The position numbers were made by a program, and so were the translations under genes. Positions 1 to 64,000 of a DNA stretch of 64,000 nucleotides are shown here, one piece after another (position 1 is the first letter of the stretch; the number at the start of each line of letters is the position of its first letter). The stretch comes from Candidatus Binatia bacterium (GTDB taxonomy: Bacteria > Desulfobacterota > Binatia > Bin18), in NCBI GenBank assembly GCA_963666315.2, contig CAXXHG010000020.1:9339-73338 (forward strand). Reading direction: 5' to 3'. Under the pieces are notes generated by a model. That model was given only the letters and a program-made list of their open reading frames with translations. It had not been told where the DNA came from and did no database searches.

Positions 1-898
1 CAAGATTATTCAGACTCGCCGCTACATCCGGATGGGCAGGCCCCAGGGCGGCCTCCCGAATTTCGAGCGCGCGTTGCTGAACTTTCTGCGCCTCAGGATA
101 GTCCCCGATTGCTTTCAGCAGGAGGCCCAGACGAGTCAAATCATCGCCGACAATCGCGTGCTGCGGACCATGCGCTCGCTCATGAATAGAGAGCGCAGTC
201 TGCAGGAGCGTCCGTGCCCCAGCATAGTTTTGAGTCGCGATGAAGAGCTCGCCCAGATTGATCATGCTGAGCGCAACGGCTGGATGTTCATTGCCGAGTT
301 GTTGTTCATGAATCGTTAAGGCTCGTTCAAAGAGCGGACGTGCATCGTCATACTTCTTTTGCTCTTTGTAGAATGTCGCAAGATTGCCGAGGCTGACGGC
401 AACCGCAGCATGCGACTCTCCGTACGCCGCTTCGGTAATCGTCAGCGCGCGCTCGAATAGCGCTCGCGCAGCGGAAGATTTATTCTGATCTTGCAGGACA
501 AGCGCGAGGTTGGTCAGGCTGCGGACAATGCCAGGATGCTCTTTCCCGATCTGCTTTTCATCAATTATAAGGGCTCGCTCAAAGAGTCTCTGTGCCTCGT
601 CGTACTGACGTGTCTCTTGGAGCAACAGGGCCAGATTGTTCAGACTCTGGGAGATTACCGGATGGTCCGGTCCGGCGACGTCCTGTGTTCGCTGCAGAAG
701 GTCGCGCGCTATCGGAATCGCCGCTTGGAATTTTCCGGCCGCGTGTAAACGTCCGGCTTCCTGCGCCAATTGTTTGAGACGGCTAGCTGGAGATTCCTCT
801 TGGCCGTAAGCCAACGGTTGGCCATAGGCCAGCGGCACGGAACACCAGAGCACGGTGAGGGTAATCAGAACGACGGCGGTATGCGTGCGCCTATCCCA
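1..898 (-). CDS. Tetratricopeptide-repeat protein (kinesin light chain-type 42-aa TPRs), runs off the left edge, start uncertain
   Basis: Manual translation of the minus strand (absent from the ORF track because it has no stop in the window): hydrophobic N-terminal stretch, then repeats such as GPDHPVISQSLNNLALLLQETRQYDEAQRLFERAL, GKEHPGIVRSLTNLA and GPAHPDVAASLNNL. No in-frame ATG; GTG at 853 is a possible start. Confidence 0.85.
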
Positions 899-962
899 TG
901 TATTCCGTTTGCGGGAGCCACACTCCCATCATTAGTGCAGACTGCGCTCCCTGGAGACGGCG

Positions 963-1484
963 CTACTTATGTGGGACTTCGTCTGGAGAGGAAACGATAT
1001 CCTGAGATGGTTTATGGTAGGTTTCCGCTACATCAAACGCACCACGCAAGGAGTAGGAATCATCTGTGAATAATGGCAGATGAGAGTAATACGCCCGGTG
1101 GTAATAACAGGCCAACCCTTTGCCCGGCTCAGCTGTGTCATTCTCAAAGACCACGTCCTCAAGGACCACGTCGGAAATATCAACTCCGGCATCTTCTAGA
1201 CTTCCAGAAGCCGACTGGCTGGCTACGTTTTGCTGCGCAGACTGTCCACCAGACGGATTCTCAGCCAGCGTAGCGGCATTCTTTTGTTGGACCGGCAGTC
1301 GAGGCTGAGTGGTGGGGCGCGGTTGGTGAGAAGGATTTTCAAATTTATCAAGCCAACCGTAATACGAGCGATGCGTGTCCTGGACTGTTTGGGCTGACTG
1401 TTCCGCGTAGAGCGGCCCACTGCCCAAACACAGGGCAACGCCGCAGGCAGCAGCGAACGCCTTTTTTGCGACAGATGCCAGCAT
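963..1484 (-). CDS. Secreted hypothetical protein carrying a DUF1329-like C-terminal motif
   Basis: 173-aa ORF with a signal-peptide-like N-terminus (ending LYA-EQ), a Q/S/A-rich linker and the motif YYHRAYYSHLPLF. Confidence 0.6.
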   Translation of the reverse strand: MLASVAKKAFAAACGVALCLGSGPLYAEQSAQTVQDTHRSYYGWLDKFENPSHQPRPTTQPRLPVQQKNAATLAENPSGGQSAQQNVASQSASGSLEDAGVDISDVVLEDVVFENDTAEPGKGLACYYHRAYYSHLPLFTDDSYSLRGAFDVAETYHKPSQDIVSSPDEVPHK

Positions 1485-1538
1485 ATTTACATCTCAACCA
1501 TCTAGACTTGCCATCCACACCAACGTGCCAACGTATAA

Positions 1539-1563
1539 GGGGGAGCAGGAAATCTGCTCCCCC
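1539..1563 (-). terminator. Hairpin, probable intrinsic terminator after the DUF1329 gene
   Basis: GGGGGAGCAG-gaaat-CTGCTCCCCC inverted repeat just downstream of the stop at 1587; U-tract is weak. Confidence 0.55.
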
Positions 1564-1586
1564 AAGGGAACCTCAACTGGGGCTGT

Positions 1587-3026
1587 TTAACGGTGCAGCT
1601 CAGTCAGACGGTTCAGGTCGTATAGTCCGTTGATGAAGTCCACCGAAAAGTCAGGGAGGCCACCACCGTACTCACGCCATAGATTACCACGACCGTTCTG
1701 AATATCGACCGTGTCCACGTTCTTCCAGTGCACTGCACCACGGCCATGGTTCATCTCTGTATACTTTTTAGCATCATCGGCCCATGCATAGCCCCACTGC
1801 CACAGCTTCCACAGTTTCCCCTTACGGTCAAAGGCGATATGATTCCAGGTCTCCCAGCTCTCTGGATCGATGGCCATGATAGCACTCTTATACGGATGGC
1901 GTGGGTCTCTCGGAATACGTTCGACCACGAACAGCTCACGGATCTGCCATACATCGTCATTCAACCAACCGTCCGGGCCGCCATAGTGGACACCGTCGTC
2001 GTCCCATTTGGTTTTAATATGTACTGTTAGAAATTTCTTCTTCCCCCAGAATTTCCAGTCCCACTCAAGCGGCCGCCCAGAGAAGCCATAGAAGTCTTCC
2101 AGGGTGTGCTCGGTGCCCATCAACGAGTCAGATTTCACCTCAGCCGAAATACGGCGGACACGGCGCAAGCTGGGAACATAGGCCCAGCCGTCATCGCTCC
2201 GGCGGGGGTCAATATAGCGCGCAATGATGAAAGCCGTTCCTCGGACATCGTACGGAGAGAAGAATCCAGTAAATTCCTTCCAGTGGAAGGTCCCTCCGTC
2301 TTGGTTACCCGGAAGAGTATAGTTATTGTCCGGGAACATCGCCAACTGGGAGTGGTAGGCCTTGTGGTAAAAGGTGCCTAGACTGCGCTCATAGGATCCA
2401 CCACCGCCGTAAATCTTCTCGGTGTCATAATTCCAGTCGGTGTCGATATCGATTTCGTCACCAAGCCATGCTTCAGGCGGTTTTTCCGGCTCCGGGGCAG
2501 TGTGTTCGCCACCAAAGCGCAACCATGTGGTTAACGCATTCGCAACGAAATATCCGCGCCAGTAAAAGCGCTTGTCATAATTCCAAGCAGTCTTGAGGCC
2601 AGCGATATCGACATTTCCCTCGGCCAGGATATCCTCATTGGAGAAGGGATAGCCGCAGACAAAGTTCTCGAGGGCACCATCCGAAGCAAGTACAACCTGC
2701 TTCTGGAATTTTTCGTTGCATTCCAACACCGTTTGATGCGGCGTCACATGGTAGGTCTCGATAACCTCCATCTTGAGGGAGCCATCGTTCCATTTTTCAT
2801 ATTGCTCGAAATAGCCGGGAAACATGAACGGTTTGACCTTTGCCAGGTCGGCGTGGGTCAGGACATCGCCGGCTTTGAAGTCGGGTTCAACGTCTTTCGA
2901 TTCGTTGAACCATTTCACAAAGGTGTCATGCGTAAACTGCGTGGCGTCACCCTGAGCCCACGCACTGGGTTGCACCCATACCAGGCTACAGGCCGCGAAG
3001 AACGAAAATACTACGAGTCGCCTCAT
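1587..3026 (-). CDS. DUF1329 family periplasmic/outer-membrane protein
   Basis: 479 aa; signal peptide; motifs DDGWAYVPSLRRVRR, EDFYGFSG, YKSAIMAIDPESW and FDRKGKLWK. Confidence 0.85.
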   Translation of the reverse strand: MRRLVVFSFFAACSLVWVQPSAWAQGDATQFTHDTFVKWFNESKDVEPDFKAGDVLTHADLAKVKPFMFPGYFEQYEKWNDGSLKMEVIETYHVTPHQTVLECNEKFQKQVVLASDGALENFVCGYPFSNEDILAEGNVDIAGLKTAWNYDKRFYWRGYFVANALTTWLRFGGEHTAPEPEKPPEAWLGDEIDIDTDWNYDTEKIYGGGGSYERSLGTFYHKAYHSQLAMFPDNNYTLPGNQDGGTFHWKEFTGFFSPYDVRGTAFIIARYIDPRRSDDGWAYVPSLRRVRRISAEVKSDSLMGTEHTLEDFYGFSGRPLEWDWKFWGKKKFLTVHIKTKWDDDGVHYGGPDGWLNDDVWQIRELFVVERIPRDPRHPYKSAIMAIDPESWETWNHIAFDRKGKLWKLWQWGYAWADDAKKYTEMNHGRGAVHWKNVDTVDIQNGRGNLWREYGGGLPDFSVDFINGLYDLNRLTELHR

Positions 3027-3121
3027 AAACCCTCCTCTAGAGAAAATTTGATAGCTTCATACTTGGTTGACTTCGAGCACGAAGTCAATAATACCTCAGC
3101 AGGTATTTTTATACTGCCAAA

Positions 3122-3148
3122 CAGGAGGGGAACGCTTTTCCCCTCCTG
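3122..3148 (-). terminator. Intergenic hairpin (terminator or mRNA-stabilising stem)
   Basis: CAGGAGGGGA...TCCCCTCCTG inverted repeat between the DUF1302 and DUF1329 genes. Confidence 0.5.
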
Positions 3149-3159
3149 GCGTTAGGTCC

Positions 3160-5229
3160 TTAGAAACGATAGCGCAGGCGTCCCCAAAACTCGTTCATCT
3201 GGTTACGCTCTGAGCCACCGGCCTGCATATGACCAATACCGAAGCCGGCCTCCGTGAATGGGTCATTTGCGGGATCGCCGGTGAAAACGGCGAACGTACT
3301 CAGGTCATGCTGCGTTCGCTTACCCAGAAAAGCGGTCGCACCCAGCGTGACCGACCAGTTATTGTCGATCAAGTACTCGATATTGCCGCCGGTTGTGGCA
3401 TCTGTCGCGGTCGTACCAAAGGCACCGAAGACCAGCCACACCAACTGATCACGCATGAACTGGTTCTGGACGAAGAAGGTGGCGATGAAGTTGTCTTGAG
3501 CCCCGGTAGGAAGACCGTAACGCCCAGCCGGATTATCAGGATAGTGGGTTCCGTAGGCTTGCGCGCTCAGGAAAAAGCTGCGAGTGGGGTTGATCCAGCG
3601 GATCAGGGTCGGACGGTCAATACCCAGCACCCATTTGAAGATATTTCCGTCGGCTAACAGGTCAGACTTCGTAGTGTCAGTCAGGAGGGCATTCGTGGTC
3701 CAGGACGATTCCCAGCGGACAACAATACCAGTGTTCGGCTCGAACCAGTCAAACGACAGGCCCAACGTGTTTTGTTTACGATATTTCGCAACCAAGGAGC
3801 CGCCAAAGCCGCACATGTTGTTGTATTTAGCTTTTTTGAATTTACCTTTGGCGCCTTGAACCACAGTGTGGTTCGCATCTCGCATCCGAATCTTGTTCGG
3901 CTTCACGCCAACAATCACCGAGTCGCCGTTGACCAGCGTCCCACCATTAGAACCGGTTGGCAGAATGCTGTTGCCAGCAGCATCGGTGGTGCACTCGGGC
4001 GAATTAAAGATATTAATCCGATCCCAACCAAAAGACGGCACGTCGTTGAAGGCAAACCAGTCGGTGATCTGAATCCGGAAATCCCCAAGGGTGGCTTCCC
4101 AACGGGTTCCAATGCCGCCGTTCTTCAGATTCCAGTGCGGTGAGCGATTCTTATACAACGCCATGTTCAGGAACGGCACGTAGTTATCAGCTGACGGGTC
4201 GTCGGAGTGACCCGGGAACAATGCGGCAGCAAACAGGTCGTTGCCAAAAGCGAATGCATCAATCGTACGCCCAAAGCCAATTGACCAAGGCTGAGCCGAG
4301 TTCCCAAAACCGAGCGGCGCATAGCGGTCGAAGGTGTACACGATACTACCCGCGACATCGCGCAGGACGCCGATATTGCCAAAGCGGTGCTCATACAAAG
4401 CCGACCACAGCGGCACGCGAGTGTCGTCAAAGAGATCGATGAAAAAGTGGTCGGAAAAGTCGACCGGGTTCACCAAGTCTTGCAAACGGAAGAAGTCGGC
4501 CTTGCCCCACACGTGCTGCTGTTTTCCGATACGCAACCAGTTGCGGCCACCCATGCCCTTCCAGAAAAAGTCCAAATAGGCTTCGCGAACGGGATAGTAC
4601 AGGTCCATATTCGTTTCACGGGTCATTCCATAACGCAGCTGGTTCTGGCTTGCATCAAGCCCGAAATATGCCTCGCTACGTGAATCCCGGAAACGGCCGG
4701 GCACCCCGTAGTTCGACCCAGGCACCAGATTGTACATGAAGCGAATTGATTGGGGACCTTCGTGCGGCCAGAATTCTCCAAAATTACCTGGCTCGTAGCC
4801 GAAAGCCCTGAGGAATGCGGCATTGCCAGCATTCGGAGCACTAGTCCGGCCAGACACAAACCGCTTATTTTCCCCTTTTCGGCCATTTCCAAACTTGTCG
4901 TCTATATCATAGATCGACTCGTATTGCGGCCGTAATTCGATGAAGTACTCGAATCGCTTGAACGTATCCCGCAGCAGATACAGCGGACCAGATAGCTGGA
5001 TACTCGCCCGGTAGCGGGACGAAGCGACATGATAGTCCTTCACGAACGAGGTATTTCGCAGAATGGTAAAGTTATCCACATAGCCATGGACAGCCATTCT
5101 GTCGAGACTATCCATGAACCCCTTCTTTTCTGCCGCTTGTGCTGACGGCGCGGTCAGCGCCAGACTCAGACCGACCACTATGAGGCCGAGCCATAACGTT
5201 ATTCGTTTCCCTCTCCCTGCTCGTTGCAT
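3160..5229 (-). CDS. DUF1302 family outer-membrane beta-barrel protein
   Basis: Signal peptide; motif REAYLD...LRIGKQQHVWGKADFFRLQDLVNPVD; C-terminal GRLRYRF barrel signature; adjacent to DUF1329. Start set at MQRAGRG. Confidence 0.8.
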   Translation of the reverse strand: MQRAGRGKRITLWLGLIVVGLSLALTAPSAQAAEKKGFMDSLDRMAVHGYVDNFTILRNTSFVKDYHVASSRYRASIQLSGPLYLLRDTFKRFEYFIELRPQYESIYDIDDKFGNGRKGENKRFVSGRTSAPNAGNAAFLRAFGYEPGNFGEFWPHEGPQSIRFMYNLVPGSNYGVPGRFRDSRSEAYFGLDASQNQLRYGMTRETNMDLYYPVREAYLDFFWKGMGGRNWLRIGKQQHVWGKADFFRLQDLVNPVDFSDHFFIDLFDDTRVPLWSALYEHRFGNIGVLRDVAGSIVYTFDRYAPLGFGNSAQPWSIGFGRTIDAFAFGNDLFAAALFPGHSDDPSADNYVPFLNMALYKNRSPHWNLKNGGIGTRWEATLGDFRIQITDWFAFNDVPSFGWDRINIFNSPECTTDAAGNSILPTGSNGGTLVNGDSVIVGVKPNKIRMRDANHTVVQGAKGKFKKAKYNNMCGFGGSLVAKYRKQNTLGLSFDWFEPNTGIVVRWESSWTTNALLTDTTKSDLLADGNIFKWVLGIDRPTLIRWINPTRSFFLSAQAYGTHYPDNPAGRYGLPTGAQDNFIATFFVQNQFMRDQLVWLVFGAFGTTATDATTGGNIEYLIDNNWSVTLGATAFLGKRTQHDLSTFAVFTGDPANDPFTEAGFGIGHMQAGGSERNQMNEFWGRLRYRF

Positions 5230-5327
5230 TACGAGACCTCCTTCCGTGCCCTTCGCCCTGCGCAAAGGGGTAAGTCTTTCAACCCTCATATGAGACAGTC
5301 CGGGTAGACCCTCTCCCTATTACGATA

Positions 5328-7754
5328 TCAACTCGTCGGCTGCGGGCTCGCTTCCGCCAGTAGGGGCTGCTCTTCCTCAACAACCTCGACCGACTGCCCG
5401 CCAACAAACTTCGGTTTGATAATTGCCATCATCGCCGGCACCATAGTCAGGGCCGACAACCAATGCGTCACCAGCAAGATGGCCAATAAAAGCGCCATCT
5501 CCGCAGAGAAGCGCAGACTCGATAGGAAATACCACGGAATCACCCCAGCGATCATGGTCGTGGCAGTAAAGGTCACCGCCATACCCGTGGTCGAGACCGT
5601 ACGTTTGATTCCAGCAATTAAGTTCCCCCCGGATCGTGGCACTTCGAGCCGAATCCGGTCAACCACATATAAGATATAATCCACCCCGATACCCATCCCC
5701 ACCGCCGTCACCGGCAGCGAGTTGATATTAATACCAATTCCCATAAAGGACACATACATATAACTCGCAACTCCGGCAGCGACCAGGGCAAGCATGACCA
5801 TGGTTGCCGCGATGACTGAACCGTAGCTCAAAAGGACCAACGTGTAAACGGTTAAAATGACCAAACCCGCAGCCTTTTTCTCCGACCGATCAATCTCTTC
5901 ATTCAGCGCCGCAGTGGTGCCGATAAACCCACCCGCCAAACGGATCGTCACGCCTTCGATCGGATGCTCGGCCATGAACTTCTTGGCCCGCCCAATGGCT
6001 TCACGCACGGTGTCACCTTTCACGTCTTTATAAAACACCACGAATTGGCCGTTCTTGTAGACCATGTCCGTGTACTCCAGAATAACGCCCGATATAGGAG
6101 CCGAGGCTTCGTACACAAAGATCAAATTCCCGGTGATTGATCGGTCAGGCGGAATGACCTGCCAGCGTGGATCACCGTAGTGATAGCGACGATTTAGATT
6201 ACGCGCCAAGGTATACAGTTCGCGCGTATCGCCCGCCTCTTTTTGTTCCAGCATATAGCGCCGCATCTCCTCAAGAACATCGAGCACATGGGGCTCTTTG
6301 AGGATATGTTCGCGTTCGCCTTCCAGATAGATCACGAGTTGATTGGCCCCAGCGAATCGTTCGTTAATGGCTCGTGCGGACACATTATAGTGAGCGTTTT
6401 GCCACAGCAGCGGAGACCCAGCTTCCTGTTCGCCGATCGGCACCGAAATCGCAGTACGGACACCAAAGACAATAATGACAGAGGCTACCGCGACGACGAC
6501 CCAACGACTGCGTTCACCGGTTGCAATATTGCCCACTGTGCGCAGCGTCACGTCCATCCAGCGTGGAACGAAGTGTTTTGTTTCTTTGGGCCTCGGCAAA
6601 TACGACAGCAACATAGGCATGAAGTGGGTGATACAGAAAATATTCGCAAAGGCCCAAAAGCTGCCGTAATAGGCCAGCTTTTCAATCAGCGGAATGGTGG
6701 CAACCGACAGGACCAAAATCCCGCCAGCATCACTAATCACCCCGGTCACACCAGGCAGAAATAAGTCGCTGAGGCACGTATAGGCAGACTTTCCCTGGTC
6801 TTGGGTTACTTCAAGTTCTTCAAAATAGCGCTCGATCATCTGCACGGCGTGACTGATGGAACGGGCAGTAATAAGCAAGGGGATCACTAAGATGAGCGGG
6901 TCAAGGTTAAACCCCCACCAGCCGACCCAGCCCATACCCCACACGGTCTGGATGCACGCGCCGAACAGCGGGACCAAGACACCATAGAACTTACGGAAAT
7001 AAATGATCAGGGCAAGCAGCATCATCAGACCGGTGAAGGAAAAGATGAGGAAGAGTTCGTTGGTAAAAAACCACACCCACCCCTTCAGCGCCGGCTCGCC
7101 GGCCACATAGATCTTGGTGTTGTCGTCTTCTATTTCGGCACGAATACGGGTGACTTCACGCTGAATTTCCCGGTAGTCGAGTCGATCCTCGTTGAACCCG
7201 GCCAGCACGAGCGCCGCCCTCCCGTCCTCCGAGACGTATTTGTTCATAACGATGTCGTTATTGAACATCTCAAATTTGAGTGCAATCAGCTCCTGGGGAT
7301 CATCCGGCAGCTCGATCGGCAGGACCGGATACGAGCGGACCATGCCGCCCGGAAGGGTCTTAATGTTTCGGATTTTAACGTGCGAAAGGGAAGCCACCTG
7401 GTTGTGGTCAACGCCGTTAATCTGGTCAAGCTGGTCTGTTAAATACCGAACCTTCTCCAAATTTTCCTTGGTAAAAATATCGCCTTCACTCACCTGCAAG
7501 ACCGCGGTGATTATATTCGCCCCTCCAAAGGTGGTCCGGTGTTCATTATACGCTTGGATATACGCGTGGCCTTGGGGCAGCAGGTCGGCAAACTGGCTAT
7601 ACATCTCGACATTACGGGCCTGATAGCCCCAAAAGACCGTCGCAATCGCTAAGCAGATGAGATAGGCCGGGCGGTGTCGCCATAAAACAGACAGATAGGC
7701 GCCAATAATGCGGTCAGCGTAAGCTTTAGGTTTATCAGGTGGTTTTTGGTCCAT
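5328..7754 (-). CDS. RND/MMPL family transporter
   Basis: About 810 aa; two TM blocks with periplasmic domains; motif GMGIGVDYILY; typical partner of YCF48/DUF1329. Confidence 0.9.
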   Translation of the reverse strand: MDQKPPDKPKAYADRIIGAYLSVLWRHRPAYLICLAIATVFWGYQARNVEMYSQFADLLPQGHAYIQAYNEHRTTFGGANIITAVLQVSEGDIFTKENLEKVRYLTDQLDQINGVDHNQVASLSHVKIRNIKTLPGGMVRSYPVLPIELPDDPQELIALKFEMFNNDIVMNKYVSEDGRAALVLAGFNEDRLDYREIQREVTRIRAEIEDDNTKIYVAGEPALKGWVWFFTNELFLIFSFTGLMMLLALIIYFRKFYGVLVPLFGACIQTVWGMGWVGWWGFNLDPLILVIPLLITARSISHAVQMIERYFEELEVTQDQGKSAYTCLSDLFLPGVTGVISDAGGILVLSVATIPLIEKLAYYGSFWAFANIFCITHFMPMLLSYLPRPKETKHFVPRWMDVTLRTVGNIATGERSRWVVVAVASVIIVFGVRTAISVPIGEQEAGSPLLWQNAHYNVSARAINERFAGANQLVIYLEGEREHILKEPHVLDVLEEMRRYMLEQKEAGDTRELYTLARNLNRRYHYGDPRWQVIPPDRSITGNLIFVYEASAPISGVILEYTDMVYKNGQFVVFYKDVKGDTVREAIGRAKKFMAEHPIEGVTIRLAGGFIGTTAALNEEIDRSEKKAAGLVILTVYTLVLLSYGSVIAATMVMLALVAAGVASYMYVSFMGIGININSLPVTAVGMGIGVDYILYVVDRIRLEVPRSGGNLIAGIKRTVSTTGMAVTFTATTMIAGVIPWYFLSSLRFSAEMALLLAILLVTHWLSALTMVPAMMAIIKPKFVGGQSVEVVEEEQPLLAEASPQPTS

Positions 7755-7830
7755 TCGGTTCTCCTGCGCAAGCACGGGCGCTGTGAAGAGTCTTAAATCC
7801 GGGTGCTATGTGTATACGACGATTACGATT

Positions 7831-9084
7831 TTACAATGAGGATGATAACGACGGTAAGGATGGGTTTGTGGCGTAGAGCTTCATCTTATCCGTGGCCTTC
7901 CAGGTGTTGCCACCGTCTGTGGTGATAAGAATGGTGCCCTTCCCGCCACAGGCCACTCCAAATCTTCCATCGGCGGCGAACGATGCGGTGCGTATCCACG
8001 TCAACACGTTTTCGCGCACCTGGTCGTCAAGCTGCCACGAGCCATTTTTGCCCGAGGCGATCGTGCCGAGCACTCCGGTGGCCATATCGCGCCGATTTCC
8101 ACTCGGAGCCGCCGAGATAGACAGGAGCGTATTAAAGCTGCCGCTTGGAATATTTGTCCAGGTCTCACCTGCATCTTCGGTTTTGAGTAAGATCCCACTC
8201 TCGCCAGTGACATAGCCTTCTTGCGTACCCCGAAAATCAACATCGATCAAAAAGAGGTCTTCGAGGTAGAGTGGCGGGATACGCTGTTGAATCGCTTGTT
8301 CTTCGGACAGAGAAGGCCGGGTGTATTTCGGCAGATTATGCACATTGGTCTGTTTTTCCCAGTTTTTACCGCCATCCCAAGTCCGCAGAATGACCCCAAA
8401 TTCACCCGCTGTCCAGCCTTCCAAGTCGTTGGCAAACGAGACGCCATTCAGGTTCACATCACACCGCTTCAGTTTTGGAGCAGTCGATTCCGGATCATCC
8501 GCCGGCTTCGCTGTGGCAAAATTCCGGAAGCCCCTGTCACAATACAGAGACAGGTTCTCCCACGTCTCCCCACCGTCCTGCGAATGCACAATGGTCCCAA
8601 TCGGCCCAACAACCCAGATATTCTGCGGATTTTCACCACGGCTGAGAGCGAAAAAGTGCGGTTGCTCAACCTCCCAGTCTTGCAGCGGCAGTTCAATGGG
8701 AATCTGTTTCCAGGTTTTCCCGCCATCGGTCGTTTTTAAAATAAGCCCATCCTGACCAACCGCGACTCCCTCCTGGGTATCGACGAAGTCGATCTCGTAG
8801 ATCGTCCGCTGCACCCCGGTGGGGAGCATACTGAAATCCTGGCCTTTATTCGTCACATGCAGGATGAGTCCACGTCCACCCACGACCCACGCATTATTTT
8901 CATCGACGACAAAGGCATCAAACAAATCTTCACGGTGAGGGAAGACGTTTCCCTTCGATACGCCCTTTTCGTTCAGTATGCGCAACACCTCTTCATCAGC
9001 CGCTTCAACACACGCCGACAGAGTAAAGACAGCGGCAATCAGCACGCTCCAAGCCGCCGGACGCCATAGTCGGTCTATTCCCAT
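7831..9084 (-). CDS. YCF48-related BNR/Asp-box beta-propeller lipoprotein
   Basis: Lipobox TLSAC; repeated S/TxDGGxTW boxes (TTDGGKTW, SQDGGETW, TWDGGKNW, TEDAGETW, TTDGGNTW). Confidence 0.9.
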   Translation of the reverse strand: MGIDRLWRPAAWSVLIAAVFTLSACVEAADEEVLRILNEKGVSKGNVFPHREDLFDAFVVDENNAWVVGGRGLILHVTNKGQDFSMLPTGVQRTIYEIDFVDTQEGVAVGQDGLILKTTDGGKTWKQIPIELPLQDWEVEQPHFFALSRGENPQNIWVVGPIGTIVHSQDGGETWENLSLYCDRGFRNFATAKPADDPESTAPKLKRCDVNLNGVSFANDLEGWTAGEFGVILRTWDGGKNWEKQTNVHNLPKYTRPSLSEEQAIQQRIPPLYLEDLFLIDVDFRGTQEGYVTGESGILLKTEDAGETWTNIPSGSFNTLLSISAAPSGNRRDMATGVLGTIASGKNGSWQLDDQVRENVLTWIRTASFAADGRFGVACGGKGTILITTDGGNTWKATDKMKLYATNPSLPSLSSSL

Positions 9085-9245
9085 CTTCAAGATAATCTCC
9101 CCTTAAGGAAGTAGCCCTACTACATATTCCTGTATTCGAACCTCTCCTCTTAATGAGCTTCCAGGTCAGCTGTCAAGGGTCCCGCCAGCTCGCAGCTGAT
9201 CATTACAGATCCTTAATCCCTTACGCAGGCGGCCTGTCGCTCCCA

Positions 9246-9674
9246 CTACTTTTGCTGCTTGTACCGGATTGCCAAGCCGACAAGCTGAAATTCGTAGTCC
9301 GCCCGGCTTGTGTAGTCTCGTGGAGTGCGCGCGCCCGAATGCTGAACGTTGATCTCATCTAGGAACTCCCCAGCCTTCATTCGTTCGAGGATGACAGCCT
9401 CGGCTCCAATCGCACATGCTTCGCGATGCAGCGCAGCGTGCAGGCGATCAGCGCCTGTGCCCTGATTCCCGTAAGTCTTGACCCGTGCGATGACTTCATA
9501 TGGTAATGCGGGTGGAGAGGAGAGGAGAGGAATCTTGCAATCAGCAGCCGAAAATTCAACCGGCAGAGCGCCCATTTGCTCGGTCAGAACCAGGGGTTTC
9601 GTCGGACGACGCACGCATCCTGCCAGCATGCTAGCAGCCACAATCGCCAAAATAACTCTCACTGTCTCCCCCAT
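9246..9674 (-). CDS. Small lipoprotein of unknown function
   Basis: Lipobox MLAGC; PYEVIARV...REACAIGAEAVIL resembles YbjQ/heavy-metal-binding-fold lipoproteins. Confidence 0.6.
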   Translation of the reverse strand: MGETVRVILAIVAASMLAGCVRRPTKPLVLTEQMGALPVEFSAADCKIPLLSSPPALPYEVIARVKTYGNQGTGADRLHAALHREACAIGAEAVILERMKAGEFLDEINVQHSGARTPRDYTSRADYEFQLVGLAIRYKQQK

Positions 9675-9878
9675 TAGTGCCCCTTTGGAAAACGCCCTTG
9701 GCAAGATCAATAAGTGCGCTTGTTCATACCATATTCCAAGGACTCTCACTACTCTTGTGTTATGAATCATCTAAATATGCTATATTGGCGAACTTCTTTG
9801 TATTCCATTCGAGCCGGGCGATGTCACCTGGGCAGTCGCAGGCCCAAGTGATCGCTTGCTGATCGCTTATTGATTCGT

Positions 9879-10901
9879 ATGTCTTTCGATTATGCATCCA
9901 AGTGGGGCGTCCTCTTTAACGGTGATAAGCTGTCGCTCGACAATATCCTGTCCTTCGCCCGCCAGGCAGAAGATGCAGGAGCCGAGAGCATCTGGGCTGC
10001 CGAGTTATGGCGTGATGCCTTTGTCCCACTCACTGCCATTGCCGGGGTCGTCAAAAGGGTGCGGCTGGGAACCGCGGTGGCTCATTTTGCACGTCCACCA
10101 ATGCTGACAGAACTGGGCGCTATGTCGCTGGCCGAGTACACTCAGGGTCGTTTCATTCTCGGGCTCGGGACGGCACCCAAAGAATGGAATGAGAAGTGGC
10201 ACGGTCTGGAGTACCGCAAACCGGTCACTCGCATGCGTGAATATGTTGAATGTATCCGAGCCATGTGGACCGGTTCGCCAACCAGAGCAGCCAACTACAG
10301 TGGCGAGTTTTATCAGCTGCGAGACTATCAACGCCTGACCGAGCCCAGCTATCGCAACATACCTATTTACCTCGCCGCCGTCCTGCCGCGGATGATACAG
10401 CTTGCCGGTTCGCTCGCTGACGGTATCATCCTGAACGTCCTCAATACCCCGTGCTACTTCACCGACGTTGTTCATCCCAACCTCAAAAAAGGCTTCAGCG
10501 CCGGAAAACGATCCCAAGAAAATTTTGAGATCTGCGCAGTCAAATGCTGTGCGGTGAATCGCGACCCGAAGCAGGCACGTGCTTTGGCGCGGCATGCTGT
10601 CGCCTTTTATGCCACCCTGCCCTATTTCGATATTATTCTCGATCCCATGGGCTTTACGCACGCGAAGCTGAAAATCCGAGAGGCCATGGCCCGCAACGAC
10701 GTACCAGCCATGCTTGGCGCCGTCACTGACGATATGGTCGAGGCACTCGTCTTAGCCGGCACAGCGGATGATGTCCGCCGCCAATTACGAGCCTTTGACG
10801 GACTTTTTGACACCCTGTTGCTGCTCAGCCCGTCTTTCGCGGCAGACGCGGAAGAAGTTCGAGAAAACAACGCTGCGATGATTGCCGCTTTTGCTGAATA
10901 G
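9879..10901 (+). CDS. LLM class (luciferase-like, possibly F420-dependent) oxidoreductase
   Basis: Motifs AEDAGAESIWAAE, GRFILGLG, IPIYLAA, AGSLADG. Confidence 0.9.
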   Translation: MSFDYASKWGVLFNGDKLSLDNILSFARQAEDAGAESIWAAELWRDAFVPLTAIAGVVKRVRLGTAVAHFARPPMLTELGAMSLAEYTQGRFILGLGTAPKEWNEKWHGLEYRKPVTRMREYVECIRAMWTGSPTRAANYSGEFYQLRDYQRLTEPSYRNIPIYLAAVLPRMIQLAGSLADGIILNVLNTPCYFTDVVHPNLKKGFSAGKRSQENFEICAVKCCAVNRDPKQARALARHAVAFYATLPYFDIILDPMGFTHAKLKIREAMARNDVPAMLGAVTDDMVEALVLAGTADDVRRQLRAFDGLFDTLLLLSPSFAADAEEVRENNAAMIAAFAE

Positions 10902-10941
10902 CGCTATGTAGATTCCACTGTATTGAAATGGAGGGTCCGGT

Positions 10942-12097
10942 ATGGAAACGCAATTGCAACACGCCATTCTTCCCGAAGCCACGCATGACGAGTTCGCTCG
11001 GCAGAATTTTGTCCAAAGCCTGAAGGTTCACCTAGCCACTCAGGTCTCACCGGGGAACAAAACCGTGTATGAACGGCGTGCGGCACCACGCTTTGAGCGT
11101 GAACATCAACGCCTGCCCCAAGATCGGCATGAAGTCCGTAGCGTGATGAAGAACGAGCCCTATTATCAGATGTGGAGTACGCTGCTACGGACGAGCCAAG
11201 AAATGATGTGGGAGTCGGTCAATGTGAGTGTTGAGCGGCAACTGCCGCAGCTGTGTGAGCGAGCCGCACCGAATGGCAGTACGCTGGGCTCACTGACTCT
11301 GGACCCTGACCTCACCATCCCGGCCTACCACAGAGCGGTGGATATTCACTGTCAGCCGGGGGGCTATCATACTGAGCTCGGACCAGACGATGTCGCGGCT
11401 GGAGCGACCTATGACCGGGCCGTGTACATTTATGCGATGAGTCGTCTCGGTCCCTTAAACGATGAAATGGGCCAGTCCGTCGTGCTCCATCTCAAAGACC
11501 GACATGCCGACTTTCGGCCGCGTCGCATCCTCGATATGGGCTGCACCGTCGGGCATAGTACCCTCCCCTATGTTGATGCGTATCCCAACGCAGAAATCTT
11601 TGCCATTGACGTCGGCGCGCCCGTCCTGCGTTATGCGCATGCCCGGGCGGAATCGCTCGGCAAACGCGTCCACTTCTCTCAGCAGAATGCCGAACATACA
11701 AACTTTGAGGACGGCTCTTTTGATTTGATTGTCTCGCACATCTTACTGCACGAGACATCCAGCAAAGCCATGCGCAATATTATGCAAGAAGCTCACCGGC
11801 TCCTGAAGCCGGGCGGCATGATGCTGCATCAAGAAGTGCCCCAATATGAAGGCATGCCAGCGTATGACGCCTTTATGCTGGACTGGGACACCTACAACAA
11901 TAACGAGACTTTCTGGGGGTACGATACACTCTATGGATCTGCAAAAATTGGCCGAAGAGTCCGGTTTCGCGGCAGACAACGTCATGCAGCTCATGATCCC
12001 CAGCGCCCTGGAGCGCGCAACAGCACGAACCAAAAAATTTCAAGGCGGCGATTTCGGCGGTGGTGGAGCCTGGTTCGTCTTGGGTGCAAAAAGATAG
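10942..12097 (+). CDS. Class I SAM-dependent methyltransferase with a +1 frameshift near 11915
   Basis: Motifs ILDMGCTVG and FDLIVSHILLHE. The natural C-terminus (TIHSMDLQKLAEESGF...GGGAWFVLGAKR) lies in ORF 11846-12097 after a G5 run. Confidence 0.8.
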
Positions 12098-12120
12098 CCC
12101 ACAAGCAACGCAGAACGCGT

Positions 12121-12454
12121 ATGGCACGTAAAGCAAAAGGCAATCGTCCGACCTTTTTCGATGATCCCCAGATCGACAAAGTCGTGGGGATTGTCATGGC
12201 CCTTACCGGGCGAGGTGTCGGTTCTGCGTGAGCGGATCGATACGATAGAGCGTATTGCGGCCGCGAAGGGCCTCTTTACCCGAGACGATATTGAGGCCTA
12301 CCGCCCGGATGAGGCGGTTGCGGCCGCCCGAGACGCGTGGCGTGCAGAATATATCGAACGCGTCCTTCGAGTGGTGCACGAAGAGTTAGAAGGAATAGAG
12401 ACAGGTGACACTGCGGAATTCTACGAAGCAGCCGTTCGTGCTGTTTCCTCCTAG
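12121..12454 (+). CDS. Small hypothetical partner of the methyltransferase, frameshifted near 12209
   Basis: MARKAKGNRPTFFDDPQIDKVVGIVMALTG joins EVSVLRERIDTIER...RAEYIERVLR if one G is removed from ACCGGGCGAG. Confidence 0.7.
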
Positions 12455-12499
12455 CCTGAGGCGCAACGGACGATGACAACGATACGCGCATCGTTTTGC

Positions 12500-12526
12500 A
12501 AGGGCGGCCAGCCGGTCGCCCTTTTT
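12500..12526 (+). terminator. Rho-independent terminator
   Basis: AAGGGCGGCC-agcc-GGTCGCCCTT followed by a T-run. Confidence 0.65.
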
Positions 12527-12621
12527 GCTTGGACTGTTCGCGACTCCGTTGACGCAGTTCTGTGTCCTTTTGTAACCGCGCAGATTCTCTGAAAGTCCGA
12601 ACAAGAAAGTGAAGATGATCT

Positions 12622-14673
12622 ATGCCTCTCAAACTCGGCATTGACGTTGGCGGAACATTCACCGACCTCATCCTTTTCGATGAAGACAGCGGCCGACAAG
12701 TCCGGGTCAAAACGCCGTCCACCCCGGCGGACCCATCGGTCGGCGTTTTGGCCGGCATCGATAAAATCTGTCGCTCAGCGAACGTCTCACCGGGTGATAT
12801 CGCCAGCATCATGCACGGTACGACGGTTGCCACGAATGCGGTTCTTGAAGGGAAAGGGGCAAGAGTCGGGCTCATCACCACCCAGGGCTTTAAGCAAATT
12901 CTCCATCTCGCCCGGTCGTGGACCCCGGGCCCGCTGGCCGGCTGGATTATTATGGAGAAGCCCGATCCACCCGCCGCACTCGAATACACACGCGAGGCCA
13001 TAGAGCGCATAGACACGCGCGGTGAGATCATTACCCCGTTGGACGAAGACGCGATTCGCCTGGATCTGCAAGCGCTGGGCGCTCAGGGCATCGAAGCGCT
13101 CACCATTGCCTTAATCAATTCGTATGCGAATCAAGTCCATGAGCAGCGGATAAAAGAAATCGCCCAAGAGGTTCTTCCCACTATCCCTATTACCGCCTCC
13201 TCAGAAGTCCTGCCGGAGTTTCGGGAATACGAACGCACGCTCACCGCTGTCATGAATTCTTACGTGCGGCCCAAGGTCGCCCGCTACATGCGCAGCTTTG
13301 CCGATCAATTAGCCTCACACGGCCTCAAAGCCGACGTGAATATTCTGCGCTCTGACGCGGGCCTCATGACCTTGCGTATGGCCCAGGAACGGCCGGTCTA
13401 CGCGGTCATGTCAGGTCCAGCCGGGGGAGTCGCAGGCGCGTTGTATATTGCCAAGAAGGCCGGCTTTCCTAACCTGTTAACGCTCGATATGGGCGGTACG
13501 TCAACCGACGTTGCGATGTGCCAAGACGGCAGCCAAACGATTTCCCGCGAAACCACGCTCGGATACTTTCCTATCAAAGTGCCTTCGGTCGATGTCCGCA
13601 GTATTGGCGCGGGCGGCGGCTCTATTGCCCATGTGCCTGAGATTACGAATGCGTTACGCGTCGGCCCACAGAGCGCGGGCGCAGATCCTGGCCCGGCCAG
13701 CTACGGTAAGGGCGGAACAGAGCCGACCGTCACAGACGCGAATGTTGTGCTCGGTCACTTGCCGCCCACACTACTCGGCGGTGAAATGACGCTGGATGAA
13801 GAGGCAGCCAAGGCCTCGGTTGAGCAGATCGGGAAGAAACTGCGTCTGGATGTGTATCAAGCCGCTCAAGGCATAATAGACATTGTGAATGAAAATATGC
13901 ACGGCGCCCTGCGTCTGGTTTCCGTCCAGCGCGGCTACGATCCACGCACGCTGGCCTTGGTCGCCTTCGGGGGGGCGGGTCCCTTGCACGCCAACGCGGT
14001 CGCCAAACTCATTGGTACATTCCCTGTCCTGGTTCCGCCTGCCCCAGGCATCTTGTGTGCAATGGGCGACGTGTGTTGTGACTACCGCGAAGAGTTTTCT
14101 CGAACGGTATTCCGCACTCTGGATCACATCACAGCTTCTGAGGTCATCGAAATCCTTGAACGGCTCGGTGAACAAGCAACCCGGTGGCTGGAACAAGAAG
14201 GCATTCCCCGCAGTCAACAGAAAATCTTCTACAACGCGGATATGCGCTATTTCCGTCAGGGTTACGAACTGCCTATCACCACGACGCTCGACGCTCTCCA
14301 CGGCACAGGAATCGCTGCCCTGGCGGAGCAGTTCCACGCCTTGCACGAGCAGCTATACCGTTTTCGCCTGGATGCCGAATGTGAGATCGTGAACCTGCGC
14401 GCGATTGCTCTCGGCACGGGCACAACGCTGCATTGGCCTGAAGGAAAAACTGACGGCCCAGCCGCGTCCCACGCCCAGATTGACGAGCATCGTGTTTACT
14501 TTGACGGCGATTTTTTGACCACGCCGATTTATGATCGAGCCAAGCTCAAGCCCGGCAATCAACTCCCCGGTCCCGCAATTGTCACCGAGATGGATTCAAC
14601 CACGGTCGTGTTGCCAAACTTTGCTGGAGAGATAGATACGTATTCCAATATTTTGATTCGGCCCGCAGCATAA
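12622..14673 (+). CDS. Hydantoinase/oxoprolinase subunit A (ATP-dependent lactamase family)
   Basis: Motifs GIDVGGTFTD, HGTTVATNA, SGPAGG, DMGGTSTDV, IGAGGGS, AFGGAGPLH. Confidence 0.93.
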   Translation: MPLKLGIDVGGTFTDLILFDEDSGRQVRVKTPSTPADPSVGVLAGIDKICRSANVSPGDIASIMHGTTVATNAVLEGKGARVGLITTQGFKQILHLARSWTPGPLAGWIIMEKPDPPAALEYTREAIERIDTRGEIITPLDEDAIRLDLQALGAQGIEALTIALINSYANQVHEQRIKEIAQEVLPTIPITASSEVLPEFREYERTLTAVMNSYVRPKVARYMRSFADQLASHGLKADVNILRSDAGLMTLRMAQERPVYAVMSGPAGGVAGALYIAKKAGFPNLLTLDMGGTSTDVAMCQDGSQTISRETTLGYFPIKVPSVDVRSIGAGGGSIAHVPEITNALRVGPQSAGADPGPASYGKGGTEPTVTDANVVLGHLPPTLLGGEMTLDEEAAKASVEQIGKKLRLDVYQAAQGIIDIVNENMHGALRLVSVQRGYDPRTLALVAFGGAGPLHANAVAKLIGTFPVLVPPAPGILCAMGDVCCDYREEFSRTVFRTLDHITASEVIEILERLGEQATRWLEQEGIPRSQQKIFYNADMRYFRQGYELPITTTLDALHGTGIAALAEQFHALHEQLYRFRLDAECEIVNLRAIALGTGTTLHWPEGKTDGPAASHAQIDEHRVYFDGDFLTTPIYDRAKLKPGNQLPGPAIVTEMDSTTVVLPNFAGEIDTYSNILIRPAA

Positions 14674-14689
14674 CGAAGGGGAGCCCTCC

Positions 14690-16582
14690 ATGCGAGATGT
14701 AAAAATTGCTAAAATTCCGGATATCGAGATCGACCCCGTCACCCTCGATATTATTGAAAGCGCGCTCAAGAACTACCGCTACGAAATGGACGCAGTGCTG
14801 TTCCGCACGGCCATGTCGCCCGTCATCCGCGAACAGCACGACGAGTTCCCCATGATCTGTGACCCGAACGGGCGCATGGTCGTCGGCCAGTTCGGCTCCT
14901 ATATTCGCGAGATGATGGAAAGCTTTGACCACCCGCTCTATCCGGGCGACGTGATTCTGCTCAACGATCCTTATCTATGCGGCGGCGCGATTTCTCATAT
15001 CAACGATTTCCTCGTGCTCGTCCCGGTCTTTGACGACGGTAATGAACTTATCGGCTGGGCGTCCATGTTCGGCCATCAGATGGACGTGGGCGGTCCTCTA
15101 CCAGGTTCGTTTCCAACCAATGCCACCTCGATCTTTGGTGAGGGCCTGCGCATCCCGCCCGTCAAGCTGTTTGAAAAAGGCCAGCTCAATCAAGGCATAT
15201 TAGATCTCATTTTGAACAATGTCCGCATCCCGATGATGAATCGCTCGGATTTGATGGGCATTGTGGCCGGCTGTAAAACTGCCGAACAGCGGGTGCGCGA
15301 ACTGTGCGAACGCTTTGGCCGCGACACCTATCTGGCCGCCTGCCAGGCATTGCTGGATCGGACCTACCGCGCTGTGCAAACCCTCATTCAAAAGAACATC
15401 CCCACTGAGCCGCAGTCCTTTGAAGATTATATTGACGACGATGGATGCGGAAACGGTCCGTTCAAAATGAAACTCACCATCTGGCGTGAGGGCGATAAGG
15501 CCATCTTTGATTGGGCCGGCACTGACCCGCAGGCCAGGGGTCCGGTCAACTTTTACCTCAACCCCGGCATGTTCAAAATGTTCATCGGTGTGTATCTGAT
15601 CATGGTCTACGACCCACAAATTATGTTTAACGACGGGTTTTATGACCTCATCGACGCCCGCATCCCGGACGGTTCGCTGCTCCACCCCAAATTCCCCGCA
15701 GCCTTAGGCTGTCGGACGCATGCCCTGTCCCGATTGTTTGACGTCATGGGCGGCTGTCTTGGCCAGAAGAGTCCGGAACTCACGACGGCGGCCGGCTACG
15801 GCACCAGCCCGCACCTGTTGTATAGCGGCAACGATACAAACGATAAGTTCTTTTTTATTATGGAAATCGGCTATGGCGGCATTCCTGGCCGACCTATTGG
15901 CGACGGCATGGACGGCCATTCCTGGTGGCCGCTGTTTACCAATATCCCCACAGAATATCTCGAAAGCTATTGTCCCCTGCGTGTAGACCGCTACTCGTCG
16001 GTTATCGACTCAGGGGGAGCAGGTCGGCATCGTGGGGGGAACGGCATCGACAAGAGGTACACCTTTCTCGAGTCCGGTGAGATTGCCATTCATGACGATC
16101 GCTGGCTCACGCCGCCGTGGGGTATTCTCGGTGGGAAACCCGGTATGCGCTCAACCAAGATCCTTGTCCGCGCCGACGGGTCGCGTACGGTTCTGCCGTC
16201 AAAATGCGATCAGATCAAAGTAGAGTCCGGCGATCAACTCATCTTCCAAACCGCAGGCGGCGGCGGCTGGGGCGATCCGCTGGAACGAGACGTTGAAAAA
16301 GTTCATATCGATGTGATCCGTGGGCTGGTTTCGGTTGAAAAGGCGAAGTCCGATTATGGCGTCGTCCTTGATCCGGAGACCCATGACGTAGAGGATGCCG
16401 CAACACGGGCACTTCGGGAGGAGATGGCAGCGAGCCGAGGCGAACGACAGACGTTTGATTTCGGCCCTCCTTTGGAGGAACTCCTCGCTCGCTGCAAAGA
16501 GGAGACGGGACTTGAGCCGCCGACTGCCCCCAAGCTGCCACAAGGCTGGGAGACGAATGGAGTGAAGAAAGTTGCGGCATAG
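14690..16582 (+). CDS. Hydantoinase B/oxoprolinase subunit B
   Basis: Motifs NDPYLCGGAISHINDF, GHQMDVGG, EGLRIPPVK, SGGAGRHRGG, TAGGGGWGDP. Confidence 0.93.
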   Translation: MRDVKIAKIPDIEIDPVTLDIIESALKNYRYEMDAVLFRTAMSPVIREQHDEFPMICDPNGRMVVGQFGSYIREMMESFDHPLYPGDVILLNDPYLCGGAISHINDFLVLVPVFDDGNELIGWASMFGHQMDVGGPLPGSFPTNATSIFGEGLRIPPVKLFEKGQLNQGILDLILNNVRIPMMNRSDLMGIVAGCKTAEQRVRELCERFGRDTYLAACQALLDRTYRAVQTLIQKNIPTEPQSFEDYIDDDGCGNGPFKMKLTIWREGDKAIFDWAGTDPQARGPVNFYLNPGMFKMFIGVYLIMVYDPQIMFNDGFYDLIDARIPDGSLLHPKFPAALGCRTHALSRLFDVMGGCLGQKSPELTTAAGYGTSPHLLYSGNDTNDKFFFIMEIGYGGIPGRPIGDGMDGHSWWPLFTNIPTEYLESYCPLRVDRYSSVIDSGGAGRHRGGNGIDKRYTFLESGEIAIHDDRWLTPPWGILGGKPGMRSTKILVRADGSRTVLPSKCDQIKVESGDQLIFQTAGGGGWGDPLERDVEKVHIDVIRGLVSVEKAKSDYGVVLDPETHDVEDAATRALREEMAASRGERQTFDFGPPLEELLARCKEETGLEPPTAPKLPQGWETNGVKKVAA

Positions 16583-16598
16583 TCTTTCTTTATTTGCC

Positions 16599-17138
16599 AT
16601 GAGCGACACACCCCCCCTGCACCAAGAGCGCCCAGCACACTGCGCCCCTCCAGTGGTAAGGAATCGAGTCTGGGCCACACTGCTCGGCTTAATCCTGCTC
16701 TGCCCCCTGTCGTGCGACCAGCTGAGCGACCAGCCATTAACCGGACACCGCGATATTGCCGTAGCACTGCGGTCGTTACTCGATCTCGCCTACACAGGAC
16801 CAGACTATCCAACCTACCATGCCGAGCTTCTATCCTTCGTAATGCATGTTCAGGAAAAGATAGAGGCGACGCCCCACGCAATGCGTCCGTATGTGAGTAC
16901 CATCATGGCGTATTTACGAACCGCAGACGAAGTGCTCCAGTGGCAAGCGCAACAATCCGAAGACCACAGGCCACCCCAGCTCGCAACCTGGACGGGCCGC
17001 TACCCGTTTCTCCAGGCAGCAATCGGGGCACGTTTCGAAGCGCCGGGAGTCTTTGATGTGGAGACTGCAGTGCAACTGCTGCTTGAGAAAACAGACCAAA
17101 CGCTGGTCGCTATGCAGATAAAAAATAAACCCATTTAA
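16599..17138 (+). CDS. Hypothetical membrane-anchored or lipoprotein
   Basis: ORF filling the gap between operon genes; hydrophobic segment ending PLSC. Confidence 0.55.
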   Translation: MSDTPPLHQERPAHCAPPVVRNRVWATLLGLILLCPLSCDQLSDQPLTGHRDIAVALRSLLDLAYTGPDYPTYHAELLSFVMHVQEKIEATPHAMRPYVSTIMAYLRTADEVLQWQAQQSEDHRPPQLATWTGRYPFLQAAIGARFEAPGVFDVETAVQLLLEKTDQTLVAMQIKNKPI

Positions 17139-17189
17139 TTATTATGAACGGCCTGTCAGCATGTGCAGCATGTATTTGAGGAGAGACCC

Positions 17190-17945
17190 ATGGGCAAACT
17201 CGACAACAAGTGTGCCTTAGTCACCGGCTCAAGCAGTGGCATAGGAAAAGCCGTCGCTGTGGCGTTTGCAAAAGAAGGCGCTGATCTTGTGATCAACTAT
17301 CCGAACGACACGCAGGCTGACAATGCTGCTGCCGTAAAAGGCGACATCGAAGCACTCGGCCGGCGGGTCACGGCAATACAAGCCGACGTATCAAAAGAAA
17401 ACGATGTTCAGCAGCTCATTGATACAACCATGCAGACCTATGGACGCATAGATGTGTTGGTCAACAATGCCGGCATTGCCACTGCCGCAACAATAGGCGA
17501 TATGCCCGTTGCCATGTGGGATCAGATGTTGGCCGTGAATCTACGCAGTGTCTTCCTGTGTACGCGCCTCGTCCTGCCCATTATGTACGAACAAGAGTAT
17601 GGCAAGATTATTAACACAGCTTCACAGCTTGCCTATCTCGGCTCGCCGGGCCTGAGTCATTACTGCGCTGCAAAGGCGGCCATCATTGCGTTTACCCGCT
17701 CACTGTCACGCGAAATCGGCACCCGCAATATCAACGCTAATTGTGTTGCCCCTGGGGCAACACAGACGCCCATATTAGACGGCATCGGCACGGAGACGCT
17801 CGAAGCCATCCGCGCCAGCATCCCCAAAGGCCGCTTAGCCAGCGTGGACGAGATCGCCCCAGCCTATGTCTTTCTTGCCTGTGACGAATCGCGCCACTTT
17901 GTCGGGCAGTGCTTAAGTCCCAACGGTGGAGATATCATGCTGTAG
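17190..17945 (+). CDS. Short-chain dehydrogenase/reductase (FabG-like)
   Basis: Motifs TGSSSGIG, NNAG, YCAAK; RBS GAGGAG. Confidence 0.92.
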   Translation: MGKLDNKCALVTGSSSGIGKAVAVAFAKEGADLVINYPNDTQADNAAAVKGDIEALGRRVTAIQADVSKENDVQQLIDTTMQTYGRIDVLVNNAGIATAATIGDMPVAMWDQMLAVNLRSVFLCTRLVLPIMYEQEYGKIINTASQLAYLGSPGLSHYCAAKAAIIAFTRSLSREIGTRNINANCVAPGATQTPILDGIGTETLEAIRASIPKGRLASVDEIAPAYVFLACDESRHFVGQCLSPNGGDIML

Positions 17946-18034
17946 CCGCGTCACCGCGTCATGGGCGCAGCAGGGCCGAAAGCAGGGGGTCCCGTCCTTG
18001 CCTCCCCCCTGCTGCGCCTATAGACTCGGCCGCC

Positions 18035-19273
18035 GTGCCAGAGTCGTCCACATCACGCCAGCCGTCCCCGCCCGAGTCCCCACCACAGCACATTGAGGAA
18101 GTTCTCTTCACCCGGAATTTCATTTTGCTGTGTATCGGGACCTTTCTGTTCGCTGCGAGTATGTTCCTCCTTTTCGCCGTCCTGCCGGTGTTTGTGGTGG
18201 AGGAGTTGCATGGAGCAGATTCTCAGGTCGGCCTTATCATGGGAGTGTTTGCCGTCTCGGCGTTGCTCGCTCGACCCCTGTCAGGACGACTGGTCGATCA
18301 GTGGAGCCGTAAGACCGTTCTCAGTATTGGTGCGGCGCTCTATTGTCTTGCCCCGGCTTTATACACCCAGGCCGAATCTGTGCCTGTCATGCTGGGTCTC
18401 CGGTTTTTCCACGGGTTCGGAATTGCCGCTTACACCACGGCGGCGGGTGTGTTTGTTGCCGATATTGCACCGCCTAGCCGTCGTGGCGAAGGCATGGGCT
18501 ACTACGGCATGTCGCTCAATCTCGCGATGACTATTGGCCCGGCCCTAGGGGCCATGCTCATCGGGCATATTAGTTATGATACCCTCTTCTGGATGTGCGC
18601 GGCGCTGGCTTTCGGAAGTCTGCTGCTCTCGCGGTCCTTACAGGAACCAACGCGGATACCGGCCCCCGATCACACCGAAACACAACCTGCCCAATGGGTG
18701 AGCCGGGCAGCCCTCTTTCCCGGCTTCATTGCCGTGTGTATGACCGTGACGTTCGGCGCAGTCGTCTCGTTTCTGCCTCTTTTTGCCAAAGCGCATAATT
18801 TTGGTAATCCAGGCGTCTATTTCACCCTCTACTCTATTGTCGTCGTCATCTCACGTCCCTTTGCCGGACGCTGGTCCGACCGCTATGGTCGCGCGGCGGT
18901 CGTCATTCCGGGTATGGCATGCCTGACTGCCGCCATGATCACCCTGGCCTTCTCTTCTTCTATGACCGGCATACTATCCAGCGCGGTTTTACAAGGCTTG
19001 GGGTTTGGCGTAGTGCAGCCGGCCATCATGGCGCTCACGGTTGATCGTTCAACACCTCACGAACGCGGACTCGCCCTTGCCACGTTGATGGGCGCATTCG
19101 ACGTGGGCGTGGGACTCAGCAGTATCCTTCTCGGTCTCGTTCTCGACTACACTAATTTCACGGTCATGTTTTCATGCGCTGGCGGCGTTGCCCTGCTAGG
19201 CCTGATGGGAGCAGCCTGGGGGCTGCGACAGAATCGAGAACGTCTGCAAGAACGGGTACCGGAACGTAGATAG
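18035..19273 (+). CDS. MFS transporter
   Basis: About 12 TM segments; motif A variants GRLVDQWSRK and GRWSDRYGR; start uncertain. Confidence 0.9.
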   Translation: MPESSTSRQPSPPESPPQHIEEVLFTRNFILLCIGTFLFAASMFLLFAVLPVFVVEELHGADSQVGLIMGVFAVSALLARPLSGRLVDQWSRKTVLSIGAALYCLAPALYTQAESVPVMLGLRFFHGFGIAAYTTAAGVFVADIAPPSRRGEGMGYYGMSLNLAMTIGPALGAMLIGHISYDTLFWMCAALAFGSLLLSRSLQEPTRIPAPDHTETQPAQWVSRAALFPGFIAVCMTVTFGAVVSFLPLFAKAHNFGNPGVYFTLYSIVVVISRPFAGRWSDRYGRAAVVIPGMACLTAAMITLAFSSSMTGILSSAVLQGLGFGVVQPAIMALTVDRSTPHERGLALATLMGAFDVGVGLSSILLGLVLDYTNFTVMFSCAGGVALLGLMGAAWGLRQNRERLQERVPERR

Positions 19274-19368
19274 GAACACCGCCCCGCCGCAGCGTTCTCT
19301 CCTTGCGGTGGCCCGAGGGCTCGGCTAGGCTGATGCCAATACCGTTGGACTTGGAGGCTATCACATAC

Positions 19369-20718
19369 ATGAAGAAGACAGTTCTGGCCCTTCTCTTTTG
19401 CAGCGTCCTCGTTGTCGGTCTACTGTTTGCGAACCAGGTCAACTCACAAGGCCAGGACCTCCCGAACCGAGAAGATATCCAGCAATGGATCGCAATGAAC
19501 CTGGATAGCATCCCTCAATTCGAAGAGGGCGACATACTCAAGCAGGCCGACCTCGATAAGCTCCGACCCTTTCTCCCCCCGCGCTATATAGACGAGTATA
19601 ATTTCCCAGAGGTTGCGTTTTCCGTTGCATCAACCGGACATTACCCGCCTCACCCCGACTATCTGGCCGCGACCGAGCAGTACGCAAATCAAACCCGGCT
19701 GGCGGCGGACGGTGCGCTCGAAAACTATATTGCCGGACGACCGTTCGCTCGCGCTCTCATCAACCCCGACGACCCGATGTCCGGGCTGAAAGCAGCCTGG
19801 AATTTTAATTACCGCTGGCAGTACTACGGCATGAATGTGAAGCGCTATCTGGGCGCACTCATCGCCAAGGGGGGAAACGCCTCCCAGCTGTCCGGTTTCC
19901 CGGAGGATCTTATTCAGGGCGGCGGCAGAGTCATCCGGCATCTCGTCGCGTTATACCAGCGCGCCTACCATAACCACTTGGCTCAGCTATCCCAGCAGGG
20001 CCATCTCCTGCCGATCGATGATGCAGGTCGATTTGAATACAAGGACTATGTCGAGTTCCTTGAACCGTACGATGTCCGTGGACAGCGGTTTATGATCTAT
20101 CGCTACGACGATCCCCGCAAGCAAGACGACGCGTGGGGCTTTCTCCCCCAACTGCACAAAGTCCGCAGACTGTCCACCCACGAGCGGGACGATTCAATCG
20201 CTGGGACGGATATGACGCTTGATGACTTCACCGGATTCTCCGGTCGCATTCTCGACCACACCTGGAAATTTCTAGGCTGGAAGGTCCTCTTGCACGTTAT
20301 GAATTCGCGCAACCCGTATGCGCGTTTCTACGGACCCAACGGCTGGCTGCCCAACGATCGCTGGGAACTCCGTCTATGTGCCGTAGTTGAACAAACACCG
20401 ACCTCAACACGTAACTACGGCAGCAAAATTTATTTTTGGGACGCCGAGACGTATGAGACCTCTATGGTGCTGGTTTTAGACCGGGAAGGTGTGTTGTGGA
20501 AAGTGATCGACCTCTTGCACGGCTGGTCTGAAGACGCGAGCCAACCAGAGGCCGACCGCGGCAAGAACCTGCCGCGCAATATCGGCTTCAGCATTGTCGA
20601 TGTCAAACAAGAACAGGCCACCATCTTCTCAGCCTATACGATTGTCTATCCAGAGCTCACCGTCGATGAAATTGAGGAACGCTACGACATTAACAAGCTG
20701 ACCGAGGGTCGGCGGTAA
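19369..20718 (+). CDS. Second DUF1329 family protein
   Basis: Paralogue of 1587-3026: GLKAAWN, DDAWGFLPQLHKVRR, DDFTGFSG, C-terminal YDINKLTEGRR. Confidence 0.85.
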   Translation: MKKTVLALLFCSVLVVGLLFANQVNSQGQDLPNREDIQQWIAMNLDSIPQFEEGDILKQADLDKLRPFLPPRYIDEYNFPEVAFSVASTGHYPPHPDYLAATEQYANQTRLAADGALENYIAGRPFARALINPDDPMSGLKAAWNFNYRWQYYGMNVKRYLGALIAKGGNASQLSGFPEDLIQGGGRVIRHLVALYQRAYHNHLAQLSQQGHLLPIDDAGRFEYKDYVEFLEPYDVRGQRFMIYRYDDPRKQDDAWGFLPQLHKVRRLSTHERDDSIAGTDMTLDDFTGFSGRILDHTWKFLGWKVLLHVMNSRNPYARFYGPNGWLPNDRWELRLCAVVEQTPTSTRNYGSKIYFWDAETYETSMVLVLDREGVLWKVIDLLHGWSEDASQPEADRGKNLPRNIGFSIVDVKQEQATIFSAYTIVYPELTVDEIEERYDINKLTEGRR

Positions 20719-20720
20719 TT

Positions 20721-21911
20721 TCAGACAACATCTTCACTTCGCAAACGCTTTACATCTTGTGCCGAATAGCCGAGTAGAGTCGTCAGGATCTGCTCGGTAT
20801 GCTCGCCCAGCAAAGGCGGTGGCAACCGGTATTCGACCGGCGTGGCGGACAGCTTGAGCGGCGAGCCCGTTACATGGACCTCGCCGGCCGTTGGATGGGG
20901 CATGGACACCCGCATATCACGCGCACGGACCTGTGGGTCGGCGAAGACCTCGGCTATAGTCTGAATCGGGCCACAGGCAACGCCGGCATTCCGCATGTGC
21001 CGCAACCAGACCTCTACCTCGCGAGTGCGAAAAACATCTTGCAGCAGCGGAATGATAACGTCGCGATGTTGCACGCGGGCCGGATTGGTCGCAAAGCGTT
21101 CGTCACCAGCCAGTTCCGGCCGTTCGATGAGCTGACACAATTTTTGCCACTGTGCGTCATTTCCGACAGCCAAACAGAAAGAGCCGTCCTGCGCCTGGAA
21201 GGATTCATACGGCACAATCGACGGATGGGCATTGCCATAGCGGCCCGGTGGGTTTCCCGACACCAAATAATTACTGGCGACGTTCGCCAGCCAGCTGACT
21301 TGTACATCCAACAGAGAAATATCAATCGCTTGGCCTGTGCCCGTTTTCGTGCGGGCCAGCAGTGCGGCCTGTATCGCATTGGCCGCAAATAAACCGGCAG
21401 TGATGTCGGTGATGGCCACACCGACTTTCATCGACGCACCGTCCGCTTCTCCGGTGATACTCATCACTCCGCCTCGGCCCTGAATAATGAAATCGTAACC
21501 GGGCAAGTCTTTATCCGGACCTGTCTGGCCGTAGCCGGTAATGGAACAGTAGACGAGACCCTCGTTTTCTTGCTTGAGGTGCTCGTAGCCCAACCCGAGC
21601 GAGACCATTTCCCCGGCTTTAAAGTTTTCGATCAGGACATCACTGCTTTGGGCAAGACGACGGACGAGTTGACAACCAGTATCCGACTTAAGATTGATAG
21701 TAATACTCTTCTTATTGCGGTTGACGCACAGGTAGTACGCGCTCTCACCGCCGGCAAACGGCGGCCCCCAGGCGCGCGTATCGTCACCGCTTCTGGGCCG
21801 TTCTACTTTGATCACCTCAGCCCCAAGATCTCCCAGCAGCATGGCGCAGAACGGTCCGGCCAATATGCGCGAGAGGTCAAGTACACGAAATCCTTCTAAC
21901 GCTCGCAGCAT
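20721..21911 (-). CDS. CaiB/BaiF family (class III) CoA-transferase
   Basis: Motifs LDLSRILAGPFC, LGAEVIKVE, NRNKKS, GYDFIIQ, PPLLGEHT. Confidence 0.93.
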   Translation of the reverse strand: MLRALEGFRVLDLSRILAGPFCAMLLGDLGAEVIKVERPRSGDDTRAWGPPFAGGESAYYLCVNRNKKSITINLKSDTGCQLVRRLAQSSDVLIENFKAGEMVSLGLGYEHLKQENEGLVYCSITGYGQTGPDKDLPGYDFIIQGRGGVMSITGEADGASMKVGVAITDITAGLFAANAIQAALLARTKTGTGQAIDISLLDVQVSWLANVASNYLVSGNPPGRYGNAHPSIVPYESFQAQDGSFCLAVGNDAQWQKLCQLIERPELAGDERFATNPARVQHRDVIIPLLQDVFRTREVEVWLRHMRNAGVACGPIQTIAEVFADPQVRARDMRVSMPHPTAGEVHVTGSPLKLSATPVEYRLPPPLLGEHTEQILTTLLGYSAQDVKRLRSEDVV

Positions 21912-22149
21912 GATTTTTACTCCATATTGGAGGTACTCCACGTCGGAGGTGTACGCCGTAGGGCGATCGCTGCGCAATCCCCCTGACTTCTGAGCACGGT
22001 TTGAAAAAGCTTCTTGAAATATCCTTGGAAATTCTCTGCGGCGTTCACACCCTGCACCCAAATGTGGTATAGTTACCTGTGTACAGCTCATCGTCCGCAT
22101 GGGCTTGGAGTGGAATTGAAGATCCCGAGAGGATGTGGGGAGGTTGAGG

Positions 22150-22389
22150 ATGAAGGGAATATTCACCTATCAGTGTCAAGACTGCGAAGGATCGGTTACT
22201 CATGTTCCAAATGGCTGCTGTCCGATTTGTGGATCACAAGCTGTGGATCCACTCGGGTGGTGTCAGCTCTCCCCGGACGAGCGGATCAGTTGGCTTGGTC
22301 GGATACGTGGCCGCTTGCGCCGCTCTCACCAAGGCGATGGAACACCTGTTCCTTCTCCCCTCGCCTCAGTAGAACACGTCGTCAAGTAA
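22150..22389 (+). CDS. Small zinc-ribbon protein
   Basis: YQCQDC...CPICGS two-CxxC pattern; GAGG upstream. Confidence 0.55.
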   Translation: MKGIFTYQCQDCEGSVTHVPNGCCPICGSQAVDPLGWCQLSPDERISWLGRIRGRLRRSHQGDGTPVPSPLASVEHVVK

Positions 22390-22436
22390 GACAGACGTCG
22401 CGTAGACACGTCGTCGCGTAAATACGTTGTAGGGCA

Positions 22437-22469
22437 CAAAACAAAGAGGCGTCCCGTTAGGACGCCTCT
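22437..22469 (-). terminator. Rho-independent terminator
   Basis: AGAGGCGTCC-5nt-GGACGCCTCT followed by TTGTTTTG on the minus strand, downstream of the amidohydrolase stop. Confidence 0.7.
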
Positions 22470-22507
22470 CTATCTCTACTTGCCATACTTGGTACGCGCG
22501 CGCGTTG

Positions 22508-23611
22508 CTAGTCTAGGTTGTACAGCTCAGCCACGTTGTCGTGCAGAATCCAGTTCTTTTCCTGTTCCGTAAGATGGGCCGTATGTTTCTTCAGCAGTTC
22601 CTGTGAGTACGGCCAGGTCGAATCGCTGTGCGGGAAATCATTCGCCCACATCAGGCGACGCGGGTTGCACATATCCATCATCCGGAAAGCCACCCAATCG
22701 TCCTGAAAGGTGGTGTAGATATTCTCGCTGAAATATTCGCTCGGCATCCTGGACAATTCTTGGCCGGCTTTCAGCCAATAGCGATGCCGGTCATACGCGT
22801 GATCCATGCGGTACATATAGTGCGGCACCCAGCCTGCGTCCGCCTCGACACACACGATTTTCAGTTTGGGGTTACGCTCGAATACGCCGCCTAAGATAAA
22901 AGTCCCCATGAGGTCTTGGTTCCCGCGGATGATGGACAAGAAGCCGTTCAGCTTCGGCCCGCGCGCTGGCGTTCCCACAACATCTCCCTTACTGGTCAGA
23001 ATGTGGAAGCTGAGCGGCATTTCCATGTCTATTGTCGCGTCCCAGAACGGATCATAGATGGGGTCATCGTAGTCAGACAGCTGCGGGTTGCCCGGCATCA
23101 TCACCGCACGTAGTCCCAGCTCTTTTATTTTCCGAACATCTTGGATGCCTTCCTCAACTGAGCGCATGGCGGTTTGACCCTGACCGATAAGCCGATCCGG
23201 ATGAGCCGCGCAGTATTCAGCGATCCATTCGTTGTAGGCATCAAAGCAGGCTTTTTTGTAATCGAAGTCCGGGTGGTTGCACAGCAGCATACCGACTGTG
23301 GGGTAGATCACCTCGGCCGCCACGCCATCACGATCTTGATCAGCCATGCGCGCCTCCGGGTCCCAGCCGCCACGATGCAGATCTTCGAACTTAGCGCCAA
23401 ACATGGTGAGTTCCTCGGCCTTCTTCCCAGCCGCAGCAACGAGCCCCATGGGGATGGGCCGTTTCAGACCGTTGATGACAAAGAGGTCGCCCTTTTTTTC
23501 GTCCGAGACCATATGCGGCGCTGTATCCTTATACTTTTTATCGATACGGTCTATATACGTGCCCGGAGGCTCGGTGATATGCGAGTCAGAAGAAATTATG
23601 GGTTTGAGCAT
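22508..23611 (-). CDS. Amidohydrolase family 2 protein
   Basis: Motifs SSDSHITEP, EVIYPT, EADAGW, WANDFPHSD. Confidence 0.92.
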   Translation of the reverse strand: MLKPIISSDSHITEPPGTYIDRIDKKYKDTAPHMVSDEKKGDLFVINGLKRPIPMGLVAAAGKKAEELTMFGAKFEDLHRGGWDPEARMADQDRDGVAAEVIYPTVGMLLCNHPDFDYKKACFDAYNEWIAEYCAAHPDRLIGQGQTAMRSVEEGIQDVRKIKELGLRAVMMPGNPQLSDYDDPIYDPFWDATIDMEMPLSFHILTSKGDVVGTPARGPKLNGFLSIIRGNQDLMGTFILGGVFERNPKLKIVCVEADAGWVPHYMYRMDHAYDRHRYWLKAGQELSRMPSEYFSENIYTTFQDDWVAFRMMDMCNPRRLMWANDFPHSDSTWPYSQELLKKHTAHLTEQEKNWILHDNVAELYNLD

Positions 23612-23682
23612 TGAGCATTCTCCTAGATTTTGACATTCTCATTCCAGGCCGCAGCGCGCTGCGCCCCTCTATTTTATTTTGC

Positions 23683-24801
23683 TTATTTTGCGGAGAACAG
23701 CGTCTCCTCACTCGGCACGGCCTTATGCGGGTTGAAGTACGGAATCACGTACTGCCCGATCCGGCTGATAGATCGCATGATATTCTTGTGTGGAATGTGG
23801 CCTGCCTGCTTGAAGAAGATCACCTGATCCAGGCCTGCCTGGGCAAAGGTCTCAAGTTTCCGATTGACCTCGTCCGGGTTGCCCACCGTCACCATCGGGT
23901 GCTCTTTCAGCTGGGCATCCGTCAGATCATTAGCATCGGCCTCAAGGTCAAACAAGCTGCGTAGATATTCGTAGGAATAGAGATTATTCTTCACCATCAG
24001 TGGCTCAAACAACTTGGCTACGTTGTGCAGAAACCAGCGCGCCCCATCGAGACCAATAGTCTCTTCTTCTTTGTTCTCGGCAACATGGCAAATGGCAACA
24101 CCGGCAAAGCGCTCGTTAATGACTTTGACAACAACGTCGGTTCGGTCCGTACACTTCTCACGATAGGTTTCCATGGCTTTCTGGACTTGTTCCCAGTTGA
24201 AGTTAAAGCTGAGCACGCCCAGACCACGGTCGGCCGCCATCTCATAGCTGTCCGGGGCTACACACGCCATCCACATCGGCGGATGCGGCTCCTGGATCGG
24301 TTTAGGCACCACGCGCCGCGGCGGAATCTGAATCGTCTGGCCGTTGTATTCGAGAATATCCTCAGTCCAGGCTTTGACAATCACGTCCAGCGCTTCCCGC
24401 ACTTCGAGTCGGGTCCGGTCGTAATCCACGCCAAAGCCATCTAACTCCTGGGCTGTGGTCGAGCGCCCGGTGCCGAGGTCCATACGACCATTGCTCAGAA
24501 TGTCCAGCACGGCGGCTTGTTCAGCCACTTTAATCGGATGATTGAACCGATGGGGTAAGAGGCGCACACCGTGAGCAAGGCGAATATTCTTAGTCCGCTG
24601 CGATACGGCACCATAGAACACCTCGGGAGCCGGGCTATGCGAATATTCTTCCAGGAAATGGTGTTCGACTTCCCACACATAGTCAAAGCCGACCTTGTCG
24701 GCCAGCTCAATCTGCGCCAGTGCTTCGTGGTAGATGTTGTACTCGCTCAGCTTGTTCCACGGCCGCGGAGTCTCCATTTCATACAGCATGCCGAATTGCA
24801 T
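23683..24801 (-). CDS. LLM class flavin-dependent oxidoreductase
   Basis: Motifs WEVEHHF, HPIKVAE, LSNGRMDLGTGR, PKPIQEPHPP. Confidence 0.92.
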   Translation of the reverse strand: MQFGMLYEMETPRPWNKLSEYNIYHEALAQIELADKVGFDYVWEVEHHFLEEYSHSPAPEVFYGAVSQRTKNIRLAHGVRLLPHRFNHPIKVAEQAAVLDILSNGRMDLGTGRSTTAQELDGFGVDYDRTRLEVREALDVIVKAWTEDILEYNGQTIQIPPRRVVPKPIQEPHPPMWMACVAPDSYEMAADRGLGVLSFNFNWEQVQKAMETYREKCTDRTDVVVKVINERFAGVAICHVAENKEEETIGLDGARWFLHNVAKLFEPLMVKNNLYSYEYLRSLFDLEADANDLTDAQLKEHPMVTVGNPDEVNRKLETFAQAGLDQVIFFKQAGHIPHKNIMRSISRIGQYVIPYFNPHKAVPSEETLFSAK

Positions 24802-24880
24802 AACGTGCTCCTTTCTATGGTTAGTTATTTCTTTTTCTTAGCTCCCTAATGATTCATACCCTGATTCATACCTGCATCCT

Positions 24881-26032
24881 TTATAGCCCGTAGATCCGCG
24901 CCACATTTTCACTCAGGACTTTGCGCCGAGTTTCTTCAGACAGTGCTTCCACCATTGTTGCCAAGTCTTTGATGTAGTCACACGTATGGTCGTCGTGCGG
25001 AAAATCACTCGCCCAAAAGAATTTGTCCGGACCAATATACTCAATCAGATACGGGAGGGCGCGTTCATCCGGATCAGCCGAAATCCAGCATTGGCGTCGA
25101 AAATAATAACTCGGGACTTCTTTGAGCGGCACGCTCCTGCCGAGAGGCGTCTTATAGGCTGCATCCATGCGGTCCAGCATCTGGCCTATCCAGCCCGCGC
25201 CTGACTCCAATATCACCACTTTGACTTGAGGAAAGCGGTCGAACAGGCCGTACTGAAAAAGCCCCAGAAACGCTTGCTGGGGCCCTTGGCCGCCGAGCAT
25301 ATCGACCCACCATTCGCCCCATTTATACATCCCGCGAAAGCGTTGATAGACACGCCGCTTCGGCGGTTCAGCGACCGGATGGATACCAATCGGCACGTCG
25401 AGATCCTGAGCCGCAGCCCAGAATGGATCATGATCTGTATGCCCATGGGCTTTATCCGTCAGCGTATACGGCGATACAAAAGCGCCTTTGGCCCCAGCCT
25501 TGACCGCCCGTTCTAATTCTTGCGCCGCAGCCTCACCTGTCGTGAGGCAGATATGGGCAATCGGAATCAGCCGGCCATTCGAATCGGAACAAAAATCAAC
25601 GATCCAACGGTTGTAGGCCCGAGTGTAGGCTGTGGCCAGATCGAGATCGGTGACTTCGGCTTCCCACTCCAGACAAATGGTTGGATAGATCAGCGCTTTG
25701 ACCAGATTTTCCTGGTCCAGCAAAACTAGCCGTTCTTGGGGATCGTTCCCGCCAAACGGGATACTTTTCGTATAGCCCTTTTGCTTAATGACATTCCGCT
25801 CTTCAAACGTACTGCCCATGCTCCGACCACGAGCCAGGATTTCAGCATCAAAATCGCGCGAGCGTTTTCCGTCAAGTTCTAAGTGGTCCAGCCCATCCGG
25901 TCCGGGTCGAATCCGGATCGCGCGGTCGCGAAACTCAGGTTCAAGATAGCGCTCCCACAGATCTGCGGGTTCGTTGATATGGCCATCTGCGTCGATGACC
26001 CCTTCGTAAGGTAGACGTGATGTTTGAAACAT
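24881..26032 (-). CDS. Amidohydrolase family 2 protein
   Basis: Motifs IDADGHINEP, ESGAGW, WASDFPHDD. Confidence 0.92.
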   Translation of the reverse strand: MFQTSRLPYEGVIDADGHINEPADLWERYLEPEFRDRAIRIRPGPDGLDHLELDGKRSRDFDAEILARGRSMGSTFEERNVIKQKGYTKSIPFGGNDPQERLVLLDQENLVKALIYPTICLEWEAEVTDLDLATAYTRAYNRWIVDFCSDSNGRLIPIAHICLTTGEAAAQELERAVKAGAKGAFVSPYTLTDKAHGHTDHDPFWAAAQDLDVPIGIHPVAEPPKRRVYQRFRGMYKWGEWWVDMLGGQGPQQAFLGLFQYGLFDRFPQVKVVILESGAGWIGQMLDRMDAAYKTPLGRSVPLKEVPSYYFRRQCWISADPDERALPYLIEYIGPDKFFWASDFPHDDHTCDYIKDLATMVEALSEETRRKVLSENVARIYGL

Positions 26033-26128
26033 CTTACCTCCTAGGTGAATTGGCCAGTTCGTTTTTGAAACTCAAGAGCATTGTTATAGCGCGGTTCTAT
26101 GAGTGTCAATCCGAAATCAATTCTGAAA

Positions 26129-26671
26129 TCAATCCGAGAGCTTGACCGCATTTTGAAAAAAATCTAGGACTTGTGTGGCTAATTCGTCGGCCTGGGAATT
26201 CAGCTCGTCTTCAGTCAAGTTGGCGATAGGGTGCGAGGTCACCAGAAACTGATAGTCCTGCACGCCCCAGCTTGCCGCCATAGCCTGCCCAGTGCCGACA
26301 AACGGCGTTGTCACAATAGACGCGGTTGGAATGCCGGCTTGTTCTAATTTGAGTCCGTCGAGCACACTGCTCGAACTACACGAGCCTCAATCACCTACTC
26401 CGGACAGGACGAGATCAACCTGTTCCCGAAAAAGCGAAATCGCCTCCGCGCTCACAGCATGGCCGGATGATTTCTTACGGTCCAGGTACACCATGCGTAT
26501 GCCATGGCGCTGCTCCAGCCGCTCAGCAACTTTGCACAGCAGCTCTTTCGAGTTGAACTTCGTATTTTCAACCAGGCCAAGGCGTAAACCTTGCAGCGAT
26601 GCCAGTCTCGGCGCATAGGAAAATGGAGTCGTCCCCAACGGCATGCGAGGATCAAAAACCGTGCGATGCAT
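26129..26671 (-). CDS. UGSC-motif selenoprotein (Sec at TGA 26389-26387)
   Basis: ORFs 26387-26671 and 26129-26365 are one frame: SGVGD-TGA-GSCSSSSVLDGLKLEQAGIPTASIVT; hairpin follows the TGA. Confidence 0.85.
26357..26376 (-). promoter_or_regulatory. Candidate bacterial SECIS element
   Basis: G-U(bulge)-UCGAGCA-gug-UGCUCGA-C at +11 to +30 after the UGA; loop G at +20. Confidence 0.65.
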
Positions 26672-26726
26672 AGACCACCTCCTGTTAGAGTTCCTTCTCT
26701 CTTTTATGGAGTTTTGTTCATGGCTC

Positions 26727-27764
26727 TTAGCCTACCAACTCGGTCACACAGCGCGTCCATTTATTGCCCCAGCCGGGCAAACACGCCGACCAACTCCCGC
26801 CTTGCGCACCAGCACATACAATTAATAAGTCATCCGGGTCACTCATCACATAGCGCCAGGTTGTTTCATCTTCTGTAGTTATCTCACCGGGCAGCCGCCC
26901 GGCCCGTTTGAAATCCGCCACGCAACGACGTGCGTGTTGAATGACAAACTCTTGGACTTGCTGCCGGCTCCAGCCACTCTGTCTCATGATCTCGGCGTGC
27001 TCGCCTGCGAGCACCATCAGCGTTTGATTAAAACCATACACATTCGGTGTAGCCAGATTGCAGACTGCAGCAGCGAATTCCAAGAGTAAGGGCTCAGGCT
27101 CACGGGCGAGTTGATTATACACACCCATCAGAGTATTGGACGCGTACAACGTCACCGTACTGTCTTCGGGTTGAAAGCCGCGCTCAACGTGCAGCGGCTG
27201 CCAGGGATGCTCGACTTCGTTTTCCGCAAAACAAAATGTATACTTGCCAGGAGAGCCCAGGGTGGCTTTGTCCAATAAAACCGGTCGCGTGTTCAGCACG
27301 TTGAGCATCACCAGACGCAGCGCACGTCCAATCGTCGCATTGGCCCGCACTCCCGGTCCAAACGCATTATGCGTCGCGTTAATACCGAGCTCGGGACCAA
27401 TCGGCCCGTTCACAATGAGTGTCAGTGCTGATCCCCCGGTACTGGTTGCCGGGTTATGATAATGAAACTCGGGCCGGCACAGACAACGCACCGCAGCCAA
27501 CACCACCGGAAAGTATTCGGCTAAGCAGCCGGCCATAACGGCGTTGATGGCCACCTTCTCAGCCGGAATCGTCGCGTTTCGTTCAGCTATCGTCCCGATA
27601 ATCTCGCTCGCTTTGACCTTCCCAGCCGCAAGCATGGCCTCGATCGATTTTTCCGTCGGCGGGACGAGCGGCAGACCGTCACTCCAGCCTTGCTGGTAAT
27701 AGAATTCGATCCAGGCCGCAGCTTCGCTGGGGTCGGTTGATGGCGGAGTAATTTCCTCGTTCAT
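26727..27764 (-). CDS. UGSC-associated conserved protein (GWxDGLP-PPT family)
   Basis: Motifs GWSDGLPLVPPT, KVAINAVMAGC, RANATIGRALRL, FAENE; directly upstream of the UGSC gene. Confidence 0.75.
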   Translation of the reverse strand: MNEEITPPSTDPSEAAAWIEFYYQQGWSDGLPLVPPTEKSIEAMLAAGKVKASEIIGTIAERNATIPAEKVAINAVMAGCLAEYFPVVLAAVRCLCRPEFHYHNPATSTGGSALTLIVNGPIGPELGINATHNAFGPGVRANATIGRALRLVMLNVLNTRPVLLDKATLGSPGKYTFCFAENEVEHPWQPLHVERGFQPEDSTVTLYASNTLMGVYNQLAREPEPLLLEFAAAVCNLATPNVYGFNQTLMVLAGEHAEIMRQSGWSRQQVQEFVIQHARRCVADFKRAGRLPGEITTEDETTWRYVMSDPDDLLIVCAGAQGGSWSACLPGWGNKWTRCVTELVG

Positions 27765-28033
27765 GCGGAACCTTTTAGGAGACTTACATTACCAACACAT
27801 AGATAGAAAGAACAATCAGGTGACGTTCCTAGCATGTCCCCACTACCCACGCGTCCCTGGCCTAACAGCGTCTCCAGTAGAGGCGAAGCATTTTGTTGAC
27901 TGCTCACCGAGTCGTTTAGAATCCGCGAGAAATGCTTCGCCCCTACGAACCCCAGCCCGAAGGAGCAGTTAGGCAGCTACGCTGTCGTGTGTTATGGAAT
28001 GCCAATACTTTTTTGCTACGTAAGGACTATTTC

Positions 28034-29071
28034 ATGTCGCACCGCTTTATGACTCTGCCTGAAATTCGACGTGCCGCCAAAACCATCCTGCCGCCCGGGC
28101 CGTGGGCGTTTGGCGATGGGGGTGCGGAAACCGAGACCACACTGCGTCGAAACCGGAGTGCACTGAAACAGTTAGCCATCCGGCAGCGCGTGCTGCGTGA
28201 TGTCCGTCATGTTGATATCAGCACCACCTTCTTGGGACTTGAACTACCCACGCCATTTGCCATCGCGCCCATGGGCAGGCTGATTTTGCTCCATCCCGAG
28301 GGTGATCTCGAAATGGTCCGAGGCGCCAGCCCGAGCCGTAATCTGGCATTCGTGAGCGGCGTTACAGGCTGGTCGGTTGAGACGCTGGCTCAGGAGGCGC
28401 GCGGGCCGTTGATGTACCAACTCTACTTCTCCGGGCCACGTTCCTGGTGCCAGGATCTGCTCGCTCGGGTCGAAGCCTGTGGCTACCACGCCGTATGTCT
28501 GACGGTCGATGTCCAAACCTATAGTCGGCGCGAACGTGATATTGAACTGCGCTTTAACCCGCAGAGCGTCCACAATTTAGCGCCGAACGATCAACCCCCC
28601 GAGTTCGGCTATCAGGCCCGTCTCACCTGGGACGACGTAGCTTGGCTCAAAAGCATTCTGTCTGTCCCACTTGGTCTGAAAGGTATTCTCACGCCCGAAG
28701 ACGCCAAGCTTGCGGTCCAGGCCGGGGTCGACATCATTTGGGTCTCGAATCACGGTGGGCGTCAGCTCGATTCCACCCTGGCAACGATAGCCGTCTTACC
28801 CGAGATTATTGAGGCCGTTGACGGGCGGGCCCAGATTATTATTGACGGCGGCTTTCGGCGTGGTACGGACATTATTAAGGCGCTGGCTTTGGGTGCAGAT
28901 ATCGTTGCCTTAGGACGGCCTATGTTGTGGGGTCTGGCCGCAGACGGTGCGGCCGGCGTACACCGGACTATCGAATTATTCCGTGACGAACTGGAAACCA
29001 ACCTGGCCTTATGTGGCCAAACCAGCGTGCGCAACCTAGAGCCCAATCTGATTCGGCAGGTAGATTACTGA
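28034..29071 (+). CDS. FMN-dependent alpha-hydroxy acid oxidase/dehydrogenase
   Basis: Motifs LTVD, LKGI, VSNHGGRQLD, DGGFRRGTDIIKALALGA. Confidence 0.92.
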   Translation: MSHRFMTLPEIRRAAKTILPPGPWAFGDGGAETETTLRRNRSALKQLAIRQRVLRDVRHVDISTTFLGLELPTPFAIAPMGRLILLHPEGDLEMVRGASPSRNLAFVSGVTGWSVETLAQEARGPLMYQLYFSGPRSWCQDLLARVEACGYHAVCLTVDVQTYSRRERDIELRFNPQSVHNLAPNDQPPEFGYQARLTWDDVAWLKSILSVPLGLKGILTPEDAKLAVQAGVDIIWVSNHGGRQLDSTLATIAVLPEIIEAVDGRAQIIIDGGFRRGTDIIKALALGADIVALGRPMLWGLAADGAAGVHRTIELFRDELETNLALCGQTSVRNLEPNLIRQVDY

Positions 29072-29158
29072 GGCAGCGAATCTAGTCGTTGACATGTGCC
29101 GGAGCACGAAATGTTGCGCCCCAGCGGGGCTGCGCCCAGTCTTCCCCCGTCTGGATTC

Positions 29159-29304
29159 TCTAGATTCATAAACCAAGTGCAACACCAGCCTGATAAGGTG
29201 TTGTCATGGACAAGAGATACAGACAACCTTCACTTGAGGAGCGGTGTAAGATTGCCGGTCTTCAAGACGCGGGGAGCTCGCTCCGGCAAAATCACCTCGT
29301 TTAG
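29159..29304 (+). mobile_element. IS30-family insertion sequence remnant (left end plus transposase N-terminus)
   Basis: IR-like TCTAGATTCATAAACCAAGTGCAACACC, then ATG at 29206 encoding MDKRYRQPSLEERCKIAGLQDAGSSLRQ, which resembles the IS30 N-terminal HTH, then truncation. Confidence 0.6.
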
Positions 29305-29400
29305 AAGAGCTCGGTATCGAAGTTTTAGCCCGTCGCGTCGTGTATGCCGCAGAAGGCGTTGCCTTACGGCTCGAGGGAAAAACACGCTGAGAGGTGCGCA

Positions 29401-30267
29401 ATGAAAGTCTGGCTTGATGGCGATATTGTTGAGGGACATGAAGCAAAGATCTCCGTCTTTGATCACGGTCGGCTATACGGAGACGGGGTGTTCGAAGGGC
29501 TGCGTATATTGAATCGGCGCGTGTTCCGGCTGAATGACCATCTGCGCCGTATGGCCGTATCAGCTAAAGCCATCGGACTCACGCTTCCCCTGCCCTCAGA
29601 GGAGATCGGCAGCATAGTCCTGCAAACAGCCCGAGCCTTTGACCACGACGAGGCATATATCCGCTTATTCATCACACGAAGTGAGGAGCCACCGGGCGTT
29701 GATCCCACGCCCTGCCGCGAGCCACGCATCATCTGTATTGTCGATCACCTCAGCATGTTTCCACAAGAAAAAATGGAGCACGGCATCGACATGCTCACGT
29801 CGACCCTGCGCCGGCCTTCACCCGACGTCCTCGACCCACGTATCAGAAGCCTCAACTACCTCAATAACGTCCTGGCAAAGCAGGAAGCACGCCTGCGAGG
29901 TCTGGACGATGCGCTGCTGCTCAATCAATCCGGTACGGTCGCAGAAGCCAGCGGAGCCAATATTTTCACGGTCCTGCAAGGCGTCCTGTCTACCCCGCCG
30001 TCGCACGACGGGGCACTCGAAGGGATTACGCGTGACAGCGTGCTCCAATGCGCGACAGAACTCGGCATCCCCGCGCGTGAAGCCACCCTGAGCCGCTACG
30101 ACCTATTTAAGGCTGACGAAGTCTTCCTGACAGGTACGGGGGCACGCATGGTCCCGGTTGCTAGCCTGGACGGACACCCGGTGGGTGGCCAACACTGTGG
30201 TCCGCTGACGGCTCAACTGAGTACGGCTTTGGCTCGCTATTCTCAGCTGAACGGGATTCCTTTTTAA
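29401..30267 (+). CDS. ilvE: Branched-chain amino acid aminotransferase (class IV), catalytic Lys replaced by Arg
   Basis: Motifs YGDGVFEG, EASGANIF, LEGITR, ADEVFLTGT; IRSLNY where KSLNY is expected. Confidence 0.85.
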   Translation: MKVWLDGDIVEGHEAKISVFDHGRLYGDGVFEGLRILNRRVFRLNDHLRRMAVSAKAIGLTLPLPSEEIGSIVLQTARAFDHDEAYIRLFITRSEEPPGVDPTPCREPRIICIVDHLSMFPQEKMEHGIDMLTSTLRRPSPDVLDPRIRSLNYLNNVLAKQEARLRGLDDALLLNQSGTVAEASGANIFTVLQGVLSTPPSHDGALEGITRDSVLQCATELGIPAREATLSRYDLFKADEVFLTGTGARMVPVASLDGHPVGGQHCGPLTAQLSTALARYSQLNGIPF

Positions 30268-30293
30268 GAAGACGCTAGACACGAAACCCTGTT

Positions 30294-30339
30294 TTGACAG
30301 ATGCTATTTCCTGCTGTAACCTTCAACCATATGGTTGAA
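30294..30339 (+). promoter_or_regulatory. Sigma70-like promoter plus perfect 18-bp palindromic operator over the ArsR start codon
   Basis: TTGACA-17nt-TAACCT; TTCAACCATATGGTTGAA at 30322-30339. Confidence 0.65.
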
Positions 30340-30681
30340 TTACAAGATATAAGTTTGAACCAAACGTATGCCGCCATTGCCGATCCGACCCGCCGCGCGA
30401 TTCTGATCCGCTTGATGCAGTCTGAAGCGCGCGTGACTGAGCTGGCCGAGCCCTTCGACATTTCGCTTAACGCGGTCTCAAAACATCTGCGCGTCCTTGA
30501 ACGGGCACAGTTGATCCGCCGCAGGATCAAAGGCCGCGATCATTATCTGTCGGTGAACATTGAGCCACTCCAAGAGGCGGCCGAGTGGATCGAAACATAC
30601 CAGCAGTTTTGGGAAAAACGTATGGATGCGCTTGAACTATTTCTGGTGAAAAAAAACTCCCAAAAGAAACCGAAGCGCTAA
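30331..30681 (+). CDS. ArsR/SmtB family transcriptional regulator
   Basis: Motifs ADPTRRAIL, VTELAEPFDISLNAVSKHLRVLERA. Confidence 0.92.
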   Translation: MVELQDISLNQTYAAIADPTRRAILIRLMQSEARVTELAEPFDISLNAVSKHLRVLERAQLIRRRIKGRDHYLSVNIEPLQEAAEWIETYQQFWEKRMDALELFLVKKNSQKKPKR

Positions 30682-30683
30682 GC

Positions 30684-31148
30684 ATGACAACCTCACCGAC
30701 ACACAACATCGTATACGTGCAGCGGCTGCTGCCGGCCACACCCCAAGAAGTGTTTGACGCCTGGATTGACCCCGACAGTCCAACCGCATGGATGCGACCG
30801 GACGAGATTACCAGTACCAGCACCGAGCTCGAGGTACGGGTTGGCGGGTCGTACCGTATTGTCATGCGCTGTGCCACGGCTGAATATATACACACCGGAG
30901 AATATCTCGAAATCCAGCCGTACGAACGCCTCGTCTTTACTTGGCGTACATCAGCCGACTGGCCACAGGCCAGTATTGTGACGGTTGAGCTGCATCCGCA
31001 GCAAGATGGGACTCAGCTCGAACTCACACACGAACGGCTGCCAGACGAAGAGTCTGTAGCCAACTTTCAGGGCGGCTGGCAGAGCGTTGTCGAGAAGTTT
31101 GCAGTCTATCTGCATGCTCCAGCAGAAGCAGAGAGCAACCGGAGATAG
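30684..31148 (+). CDS. SRPBCC/AHSA1-domain protein
   Basis: Motifs VFDAWIDP, VRVGGSYRI, RLVFTW, GGW; typical ArsR partner. Confidence 0.9.
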   Translation: MTTSPTHNIVYVQRLLPATPQEVFDAWIDPDSPTAWMRPDEITSTSTELEVRVGGSYRIVMRCATAEYIHTGEYLEIQPYERLVFTWRTSADWPQASIVTVELHPQQDGTQLELTHERLPDEESVANFQGGWQSVVEKFAVYLHAPAEAESNRR

Positions 31149-31201
31149 ACGCTTCTCCCTTGCGGCGGTAGACTCAGGCCGACTGACAAAGGAGGCCTTC
31201 T

Positions 31202-32080
31202 ATGTCTGGAAATTCTACCAGTCGTACAATTGATACGGGCACAGAGCGTGTAATTGACACGGGTACAGACCGTGTAATTGACACGGGCACAGACCACCTG
31301 CTCGCCCGCGTTGAAGATGGCGTCGCGGTCCTGACTTTCAATCGCCCAGAAGCGCGCAATGCCCTGTCCCCTAGCATGCTTCCAGCCTTACGGACGTTAT
31401 TACCTGAACTGGAAATGGACCGTGATGTCGGCTGTGTGGTACTCACCGGCGCAGGTACCGCCTTCTGTGCCGGCGGAGATGTCAAAGGCATGGGCCGCTC
31501 AGCGGGTCGGGCTTCGACTCCGGAAGAACGCATTACGGAACTCGGCGCCCGACAGGCATCCGTCACTGCCGCAATACACGAACTGGCCAAGCCGGTTATT
31601 GCCGCCCTGCCAGGTGCAGCCGCCGGTGCAGGACTGTCCATTGCCCTATCGTGTGACTTACGCATTGCCGCGGAGAGCGCGTTTATTACCACCGCCTTCG
31701 TCAATATTGGTTTGAGCGGAGATTACGGGGGCAGTTGGTTCTTGACCCGGCTCGTGGGGCCGGCCAAGGCACGTGAACTATACTTTCTGGCTGACCGGAT
31801 CGGAGCCACCGAGTGCCAGCAGCTGGGTATCGTCAATCGAGTCGTTCCAGACGAATATCTCCAGACCGAAGCCTTGACCTGGGCTAAACAGATTGCAGCC
31901 GGGCCACGCGTTGCACACCGCTATATGAAAGAAAATTTGAACCGAGCCCTGACGGCTGACCTACGGACGTGTCTCACTATGGAAGCCGACCGACTAGCCC
32001 GGACCTCGATGACCGAAGATCATAAAGAGGCGGTCAAGGCGTTTGTTGAGAAACGTAAGCCCAGGTTTAAGGGGCGCTAG
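31202..32080 (+). CDS. Enoyl-CoA hydratase/isomerase family protein
   Basis: Motifs FNRPEARNA, AFCAGGD, AAGAGLSIALSCDLR, AFVEKRKPRF. Confidence 0.92.
   Translation: MSGNSTSRTIDTGTERVIDTGTDRVIDTGTDHLLARVEDGVAVLTFNRPEARNALSPSMLPALRTLLPELEMDRDVGCVVLTGAGTAFCAGGDVKGMGRSAGRASTPEERITELGARQASVTAAIHELAKPVIAALPGAAAGAGLSIALSCDLRIAAESAFITTAFVNIGLSGDYGGSWFLTRLVGPAKARELYFLADRIGATECQQLGIVNRVVPDEYLQTEALTWAKQIAAGPRVAHRYMKENLNRALTADLRTCLTMEADRLARTSMTEDHKEAVKAFVEKRKPRFKGR
31229..31295 (+). repeat. 24-bp tandem repeat x3 (IDTGTxxV) in the crotonase N-terminus
   Basis: attgatacgggcacagagcgtgta / attgacacgggtacagaccgtgta / attgacacgggcacagacc. Confidence 0.9.
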
Positions 32081-32092
32081 AGAGAGGCAAAT

Positions 32093-33172
32093 ATGCAATT
32101 CGGCATCATCTTTCCAACTCGCATCGATGATTGGCAACTCATTAAAGACGCCGAGGACCTGGGCTATGACCGCGCCTGGGCGCCTGACTCGCAAATGATC
32201 TGGTCGGACTGCTACACAACCCTGGCACTTGCCGCCCATAATACATCGCGCATTCACATCGGCAGCGGAGTGTCGATTCCCGGTACGCGTATCGCCCCAG
32301 TCACCGCGCACTCTATTGCCTCTATTAATCAGATTGCTCCCGGCCGGATATTTCTCGGCATCGGGACGGGACACACGGCCATGCGCGTCATGGGCATGAA
32401 ACCCATGCGCATCGCTCCGTTTCGGGAGTATCTACGGGTCGTCAGCACATTGCTACGCGGCGAAGAAGTAGAGTACACACTGGATGGGACGACGCGCACC
32501 ATTCGGTTTCTGCACCAAGATCTGCGCTTTATTAATCTCGAAGATCCTATTCCGATTTATATTGCCGCCAATGGACCCAGAGCTCTCAATATTACCGGAG
32601 AATTTGGTGACGGCCTCACCACGCTCCTGTACGAGGACACCAGCATTCTGGCCAGCCATTTACAACTCATAAAAAAAGGTGCAGCCAAAGCCGGACGTAA
32701 CCTGCCCGACCCGTTTCATGTATCAGCCGTGACTTCGGCTGTTATTCTACGTCCAGGTGAAACCCTGGCATCAGAGCGCGTGATTGATGCTTGCGGAGCC
32801 TGGGTCACGACCGCGTTACATTTCGTGTACGAAGTCTACCAGCTCACAAAAAAGGAAGAGGTCATCCCGCCCGCGTTTCAAGACATCTGGGAAGAATACT
32901 GCGCCTATGTTGAAAAAATGGAGACTCCAGCTGACAAACGCTATCTCCAGATCCATGACGGTCACAGCACCTATCTGGTTCCGGCAGAACGGCGCTTTGT
33001 CACCCCTAAAGCGATTCAAGGTACGAGTTTAGTAGGAACGCCTGATGAGATTATCGAGCGCATACGACAAGCAGAGAAAGCGGGCATGCGCGAGCTCACC
33101 ATCCTCCCGCCAACAGAAACGAACCGGGAGATGGTTACGGAATTTGCGGAGAAGGTGATACCGCGGTATTAG
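32093..33172 (+). CDS. LLM class oxidoreductase
   Basis: Motifs AEDLGYDRAWAPDS, GRIFLGIGTG, IPIYIAANGP. Confidence 0.92.
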   Translation: MQFGIIFPTRIDDWQLIKDAEDLGYDRAWAPDSQMIWSDCYTTLALAAHNTSRIHIGSGVSIPGTRIAPVTAHSIASINQIAPGRIFLGIGTGHTAMRVMGMKPMRIAPFREYLRVVSTLLRGEEVEYTLDGTTRTIRFLHQDLRFINLEDPIPIYIAANGPRALNITGEFGDGLTTLLYEDTSILASHLQLIKKGAAKAGRNLPDPFHVSAVTSAVILRPGETLASERVIDACGAWVTTALHFVYEVYQLTKKEEVIPPAFQDIWEEYCAYVEKMETPADKRYLQIHDGHSTYLVPAERRFVTPKAIQGTSLVGTPDEIIERIRQAEKAGMRELTILPPTETNREMVTEFAEKVIPRY

Positions 33173-33186
33173 CCGTTATCGAGACT

Positions 33187-33266
33187 GTAGGGGTAACCCT
33201 ATGTGGTTGCCTTTCCGACTCATGGCCCACCCCGGCGCTTCGCGCCACCCCTCCTTGGAGGGGAAT
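33187..33266. repeat. Two REP-like palindromic elements between convergent genes
   Basis: GTAGGGGTAACCCTATGTGGTTGCC (GTAG-type; related copy at 38633) and CCCACCCCGGCGCTTCGCGCCACCCCTCCTTGGAGGGG (related inverted copy at about 34497-34530). Confidence 0.6.
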
Positions 33267-33274
33267 ATAAAGAT

Positions 33275-34417
33275 CTACCCTCCAACCTGCTCATTCAAAT
33301 TCGCAATCGCGTCAACATAACCTTCGATCATTTCGCGTACCACATCACGCGTCGCTCGACTCGTTTTGTGCGCGCCTATGCCCTGACCGGCTGGATAGGT
33401 GTAGAGCTGATACGCGCCAGACCCTTGTGTTACGCCAGGCGCTTTCATGGCATGATCGATACGCCTCAAATAGTCATAATTCAGTACACTCTGTAGCGGC
33501 GTTTTGAGCGGCTCTGGCGTGTCTGGCCGATCCCATTCTTCCGTCCATTTGGAACGCAAAAAACGGGCGTGTTTACCCGTCATGGACCTGGTCCGAATAG
33601 TGTCATCTGTATCCGCGGCCAGCATCTTTTCCTTAGCCATGCGATCTAGCTCAGATTCAACAGTCGTCAACCAGACCGAACCACACCACACGCCCTGTGC
33701 GCCAAGCGCCATGGCTGCCGCCATCTGGCGCCCACTGCCTATACCTCCAGCGCCCAGCACCGGGATCGGCGCAACCGCGTCAACGACTTCCGGGATCAAT
33801 ACCATGCCACCGATTTCTCCAGTGTGGCCACCAGCTTCGTATGACTGGGCGATAATCACGTCCACGCCAGCCGCTTTATGCCGTTCGGCATGCTTTTTCT
33901 TGCCTGCCAGAGCGCCAACATACAGACCCCGCTCATGCGCAGCTTGTATCACCCAGTCCGGCGGTATGCCGAGCGCACTCACCAGGAACTTGGCTTTATG
34001 CGCAAAGGCAATGTCAATAATGCCTTTGGCCTGCTTCTGAGAATAGCGTAGGCCGCGCTCTTTTTTGGAAGACGTCAGATGTTCTGGAAGCTCCGGCACA
34101 CGGGCCTGTGACAGCAGGCTATCAAGGAATTGCCTATGCTCGTCCGGGATGTAGTCTTTGAGTGATTTTTGATCCATCCCACCTTTTTCTGCGCCCACAT
34201 AGTTTGCCGGCATCATGAGATCAACGCCGTAGGGAAGGTCTCCCAGCTGTTCGTCTATCCATTGCAGATCAATTTCCAGACGTTCGTCAGAGTGAATCGC
34301 CGCGCCCAGCACACCCAGCCCACCGGCCTTACTCACCGCGACGACCACATCACGGCAATGTGTGAAAGCAAAAATAGGATATTCGATTCCAAACATTTGT
34401 GTGATTTGTACTGACAT
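33275..34417 (-). CDS. Nitronate monooxygenase family flavoprotein
   Basis: Motifs AVSKAGGLGVLG, EAGGHTG, AGGIGSGRQMAAAMALGAQGVWCGS. Confidence 0.9.
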   Translation of the reverse strand: MSVQITQMFGIEYPIFAFTHCRDVVVAVSKAGGLGVLGAAIHSDERLEIDLQWIDEQLGDLPYGVDLMMPANYVGAEKGGMDQKSLKDYIPDEHRQFLDSLLSQARVPELPEHLTSSKKERGLRYSQKQAKGIIDIAFAHKAKFLVSALGIPPDWVIQAAHERGLYVGALAGKKKHAERHKAAGVDVIIAQSYEAGGHTGEIGGMVLIPEVVDAVAPIPVLGAGGIGSGRQMAAAMALGAQGVWCGSVWLTTVESELDRMAKEKMLAADTDDTIRTRSMTGKHARFLRSKWTEEWDRPDTPEPLKTPLQSVLNYDYLRRIDHAMKAPGVTQGSGAYQLYTYPAGQGIGAHKTSRATRDVVREMIEGYVDAIANLNEQVGG

Positions 34418-34583
34418 AATCTTCCCCCGCCGAAAGAGATCTCCTCACAACTTGCAATAGCGTGCCTACATACGCAAGCGCTATCAAAAATACGGTGTGG
34501 AGGCGTAGCGCGTAGCGCCGGGGCGGGTTTTAGATTCTCGACACGCAGGAATACCCTTCCACGGAACTGTAGCCAGAGTACTC

Positions 34584-35438
34584 CTACTCCTTTGGCTTCA
34601 TAAATTTGAGCGTCATACGATCGCTCTCGCCGATAGCAAGATATTTATCCTGATCTATCTCTCCAAGCCGCAACCGTGGGGGTAATGTCCACACGCCTTT
34701 CGGGTGGTCCCTGGAGTCTTTCGGGTTGGCATTGAACTCGGACTTAGCCACACGTTTGAAGCCCGCTTTCTCGACCATTTGAATAGTCGCCTCCTCGGTC
34801 ACATATCCAGAGCGGGCTTGGGGGTCTTGCGGCTTGGCAGGATCGCCACGGTGCTCGACCACTCCAAAGATACCGCCCGGTTTTAACGCTTTGTATATGG
34901 CTGAAAAAACACCGTCAGCAGTCCCCGCTTTCATCCAGTTATGTACATTCCGAAAAGTGAGCACCATGTCCGCCGAGCCTTCCGGTGCGATAGCGACTTT
35001 ATGTGGCGGGGCGAGCTCTGTAATCGTCGGCTTACCGTACACGTCGGGGTTCGAGGTGAGTTTTTCGTCCAAGATCTTTATCAAATTCTGGACATACGCG
35101 CGGTCAGATTCTCGATCCGGTCCGGCAGCGTAATATGTCCCTTTGTCTTTGAGGTAGGGCGCCAGAATCTCGGTATACCAACCCCTTCCCGGCGATATCT
35201 CGACAACGGTCATGTCCGATTTCAGGCCCAACCAAGTCAGGGTTTTGGCCGGATGCCGATACTGGTCACGCGCCTTATGCTCTGCTGAGCGATGTTCTCC
35301 ATCGATCACAGCTTGCAGCGCAGGATCGACAGAATTTGAGAACTCATGCTGGTCGGCAAAGACATATCCGACCGAGGACACGCCAAGAGTAACCGCTAGG
35401 CAGCCTTGTAGGAAACGAAGCAGTAGAGATTTCTTCAT
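34584..35438 (-). CDS. Exported SAM-dependent methyltransferase-like protein (COG4798 type)
   Basis: Signal peptide; motifs RDQYRHP, EISPGRGWYTEILAP, TFRNVHNW, GVWTLPP, IGESDRMTLKF. Confidence 0.85.
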   Translation of the reverse strand: MKKSLLLRFLQGCLAVTLGVSSVGYVFADQHEFSNSVDPALQAVIDGEHRSAEHKARDQYRHPAKTLTWLGLKSDMTVVEISPGRGWYTEILAPYLKDKGTYYAAGPDRESDRAYVQNLIKILDEKLTSNPDVYGKPTITELAPPHKVAIAPEGSADMVLTFRNVHNWMKAGTADGVFSAIYKALKPGGIFGVVEHRGDPAKPQDPQARSGYVTEEATIQMVEKAGFKRVAKSEFNANPKDSRDHPKGVWTLPPRLRLGEIDQDKYLAIGESDRMTLKFMKPKE

Positions 35439-35672
35439 AAACAGCCCTCCATACTCATATTGCTTATTTACGTCGTCAGATCGCCATCCATAAGAATGGA
35501 CTGGCCAATCACACAGGACAAGAACGCTGGGAACAGTCCTCTTATAGCAGCCGCAGAGTAGGAACAGGAACCACGTGAGGGTAGTGAGTTCAGTGTATTG
35601 ATGGACAGACGGGTCTCGTACCCGCCCTTTCCCAAGCAAGCGCAAGGGATAGCAAGGGCTATCCTGCCACTA

Positions 35673-36068
35673 TCAGTACGCGGGGGCGCACACGCCCATA
35701 TATGCGTCACAGAACGGTTCGACAGAGGGCGCCGGCGGGCGCGACGTGGTCGGCGGAATACCAATCTTTGCCCCAGCAAACGTTCCGCACAGCTGCACTT
35801 GGCCGCTGTTGACCAAATATACGACCGTGGCTACAACTTCTTCCTCGCCGGCCGCGACAGCATGGACTGCCCGGACGAGATCAAGAAGCGTACACCCCAT
35901 CGGCGTAGGCTCCCCGCTCCGCCCTTGTGTTCGAGGCAGTATGGAGAGGAGGGGAGGAACGGAGCACTTGGTTTTTTTACTCTGCCTGCCAAGTGCTCCG
36001 TTTTGTGAGAAAAGAGAATCAAGAGTGCGGGCGTTTGGGGAGGTCGTGCGTATATTTCTATTCCGCAT
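35673..36068 (-). CDS. Small hypothetical protein
   Basis: Compact protein-like core TLLDLVRAV...EEEVVATVVYLVNSGQVQLCGTF; co-oriented downstream of degP; start uncertain. Confidence 0.5.
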   Translation of the reverse strand: MRNRNIRTTSPNARTLDSLFSQNGALGRQSKKTKCSVPPLLSILPRTQGRSGEPTPMGCTLLDLVRAVHAVAAGEEEVVATVVYLVNSGQVQLCGTFAGAKIGIPPTTSRPPAPSVEPFCDAYMGVCAPAY

Positions 36069-36093
36069 GGTCCGCACTCCCTTGGGCTGTCAG

Positions 36094-37584
36094 CTATTTC
36101 GCTGCGAGTGAGGCATATTGATTCACGCCATTGCCGCGTCGCAGCAATAGTAAGAGCGGCTTATCCTCTACCACTTTTGCGATTTCCTTTTTCAGCGCAT
36201 CAACAGACTCGACCCGTGTCCGGTTGACTTCCAGGATTACGTCGCCCTCACGCACTCCGGCTTCGGCAGCCGGACTATCCGGATTCACACCAGCCACGAT
36301 CACGCCTTCCCCGTCTTTGAGGTTCATCCGCTCCCGCTCCTGCGGATTCAGTTCGCGCAGAGCCATACCCCATTTCCCTTTTTGAACAGGTCCGCTCGCC
36401 GGTTCGGGCTCGTCCAATTTGGCAATCTCAATCGTCAGCGTTTTCGTCTGCCCGTCGCGTAGCACCTCGACCGGTACTGCGTTGCCGACCTTGGTGTTTG
36501 CTACCAGCACGGGCAAATCGGAATTTTCTGCCACTTCGTGGCCGTCATAGCGGACAATCACATCGCCGCGTTGTACGCCGCCTTTATCGGCAGGGCTGTC
36601 CGGGGAGACATCGGCCACCAACGCACCACTCGCCTCTTCGAGTCCGAGCGATTCAGCTAGCTCTTTGGTCATCTTTTGAATGGTCACCCCCAGCCAGCCG
36701 CGAGTGATATGACCTTTGGTTTCCAGATCAGGCACGAGCTGTTTGGCCAAGTTGATCGGGATGGCAAAGCCAATGCCGATATTGCCACCACCACTGCCAT
36801 AGATTGCCGTGTTAATGCCAACGACTTCGCCCTTTTCGTTAAACAGCGGCCCACCCGAGTTTCCGGGGTTAATTGAGGCATCAGTCTGGATGAAGTCATC
36901 ATACGGACCAGCACCGATCGTCCGGCCTTTGGCACTCACAATGCCAGCGGTGACCGTATTGCTCAAGCCGAATGGATTACCAATGGCCATGACCCAGTCA
37001 CCCACGCGCAGGTTCTCAGAGTCGCCCAGGCTAGCCACCGGCAGGTCAACTGCGGCTTCGATCTTCAGGACAGCGAGATCGGTCTTGGGGTCACGGCCGA
37101 GCACTATGGCCTGATATTCCCGTTCGTCCGGCAAATTCACCATGATTTCGGTCGCGTTTTCGACCACATGGTTATTCGTAATAATGAGACCGTCCTTACG
37201 GATGATAAACCCAGAGCCGGAACTGCGGCGCGGAAAGCCCTGAGGCGGACGCCGCGGGTAAGGCGAACGAAAGTCAGGCGGGAACGGGAATTGGCGACCA
37301 AAAGGATTGTGCGGACCACCAAAACCGCGTCCGCGGTCGGATGCTTTTTCTATCCCTACCACTCGGACATGGACGACGGCGGGCGACACATGCTCAGCTA
37401 GATCGGCAAACGATGGGAGCCCGACTGGCGTTAATGTAACCCCAGGCGTCGAAATTGCCGCCTCAGTTTCAGTTTCCGGTGCAGCACGGACGGCATCAAG
37501 CTGAGTCATACGCCCCAAGGCAAAAGCACCCAGAGCGAGTGTAACGGCCATCACTCCAACGAACGTTTTCTTTTTCATCTGCAT
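36094..37584 (-). CDS. degP: DegP/HtrA serine endoprotease with two PDZ domains
   Basis: Motifs GSGFII, TNNHVV, DLAVLKI, IQTDASINPGNSGGPL; two PDZ domains. Confidence 0.93.
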   Translation of the reverse strand: MQMKKKTFVGVMAVTLALGAFALGRMTQLDAVRAAPETETEAAISTPGVTLTPVGLPSFADLAEHVSPAVVHVRVVGIEKASDRGRGFGGPHNPFGRQFPFPPDFRSPYPRRPPQGFPRRSSGSGFIIRKDGLIITNNHVVENATEIMVNLPDEREYQAIVLGRDPKTDLAVLKIEAAVDLPVASLGDSENLRVGDWVMAIGNPFGLSNTVTAGIVSAKGRTIGAGPYDDFIQTDASINPGNSGGPLFNEKGEVVGINTAIYGSGGGNIGIGFAIPINLAKQLVPDLETKGHITRGWLGVTIQKMTKELAESLGLEEASGALVADVSPDSPADKGGVQRGDVIVRYDGHEVAENSDLPVLVANTKVGNAVPVEVLRDGQTKTLTIEIAKLDEPEPASGPVQKGKWGMALRELNPQERERMNLKDGEGVIVAGVNPDSPAAEAGVREGDVILEVNRTRVESVDALKKEIAKVVEDKPLLLLLRRGNGVNQYASLAAK

Positions 37585-37724
37585 AACATTCCTCCTCGCA
37601 GCAGCGTTTCTGTGTTCTTTGACGTTATATATACCCATTATATATGAGAGACAGATGAGACCAAGATTAAAGTTCTCTCATGTTTCCAAATGCCCTCTTG
37701 TCTGGCGGGAGCGACGGGGAGCAC

Positions 37725-38618
37725 CTATGGATACGTTGAGGAGGTCTCCAGCCAGGCAATCAGACACAGAAAAACAGCACTCAGCCCAGCGAGCCACTGC
37801 AGAGTGCGTTCGTTTGCTTCAGGCAGGGCGGGGACAAGCGCACCAAGCAGGACGCCACTCAAGAGGCCGCCAATATGGGCCGTATGGTCGACGCTGGGTT
37901 CAATACCGATCACAAAGCCGTAAAAGGCGATCAGCATCGCGGGCACATGCCACAATTTATAGCGTGAAGACGCAGGAAAGAGGAAAAGCTGTCGCAGCCG
38001 CACCCCGGACAATGCTCCGAGCAAACCCAGAATAGCCCCCGACGCACCAGCCTTCACCGCGAATGACGGATTCCAGAAATAGCTCGCCCAATTCCCCATC
38101 ACTCCAGCCACAACATAAATAAACAGTAATCGTCCCGGCCCGACTGCTCGTAAAGTGAGGACGCCTAGGACACCAAGCGTAGCCATATTACCCGCTAGAT
38201 GCTTGAGTCCGATATGGAGGAATAGAGCAGTCACAGTCCGCCACCATTCTCCATCCACGAGTAACAGGGTACGGATTGCGCCAAAGCGGAGTAACGTCGC
38301 AGAGCCGTGCGAGCTGCCGTGCTGCTCCAGCAGCCACCATACGACCATATTGATACTGATCAGCCCCGCAATCCACGCGAGACTACTCTTGTCTCCTAAT
38401 AAGAACTCTGGAGGCGTTGAAGGACGTGGGGCATCTTCTTCGCTGATGAGTTGCTGCGCCTCTAGCAGACGAGCCGCTTCGACTTCAATGACCCACCCGC
38501 TGGTGGGATGCTCTTTTCGGAAAGACAGCTGAGAATTGATGCCGGCGCTGGCGAGTATGAGAGCCGTTTCTTCGGCGTGACCTTTCTCAGCAACAGCGAT
38601 CAGAAATGCAGAGGCCAC
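37725..38618 (-). CDS. Rhomboid family intramembrane serine protease
   Basis: Motifs EWWR, FLH...HLAGNM, GASGA, AHIGG. Confidence 0.9.
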   Translation of the reverse strand: MASAFLIAVAEKGHAEETALILASAGINSQLSFRKEHPTSGWVIEVEAARLLEAQQLISEEDAPRPSTPPEFLLGDKSSLAWIAGLISINMVVWWLLEQHGSSHGSATLLRFGAIRTLLLVDGEWWRTVTALFLHIGLKHLAGNMATLGVLGVLTLRAVGPGRLLFIYVVAGVMGNWASYFWNPSFAVKAGASGAILGLLGALSGVRLRQLFLFPASSRYKLWHVPAMLIAFYGFVIGIEPSVDHTAHIGGLLSGVLLGALVPALPEANERTLQWLAGLSAVFLCLIAWLETSSTYP

Positions 38619-38632
38619 AGAGATATCCGATA

Positions 38633-38657
38633 TAGGGGCAGCCCCATGTGGCTGCCC
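38633..38657. repeat. REP-like palindrome
   Basis: TAGGGGCAGCCCCATGTGGCTGCCC, same family as 33187. Confidence 0.6.
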
Positions 38658-38665
38658 GTCCCCTC

Positions 38666-38825
38666 CTACGACAACATCTTTTGCGCGCCCTTAACATAGG
38701 CGTCTTCTTTATTGTTCGCCTTTGGACAGGTCGATAGCCTGCACCGAGTAGTCCAAACCCATTTCTTCCAAGGTAATAGAGACCTTCCAGCCGTTTGGGG
38801 TGGATGAGGTGTACAGCTCAATCAT
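38666..38825 (-). pseudogene. Glutathione S-transferase remnant
   Basis: RBS GGAGG, then [26 protein letters not shown]...LSKGEQ and TAA; the rest of the gene is missing. Confidence 0.8.
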
Positions 38826-38847
38826 GTCTTGTCCTCCTGAGTTTGGC

Positions 38848-39675
38848 CTAGTCTGGCTTAGTCGCGGCAAAACGCAGCCGCACATAATCCGCCGTCCATT
38901 GCCCTTCAGCGTCACACAGGTCCGGCTGCAGCACGTTACGAATTTCATTCATGACCGCCGAGCGATCAGCATCCGGAACAGCGTTCAGAAAGCTTCCAGT
39001 GAAAATTTCGAGCCAGTCTCTGATATCTCCGGGTAACCGCGTTGGCCGAGGGATGAGTTCCATGGACGTGACTGTGTATCCGTGGGCTTGCAGCTGCTGG
39101 GTATATATTTCCGGAGTGGGGAAATACCACGGGTTAATCGGCTCTGGATCAATACCGCGAGACTGGAGCGCTTGATACACGGCGGCAACGATAGTCGCAA
39201 TATTCCCTGCGCCGCCGCATTCTGCCACAAACCGTCCGCCCGGCTTGAGCGCTTGCCACACCCCAGCAAGAACGGCGTCGCTGTGTTTCATCCAGTGCAA
39301 GGCGGCATTGCTGAACACCGCGTCAAACTCATTATCATACGAAAGCGCTTGGCCATCGACGACATGCGCGTCTAAACCCCGTTTGCGTGCGGCTTCGATC
39401 TGCTCAGCACTTCCGTCTACGCCAACAACGAGACAGCCAAAGGCCGCCAGTTTTTCCGTCAGCGCCCCATCCCCGCAACCCAGGTCGAGAATGCGCTCAC
39501 CGGGTTGTGGGTTCAGGAGTTCGACCACGGGCATCCCAAGGTCGGCCACAAAGCGAGCACTCCGCGCGTAGCGATCCGGGTCCCAGGTCTGACCTCGTCT
39601 TGTCTGACCTCGTATTGCTTGACCTTGTCGTGTTTGACTGTGTGTCGGCTGCGTGATGTCGGCTCCGTCTGACAT
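38848..39675 (-). CDS. Class I SAM-dependent methyltransferase (trans-aconitate methyltransferase-like)
   Basis: Motifs [31 protein letters not shown]; N-terminal 15-bp repeats. Confidence 0.9.
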
Positions 39676-40006
39676 GAGTCTCCCTAATCGTGAAGCCGGG
39701 GGTGAGTCAAGAGGGAAGAGGCAATCAGACTACCCCTACAAAGAAAAGGCTGGAGAAGCGCCGCCGATGCAGTAAGGTTTTCTACGTAGACTTGCGCCTC
39801 TGTCTCCGTATTTTTTCGGACGCGCTTCTCTTGTTCCCAGCAACCTCCTTTTGCATAGTGTTATTCGCATCATGCTATACTGAGACGCGACTGGGACATT
39901 AATCTGCCTATCATCCTTTGCTTACAATCTATCCGTTCTGCATATACGCGCAGCCTGGGTAAAGGCAGGTCCTGGCCTGAATTGATTTCTGTATGTACTG
40001 ACCGCC

Positions 40007-40705
40007 ATGCGCAGTTTGACCGGATAGCACGTCATCGAGCAGCTGTACGAGAGTCCCACCTCGCTGGTATACCGCGCCCAGCGCGAGAGCGAGCAGTTTT
40101 CGATCATCCTCAAAATCCTCAAAGAAGAGTACCCGAGTCCGGCCGAACTGGTGCGCTCCCGCCAAGAGTACGAGATCACGCACAGCCTGGAGCTCCCGGG
40201 CGTGGTCCAGGTCTACAGCCAGCAGCCCTACCAGAACACCTTAGTGATGGAGGTCGAGGACTTCGGCGGCCGGTCCCTGGATCTGTGGCTGCAGGAGCAG
40301 TCTTTTCCTGTGGTCGACGTCCAGCTGACGGAGACGCTGGGCCAGGTGCATGCGGCCAACATCATCCACAAGGACATCAATCCCGCTAACATCGTCTGGA
40401 ACCGCGAGACAGACACGCTCAAGCTGATCGACTTCGGCATTGCCAGCCGCCTGTCCCGGGAGACGCCGACCATCACCACGCCCCACCGCTTAGAAGGCAC
40501 GCTGGCCTATCTGTCACCCGAGCAGACCGGGCGGATGAACCGGGTGGCGGACTACCGCACGGATTACTACTCCTTGGGCGTGACCCTGTATGAGTTACTG
40601 ACCGGCCAGGTGCTGTTTGTGGGGGACGATACGTTGGCGCTGGTGCATGCTCATTTGGCCAAGCCACCCGTGCCACCGCAGGTGATCAAGGCGGCGATTC
40701 CCGAC
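40007..40705 (+). pseudogene. Ser/Thr kinase domain remnant of a hybrid STK-histidine kinase
   Basis: ATG at 40007 gives MRSLTG-TAG-HVIEQLYES...; motifs HKDINPAN, KLIDFG, GTLAYLSPEQTGRMNR; homology ends near 40700. Confidence 0.8.
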
Positions 40706-40707
40706 AG

Positions 40708-41980
40708 TTGGTTGAAAGTCCGATCAACCGGATATTGCAAGGAAGAACGAGTCTCCAGTTGGGCGAGCATACCGCCTTGCTCACCCGTGATAGCAAGGAG
40801 CGCGCGGTGGACGGGAGCGGTGCGCCGATTTACAGCGCAGACGGGAAGCTCAAAGGCGCGGTCATGGTTTTTAGCGATGCCACCGAGCAACGGCGCCTAG
40901 AGGAAGAGTTACGTATGGAAGCCCTGGTGCTGGAAAGCATGGCCGAAGGTGTTCAGATGGCAACCGAGGAGCGTATTATCTGTTTTACCAACCCGGCCTG
41001 GGATGCGATGTTCGGCTATGAACGGGGAACGTTGGTGGGACAGCATGTGTCCGTCCTCACGGCCGATCCCCCGGCAGAGCGTGCCCGGATTGCTGCAGAC
41101 ACCAAGGCACAGTTGCAGCGCGAGGGAGTGTGGATCGGTGAGTTTTCCAACTGCCGCAAGGACGGCAGTCAATTTCTATCCGCGGCCCACATCAGTGTGC
41201 TGGAGGAGATGGATAAGCACTACCGGGTATCGGTTCAGCAAGATATCACCGAACGCAAGCAGGCCGAACGAGAACTGCGCCGGGCGAAAGATTCAGCCGA
41301 AGCTGCAGACCGAATAAAGTCCGAGTTTTTAGCCACAATGTCGCATGAGCTCCGCACGCCTCTCAACGTCATCCTCGGGTATGTCGATCTGCTGCTGGAT
41401 GGGGCCTTCGGCGATCTGATCGATGAGCAGACGGAATGCGTCCGAGCCGTTTGAACTGATCGCTGCCATGCCGGAGTTGAGCCAGCTTGAGGCTGGTCGG
41501 TTACCCATAGAGATTCAACAGGTGCATCTTCCTGAGCTGCTGACAGAGATTCGAGCCGAGATCCAGGATACGCAAGAGCGGTCTAATATAGACTTTGAGG
41601 GGAAGATCGAAGCCGATCTGCCCCTCCTCCAGACCGATCCGGGCAAGCTGAAAATCGTTTTGAAAAACTTACTCAGCAACGCCATCAAGTTTACAGAACA
41701 GGGCCATATCACGATCGAGGTCCGCAGGGACCAGAGAGGAGTGGAGATTAGCGTGAGCGACACCGGTATCGGCATTCCTCAAGAGGCGCTCAGCCTTATT
41801 GTTGACCCCTTTCGTCAAGTCGACAGCTCAGCCACCCGCCAGTATAGGGGGACGGGCCTGGGACTCCATATTGTAAAACATCTCCTGGACACCTTGAGCG
41901 GGGAAGTGCGGGTGGAAAGTGTGGTCGGACAGGGCTCAACCTTTCACGTGAAGATGCCAACCCTCGCAACCCTCCCGACC
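40708..41980 (+). pseudogene. PAS sensor histidine kinase, broken between HisKA and HATPase
   Basis: PAS/PAC; [14 protein letters not shown] in ORF 40708-41454; NLLSNAIKFT, DTGIGI and GTGLGL in a different frame (41423-); start and linker appear deleted. Confidence 0.8.
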
Positions 41981-42194
41981 CGCGATGCCCTGGGGACATT
42001 AGGCTGCGACCCGACATTTTGCTCGGCCTCGCCCCAGACCTCCACTGCGCTGACAGGTCACTCTTCCGACGGCATGCAGCAGCCTGCTCCCTCTAGATCG
42101 TTGCAACGGACGTGTCTCGGTGCGAGTCCACACCCGCTTGCCGTTCAGCTCCTAGTGTGGCAATAGTCACAGGCGCAAGGAGCGCAAGGAGCGT

Positions 42195-42920
42195 ATGATG
42201 CACATCCCGCACGAGGCGTATCCGCCTGGATTTGCCGAATATCTGCAACCCCTGCTCGATGCCCGCCTGCGCTTTCTCGAAAACATGTCGGCAGTCGAAA
42301 AACGCATCTGCCACGGCATCATTGCCTCCTTTCCGCAGCTCGGACGAGGACCAACGGCGGCCGAGCTGGCAGAACGTACGACTCTCTCTCTAGATCATGT
42401 TGTGACTACGCTTACCCACCTGAGTACGCGTGACATGCTCAAATATGATGCGAAGACGGGCTGCGTTATTGCCCTCTACCCCTTCTCGGATGTGCCGTGT
42501 CCACATCAAGTTCAACTGGCCGGTACACAACGCCTGTACGCCATGTGACCCGGCGGAGCGATCGCCCTTCCCATCGTGTATGGGCCAGGAACCTCAGCAA
42601 CTGTTTTTTCTGAATGCACCCAGTGTCAGGCACCGATTCAGTTCGATATGACCGTCACCGAAGACGGCGCAGTAAGTTCCGCAGCGTCTACCGAAACCTT
42701 GCGCGAATGGGATCCTGTGTTCATTGATGCAGACCATACTCTACCGCATCTGCTGGATGGATTTTGACTCCGCGTGCAGTTCTTCTGTAGCGAAGAACAT
42801 TTCACCCAGTGGAAAACTGAGAATCCTGACGAAGAAGGATTTCTGATTACGTTCAGTCAAAGCGCACGGATCTGTCAGTCCTTCTATGGCGGCCTGTTAG
42901 AGACGTGTCGCAATCTATAG
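42195..42920 (+). CDS. Organomercurial lyase MerB-like protein with two predicted selenocysteines (TGA 42546 and TGA 42765)
   Basis: One frame of 242 codons: wHTH, ALYPFSDVPCPHQV, LYAM-U-PGGA, ECTQC, DGF-U-LRVQFFCSEEH...W; ends TAG 42918-42920; hairpins follow both TGAs. Confidence 0.78.
42566..42589 (+). promoter_or_regulatory. Candidate SECIS for the first UGA of the MerB-like gene
   Basis: CCCAU-cgugu-AUGGG stem-loop at +22 to +36, extendable by CCU/AGG. Confidence 0.45.
42779..42798 (+). promoter_or_regulatory. Candidate SECIS for the second UGA of the MerB-like gene
   Basis: Perfect 7-bp stem GUUCUUC-uguagc-GAAGAAC at +12 to +31; loop G at +20. Confidence 0.65.
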
Positions 42921-42968
42921 TGGAGTCTGGATCTTTCTCATATGCCTGAAGTAAGGAGTACATTATCC

Positions 42969-43646
42969 ATGGTCCATTTACTCATTGCCCTCAAACGCAA
43001 AGACGGTCTCAGTCGAGCTGATTTCTCTCGCCATTGGCGCGAAATACGTGCTCCGCTTGCCAAGCAAATGCCGGGGCTACGGCGTTATATTTAAAATCAT
43101 AGTCCGACTATCCTGAGCCGTAGACTCGCCTATGATGGCGTAGTGGAAATCCGGATGGATACTGAAGAGGCCATCACAGCCGCCTTTAATAGTAAGGAAT
43201 ACCGTGCTGGCGCGTACGCGGATGAACCGAACTTTGCAAATGTCAAAGACGTCGTTCGTCTTGTCACCGAAGATCATGTCCTGCACGCAGGTGAGGAAAG
43301 CAGCAGCCCTGAGCCGCGTATCAAACGGCTTTCTTTTATTAAACGGAAACCAGAATGGGACCGGGACGAGTTCTTTCGATACTGGAAAGACATACACGGC
43401 CCGATGGCGCTCGCGATGCCCGGCCTCCAACGTTAGGTGCATTGCCACGCCCTGCCCTCTGCGTATGAAAAGGGCGAGCCGCAGTACGACGGTGTGGCTG
43501 AGCTGTGGTTTGATACGCTTGGCGATCTCAACTTTACCCTGGCACGAGAAGAGTACAAAGAAGGCGCTCGGCCCGCTGGTCTCAAGTTCGTCGATCCAGA
43601 CAGTATGCTGACTCTCATCACTGAGGAATATCGGATCGTGTACTAA
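42969..43646 (+). pseudogene. Tandem EthD-domain protein with two premature stops
   Basis: MVHLLIALKRKDGLSRADFSRHW...LRRYI-TAA-NH...YDGVVEI; second domain KRKPEWDRDEFFRYWKDIHGP...LQR-TAG-VHCH...YDGVAELWFD; all one frame. Confidence 0.8.
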
Positions 43647-43800
43647 ATCAACAAAGCCTTTTGCCTCAATTAAGTCTTTCCTCCAAACTCCCGAAAATAG
43701 TCAATGAAGAGGGACTCCACTCCTGCCTGCCTGTTGTTCCGTCTCCTCCGGGGCTGTTCCTCACAGCAGAACTCACTCGATAAGGAAGGACGGCCATTTT

Positions 43801-44606
43801 ATGCGCATCATCGCTGCGGATACAGGCATACCGTACGAGCTGAATATAGGAGATAGGGTCGAGTTAATTGGTTCGATTCGTCTCTACAATGGTGGCAAGA
43901 TTATCCACGGCCCAGATACAGGTCGCATCATGGACATCCGCGACAAAATCGAGCGTTTAGCTATTAAATGCCAGCAGGCACGATTTGGCGGCTGGTATGC
44001 CGCCAAAGATCTCGCCCGAGTCGCAACGTTGCAAACACCCGGCACCGCCTCAAAAAAGCAAATGCGGCCCAACACACACCGCTCAGCCCAAACCGAACCT
44101 TTCAGGTCGGAGATCGCATCCAGGCCGGCCAGGCCATCTACAGCCCAAGCTGCGGCGTGACAGTCGGCAAAGGGACTGCAGGCAGTGTTGTGTGGGCCGG
44201 ACGGCAATCCGTCTCTGTTCGCTGGGATAACGGGCCAGAATTCGTCTACGTCAATCCGGCACTCTTAACACCAAGTTCGGGCCAAGCAGTGCAAAGCGCT
44301 GCTTCAGCCCAAAATCCATCTCAGCAAAGGACCTCTGCACAGCCACCTCCTCTCGCTGGCCAGGAACGCCGGCGACTCAGTCAGGGCGAGATCCTGACGT
44401 TTCAATCCATCCAAGAATTGCTCATGGCGCTTGGATTTTCTGATGATCAGAAAACCGGGGAAATGCGTAATCCACAAACCACCCATGCTATTTCCTTTTC
44501 AGCCATTGCGGGTCGTTCGGTAGGCGAGTTTGTCCGCCAAGGTGTAAAGGCTGGCTGGTTGAAAGACTATTTCAAGCCTGACGCAGAACGTGACCTTGCA
44601 GCGTAA
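43801..44606 (+). CDS. Hypothetical protein with two SH3-like barrels, probable frameshift in an A-run near 44055
   Basis: ORF 43801 (LNIGDRVE...) continues plausibly into ORF 43968-44606 (FQVGDRIQ...GSVV...VSVRWDNG). Confidence 0.5.
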
Positions 44607-44662
44607 GTCGCAACGTAAGTTGCCGCATAAGTTGATTGAGGAATCTCGAAAGAGTCGGTACT

Positions 44663-45097
44663 TCACCCCGCCACAATCCCTAGCCCTGACACAAGGGCTG
44701 AAATCAGGGCACACAGCGGAGAGTAGATGAGCGTATCCCGACGGGCAAACTCTGAGTCCCGAACCCGCTTAAAGAAACCAAACAGGCGAAAATCTCCAAT
44801 TGCTCGTGCAAAGAAAACGACGGCGAGTACCCAGACTTCGCTAGAAGGAATCCAAACCGGCAAGCCCACGTTTATAACGCCTACCCTCCACAAGCATACG
44901 ATGCCCGCGATAAGCAGAGCACAGGCCACGACTATAGTCGGCAAACGTCCAGGGCTAAATGTCGGTTTTCCATCCACACTTGGGATAACGCCGTCTAAGC
45001 CCCACTTCTCGCCAAAAGCCCAATACCAGTGCAGGGCTGACAGAGCTTAAAATATAAATGTAAGCAGGCTCGCTATGAAGACGGCTTGGGAGACCAT
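44663..45097 (-). pseudogene. DUF3995-like membrane protein with premature TAA
   Basis: MVSQAVFIASLLTFIF-TAA-ALSALHWYWAFG...RAIGDFRLFGFFKR...FARRDTLIYSPLC. Confidence 0.75.
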
Positions 45098-45137
45098 GGG
45101 TGTGTTCCCCCGCGGCCCAACAGGTAGTTCATGCGCA

Positions 45138-46274
45138 TTACGACCGCGCTGGCAGACGGACGACACCAGTACTCAGCACTGACAGTTCCCCATCTTGATT
45201 CTTTGCGTTCTGTTCAACTTCGACGTGATGCTGGCCGTCTTCCACAAAGATCCGGGAGACCTCGCCATTGATGAAGAGCGTATCTCCGACTGGATTATGG
45301 CGGCGGATCTTCACAGAAATATTTCGCAGGAAACCATCGTCTCCGATCCAGTCAGTGAGATGATGGGACATCCATGACGTACGCTCAGGCCCGTAGTCAT
45401 AGGCTTCAGGCGTACCCACACGCTGGGCCAGATCCGTATCCCAGTGGACGCGCTCAGGCACGTCGGGAATGCCGAAACGATCAGGAATGCCAAGCCCAGG
45501 ATGTTTCCGAAGCTGTTTCCAGGCCAGACGATTGGCCCGAATATACAGCCCGCCCCAGCCCTGGGCATAGGCGATAAAACCCGTGACCGTCATCGGTCCT
45601 TTCACCATAGTAGACAGCTTGTCCCCGACTTTGACATCTTCGATATAACGCGGCGTTGCCCCGCGCACCTCTTCTTGCGCGTACTGGTCGAAGATCTCAG
45701 CGATTTGTTCACGCGAGTAGGAAACCTGCCCTCGCTGTTTGACTTCGGTATACTTTGTCCCGCGTTCACGTGCGGCATCGCGCTCGGTGCGGAAACACCA
45801 GCTGTCGCCCTCCACAACTAGTTCGCCATGCTGGTTGTAATAATCAACGTGATAAATCTGCTGGATGGCCCGACCCGCAAAGCGTGTCTCGTGTTCGACG
45901 AGGTCCTTGAGATAGGCCTTGGTCGTAAAGACATCGTTGCGAAACATCAGCTTATGCCACGTCAGGTCCGCGCCTGCCCACATGGCATGAATGCCGGGCA
46001 GGCCGCCAACGTAACCACTCAAAATGCGGTTGAGCGGAAAGACAAACGACGGCGGGGCAATGATCCGGCCGTAGCGTCCCTGAGCCGCATACTCCGGGTC
46101 GCACCACAGCGGGTTATCATCCCCAATCCCGTGCGCGTAGTGGCGGATATTGTCGCGCGTGGCCTTATAACACCACGGCTCCAAGGTGTCCTCAATAGGC
46201 ACATTAATGAGCTTGCGTAGTGTATCCAGGGCGTGATCAGTGATAAGGGCAAAGCGTTGTTCTGCTTCTGACAT
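45138..46274 (-). CDS. Double hot-dog MaoC-like acyl dehydratase
   Basis: IRHYAHGIGDDNPLW...IIAPP; second domain EDVKVGD...DWIGDDG...GDTL. Confidence 0.85.
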   Translation of the reverse strand: MSEAEQRFALITDHALDTLRKLINVPIEDTLEPWCYKATRDNIRHYAHGIGDDNPLWCDPEYAAQGRYGRIIAPPSFVFPLNRILSGYVGGLPGIHAMWAGADLTWHKLMFRNDVFTTKAYLKDLVEHETRFAGRAIQQIYHVDYYNQHGELVVEGDSWCFRTERDAARERGTKYTEVKQRGQVSYSREQIAEIFDQYAQEEVRGATPRYIEDVKVGDKLSTMVKGPMTVTGFIAYAQGWGGLYIRANRLAWKQLRKHPGLGIPDRFGIPDVPERVHWDTDLAQRVGTPEAYDYGPERTSWMSHHLTDWIGDDGFLRNISVKIRRHNPVGDTLFINGEVSRIFVEDGQHHVEVEQNAKNQDGELSVLSTGVVRLPARS

Positions 46275-46359
46275 GTCTTGTTTTTCTCCTCAGCGCGATA
46301 TGTGTATCAATTGTTCTCATTTTACGGAATCCACCCGGCCTCGTCTGGCCGGGATCACA

Positions 46360-47916
46360 TCAGGACCGCATTCCAGGCCGAATTCGCTGGTCCATACTCC
46401 GCAGGTCTCGTGCCTGGTCAAAAAGGCTGAAAAAGCGTTCGTGTACCCGTTCCTGTTCGGCGGCATTTGGCGCGGCTAGCAGGGTCACACCAATGCAGCC
46501 ACACGCATTCATTGCAACGCCGACCAGGCCGGCTTCAAAAATCCAGATATGTTGCGAGCCGGATAGCAGCATGCTCACAACGCCCAGCGTTCCAACGATG
46601 ATGCCCACGAATGCCGCTTTACACGAGAAACGCGGCCAGTACAGTCCTAAGATCAACGGCAAATAGAGCTGCATCAGAAATTCGAACTTAATGATCGTCA
46701 GCTGCCACAGGGTCGTAATAGGCCTGAGCGACAGACCCATTACGGCAAGCAAAATAAGAACAGTAAAAATCCGCCCGGCTTTGGCAATTTCATCCTCACT
46801 CGCGTGGGGACGAAAGAAATGACGATACACGTCGTGTGTCAGCATGGAGGACAGCGTGAGCAGAACGCTTGCGGCGGTTGACATGATTGCGGCAGCGGCA
46901 CCGACAAAAACCAAGACGACCACCCAGTACAGGTGGGTAATGTGTTGGCCCAGCAAATGGCCCAAGATCTGATCGGCCTGCAGTGTTTCCAATCCCTGCA
47001 GTCGGACGACGCCGACCAGGCCGATGAACACCACACACAGCATAATCAGAAAATAATTGGGCACCATCATCGCCACACTCCGGCGCAGGGCGCGTTCGGT
47101 TCTAGCGGCATAGACACTCTGGATAATTTGGGGATACATCGATCCGCCCAAACCAAAAACCAACGCGTACAGGAAATACGACCGCGTCAGGGCAGCATAG
47201 GAATCTGTGACTGCGACTTTCTCAGGTGCGATCTGAACCGCCTGGCGGATAACGTTTGCGATTCCGCCTTGTGCTGATACCAGCACCACGGCCGCCACAA
47301 TGATCGAGCCTAACAGCAGGCTGCCCTGGAGCACCTCAGCCCAGACCACGCCACGCCAACCGCTGAGTAATACATAGCCCAGCATGACCGTTGAGATATA
47401 CACCACACCGGTTGTGAAAGAGTACTGGCCATTCGTAAACCCGACAAAGGCATGGCCCATGCCTGTCGTCTGGATCATCAGATAGGGAATCACCGTCAGA
47501 ATCAGAAAACAGGCCACCACCAGCCGTAGCCTGCGGCTTTGGAAACGGTCAGCGAAAAAGTCGGCAGGAGTGAGATAGTCGTATTTTTTGGACAAGACAT
47601 ACAGGCGGGGAGCCTAGGACAGGAGACCCAGGGTAATCGCAAGGATGAAGGGGATAAGCATGACCGCCATCAAGCCGATCCGATAGGCTTGGCCGGGCAG
47701 GCCGAAGAAAGTATTGCCACTAAACTTGGTCGCCAACATGACGAAAAAGAGCACGACTGCGCCCGTCGTCTTGCCGCCCAGAAAATAGTCTCGGGCCGTC
47801 CACGTCTCGCCTGATCGATAGGCAAAGAAGCTGATCAAGAGATTGCTCAGCAGATACACAGACAGCAGAACGAGAGCACCAAAACCCAGACCTACGGGCT
47901 CAGCCGTGCTGCTCAT
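46360..47916 (-). pseudogene. Sodium:solute symporter with one in-frame TAG (47616-47614)
   Basis: DYFLGGK, ATKFSGNTFFGLPG, then LLS-TAG-APRLYVLSKKYDYLTPADFF...AAIMST; both ORF pieces share one frame (519 codons). Confidence 0.8.
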
Positions 47917-47922
47917 AACACC

Positions 47923-48177
47923 TTAGTCCGCGTCTTTGAGCACGTTTTCGTCCAGGACGCCGTCTTCATCAAGGATGAAGGGTGCTAAGCGCCAGTGGCG
48001 CAGCACGACATATATGGTGAAGCCGTTCAGCACCAACGAAGCGCTGAGAGTCAGCAAAAACCAGAGCGGAATGCCGAAGATCAGCGGCTGATACGTTCCG
48101 ACAAAGCCATACGGCACGCACAGGAAGAGTAAGACAGCAAAGATTGTCCAGATCCAGACGCGGGCGGGTTCTTTCAC
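47923..48177 (-). CDS. Small two-TM partner of the SSS transporter (DUF3311/DUF997-like)
   Basis: PLIFGIPLWF motif; immediately upstream of the SSS gene. Confidence 0.75.
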   Translation of the reverse strand: MKEPARVWIWTIFAVLLFLCVPYGFVGTYQPLIFGIPLWFLLTLSASLVLNGFTIYVVLRHWRLAPFILDEDGVLDENVLKDAD

Positions 48178-48950
48178 TCCAGCCCCGTATAATCAAATGT
48201 CATGGGCTCAATAGCACCAGCGTCGATAGCTTTGATCCGTGCATCCGAAAGCGGATAGCTGAACTGCTCATTGCGCATGTACAGCCGCTGCAAGAGTATC
48301 GCATGCGTCATGGCTGCGACTTCGTCCCACTCAGTCGAGGACAGGTCCTGGTGTGAAAGCCCGACAAAGCCGGAACGCATATGCCCGATCTCGTCGGTGT
48401 ACACGTGCTCGCACGCCTGAGCGATCCGGTCGTTGATCTCGCCCGAGCCGACCAGGCGCATGCCGGCAGAATACATGCTGCAGTAGCCGCCCTCGGTAAA
48501 CCGGACGGCAAAATAGCCCAGCTGGCCACGCTTCTCACGGTATTCATATCGGCTGCGCGCCAGCTCATGATCAGCCTCCCAGCCGGTGAGTTGCTGGGGG
48601 TCGATCTTTGTTACACTCAGCGCGTCGTAGATATCGGCAAACAAACAATAGTGAAAGAATTCGGTCCTCAGGTCATCGATCACATTCAAAACCGCATGGC
48701 GGTCAATTTCGCGGTCGATCTTGTCGAAGACGTCACTCAGGTATGCCACGGGTCCCTGAAACAGGCCCTTTTTTTTATCGCCAACCCCGGAGCCCCAGAT
48801 TTCTTTGAAACACTGACGTTTCAGCCACAGCAGATCGGTCTCAGTCGTGCGCTGCGGACTTTGGAAATACGTCCAGACGACCTCTTCTTCTCCAGCCCAA
48901 TGAGGGGCCGCAAGATCAACCAAGCGTCTGAGGTTTTCGTTGACAGGCAT
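48174..48950 (-). CDS. Ferritin-like di-iron carboxylate protein
   Basis: Ligand pattern E...EFFH...E(GG)...DEIGH in a helical protein. Confidence 0.65.
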   Translation of the reverse strand: MPVNENLRRLVDLAAPHWAGEEEVVWTYFQSPQRTTETDLLWLKRQCFKEIWGSGVGDKKKGLFQGPVAYLSDVFDKIDREIDRHAVLNVIDDLRTEFFHYCLFADIYDALSVTKIDPQQLTGWEADHELARSRYEYREKRGQLGYFAVRFTEGGYCSMYSAGMRLVGSGEINDRIAQACEHVYTDEIGHMRSGFVGLSHQDLSSTEWDEVAAMTHAILLQRLYMRNEQFSYPLSDARIKAIDAGAIEPMTFDYTGLE

Positions 48951-48995
48951 GCATGCTTCCTTATTGTAGACGCGTGTCCTGCTCAGGGCATGCGC

Positions 48996-49700
48996 CTACG
49001 TGCGAGCGCCGTTCGCGTCTATCTTGTCACCCAGCTCACAGATGCCTTGATAGAATAGCTTTACCGCCGTCAGTGCGAGTTCCATGCCTTCCAGCACTTC
49101 AGTGCGCGTAGCGTCCGTCGTAACATGCCGGGAGATCGGCTCCCAGACTTTGCGGCCGGCGTGATCGTCATCTGCCTTGGTGTGGTAGGTAAAGAAAAAG
49201 ACTTGTTCGTCATTCAGGTTGTACGTCTCCCGCCACGCCGCAGCCAAGAAATTATGTTTGCCCGGCATGGCCGTGAGCATAAACTCATCAACCGAAGTCG
49301 CCAGCCAGCCGGCAACCCAATGTTTGGTCCGCGCAATATTTTCCCACACATTGAGTGCCACATCGACCAACGGAACGGCCCTAGTGGCATCCATATGTTC
49401 ATTCGTCAGCCCCACGTTGCGGCCCATTTCCCATAACAGGGTGGTATGCGGCTGCGAAATTTCGTCGTCAAAGACGAGTTCCTCACGCATTTGCCCTATC
49501 GTCTTGCGCACGATCGCCAGGTCGGGACAGCGGCTCATCCATGCCGGCCGAATCACCGAGCTGAATAAGCGGTTGCGCAGGATATGCTGCAAGATAAAAG
49601 CCTGGCCGCGTCCGTGGGTCAAGGGTCCAACAAACCAGGGCACCTCGGGGGCGATCCGGAGTGCACGATCACATATCTCATCTACCAGCGTGTTCGACAT
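48996..49700 (-). CDS. Heme-oxygenase-like di-iron protein (CADD/PqqC/TenA fold)
   Basis: REE...PH, a central E, and FFTYHTKADDDH matching the CADD-type HxxxDxxH motif. Confidence 0.7.
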   Translation of the reverse strand: MSNTLVDEICDRALRIAPEVPWFVGPLTHGRGQAFILQHILRNRLFSSVIRPAWMSRCPDLAIVRKTIGQMREELVFDDEISQPHTTLLWEMGRNVGLTNEHMDATRAVPLVDVALNVWENIARTKHWVAGWLATSVDEFMLTAMPGKHNFLAAAWRETYNLNDEQVFFFTYHTKADDDHAGRKVWEPISRHVTTDATRTEVLEGMELALTAVKLFYQGICELGDKIDANGART

Positions 49701-49742
49701 ACGATGTCCTCATTCCAGCTCTTCTGCCTGCCTCAGCGTTCT

Positions 49743-50909
49743 TCACGGCTGTCCGAGAATGGCCACACACGACACCGCTCCAGGACCGCCGACATTGTGC
49801 ACTAAGCCCAGCTTTGGATCTTTGACCTGACGCGGCCCAGCCTGACCCCGCAGTTGGGTGACAATTTCATACACCATGCGCACCCCGCTGGCTCCAATCG
49901 GGTGGCCGAACGACTTGAGGCCGCCACTCGGATTCACCGGAATATCTCCGTCCAACGCGGTCCGGCCTTCCTCAATCAGCTTAGCGCCCTCGCCTTTCTG
50001 AATGAAACCCAGGTCTTCGTAGTTGGTTATTTCGGTCCAGGTAAAGCAGTCGTGTACCTCAGCCACATCTATTTCCTTGAGCGGATCGGTGATCCCAGCC
50101 ATGGCATACGCCTGGGCTGCCGCGTGTTGGGTTGCCCGAAATCCAAGATAATCATAATTCGGGTCCATAAACGGCCGGCCACTCGTCACCGCCAGCCCGA
50201 CGCCTTTGACCGGAATATGATCAGGCCGGTATTTCCGCGCTAAATCGGCTCGACACACCACAGCGGCCGCTGCTCCATCTGTGGTTGGGCAGCAGTCGTA
50301 TAAGCCGAAGGGATACGCCACAATAGGCGCGCTGAGTACGGTTTCCGCAGTCACCTTTTTCTGCAAGTGGGCCTTCGGATTCAGCGAGCCGTTATAATGA
50401 TTCTTAACCGCTACTTTGGCTAAGGTTTCGCGGCTCAATCCGAACGTGTGCATATACCGCGTGGCAGCCAGAGCAAACAGCCCGGGTGCGGTTGAGCCGT
50501 CATGGTAGTAGGGATGAACGCCCTCACGGGCCAAACCACGGCCAGGACGATCCTTATATTTGTCGACGCCTAAGACGAGAGCGGTATCATACATGCCGGA
50601 CGCCACCGCGAGGACGGCGTGCCGAAACGCATCTGTGCCTGTCGCGCAAAAGTTTTCTACCCGAGAGATCGGCTTATTATACAAACGCAGCGCGTCACCC
50701 AACGACACCGCCGCTTTGCCATGGCCTTGCGCAGGCGAATACGTGCCCAACCAGGCAGCGTCAATTTCTTCAGGCGCAATACGGGCATCATGGAACGCGG
50801 CAAACGCGGCATCAACCGCCATGTCCTCATAGCCCTGATCAGAATTGTCGCCAAACTTAATGCAGCCTACCCCTATCACCGAGACTTGATTTTTCAGCGA
50901 CGCAGCCAT
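49743..50909 (-). CDS. Thiolase (SCP2/archaeal-type acetyl-CoA acetyltransferase)
   Basis: Motifs VENFCATG, KNHYNG, DCCPTTDGAAA, EVHDCF, GHPIGASG, HNVGG. Confidence 0.92.
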   Translation of the reverse strand: MAASLKNQVSVIGVGCIKFGDNSDQGYEDMAVDAAFAAFHDARIAPEEIDAAWLGTYSPAQGHGKAAVSLGDALRLYNKPISRVENFCATGTDAFRHAVLAVASGMYDTALVLGVDKYKDRPGRGLAREGVHPYYHDGSTAPGLFALAATRYMHTFGLSRETLAKVAVKNHYNGSLNPKAHLQKKVTAETVLSAPIVAYPFGLYDCCPTTDGAAAAVVCRADLARKYRPDHIPVKGVGLAVTSGRPFMDPNYDYLGFRATQHAAAQAYAMAGITDPLKEIDVAEVHDCFTWTEITNYEDLGFIQKGEGAKLIEEGRTALDGDIPVNPSGGLKSFGHPIGASGVRMVYEIVTQLRGQAGPRQVKDPKLGLVHNVGGPGAVSCVAILGQP

Positions 50910-51031
50910 AGCTTTTCCTCTTACCGGTACACCGGTGATACCGTTTGCTCCGGTACGCTGGTTGCCTGCCATCACAGCAGGTCCGAGATTATTACTGTTT
51001 GATGCCTATCATTTAGTATCCACACTGCTCG

Positions 51032-51110
51032 CCCTTCGACAAGCTCAGGGTGACCGGGAATAGGCTTGTCTGTGGGCTGCCCCGTTCGTGCTGAGCCCGT
51101 CGAGGCATGA
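51032..51110. repeat. Inverted pair of REP-like elements
   Basis: CCCTTCGACAAGCTCAGGGTGACCGG ... CCGTTCGTGCTGAGCCCGTCGAGGC. Confidence 0.6.
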
Positions 51111-51770
51111 ATGCGAATGGACCACGATCAAATAGAGCTCGTACGGCGCACTCAACCTTGCCCGCTGAGACACAGCCTGCTTTCCGTTTATATGCCGTTG
51201 CTCACCACTGGATCAAGCCCGCAACTGCTCGCAACCACCCTTCGCCATCCACACAAACGTAGGCACAGACAGCAGAACGAGGCAAAATAATCCAACACCT
51301 TCTCAGCTTCTCAGTGTCGCAGTATTGAACGCCTACGGTTTTCCCTTGACATACGCCCAGCCTGCCCGCTATAGCGCTTGCAGAGGGCAGGAGGCGTCTT
51401 TGTCATGACGGATTCACACCGGGCCAGGAAAATGCAGCAGCTTATCATCGGGTGGAGTCTCATCGGCCTATTCACAAGTGTCTGGTTGGCCCTGGCTTAG
51501 GGCGGGGAATCGTTGCACGTACTCACCGCCGGCCTAGCCCCTCATTATTTCACAATCTCTACAATCCCATACCGCTACGCGGCTTCGTTCCAGGCGGATC
51601 AGCTCTAGCGAGTCTAGACTGCAAGAGGCTGCAGCCAAAGAGGGCAAGTTTTTCGATAAGGCCCCACCCAGGTGGGTGATGCCCGAGCGAACTCGTTGAA
51701 CACGGCAAAGCCACTCGGGCGCTCAACACCTAATAAAAGCGCCTGCTCCGTGTCCCGTGCCCTCCTGCCA

Positions 51771-53201
51771 CTACCGTATGGGGCGGCACTTCCAATAGTA
51801 GTTGTGCATCGTAGGTCCCTCTTTGCGCCGCCTGAGGGTTAAGACGACCGAATCGCCAATGCGCACGTCCTCAGGATCAACGTCCGTCATCTGCAGATAC
51901 AGCCGCCCACCCTGATCGAGATCGACTACACTCATAATCGTGGGGTTGTCGGGAGCCACGTACAGATGGTCTCGGGTGAAGGTGAAAACCTGGCCGGTAT
52001 GCCCAAGCAGAACTTCCTGGAGCGAATCGTGATTCTGACACGCGCTACACACCCGCGTGATCGGATATTGGCGGGTGTTGCAACGCATACATAAGGTTCC
52101 GTGGAGGCGGACATTTTGACTTTCTTCTTTTTCCAGTAGGACGTTGGACAGCTCGGCGGCCTCCTGGTGCTCGCCATAATACGTACGCATTTTCCGAAAG
52201 ATCTGGTACGAGGGATACAGACGCTTTTCACTCACGTGGTCCGACACCGAAGACGGGAGCGGGCTGGTGCGAATCTCGTCGGTCACGCGCAGCAGTACCC
52301 CGTCCGCACCATCGCCGTAGTTGAGCAGAAGCAGCACGTCACCTGGACTCGCAACTTCCAGAGCTGCGGCAAGCAGCAGAAAAGCGGCCGCACTGCCTGG
52401 CGCGCCCATATCGTGAAACAAGGGGTCAAGCAGTTGTGTATCCTGAAAACCCAACTTCTTGGCAACGGCCGCATGCGCCCGGCCATCCGGAGAGGCGAGG
52501 ATAACCTTGGCCACATTTTGGGCTTGTAAGCTGTGTTGTTCGAGCAGTGTTTTGCCGACGCTCACCAGGCTCTTGTGATAGCCACGCTCAGTAGCAAACC
52601 GCGACGTCTGGGTCTGAATGAAATCATCCGTGTCCCGTCGCCATTCATCCCAAAAATCACTCGAGCACGTGGCCAGGCCCAAGATCTCAGCCAGCACCTT
52701 CTCCTGGCCGAGAGTCACCGCGCTACCGGCGTCTCCCAGCCACTCTTCTTCACTCTCGCCGGGTTGGCCGTCACGTACGTCACCTGCCGCAATCAAAATA
52801 TTAGACAACCGGCCGCTCTTGAGTGCGTCCAGCCCGGCCCGCAGAGCAGCCGTGGCCGAGCGCAGGCTCGCGCCAAAGTCCGCGGTTTCACACGTCGAGG
52901 GAAGATCACACGCTGCGGCAAGAAAGCTGGCCGACGAGCGCTGCCAAAAAGGGGCGGACGTTGACGCAAAGAACAGCGCGTCAATTGCGTTATTGCCTGG
53001 CTGGGTATTGCCTCGCCCGGTATTCTTCAGGTGCTCAAGACAGCGCTGGGCGGCTTCAAATCCGAGCGTGAACGCATCTTCATCAAAGTATACGGCGGCC
53101 CGCTCGCCTTTGCCGCCCCGACGATCCCACGCCTGGCCGAATTTACTGCGCTCCAGGCGACAAAAAGGAATATGATAGCCGCAACTTGTAATGCCGATCA
53201 T
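51771..53201 (-). CDS. HMG-CoA-synthase-like domain fused to DUF35 (Zn-ribbon plus OB-fold), thiolase partner
   Basis: DEDAFTLG, GDAGSA, YGDGADG, then CxxC-x10-CxxC, GQVFTFT and YYWKCRP. Confidence 0.88.
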   Translation of the reverse strand: MIGITSCGYHIPFCRLERSKFGQAWDRRGGKGERAAVYFDEDAFTLGFEAAQRCLEHLKNTGRGNTQPGNNAIDALFFASTSAPFWQRSSASFLAAACDLPSTCETADFGASLRSATAALRAGLDALKSGRLSNILIAAGDVRDGQPGESEEEWLGDAGSAVTLGQEKVLAEILGLATCSSDFWDEWRRDTDDFIQTQTSRFATERGYHKSLVSVGKTLLEQHSLQAQNVAKVILASPDGRAHAAVAKKLGFQDTQLLDPLFHDMGAPGSAAAFLLLAAALEVASPGDVLLLLNYGDGADGVLLRVTDEIRTSPLPSSVSDHVSEKRLYPSYQIFRKMRTYYGEHQEAAELSNVLLEKEESQNVRLHGTLCMRCNTRQYPITRVCSACQNHDSLQEVLLGHTGQVFTFTRDHLYVAPDNPTIMSVVDLDQGGRLYLQMTDVDPEDVRIGDSVVLTLRRRKEGPTMHNYYWKCRPIR

Positions 53202-53210
53202 AGCCTCTTC

Positions 53211-54101
53211 CTACGCGAGCCCAGCTTGCTTGGCTCGCTCAAGAATAGTGCGCACCCGGGTGAGATGGGGCACATCGACCATCTGGCCTTTAAAGCTAAA
53301 CGCCATCTTGCCCCCCTTTTCATTTTCTTCAAACGCAGCCAGGAGTTCTTGGCTTTCGGCAATCTCTTCAGCCGACGGGCTAAACACGGTGTTGACCGTG
53401 TCTATCTGATTCGGGTGGATGGTGATTTTACCCGTAAAGCCCATCCACGCCCCCTCGACACAGTCTCGTTGGAAGCCTGCAACATCACGGATATCGACGA
53501 ACACCGTGTCCAGCGGCTGTACCCCGGCCGCCGTTGCGGCCAACAACGTCATGATGCGCGCATAACGAAAAACCTCAAGAAACCGGCCGGCCTCATCCCG
53601 ATTACGTCGAGCGCCAATGGCGGCCGATAAATCCTCAGCGCCCCACGACAAGGCATCCACTCGCGGACAGGCACCAAAGTCCTTGATGTTCAGCAGCCCC
53701 TCGGGTGTCTCGGTTGCCAGCACGACTAATTTGACTTCTCCGGGTGCGTAGTCGAGTTGTTTTTCCATACGGGTCAGAATCGCATCAATTTTGAATAGGT
53801 CATCTTTAGTCCGTACTTTCGGTACGAGGTAGGAGTCCGGTCGACCCTGCATCGTCATTTCAAGGTCGTGTACTCCCCACGGCGTATCCAGGGGGTTCAT
53901 CCGCACCATGCGTTCCTGGCGGCCGAAGTCTATATTTTTGAGCCAGTCAGTCACAGTCTCGCGGGCCGTGTCCTTATTGTCCGGCGTGACCGCATCTTCA
54001 AGGTCCAGCACCAGCGAGTCTGCCGCCAAAGCCAGCGACTTATTCAGCATCTTTTCATCTGCCCCCGGCACAAAGTGCACGGCGCGGCGTAAGCGTGTCA
54101 T
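53211..54101 (-). CDS. CitE/malyl-CoA lyase family CoA-ester lyase
   Basis: Motifs LDLEDAV, VRMN, WGAEDL, GFTGKITIHPNQI, MVDVPH. Confidence 0.9.
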   Translation of the reverse strand: MTRLRRAVHFVPGADEKMLNKSLALAADSLVLDLEDAVTPDNKDTARETVTDWLKNIDFGRQERMVRMNPLDTPWGVHDLEMTMQGRPDSYLVPKVRTKDDLFKIDAILTRMEKQLDYAPGEVKLVVLATETPEGLLNIKDFGACPRVDALSWGAEDLSAAIGARRNRDEAGRFLEVFRYARIMTLLAATAAGVQPLDTVFVDIRDVAGFQRDCVEGAWMGFTGKITIHPNQIDTVNTVFSPSAEEIAESQELLAAFEENEKGGKMAFSFKGQMVDVPHLTRVRTILERAKQAGLA

Positions 54102-54129
54102 GAGCTGTCTCCGTTATCCGGCGCGGGGC

Positions 54130-54591
54130 CTACGAGATTTGAGCCTCTTTTTTTCGCATCATGGCCCCGCGCCGGCAGTGCATAACGATTGCACCGCGCT
54201 GATTCTTAGCCTTATGCTCAAAGGTGATAATGCCCCACTGCGGACGCGAGCGGGATTCACGCTTGGCCACAACCTCAGTTTCTATATACAGGGTGTCACC
54301 AATGAAAACGGGCTTAGGGAACTTCACCTCTTCAAAACCAAGATTGCCGACCGTCGTGCCCAGCGTGGTATCGCCAACCGACAGGCCCACGGCCAAACCC
54401 AGCGTAAAAATACTGTTGACCAAACGTTGTCCAAATTCGGCTTTTTTTGCGAACTCTTCGTCCAAGTGCAGAGGCTGGGGGTTCATGGTCATGGTGGTGA
54501 ATAAGAGATTGTCCGTCTCAGTGATGGTGCGTCCGGGTTGATGCTGGAATACGTCGCCGACGTTTAATTCTTCAAAGTATTTTCCGGCCAT
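54130..54591 (-). CDS. MaoC family dehydratase
   Basis: Motifs [34 protein letters not shown]. Confidence 0.92.
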
Positions 54592-54726
54592 ATCGTCCTC
54601 CCCTATCGTTCTATATCGTCTTTGGTCTCGCACCTCTTCAGCCGAAGAGGCCTGTGGACGTTTGCTTACCATGTCCGCCGGACTCGTGCCAGCGAGGTGG
54701 ACCGGAGGCCGGCTAATCAGTTTGCC

Positions 54727-55929
54727 CTAGTCGGTTTGGTACCGCACTCGATCTGCCTGATACCAAATTCGCCCGTCTTTAATGGTGAGATGGGCGACGA
54801 GCTTGTACTCGCCGGTCATATGATTCTGATCCGTATCCACAAAATCAAACTCTCCCTGCTCAAGGCTTAATACTGCGACATCGGCAATCGCCCCCGGTTT
54901 GAGCGTGCCGATTTGCTCATGCTCTCCAATGACACGGGCGGGATTGGTGGTGACACATCGGACAACGTCTTCCAGCGTCATGCCCAAATTCAGCAGCTTG
55001 GACATGGTTGTAGGCAGATCAAAAACCGGCCCCTTGGTCGCACTCGGGATAGTGAGGTCGGTCGCAATTGTATCGGGCAAGAAACCGGCGTCCAACGCCT
55101 GCCGAACAAACTCAAAGGGGAAATGCATCCGCCCGTGCGCGCAGTCAAAAATGATACCCTCTTTTTGAGCGGCCCAGACTTCTCTGAGAATGGCTTTCTT
55201 CTCCGGCCCCATGATGCCGTATGCGAAGCCGTGGAAGCAGTGAGTGATCACATCGCCGGGTTTCAGGAATTCTAGAATATGCGGCACGGGCAGCAGGGCA
55301 TCGGTGATGTGCACCATGAGCGGTACATTCGCCATGTCAGCCGCTTGGCGCGCAAGCCGCAGCGGTTCCGTTCCCGCAGAGTCAGGCACGACCTTATTGC
55401 TAAACCGCAGCTTGACTCCAATGGCGAGGTCTCGATTATTTATGATCGTTCGGGCACATCCCTCCGGGTCGGCATAATCCATATGCATGAGTTCACCGAC
55501 CTGGAGATGAATGAGGCCCAAAGCAGACAGGTGGATGAAGCAGCGTAAGCGGACTTCGCTTTGCTTGGCCACATACTGGCGCAATCCGGGAAAGGTGGCC
55601 GAGCCGGAACTGCCCGCATCAACAATCGTAGTCACGCCACTGGCCGCGCAGCGTTGATCGGTCTCAGGGCCCATGTCGTGCGCGTTCACAAACGTATGGG
55701 CATGGATATCAATCAGTCCGGGACACACAATCTTGCCGGACACATTACGGACGCGGACTGATTGTGTGGCAGGAATCTCGGGTTCGATTGCAGCAATCTT
55801 ACCGTTGCGTATGGCAACGTCTGCTTTTTGCCGCTTTTGATATAACGGCCAACCGGCGTCAAGCACATCGCCGCCTTGTAAGAGGAGATCGTACTTGACC
55901 TCGTGTTCCGCTTGGTGGGATTGTGCCAT
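54727..55929 (-). CDS. Amidohydrolase/deacetylase family metallohydrolase (dihydroorotase-like)
   Basis: Motifs PGLIDIHAH, GVTTIVDAGS, PLMVH, THCFHG, PDTIATD. Confidence 0.9.
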   Translation of the reverse strand: MAQSHQAEHEVKYDLLLQGGDVLDAGWPLYQKRQKADVAIRNGKIAAIEPEIPATQSVRVRNVSGKIVCPGLIDIHAHTFVNAHDMGPETDQRCAASGVTTIVDAGSSGSATFPGLRQYVAKQSEVRLRCFIHLSALGLIHLQVGELMHMDYADPEGCARTIINNRDLAIGVKLRFSNKVVPDSAGTEPLRLARQAADMANVPLMVHITDALLPVPHILEFLKPGDVITHCFHGFAYGIMGPEKKAILREVWAAQKEGIIFDCAHGRMHFPFEFVRQALDAGFLPDTIATDLTIPSATKGPVFDLPTTMSKLLNLGMTLEDVVRCVTTNPARVIGEHEQIGTLKPGAIADVAVLSLEQGEFDFVDTDQNHMTGEYKLVAHLTIKDGRIWYQADRVRYQTD

Positions 55930-56043
55930 TGCTTCCTCCTTCTCCCAGAATGGCTGCCGTGAGTCGTTACAGGTCCTTGAGCGGCTTAGTTCACCGAATG
56001 CTGAGGTCGCAAGAAAAAGTCTGGCGAGAGTAGCGGAGCAAAT

Positions 56044-56090
56044 GTAGGGGCGCGGTTCCCGCGCCCGTCCGGAGCGATCATACACCCTAC
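56044..56090. repeat. GTAG-type REP-like element
   Basis: GTAGGGGCGCGGTTCCCGCGCCC...CACCCTAC. Confidence 0.55.
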
Positions 56091-56717
56091 CACGTATTCT
56101 CGTGGACCAATTTCTCAAGCGGAATTTTCGGATTGGACGGCTTGCGCGGTTTCTCAGCCGGATAGCCTATCGTGATCAACCCAACCGGGCGAATATGCTT
56201 TGGAAGCTGAAAAATCTTTGCCACTTCCGCTGAATCATACGAGCCAACAAAACACGCACCTAAACCTTGCTCAGTCGCACCAAGCAGAATAAGCAACGAC
56301 GCAAAGGACGTATCCACCAAGCTATAAAAAGATCCACGTGTACCGTATTTCTCGCCCATGCGCTGAGTGTCAGCACAGGTGGCAATGATAATCGGCGCGG
56401 TCGCCACCGAGTTTTGGCTCATCGCAGCTTTGGCCAGTTTGACACGAACCTCTGGGTCACGCACAATAACAAATTCCCACGGCTGGAGAACACCTGCTGG
56501 GCGCGCGCACGGCATACTGCAGCAGCTTCTTGACCGCTTCGTCTGGAACCGGCTTGTCCTCATACTTCCGGATCATGCCTCGGCGTTTTACCACCGACGC
56601 GAAACTGGGAGTTTCTCCTTGCTCTATAGCGTGGGCAAGGTCATACGCCTGACTGAGGAGTACAGCAGTGCCGATGCCCTGGAGCACGCGGCGGCGGGTT
56701 AGCGTTTTCTTGGGCAT
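56087..56717 (-). CDS. Nitroreductase family protein with a Tat-like leader, frameshifted near 56496
   Basis: TRRRVL leader; RRGMIRKY...RAPS in ORF 56457-56717 continues as AGVLQPWEFVIV...GLGACFVG...IGYP in ORF 56087-56563. Confidence 0.8.
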
Positions 56718-56751
56718 AGAGAGCTTAAGGTCGACGAACCCTTTGGGATTC

Positions 56752-56787
56752 CCCTCACCTTAATCCTCTCCCCTGCGGGGCGAGGAA
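56752..56787. repeat. REP-like element
   Basis: CCCCTCACCTTAATCCTCTCCCCTGCGGGGCGAGGA intergenic hairpin. Confidence 0.45.
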
Positions 56788-56814
56788 ACCTAAAGGGAAA
56801 TACGAGATAAAGCC

Positions 56815-57927
56815 TTACCGATCTACAAAGCGCAACACACTCACCCCTCCGGTTTGTGTATGGCCAAGAGGGATCTTTGTGATCAGATCGAGCGAGTCAG
56901 CATCAAACACTGCCACATCATGCCAGTTGCTGCCGCAGTAAACCTTTTTGCCTTCAGGGTGAATCAGGGCAGCAAAATAGGTATTGGAGAGAGCTACCTT
57001 TTTCTCTATGTAACGTGTTTTGGGATCAACCTTCCACAAATTGTTGTACGCAAAATACGCCTTGTTCGTATGCGGTGAAAGAGAGCCAGTGATCACATAT
57101 TCACTCTCATCAAAGGGCTGCAGTTCAACAATCTCAAGCTCTGGTGCTTCCAGGGTGAGGTCAAGCGTGCCAATACCGAGGGTCGTCTGATTGGTAATGG
57201 AATCTAGGGTGAACGTACCAAACGAGACAAGGTGACCGCTTTCTTGATAATTGCCGCCCAGAGGCAGGCCGTCGGTCCTCGCAATGCCGCTGATGTTGCG
57301 GTTAGCAAGGGGAATGGTGTCAAGTAGCGTTCCATCTTCGGTGTCATGCACAAAAATGTCTTGACCAACACTGAACAGGTACAGGCGTTTTCCATCCTTT
57401 GATGAGGCAAGACCCATCACCTGCCGGGGTGCGGGAAACGTTGTGACCGTCTCATTGGTCTCCAGGTTGATCACCCGGATGCGATTTTCTAGTGCAGTAT
57501 ACCTGCCCAGGTCTTTCTTGATTGGCATCTCATGCACGAACAGGCGTGTGCCCTGCGTATTCACGTCAATCGCCATGGTCCGCACGAGTTCATCATCGTT
57601 CGATAAGTCAAAGCTCCTGACTTGCTTGCCTTCGTCAAGATCGACCATGGCCACGCTTTGGGCCAGATTATTCACCACATAGGCAAACTGCGGGCGGGCG
57701 GGATTGGGTGCAATATTGAGGGCCGGACCTCTGCCCTCAAGGGCGATCTCTTTGACCACCTTGTCGGTTTCCGTGTCGACAATGACGAGATTATTGGGAT
57801 GGACGCTCGCCAGCAGATACCACTTGGCCCATCCCGTCTGGGGGACGGCGAGCAGGACACACAGGAAGACGAGGCACCACGCAGACTGCAGATCTTTTGC
57901 TTGCACCGCCAGCTCCTTCCGCAACAC
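56815..57927 (-). CDS. qhpB: Quinohemoprotein amine dehydrogenase beta subunit
   Basis: Signal peptide; beta-propeller motifs HPNNLVIVD and PAPRQV; follows qhpC. Confidence 0.88.
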   Translation of the reverse strand: MLRKELAVQAKDLQSAWCLVFLCVLLAVPQTGWAKWYLLASVHPNNLVIVDTETDKVVKEIALEGRGPALNIAPNPARPQFAYVVNNLAQSVAMVDLDEGKQVRSFDLSNDDELVRTMAIDVNTQGTRLFVHEMPIKKDLGRYTALENRIRVINLETNETVTTFPAPRQVMGLASSKDGKRLYLFSVGQDIFVHDTEDGTLLDTIPLANRNISGIARTDGLPLGGNYQESGHLVSFGTFTLDSITNQTTLGIGTLDLTLEAPELEIVELQPFDESEYVITGSLSPHTNKAYFAYNNLWKVDPKTRYIEKKVALSNTYFAALIHPEGKKVYCGSNWHDVAVFDADSLDLITKIPLGHTQTGGVSVLRFVDR

Positions 57928-57943
57928 GCATGTACTCCCAGTC

Positions 57944-58312
57944 TTATTTACCAGCTTTGGGAAAGACGACGTCCAGATTACGCCAGTCTTCTTGGTTCAT
58001 GCCGGAGCAGCCTTTGGCCCATTCGGGGGAATTCTGTAAACTGTCCGGCACTTGGGCCGGCCACCAACACAGATTGGAGCAGCTCAGCAGGTCGGCTTCC
58101 ATGGGTGCGCACATACTGCTCACCCCGCCCCACGGGTTGGCCTCCCAGCCGGGATTAAAGATAGTCGTACAGCCAATGGGCTGGGCCATAGCCACGACAT
58201 CTTCTACTACTTCCGGCACTACTCCTTGCACGACACCTTTTTGGGCAGCGGCTTTTTCCACAGTCGCTTTGACGGCCTCGGCTTTTCGATTCGCGGCTTT
58301 GAGGTGTTTCAT
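57944..58312 (-). CDS. qhpC: Quinohemoprotein amine dehydrogenase gamma subunit (CTQ precursor)
   Basis: Leader MKHLKAANRKA; core GCTTIFNPGWE, CAPMEAD, CSNLCWWPAQVPD, DWRNL. Confidence 0.95.
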   Translation of the reverse strand: MKHLKAANRKAEAVKATVEKAAAQKGVVQGVVPEVVEDVVAMAQPIGCTTIFNPGWEANPWGGVSSMCAPMEADLLSCSNLCWWPAQVPDSLQNSPEWAKGCSGMNQEDWRNLDVVFPKAGK

Positions 58313-58333
58313 ACTATGCTCCCCATACACACC

Positions 58334-59806
58334 CTACGTTAATTCCTTCGGGGCATCCCCTCGACCACGTACCACATACTGCTCAATAAACCCAGGATTT
58401 TTCTCTTCCAGCTGCATATACACCCGAATGCCATACTCGGTCCATTCTCGCAGGAAATCGCAGTAGTGCAGATTGGGCAATGTGGCATCCCCAAACTCAG
58501 TCATGGCTTCATGATAACAACCGCCGCCACACAGACCCCGGATCCAACACGTTTGACACACCGGCTTATTACCAAGATGGGCGCCATTGATGAAGGTATT
58601 CAGACGATCATAGTCCACGCCGTCTTTCACATTGCCGTATTTCTGCTCTTCGTTGCCGGGGAAGCGGTGGCAGAGATATACGTCGCCATTGCCATCAACA
58701 TCCAAAAGCCCAAGGCCCGCTCCACACGGGAAGAACTTATTCGTCCCGAGGTGGATATCCGTAAGCATCGTGCTCAGATTTGAAAATCCAGTGTATTGAT
58801 TGTTGAGCGCCCGCTCGACATACAGCTGGCCAAGTTCGCGGAATTGGCTCAGCAGCTCACGCAAATCGGTGGGCTCAAGACCATACTCCGTTCCAGCCTC
58901 AGCCGTGACAGGTGAAAACCCGACTTCAAAAAAGCCCAGTTCGGCCAGATGTTCGTAGGTGCGAACGACATCAATAGCGTCTTTTGTCACCGTCACACGC
59001 GCGACAACGGGTCGTGCGGTGTAGCGCTCAAGCAACCGCTCTAAGCGCGGCCGTAAGAGGTCATACGAGCCTTTTTGTTCCCCACGCTTATTCAGGAAGA
59101 CGCGGCGTTTATCGTGCAAGTCCTTGGGCCCATCGATGCTGATGGTCAGGCCGAATCGGTGTGCTTGGAAAAAATCGATAATCTCGTCGGTCAGCAAGGT
59201 TCCATTGGTGGTCAGCGAATAGTCTATTATTTTCTCTTCCGCCTCGGCCTTTTCCCCTGCGTAGGCCACAATCTGGCGCATGAGTTTGAAATTCAGCAGG
59301 GCTTCGCCACCGAAGAAGATAAGATTGATCTCTTTGCTCTGACCGGATTTCTTAAACAAGAAATCCACACTCTCGCGGGCCGTGTCCCAGTCCATTTGGA
59401 CCGGAGACGGTCCGTATTTCGCGCCTTCGGGCTCGTAGCAATAGGTGCAATGGAGATTACATTTGTTGGCAACATTCACCACCAACGAGCTGACAGGGAA
59501 ATGCTCGACATCCAGCGTCGGCACCGCGGCCCGAGATGGGGAGCGATCGTGGGCGTGCAGAATCTCTAAGGCAATGAACTCTTGGACCGTCTCGGCCACT
59601 TCATCCACAGAAAACTGATCGACCAACGCCTCAGTCAGTTGCTCATGGGTACAGTGCGGATGTGACTCCGCATAGCGCAAGACGGCCTGCGAGGCGGGGT
59701 CCATGACAAACATAGACATACTCTTGGACGCGACCAGGATGTCCATATTGTCCTGGCCATCGCGAGCAATAGCATGTGCATTTTCAGGTCGAAAGTGAAG
59801 ATCCAT
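58334..59806 (-). CDS. qhpD: Radical SAM/SPASM thioether-forming maturase
   Basis: CNLHCTYC; SPASM motifs CGAG, CHRF, CQTC...CGGGCYHE; between qhpA and qhpC. Confidence 0.93.
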   Translation of the reverse strand: MDLHFRPENAHAIARDGQDNMDILVASKSMSMFVMDPASQAVLRYAESHPHCTHEQLTEALVDQFSVDEVAETVQEFIALEILHAHDRSPSRAAVPTLDVEHFPVSSLVVNVANKCNLHCTYCYEPEGAKYGPSPVQMDWDTARESVDFLFKKSGQSKEINLIFFGGEALLNFKLMRQIVAYAGEKAEAEEKIIDYSLTTNGTLLTDEIIDFFQAHRFGLTISIDGPKDLHDKRRVFLNKRGEQKGSYDLLRPRLERLLERYTARPVVARVTVTKDAIDVVRTYEHLAELGFFEVGFSPVTAEAGTEYGLEPTDLRELLSQFRELGQLYVERALNNQYTGFSNLSTMLTDIHLGTNKFFPCGAGLGLLDVDGNGDVYLCHRFPGNEEQKYGNVKDGVDYDRLNTFINGAHLGNKPVCQTCWIRGLCGGGCYHEAMTEFGDATLPNLHYCDFLREWTEYGIRVYMQLEEKNPGFIEQYVVRGRGDAPKELT

Positions 59807-59855
59807 TGTTCTCGGCCCTCCAATTATTCTCGGCTTTTAAAAAATCCATATCACT

Positions 59856-61550
59856 CTATTCGATCGGAGGAAAGACAAATTTTGCCGGCATTACCAACAA
59901 GTGGGCACGCGCGCCCATGGGTCGTTTAGCGCCTTTCGTCATATACCAGGCTTCGACCCACACATCGCCAACATTACCTTCCATCCTGTGTCGTTTTTGA
60001 TTCGGCCCATCCTCCTGAGGCAGAAACAATCCAGTTTGATCGATAGCTCCAACATACTGGACATCGTCGTCATTCGGACGTTTCACATATTCTTCAAGAT
60101 TCCATTTAACCGGACCGATCCGTCCCAGCCTGACATCATCACCCGTGCCTTTGGTTTTATCCGGGCCGTTCGTGTATCCAACCACTTCAAACTGCTGAAA
60201 AATTTTCGGCGTTCGAATGCCGCCGGGGCGGGCGAACCCACGTTCCGGAGTGATACGGATATAATCAACAGCCCCGTACACCGTGACCTGTCCTTCTCCC
60301 GCAACGCCTTTGATCGAGACCTGACGCCGGCCTGCCTTGACCCCAGCTTTTGCAAACACTTCCGCCACAACGGTATTGTCTCCGTCTAGTCTCAGAGACA
60401 AGACGCCAACGCCCTCACCAAAGGAGAAATTGTCAGAGGACAGCAGGTCACCAGAAAAGCCATTACCGAATATTTTTACTGTTTGAGGCGATCCGGTTTG
60501 GATCATGGCCGGACTCACCGTCAACAGGCGCGCGGCATCCTGGCTACGGTACCAAGTTTCATCCATGCCGAGGTCACCGAAATTCGTCACTAAGCGCCGG
60601 CCAGATACAGTATTGCCATCTTCAGAAGCAAAGAAGATCTCCCGTTGCTGCGTTTCCTTCTCAGCCTGCCCTGCCTGTCTGACTTGGGCAACGCCGCGCC
60701 ATTGGAAGCCGGAGTAGATCATCCCAGTCGTAGAGCCTTCCATCTGAGAGCCGTCCGCAAAAGTATAGGAAAATTCTCCAGAGTACTGATCATCTTCTAG
60801 TGCAGTGAGTATGAGCTGTCCGGTGTAATCTCCCCCCCGCCCAGGGTCATGTCCAACCACGAGCCACGTTCCAGCGTAGCTCGCCTTTTTTACGGCTTGC
60901 CACTCCTGCCATTCTTTAGTCTCAAACGGCTGATGTTTGATGAGATGAGGAACGGCGGTGTTCTTTGCATTCTCATACCAAAAGTCCGTTAGCAGTCCGG
61001 CGGAGGCAGTCTCACTGCCGATATTCGGCATGAGGGCAACTTTGGCATCCGCCAGGCGCGCCCACGATTCCGGGCTGCGTCGCTGCAGGGCAATGCGCGC
61101 ATACGAATGACACTGCACACAGCCGGCTTGAAGCGGCTCAGGCACCTCCTGTGTCGTCCTCGTGTTGCGCTGTTCAAGAATGAAGCGATAGGGCTCGACT
61201 TCGGCTGGGGCGAGACCATAGTGGTCGCTGAGATATTTCACCAGCGTACGCGCCTCCCCGGCCTGCAATTCCACCCCGTGCGTGCGGGCCATACGACTGA
61301 GCGTCATACTCCAGCCTTCGGGCGTTTTGCGCTGGGATTCAATCCCATCAAATTTGCCGCCCTGCTCTTGCGGAGCGTGGCAGCCCGAACACCTCGTGTC
61401 TAAAATCGTTCGTGCAGCAAGTTCTGCCTGGCTGTCCTCCGCTCTGGCTTGCTGAGCTGCGACCAGCGGAGCTGTGACCAGAAAACCACACACTAAGAAC
61501 AACAGCCAACACTGCGAGCCTCTGGATTGCAATATTTCTCCGCTGCCCAT
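59856..61550 (-). CDS. qhpA: Quinohemoprotein amine dehydrogenase alpha subunit (di-heme c)
   Basis: CSGCH, QRKTPEGW, CVQCHSYARIALQRR, DGPNQKR. Confidence 0.93.
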   Translation of the reverse strand: MGSGEILQSRGSQCWLLFLVCGFLVTAPLVAAQQARAEDSQAELAARTILDTRCSGCHAPQEQGGKFDGIESQRKTPEGWSMTLSRMARTHGVELQAGEARTLVKYLSDHYGLAPAEVEPYRFILEQRNTRTTQEVPEPLQAGCVQCHSYARIALQRRSPESWARLADAKVALMPNIGSETASAGLLTDFWYENAKNTAVPHLIKHQPFETKEWQEWQAVKKASYAGTWLVVGHDPGRGGDYTGQLILTALEDDQYSGEFSYTFADGSQMEGSTTGMIYSGFQWRGVAQVRQAGQAEKETQQREIFFASEDGNTVSGRRLVTNFGDLGMDETWYRSQDAARLLTVSPAMIQTGSPQTVKIFGNGFSGDLLSSDNFSFGEGVGVLSLRLDGDNTVVAEVFAKAGVKAGRRQVSIKGVAGEGQVTVYGAVDYIRITPERGFARPGGIRTPKIFQQFEVVGYTNGPDKTKGTGDDVRLGRIGPVKWNLEEYVKRPNDDDVQYVGAIDQTGLFLPQEDGPNQKRHRMEGNVGDVWVEAWYMTKGAKRPMGARAHLLVMPAKFVFPPIE

Positions 61551-61607
61551 ACCGGTCCTCTCCTCATAGGATGGAACAACCGCGTGTGCACCTGATATAG
61601 TATCGGA

Positions 61608-61635
61608 ATTCTATACTTCTCTCAGCCCGAGTCAA
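61608..61635 (-). promoter_or_regulatory. Candidate sigma70 promoter of the qhp operon
   Basis: TTGACT-16nt-TAGAAT on the minus strand, about 60 nt upstream of qhpA. Confidence 0.4.
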
Positions 61636-61770
61636 ACGGAATCCAACCGAATCCACCTGAATCTCGAGACGCATAATCGCACGAATACCGGAGCATTCGT
61701 CTTCGCATCAGCCCCCGCCTTTGCTATTCTTACACAGAGACAGGGGCGAGAGAGGACGCTGGAGAGACCA

Positions 61771-62502
61771 GTGGATCAAGCTCAAGACCGAACTCAAGAT
61801 ACCGTTGCAGCACCGACCGGAACAGGGGTCAAAGTTGCGCTCATTGATAGTGGAGTAAACGCACAGCATTCGCACGTCGGACACGTAGCCGGGGGAATAC
61901 AGTTTTTCCTGTCTGACGAGGGGACCGTTCAAACAAGTCCTGAGTATCCTGATCACATGGGTCACGGCACAGCGCTCGCTGGCGTACTACGAGCCAAAGC
62001 CCCCCAAGTCGAATTGTACGCGGTCAAGATTTTTTCCGATCATCTGGCCACATCGTTTCCGGTCCTCGAAGCCGCACTGCATTGGGCCATTGAGCAGCGG
62101 ATAAAAATTATCAATCTGAGTCTCGGACTCATTAATCCGGACCATCGTACCTCTCTTACGGAAATCGTCATACGGATACAAGAAGCGAACCTTGTCCTCG
62201 TTGCCGCTTCTCCTCCCGATCGCTCAGACGTTCTGCCAGCAACACTGCCCGGCGTGATAGGCGTAGCCGGTGACGAGACCTGTGCCTGGGACGAACATCG
62301 CTATATGGCGGAGAGCGCTGTTCCTGTTCGTACTCATCCACACCCGCGCCCGCTTCCTGGCCCGGCTCAAGGACAGAATTTTCATGGGCATAGCTTTGCG
62401 TCCGCCCATATTTCCGCACTGCTCGCCCTGCAGGCCGAACACCAGCCTGACCTCAGCGTAGGAGCAGCCCAGGAGCATCTCAAACGGACCAGCATGGCAT
62501 AA
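61771..62502 (+). CDS. qhpE: Subtilisin-like S8 protease, probable QhpC leader peptidase
   Basis: Triad motifs IDSG, GHGT, GHSFA; short, no signal peptide; divergent from qhpA. Confidence 0.8.
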   Translation: MDQAQDRTQDTVAAPTGTGVKVALIDSGVNAQHSHVGHVAGGIQFFLSDEGTVQTSPEYPDHMGHGTALAGVLRAKAPQVELYAVKIFSDHLATSFPVLEAALHWAIEQRIKIINLSLGLINPDHRTSLTEIVIRIQEANLVLVAASPPDRSDVLPATLPGVIGVAGDETCAWDEHRYMAESAVPVRTHPHPRPLPGPAQGQNFHGHSFASAHISALLALQAEHQPDLSVGAAQEHLKRTSMA

Positions 62503-62526
62503 GGGGTTTCCCTCCCCGGGGGCACT

Positions 62527-63996
62527 ATGAAAACCGATGCAGGCAAGACAAAGGCGCAACTGATTGAGGAACTCGACCGACTCCGCCAACACGTGGCTCG
62601 GCTTGAAGCACCGCAAGGAGCACCGGAGCGCAGCGCTGTCTCACTGCACAAGAGTGAGGAACGCTATCGACTCTTATTTGAAACCAATGGCAGCTTTACC
62701 GTGTGTGTTGCTCCGGACTTTCGGATTCTCGAATTCAACCAGGAAGCCGAACGCCTCAGCGGCTGGCAGAGAGAAGAGGTCCTCGGTCAAGACTATCGCA
62801 GACTCTTTTTGCCCAAGGCAGATTGGAACGCAGCCGAAGCAGCCATGGATCAGCTTTTCGCGGGCACTCCCATTCGTAACTTTGAGCACTGCATCTGTAC
62901 CAAGACAGGCGAAAAACGTACCCTGCTGTGGAATGTTACCCGCCTGCTCGACCCCGCCGGATACCCTATCCAGCTTATCGCTACTGGCCAAGATATCACC
63001 GAGCACAAGCGCATACAGGCAGCGCTGCAGACGAGCGAGGAGCGCTATCGCATCACCAGTCAGTCGATATCCGATTTTGCCTTCTCCTACCAATTCAGCC
63101 CGGCCGGCAGCTACGTCATGGAATGGCTGACTGACAGTTTTACCAAGCTAACCGGCTTTGCAGTCGAAGAGTTGGTAGGCAAGCCCAATATCCTGGGGTC
63201 CTATATCCATCCGGACGATTTAAAACGAGTCGTGGAGGTTATACAGACGTTGAAGCCGGGGGCAGTGAACCTCACTGAGCTTCGGTTACGGACGAAGAGC
63301 GGGGGGTATCGGTGGGTTGGGTCATACTCACAGACGGTGGTAGGGAAGGAAGAAGGTTCTGTACAGATCTATGGCGCCTGCCAAGACATTACCGAGCGCA
63401 AACGAGCCGAGATCGCACGCCAACACGCCCACGACAAATTAGAACGACGCGTCATTGAACGAACGGTCGCCCTGGCCCGGGCAAACGACCAGCTCCGGGC
63501 GGAAATCACCGAACGCGAGCAGGCGGAGAAGGCACTGCGAAAGAGTGAAGAACATTACCGTGCGGTGGTAGAAGACCAAACCGAACTCATCTGCCGTTTT
63601 ACCCCAGACACCCAGCTCACCTTCGTCAATGATGCCTGCTGTCGGTATTTCGACACGTCGCGCGAAGACTTGCTGGGCCGAAGTTTTTTGCCCCTCTTGC
63701 CCGAAGAGGAACGGCCGGCTGCCAGAGCCCACGCTGCCTCTCTCAGCACCCACCCGCGTCTCACATCCTATGAACATACCGTGCTTGCGGCGAATGGGGA
63801 GGTCCGCTGGATCCAATGGACGGGTCATGCTCTGCTGGATGAACGCGGGAACGTTGTTGAGTGCCAGTGGGTCGGACGCGACATCACGCAACAGAAACGA
63901 TTAGAAGAGAAATTGCGAGCGGGCGAAAACCTGATTGCCACCGGCCGGATGGCGGCCGGGGTGGCGCATGAGATCAACAATCCGCAAGGAAATTGA
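62527..63996 (+). CDS. Multi-PAS sensor histidine kinase, reading frame stops just after the H-box
   Basis: Three PAS/PAC domains, then GRMAAGVAHEINNP-QGN-TGA; no HATPase in frame within the window. Confidence 0.75.
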   Translation: MKTDAGKTKAQLIEELDRLRQHVARLEAPQGAPERSAVSLHKSEERYRLLFETNGSFTVCVAPDFRILEFNQEAERLSGWQREEVLGQDYRRLFLPKADWNAAEAAMDQLFAGTPIRNFEHCICTKTGEKRTLLWNVTRLLDPAGYPIQLIATGQDITEHKRIQAALQTSEERYRITSQSISDFAFSYQFSPAGSYVMEWLTDSFTKLTGFAVEELVGKPNILGSYIHPDDLKRVVEVIQTLKPGAVNLTELRLRTKSGGYRWVGSYSQTVVGKEEGSVQIYGACQDITERKRAEIARQHAHDKLERRVIERTVALARANDQLRAEITEREQAEKALRKSEEHYRAVVEDQTELICRFTPDTQLTFVNDACCRYFDTSREDLLGRSFLPLLPEEERPAARAHAASLSTHPRLTSYEHTVLAANGEVRWIQWTGHALLDERGNVVECQWVGRDITQQKRLEEKLRAGENLIATGRMAAGVAHEINNPQGN

Positions 63997-64000
63997 TCGC

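Follow-up and report, generated by a model that had tools for sequence, protein, structure and literature searches.

A MerB-Like Gene of a Binatia Bacterium With In-Frame UGA Codons at Both Metal-Ligand Positions, Likely Encoding a Double-Selenocysteine Protein

Introduction

MerB, the organomercurial or alkylmercury lyase (EC 4.99.1.2; Pfam PF03243; structures 1s6l, 3f0o, and 3f0p), has two cysteine ligands, Cys96 and Cys159, and an aspartate, Asp99, that shuttles a proton onto the leaving carbon. Natural MerB2 (5c17) and the engineered variant MerB D99S (5c0t) lack this aspartate and are reported to bind copper and to be poor lyases. One selenoprotein relative has been described: SaoL (NF040728), a MerB-like organometallic lyase with a single selenocysteine (Sec) in a Cys-Sec dipeptide (Haft & Gwadz, bioRxiv 10.1101/2022.07.06.499078), which retains Cys99 and Asp102 at its first site, marks a nine-gene SAO locus, and is restricted to anaerobes (10.1101/2022.07.06.499078). 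Under MerB, SaoL is the only entry in a 2026 catalogue that covers 119 selenoprotein families. Prokaryotic selenoproteins are mostly thought to be redox enzymes (PMC9312934); Sec in SaoB/SaoC-type proteins may serve as a metal ligand, according to a 2026 review, and in lyase mimics, Hg-C bond cleavage is faster with selones than with the corresponding sulfur compounds (PMC11639659). Antagonism between mercury and selenium is well known.

Here we describe a gene on a 64,000-nucleotide stretch of DNA from a Candidatus Binatia bacterium (assembly GCA_963666315.2, contig CAXXHG010000020.1, positions 9,339 to 73,338), hereafter the window, to which all coordinates refer. The original prediction, made from sequence alone, held that this gene is a real MerB homologue with two Sec residues, rather than fragments or a dead gene. 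Our analysis supports this claim, which passed every refutation test named with it: the Sec machinery is present, homologues keep the TGA codons and hairpins, and dN/dS past the first TGA is low.

Results

A Single Frame With Two Internal UGA Codons

Reading-frame translation gave a single forward-strand frame of 241 codons at 42195–42920, terminated by a TAG (42918–42920), whose only internal stops are two TGAs, at 42546–42548 (U118) and 42765–42767 (U191), in the contexts LYAM-U-PGGA and DGF-U-LRVQFFCS, respectively. Under translation table 11, the frame falls into three fragments (42195–42548, 42576–42767, and 42774–42920). We annotate the whole of it as the coding sequence of a putative MerB-like selenoprotein with two Sec, based on the frame, the Pfam match, and the AF2 model. 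Translation likely starts at the second ATG (42198) and not at the ATG at 42195, because the orthologues and a 98%-identical database fragment begin at the second Met position. A Shine-Dalgarno-like AAGGAG read from the forward strand (42186–42191) lies 3 nt before the first of these ATGs and 6 nt before the second, inside a 9-nt tandem duplication (GCGCAAGGA x2). In the contig of one sequencing run, an extra 9-nt insertion (GCGCAAGAA) was seen at 42172, adjoining this duplication. A promoter and terminator scan of 41800–43800 found nothing.

Elsewhere in the frame, 20 codons are one step away from TGA, and the probability that two random TGA-creating hits would both strike the ligand sites is 1/231, a figure that leaves conservation of the TGAs in relatives out of account. 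A partial comparison with contigs from four runs showed no difference at 42546–42548 or 42765–42767, which is only weak support against the TGAs being assembly errors. Near-identical sequence is present in marine metagenomes, their marine origin being taken from run labels only. None of the listed runs that contain the stretch is on record as RNA. One run is labelled 'METATRANSCRIPTOMIC WGA' and its contigs cover both TGAs; its RNA status is a guess, and it was not counted as expression.

MerB Family Membership, Active-Site Positions, and Fold

The read-through product matched the Pfam MerB domain (PF03243; E = 4.9e-16; 59.3 bits, gathering cut-off 27) over residues 97–231, covering profile positions 1–125 of 126. 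It did not reach the NCBIfam MerB equivalogs NF009710 (50.6 vs. cut-off 193) and NF033555 (42.5 vs. 200) or the SaoL model NF040728 (35.5 vs. 140). In HMMER alignments, both TGAs fell on the two Cys columns of the solved MerB2 (5c17) and MerB (5c0t), and in a superfamily alignment of 39 sequences, with one row containing a stop codon left out, the only invariant columns were P96, position 118, and position 191. The first in-frame UGA (42546–42548, forward strand; putative Sec118) is thus the equivalent of MerB Cys96, and the second (42765–42767, forward strand; putative Sec191) that of Cys159: the two ligand positions hold UGA, read as Sec, the selenium analogue of Cys, and not the defining Cys. 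By analogy, Sec at both positions would be chemically compatible with metal ligation, for which there are no binding data.

Three residues past the first ligand, at the site of the MerB proton donor Asp99, the protein has Gly121 (codon 42555–42557, forward strand) in the motif U-P-G-G. The form U-[PA]-G-G was kept in 8/8 loci of the clade, which we define as the window gene plus seven loci at 54–89% identity (five same-genus loci, one locus on a metagenome contig, and one from a different genus). Residues 119–128, which form the helix after Sec118 in the AF2 model, include neither Asp nor Glu. The motif C141-T-Q-C144 (42615–42626, forward strand), whose first Cys aligns to MerB Cys117, could be a structural or second metal site, but a CxxC also occurs in the canonical MerB of the same genome (LCTQCQ), in the xxE family described below, and in many MerB-like relatives, and is therefore not specific to this clade.

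The AF2 model of the full-length protein had a pLDDT of 96.1 and a pTM of 0.91, and the top 11 PDB matches in Foldseek were all MerB or MerB2, led by 5c17 (E = 6.9e-13; target-normalised TM 0.77). The N-terminal part had weak HTH-type Pfam matches, and the N-terminal 117 residues alone miss most of the MerB domain (residues 97–231). Three claims of the original prediction therefore held: one frame at 42195–42920 broken by two TGAs only, TGAs on both catalytic Cys of MerB (by HMMER alignments and superfamily columns), and Gly as the Asp99 equivalent. It had also pointed to an extra CTQC; the motif is present, but calling it extra failed, given that CxxC is common in MerB-like proteins.

Conservation of Both UGA Codons and Search for a Cys Form

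The search for relatives took in 61 genomes. Five same-genus orthologues (62–89% identity) each had two TGAs, and the codon alignment showed TGA in both columns in 6/6 sequences; adding metagenome contig L103 and the other-genus locus L114 (54% identity) gave TGA at both columns in 8/8. Scanning metagenome contigs with the N-terminal alignment yielded two loci only, one of them new. The eight clade loci are close kin and amount to perhaps four independent lineages. Only 6 of 28 genomes of the genus were found to carry the gene, indicating that it is dispensable there. Individual copies can decay, as locus L027 shows: its N-terminal part is frameshifted, and neither of the first two positions of its site-2 loop is G.

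A word-index protein search found no relatives of 132–422 aa at E ≤ 1e-5, and 26 fragments among shorter proteins. The 15 N-terminal fragments retrieved from these all end ...YAM just ahead of TGA1, and two middle ones end ...DGF. An exhaustive HMMER search of 1.84 billion representative proteins returned 401 matches at E ≤ 0.001; the 13 listed at ≥40% identity were all ≤157 aa, and the best full-length relatives had ≤35% identity. Nine of these 13 fragments were retrieved (six N-terminal, two middle, and one C-terminal). Of the N-terminal ones, five have Met as their last residue, at the TGA1 position, while P0030 diverges earlier, as a frameshift-like variant; the two middle fragments end DGF or DGL at the TGA2 position, and the C-terminal fragment begins right after TGA2. 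Over both searches, three of the four retrieved 63-aa middle fragments end ...DGF and one ...DGL. Breaks at the TGA sites, as judged from protein ends, thus extend to fragments of 42% identity, the most divergent ones being without a DNA check of TGA2 or the hairpins. Gene callers cut all clade members into fragments, leaving the full protein invisible in protein databases. No Cys-containing member of this clade was found among the sequences searched, and more distant homologues carry Cys at both columns (25 Cys/Cys homologues aligned).

Purifying Selection Across the Read-Through Frame

We estimated dN/dS by the Nei-Gojobori method for nine pairs in three segments (before TGA1, between the TGAs, and after TGA2), with values ranging from 0.03 to 0.57 over all three segments. 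The source genome (G000) and its nearest relative gave 0.25, 0.20, and 0.03 in the respective segments, and G000 and L021 gave 0.14, 0.15, and 0.14 (dS 1.6–2.5); synonymous sites were saturated between subclades. The whole read-through frame is under purifying selection, with dN/dS downstream of TGA1 as low as upstream, and the conserved 241-residue product requires ribosomal read-through of two UGAs.

Hairpins Downstream of Each UGA

A stem-loop with a G-containing loop had been claimed after each TGA, and this held. SECIS-like hairpin 1 (42570–42584, forward strand; CCCAU-CGUGU-AUGGG) has a 5-bp stem starting 21 nt after UGA1 and was present in 7/7 aligned clade loci, while the stronger SECIS-like hairpin 2 (42779–42798, forward strand; GUUCUUC-UGUAGC-GAAGAAC) has a 7-bp stem 11 nt after UGA2; both loops have G at position 2, and the spacing between each UGA and its hairpin is constant. 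The hairpin 1 stem codons CCC, ATC, GTG, and GGG are invariant at synonymous sites, and a sister double-Sec clade has CCCUU-CGUGC-AAGGG at this site, a single compensatory A-U to U-A change. Hairpin 2 is made of F-F and E-E codons, in which TTC TTC and GAA GAA never vary; its stem is invariant in 7/7 clade loci, and the sister clade keeps 6/7 pairs. Among degenerate columns with an invariant amino acid, the codon was invariant in 11/16 within the post-TGA segments vs. 5/51 elsewhere. This count used 7 of the 8 clade loci, L103 being left out as nearly identical to L026, and a Fisher test on it overstates the difference because the compared sequences are close kin.

At site 2, the 45 nt downstream folded with a mean of −13.0 kcal/mol vs. 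−5.6 kcal/mol in 23 Cys-type MerB genes. Folding energy at site 1 was rejected as evidence (57 nt, −15.8 kcal/mol vs. Cys-type −16.4 and −18.5 kcal/mol). Hairpin 1 is weaker evidence than hairpin 2, and weak taken alone, because its stem is only 5 bp long and its support comes down to conserved synonymous sites and one compensatory pair separating two clades. Hairpin 2 offers no covariation, given that its stem never varies, and its conservation is partly forced by the conserved F-F..E-E residues. A permissive Rfam search of 42150–42950 found no SECIS family, the sole match being a chance viral pseudoknot (E = 8.1). The SECIS-type call is made by analogy with the published bSECIS criteria and is inferred from sequence alone.

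Selenocysteine Machinery and Genetic Code

In the source genome, tRNA-Sec adjoins selA, and both selB (378 bits, cut-off 242) and selD (308 bits, cut-off 125) were detected. Within the genus, selA occurs in 26/28 genomes, including all six carriers of the MerB-like gene. Genome-wide reassignment of TGA was rejected, as TGA terminates 657 of the 2213 stop-to-stop frames of ≥300 codons. Molybdopterin enzymes of the Sec type, with a TGA, were not seen in the source genome, so that a second selenoprotein gene has not been shown.

Neighborhood and the Canonical MerB of the Same Genome

As context, the MerB-like gene is preceded by a SAM-dependent methyltransferase gene (38848–39675, reverse strand), a divergent neighbor also in same-genus loci, and by a Ser/Thr-kinase-PAS-HisKA-HATPase gene (39982–42166, forward strand) split over four reading frames. 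It is followed by an EthD-EthD gene (42969–43646, forward strand), a pseudogene in the source genome with in-frame TAA (43092–43094) and TAG (43434–43436) codons that are absent from relatives. For the kinase segment, no counterpart was found at this position in relatives, L027 matching its first ~340 bases only. The gap between the MerB-like and EthD genes is ~880–970 bp in five genome-contig relatives (L026–L030) vs. 48 bp in the source genome; in L026 and L029, it reads as a 299–324 aa alpha/beta-hydrolase ORF, which had no tblastn match anywhere in the source genome. The surroundings are thus decaying in G000 (kinase split, EthD with TAA and TAG, hydrolase lost), with the MerB-like gene itself intact. 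The original prediction had cautioned that the neighbors are pseudogenes, which held for the kinase and EthD genes and does not extend to the MerB-like gene.

The methyltransferase, hydrolase, and EthD-EthD genes flank the MerB-like gene in five same-genus loci, and the methyltransferase is not conserved beside the other-genus member L114. The neighborhoods of L114 and of four xxE-family loci held no shared mer or metal genes, and we found no transporter, reductase, or regulator as a conserved neighbor of the MerB-like gene. The same genome has a canonical Cys/Asp MerB (CAID...C) in a MerR-MerB-MerT-MerP-type (HMA) cluster on another contig. MerT was found on contig C47 only, and nothing in the source genome exceeded the MerA cut-off (TIGR02053; best 395.5 vs. 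454.45, contig C18). A lack of nearby mer genes, also claimed beforehand, held for MerA-like and MerT matches on the contig of the window, of which there were none.

Discussion

The best explanation of these results is that the locus is a functional gene for a MerB-fold selenoprotein with two Sec residues, which we consider likely; selenium incorporation and expression are inferred, without direct evidence. SelB carrying Sec-tRNA-Sec would recognize both hairpins as SECIS elements and insert Sec at both codons, which is predicted to create a di-selenolate site at a helix N-terminus, where MerB has its di-thiolate site. With less certainty, this site may hold a soft metal or an organometal (e.g., methylmercury) in a tighter clamp than thiols could form. 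Given that Asp is replaced by Gly, the proton for cleavage of a carbon-metal bond would have to come from water or another residue, or the protein might only capture the metal and pass it on. Loss of the Asp is expected to cripple MerB-type protonolysis, and Hg held by two selenolates might never be released, both of which count against the functional part of this explanation. Given that the classical MerB sits in a mer operon and this paralogue lies outside any mer context, a specialized high-affinity or different-substrate enzyme is likelier than a resistance lyase, and the double-Sec paralogue probably does something different from its canonical counterpart. The original claim that this is not a classical lyase, and rather a sink or an enzyme for another substrate, is thus favored by the canonical MerB elsewhere in the genome, although the chemistry is inferred only.

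The strongest alternative on function is that the double-Sec protein is no lyase at all and serves as a high-affinity sink, chaperone, or sensor for soft metals (Hg, Cu, Ag, Cd). Replacement of the proton-donor Asp by Gly in every clade member, the position of the gene outside a mer operon while the canonical MerB sits in one, the existence of natural and engineered Asp99-to-Ser MerB structures (5c17 and 5c0t), which are reported to bind copper and to be poor lyases, and the possible metal-ligand role of SaoB/SaoC-type Sec in the 2026 review all speak for it. Nevertheless, a stoichiometric sink would pay a high price for two Sec residues, the conserved neighbors include no transporter, reductase, or regulator, and the fold of the MerB substrate pocket is retained; we hold this reading to be a serious possibility, though less likely than not. 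Less plausibly, the Sec pair could act as a diselenide/diselenol redox couple on a non-metal substrate. The methyltransferase, alpha/beta-hydrolase, and EthD-EthD genes in five same-genus loci hint at small-molecule metabolism, and redox enzymes are believed to make up most prokaryotic selenoproteins (PMC9312934). However, this neighborhood is not kept in the other-genus member, two of the three neighbors are lost or dead in G000 while the MerB-like gene is intact, and every solved structure in the Foldseek result is a metal-binding MerB; we therefore regard the redox reading as unlikely.

It is very unlikely that UGA1 is a true stop, with only the 117-residue N-terminal winged-helix part being made and the rest conserved for other reasons or read through at trace levels with Trp or Cys. 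In every database record, this is exactly the fragment that gene callers predict, its sequence has the weak HTH-type matches, and hairpin 1 is short. On the other hand, purifying selection is just as strong in the middle segment and in the one after TGA2, such a product would be without the greater part of the MerB domain, the full-length protein is modelled as a compact MerB fold (pLDDT 96), the genome has complete Sec machinery, and synonymous sites are frozen right after both TGAs. Finally, a pseudogene, that is, a Cys-type merB paralogue killed by two nonsense mutations, is suggested by the broken neighbors (kinase, EthD, lost hydrolase), the single step from TGC or TGT to TGA, and the patchy distribution (6/28 genomes), but is all but excluded by TGAs common to 8/8 loci down to 54% identity and to fragments down to 42%, by dN/dS of 0.03–0.57 after TGA1 with saturated dS, by 241 codons without any other stop or frameshift, by neighbors' stops that are TAA or TAG and absent from relatives, and by the 1/231 chance of hitting both ligand codons.

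Returning to the double-Sec selenoprotein, a bolder reading remains possible, if improbable, in which it would break or capture carbon-metal bonds in a selenium-dependent, Asp-independent manner, outside a mer operon and without the Cys-Asp-Cys relay. As part of that reading, methylmercury or other organometals would be bound at the picomolar concentrations found in sea water and sediment and then demethylated. If true, this would represent an unrecognized selenium-linked organometal turnover in marine bacteria, involving Sec-bearing MerB-like lineages of Binatia and Acidimicrobiia. The locus also offers a natural experiment on the MerB mechanism, in which selenols would stand in for both thiols and the Asp that shuttles the proton is gone. 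Retained Hg-C cleavage would show that selenols, with their low pKa, can do without the Asp; a lack of cleavage would show a MerB scaffold put to new use in tight soft-metal capture. Either outcome bears on mercury-selenium antagonism and on merB counts in marine metagenomes, and the fragmented clade members would be missed in merB surveys that judge the methylmercury-degrading potential of environments.

Comparison With Known Systems

The window protein shares with MerB the Pfam domain, the fold, the two ligand positions, the N-terminal winged-helix-like part, and the FFxS..H motif after the second ligand. It differs from MerB in having predicted Sec for both Cys ligands, Gly for Asp99, no mer operon context, and a conserved N-terminal extension (YPPGFA..QPLLDAR). 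MerB2, its best sequence and structure match, and MerB D99S are likewise without the Asp, but carry Ser at that position and Cys ligands, whereas the window protein has Gly and, as inferred, Sec at both ligands.

Like SaoL, whose Sec occupies the MerB Cys159 position, the putative protein is a MerB-homologous selenoprotein with database entries truncated at UGA. Unlike SaoL, it would have two Sec, with F-U instead of C-U at the second site and U-P-G-G without Asp at the first. Pfam searches of the ORFs at 38.8–45 kb and of orthologous loci revealed no SAO ABC-transporter or efflux components. A double-Sec, Asp-less MerB form was absent from the selenoprotein literature searched, which did not include supplementary files (e.g., the Haft & Gwadz alignments S1-S8).

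This locus is not the only one with a double-Sec MerB-like gene: such genes occur widely across the class Binatia and form at least three lineages. The other lineages, in Binatia and related MAGs, likewise have TGA at the two ligand columns and, following the second of these, a hairpin made from the same F..E-E codons; they are uncatalogued in the literature searched and in NCBIfam. These lineages keep an acidic +3 residue, as U-x-x-D (L132 and L134) or as U-x-x-E in the large WFAQ-[C/U]-GFE family (the xxE family), whereas the variety without Asp or Glu is limited to the window clade. The tree placed this clade with the Asp-type half (SH-aLRT 89); its grouping with the U-x-x-D clade was weak (76.5). 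The window gene thus likely represents a further MerB-like selenoprotein family beside SaoL, with Sec at both metal ligands.

Results

The original prediction of one reading frame broken by two TGAs only was borne out by translation: 42195-42920 on the forward strand is a single frame of 241 codons closed by TAG, interrupted solely by TGA1 at 42546-48 (site 1, codon 118, context LYAM-U-PGGA) and TGA2 at 42765-67 (site 2, codon 191, context LDGF-U-LRVQFFC), which table 11 splits into three ORF fragments. A Shine-Dalgarno sequence (AAGGAG, 42186-91, same strand) lies upstream of two ATGs, the second of which (42198) coincides with the start of the orthologues. This Shine-Dalgarno sequence is carried by a 9-nt tandem duplication (42173-42190, GCGCAAGGA x2), and an extra 9-nt insertion (GCGCAAGAA) adjoins the duplication at 42172 in one run's contig.

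A six-frame search of the source genome (G000) and 60 relatives recovered orthologues in five same-genus genomes at 62-89% identity, with two TGAs inside each match, and codon alignment placed TGA in both columns in 6/6 sequences. A metagenome contig (L103) contributed one more locus with both TGAs, and a locus from a different genus within the family (L114, 54% identity) reads LYGM-U-PGGAIAI and IDRY-U-KRVQFFC, so that TGA rather than Cys occupies both columns in 8/8 loci. These loci represent about four independent lineages, and within the genus only 6 of 28 genomes carry the gene. In every computable segment dN/dS was below 1 (Nei-Gojobori, nine pairs), without relaxation downstream of TGA1. 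Between G000 and its nearest relative, dN/dS was 0.25 before TGA1, 0.20 between the TGAs and 0.03 after TGA2, and between G000 and locus L021 (dS 1.6-2.5) it was 0.14, 0.15 and 0.14, respectively; the maximum (0.57, L020 versus L021 after TGA2) is based on 12 changes only. Given low dN/dS with saturated synonymous sites, we infer that the frame after each TGA is maintained by selection. The probability that two TGA-creating mutations placed at random would fall on both ligand codons is 1/231. A dead gene is thus ruled out by the shared TGAs, dN/dS below 1 and this chance placement. The stops of the neighbouring EthD-EthD gene (42969-43646) differ, since TAA at 43092-94 (Gln in the orthologue) and TAG at 43434-36 (Tyr in the orthologue) are both absent from the orthologue. 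The product preserved by selection is the full 241-residue MerB-fold protein, which needs two UGA read-throughs.

In close pairs, dS downstream of TGA1 (0.17-0.47) was two to four times below that upstream (0.56-0.97), and the lowering extends past the hairpin windows; it may reflect RNA structure on a wider scale, recombination or codon bias. The locus L027:6001-6722 (same gene as L018, from the relative's genome G024) has a frameshift near codon 30, a site-2 loop (UCUAGU) with no G at its first two positions, and Ser in place of the Cys following FF. It looks damaged, and may be a decaying copy.

No Cys form of the clade was found by word-index protein search or by exhaustive HMMER search over 1.84 billion representatives. 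The word-index search returned no relatives of 132-422 aa at E ≤ 1e-5, and 26 fragments among shorter proteins; all 15 N-terminal fragments fetched (52-98% identity) end in ...YAM, just before TGA1, and the two middle fragments, of 63 residues each, stop at ...DGF, just before TGA2. HMMER gave 401 matches at E ≤ 0.001, in which the best full-length relatives were ordinary MerB-like proteins (≤ 35% identity) and all 13 listed matches with ≥ 40% identity were ≤ 157 aa. Nine of these 13 were fetched: five N-terminal fragments (42-60% identity) have Met as last residue at the TGA1 position, two middle fragments have DGF or DGL as their last residues, and one C-terminal fragment begins just past TGA2; the database fragment P0030 departs from the alignment earlier, in a frameshift-like manner. 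Because database fragments end at the TGA sites, the clade must be broader than the eight loci with readable DNA, and gene callers halt at the same codons wherever it has been sequenced.

The G000 assembly (92% complete, 47 contigs) holds selA, selB (378 bits, cut-off 242), selD (308 bits, cut-off 125) and tRNA-Sec (anticodon TCA, adjoining selA), and across the genus 26 of 28 genomes have selA, all six carriers of the gene among them. An altered genetic code is excluded because TGA closes 657 of the 2213 stop-to-stop frames in G000 that reach 300 codons or more. The selD match (G000 contig C28:39602-40519) sits in a 761-aa open frame, far longer than plain SelD, which suggests a fusion protein.

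A stem-loop with a G-containing loop had been proposed after each TGA; both held, with site 2 better supported than site 1. The site-2 hairpin (42779-42798, forward strand; GUUCUUC-UGUAGC-GAAGAAC) follows TGA2 after an 11-nt spacer, and its stem is unchanged in 7/7 aligned clade loci, with loops UGUAGC, UGUAGG, UCUAGU, UGUACC and UGUCAU; the nearest other double-Sec clade retains 6/7 pairs, with loop UGGUC[GA]. The 45 nt past site 2 fold at a mean of -13.0 kcal/mol in the clade versus -5.6 in 23 Cys-type MerB genes, and at -2.3 kcal/mol in the Cys paralogue of G000. The site-1 hairpin (42570-42584, forward strand; CCCAU-CGUGU-AUGGG) has a 21-nt spacer after TGA1, and the nearest other double-Sec clade reads CCCUU-CGUGC-AAGGG in the same columns, a compensatory change of A-U to U-A via two amino-acid changes. 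Folding energy does not discriminate at site 1 (-15.8 in the clade versus -16.4 and -18.5 in the Cys-type comparison). Among amino-acid-invariant, degenerate columns, the codon was invariant in 11/16 after the TGAs versus 5/51 elsewhere, with all stem codons in the invariant set; this test used 7 of 8 loci, and its Fisher p of 1e-5 is too strong, the sequences being kin. Apical loops begin 18 nt (site 2) and 26 nt (site 1) after the UGA, with G at loop position 2, and loop geometry at both sites fits the published bacterial SECIS model. Rfam gave no match to the hairpin region. In the absence of SelB-binding data, we consider the site-2 element likely and well supported, and lean towards accepting the shorter site-1 hairpin on moderate support.

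The read-through product matched Pfam MerB (PF03243; E 4.9e-16, 59.3 bits, cut-off 27, residues 97-231). Its NCBIfam scores fell far short of those required for MerB (50.6 versus 193; 42.5 versus 200) and SaoL (35.5 versus 140) by the curated cut-offs, and neither the product's clade nor the E-type family described below passed any model of NCBIfam release 20. The proposal that the TGAs occupy the catalytic Cys positions held: both fall on the two Cys columns of MerB in HMMER alignments to solved MerB2 (5c17, E 7.3e-9) and MerB, and only P96 and the two TGA positions are invariant in a 39-sequence superfamily-wide alignment. The proposed replacement of the proton donor Asp99 by Gly also held, with Gly121 at this column, three residues past the first ligand, and no acidic residue in the helix after that ligand (translation and AlphaFold2 model). 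The CTQC described as extra held in part; the motif exists at 141-144, but is common to ordinary MerB-like proteins, including the canonical MerB of G000. The AlphaFold2 model built from the 39-sequence alignment (pLDDT 96.1, pTM 0.91) had MerB or MerB2 as all of its best 11 PDB matches, led by 5c17 (E 6.9e-13, target-normalised TM 0.77), and predicts Sec118 at the N-terminus of helix 119-128.

Scanning one genome per species and searching 401 Binatia genomes yielded five superfamily groups: classical C-x-x-D ... C (23 genes; actinomycetes and others, including the G000 paralogue), C-A-M-E ... C (2 genes), E-type WFAQ-[C/U]-GFE ... RPFR-U (62 loci, some fetched twice), U-x-I-D ... F-U-RKSVFF (2 genes) and the clade studied here, U-[PA]-G-G ... 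U (8 loci). By hand count, 35 match rows in 32/401 Binatia genomes were flagged '2 TGA'; positions were checked for 30 rows from this search only (L105-L134), 27 of which carry two TGAs. In a quick IQ-TREE tree, the U-[PA]-G-G clade was monophyletic (SH-aLRT 99), within the Asp-type half (89) and separate from the E-type family (100), and joined weakly to the U-x-x-D clade (76.5), a grouping neither shown nor rejected. The simplest reading, an inference, is a double-Sec, Asp-bearing ancestor with later loss of Asp in the U-[PA]-G-G clade.

The WFAQ family, apparently uncatalogued (loci L051-L130; motifs WFAQ-[C/U]-GFEALA and RPFR-U-[AG]GMNLFRSEEH; for example L061:5989-6666, L076:6010-6663 and, on the minus strand, L023:1369-2046), has TGA at the second site in 62/62 loci; its first site has Cys in Acidimicrobiia (including Poriferisodalis) and TGA in Binatia and 'delta' MAGs. 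In six examples inspected, a 7-bp stem capped by a GGUC loop begins 12 nt after the second TGA; no mer genes were seen nearby in four loci. A third double-Sec MerB-like lineage (L132:1489-2076, minus strand; L134:1498-2130, plus strand) retains Asp; its first site reads U-G-I-D or U-A-I-D and its second F-U-RKSVFFWSEEH. Its two hairpins match those of the window's gene in position, and the lineage may be sister to the U-[PA]-G-G clade (SH-aLRT 76.5).

In five same-genus loci whose flanks are complete (L026-L030), DegP, rhomboid and SAM-methyltransferase (opposite strand) precede the MerB-like gene; alpha/beta hydrolase and EthD-EthD follow it, with MaoC dehydratase and sodium:solute symporter at a greater distance. 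The short contig L103 shares the flanking rhomboid, methyltransferase and hydrolase, with the hydrolase start seen. The hydrolase is absent from G000, where 48 bp remain between the MerB-like gene and EthD, and tblastn against the whole genome found no match. The hydrolase-less junction also occurs in one other run's contig; in another strain the interval still measures 969 nt. A caveat that neighbouring genes are pseudogenes held for EthD and for a Ser/Thr-kinase, PAS, HisKA, HATPase sensor gene (39982-42166), which sits between the methyltransferase and the MerB-like gene and is broken into four reading frames; the MerB-like gene itself is not dead. Comparison with the relatives found no counterpart of the kinase segment at this position, L027 matching its first ~340 bases only. 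Over 41900-42870 the sequence recurs unchanged in a contig from an independent run, and so a one-off assembly error is excluded at least at this end of the broken kinase. The neighbours in L114 are unrelated (ABM monooxygenase, Uma2, nucleotide cyclase); since neighbours are not kept across genera, the gene travels alone and context says little on function. G000 has a second, uninterrupted MerB with classical CAID ... C motifs, in a canonical mer cluster (contig C47:135519-139022, L024) of MerR, thioredoxin-like protein, this Cys/Asp MerB, MerT and HMA/MerP-like protein; no MerA was found at the TIGR02053 cut-off anywhere in the 92%-complete assembly.

Discussion

We consider it likely, without expression or selenium evidence, that Sec would be inserted at both codons in a SelB-dependent manner, steered by the two hairpins. 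By analogy with homologues, the two Sec residues would make up the metal site, for which there are no binding data. Because selenols exist largely in deprotonated form at neutral pH, Asp may no longer be required for ligand activation, a tentative suggestion; the leaving carbon would then need a proton from another source, which is likewise tentative.

If the protein is made, a C-metal lyase of some kind falls a little short of an even chance, its chemistry being inferred. Selenium-based lyase mimics split Hg-C bonds faster than sulfur ones (PMC11639659); the gene fails membership of functional MerB on Asp, operon context and cut-offs. A non-catalytic soft-metal binder is possible, and less so than a lyase. 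Hg release from two selenolates would be hard, and this would favour a role in capturing or handing over the metal, or else demethylation at very low flux and high affinity, although our confidence here is low. A redox enzyme is unlikely for this MerB-fold product, and some other role takes the remaining odds.

The gene meets membership of the Pfam MerB domain and of bacterial selenoprotein genes, selenium in the protein being inferred, and fails that of SaoL on motif, neighbourhood and cut-off; it represents no new category. Reviews of selenoproteins from 2022 and 2026 list SaoL as the sole MerB entry, the 2026 table giving one Sec, and we found no other MerB-like selenoprotein in the literature searched (supplementary files excluded). 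The single Sec of SaoL belongs to a Cys-Sec dipeptide at the position of Cys159; its first site still has both Cys and Asp, and SaoL is part of a nine-gene locus and is found in anaerobes only (Haft & Gwadz, bioRxiv 2022). While SaoL thus combines one Sec with a kept Asp, the gene described here is predicted to have Sec at both ligands and has Gly for Asp, and is of interest for selenoprotein and mercury-cycling research.
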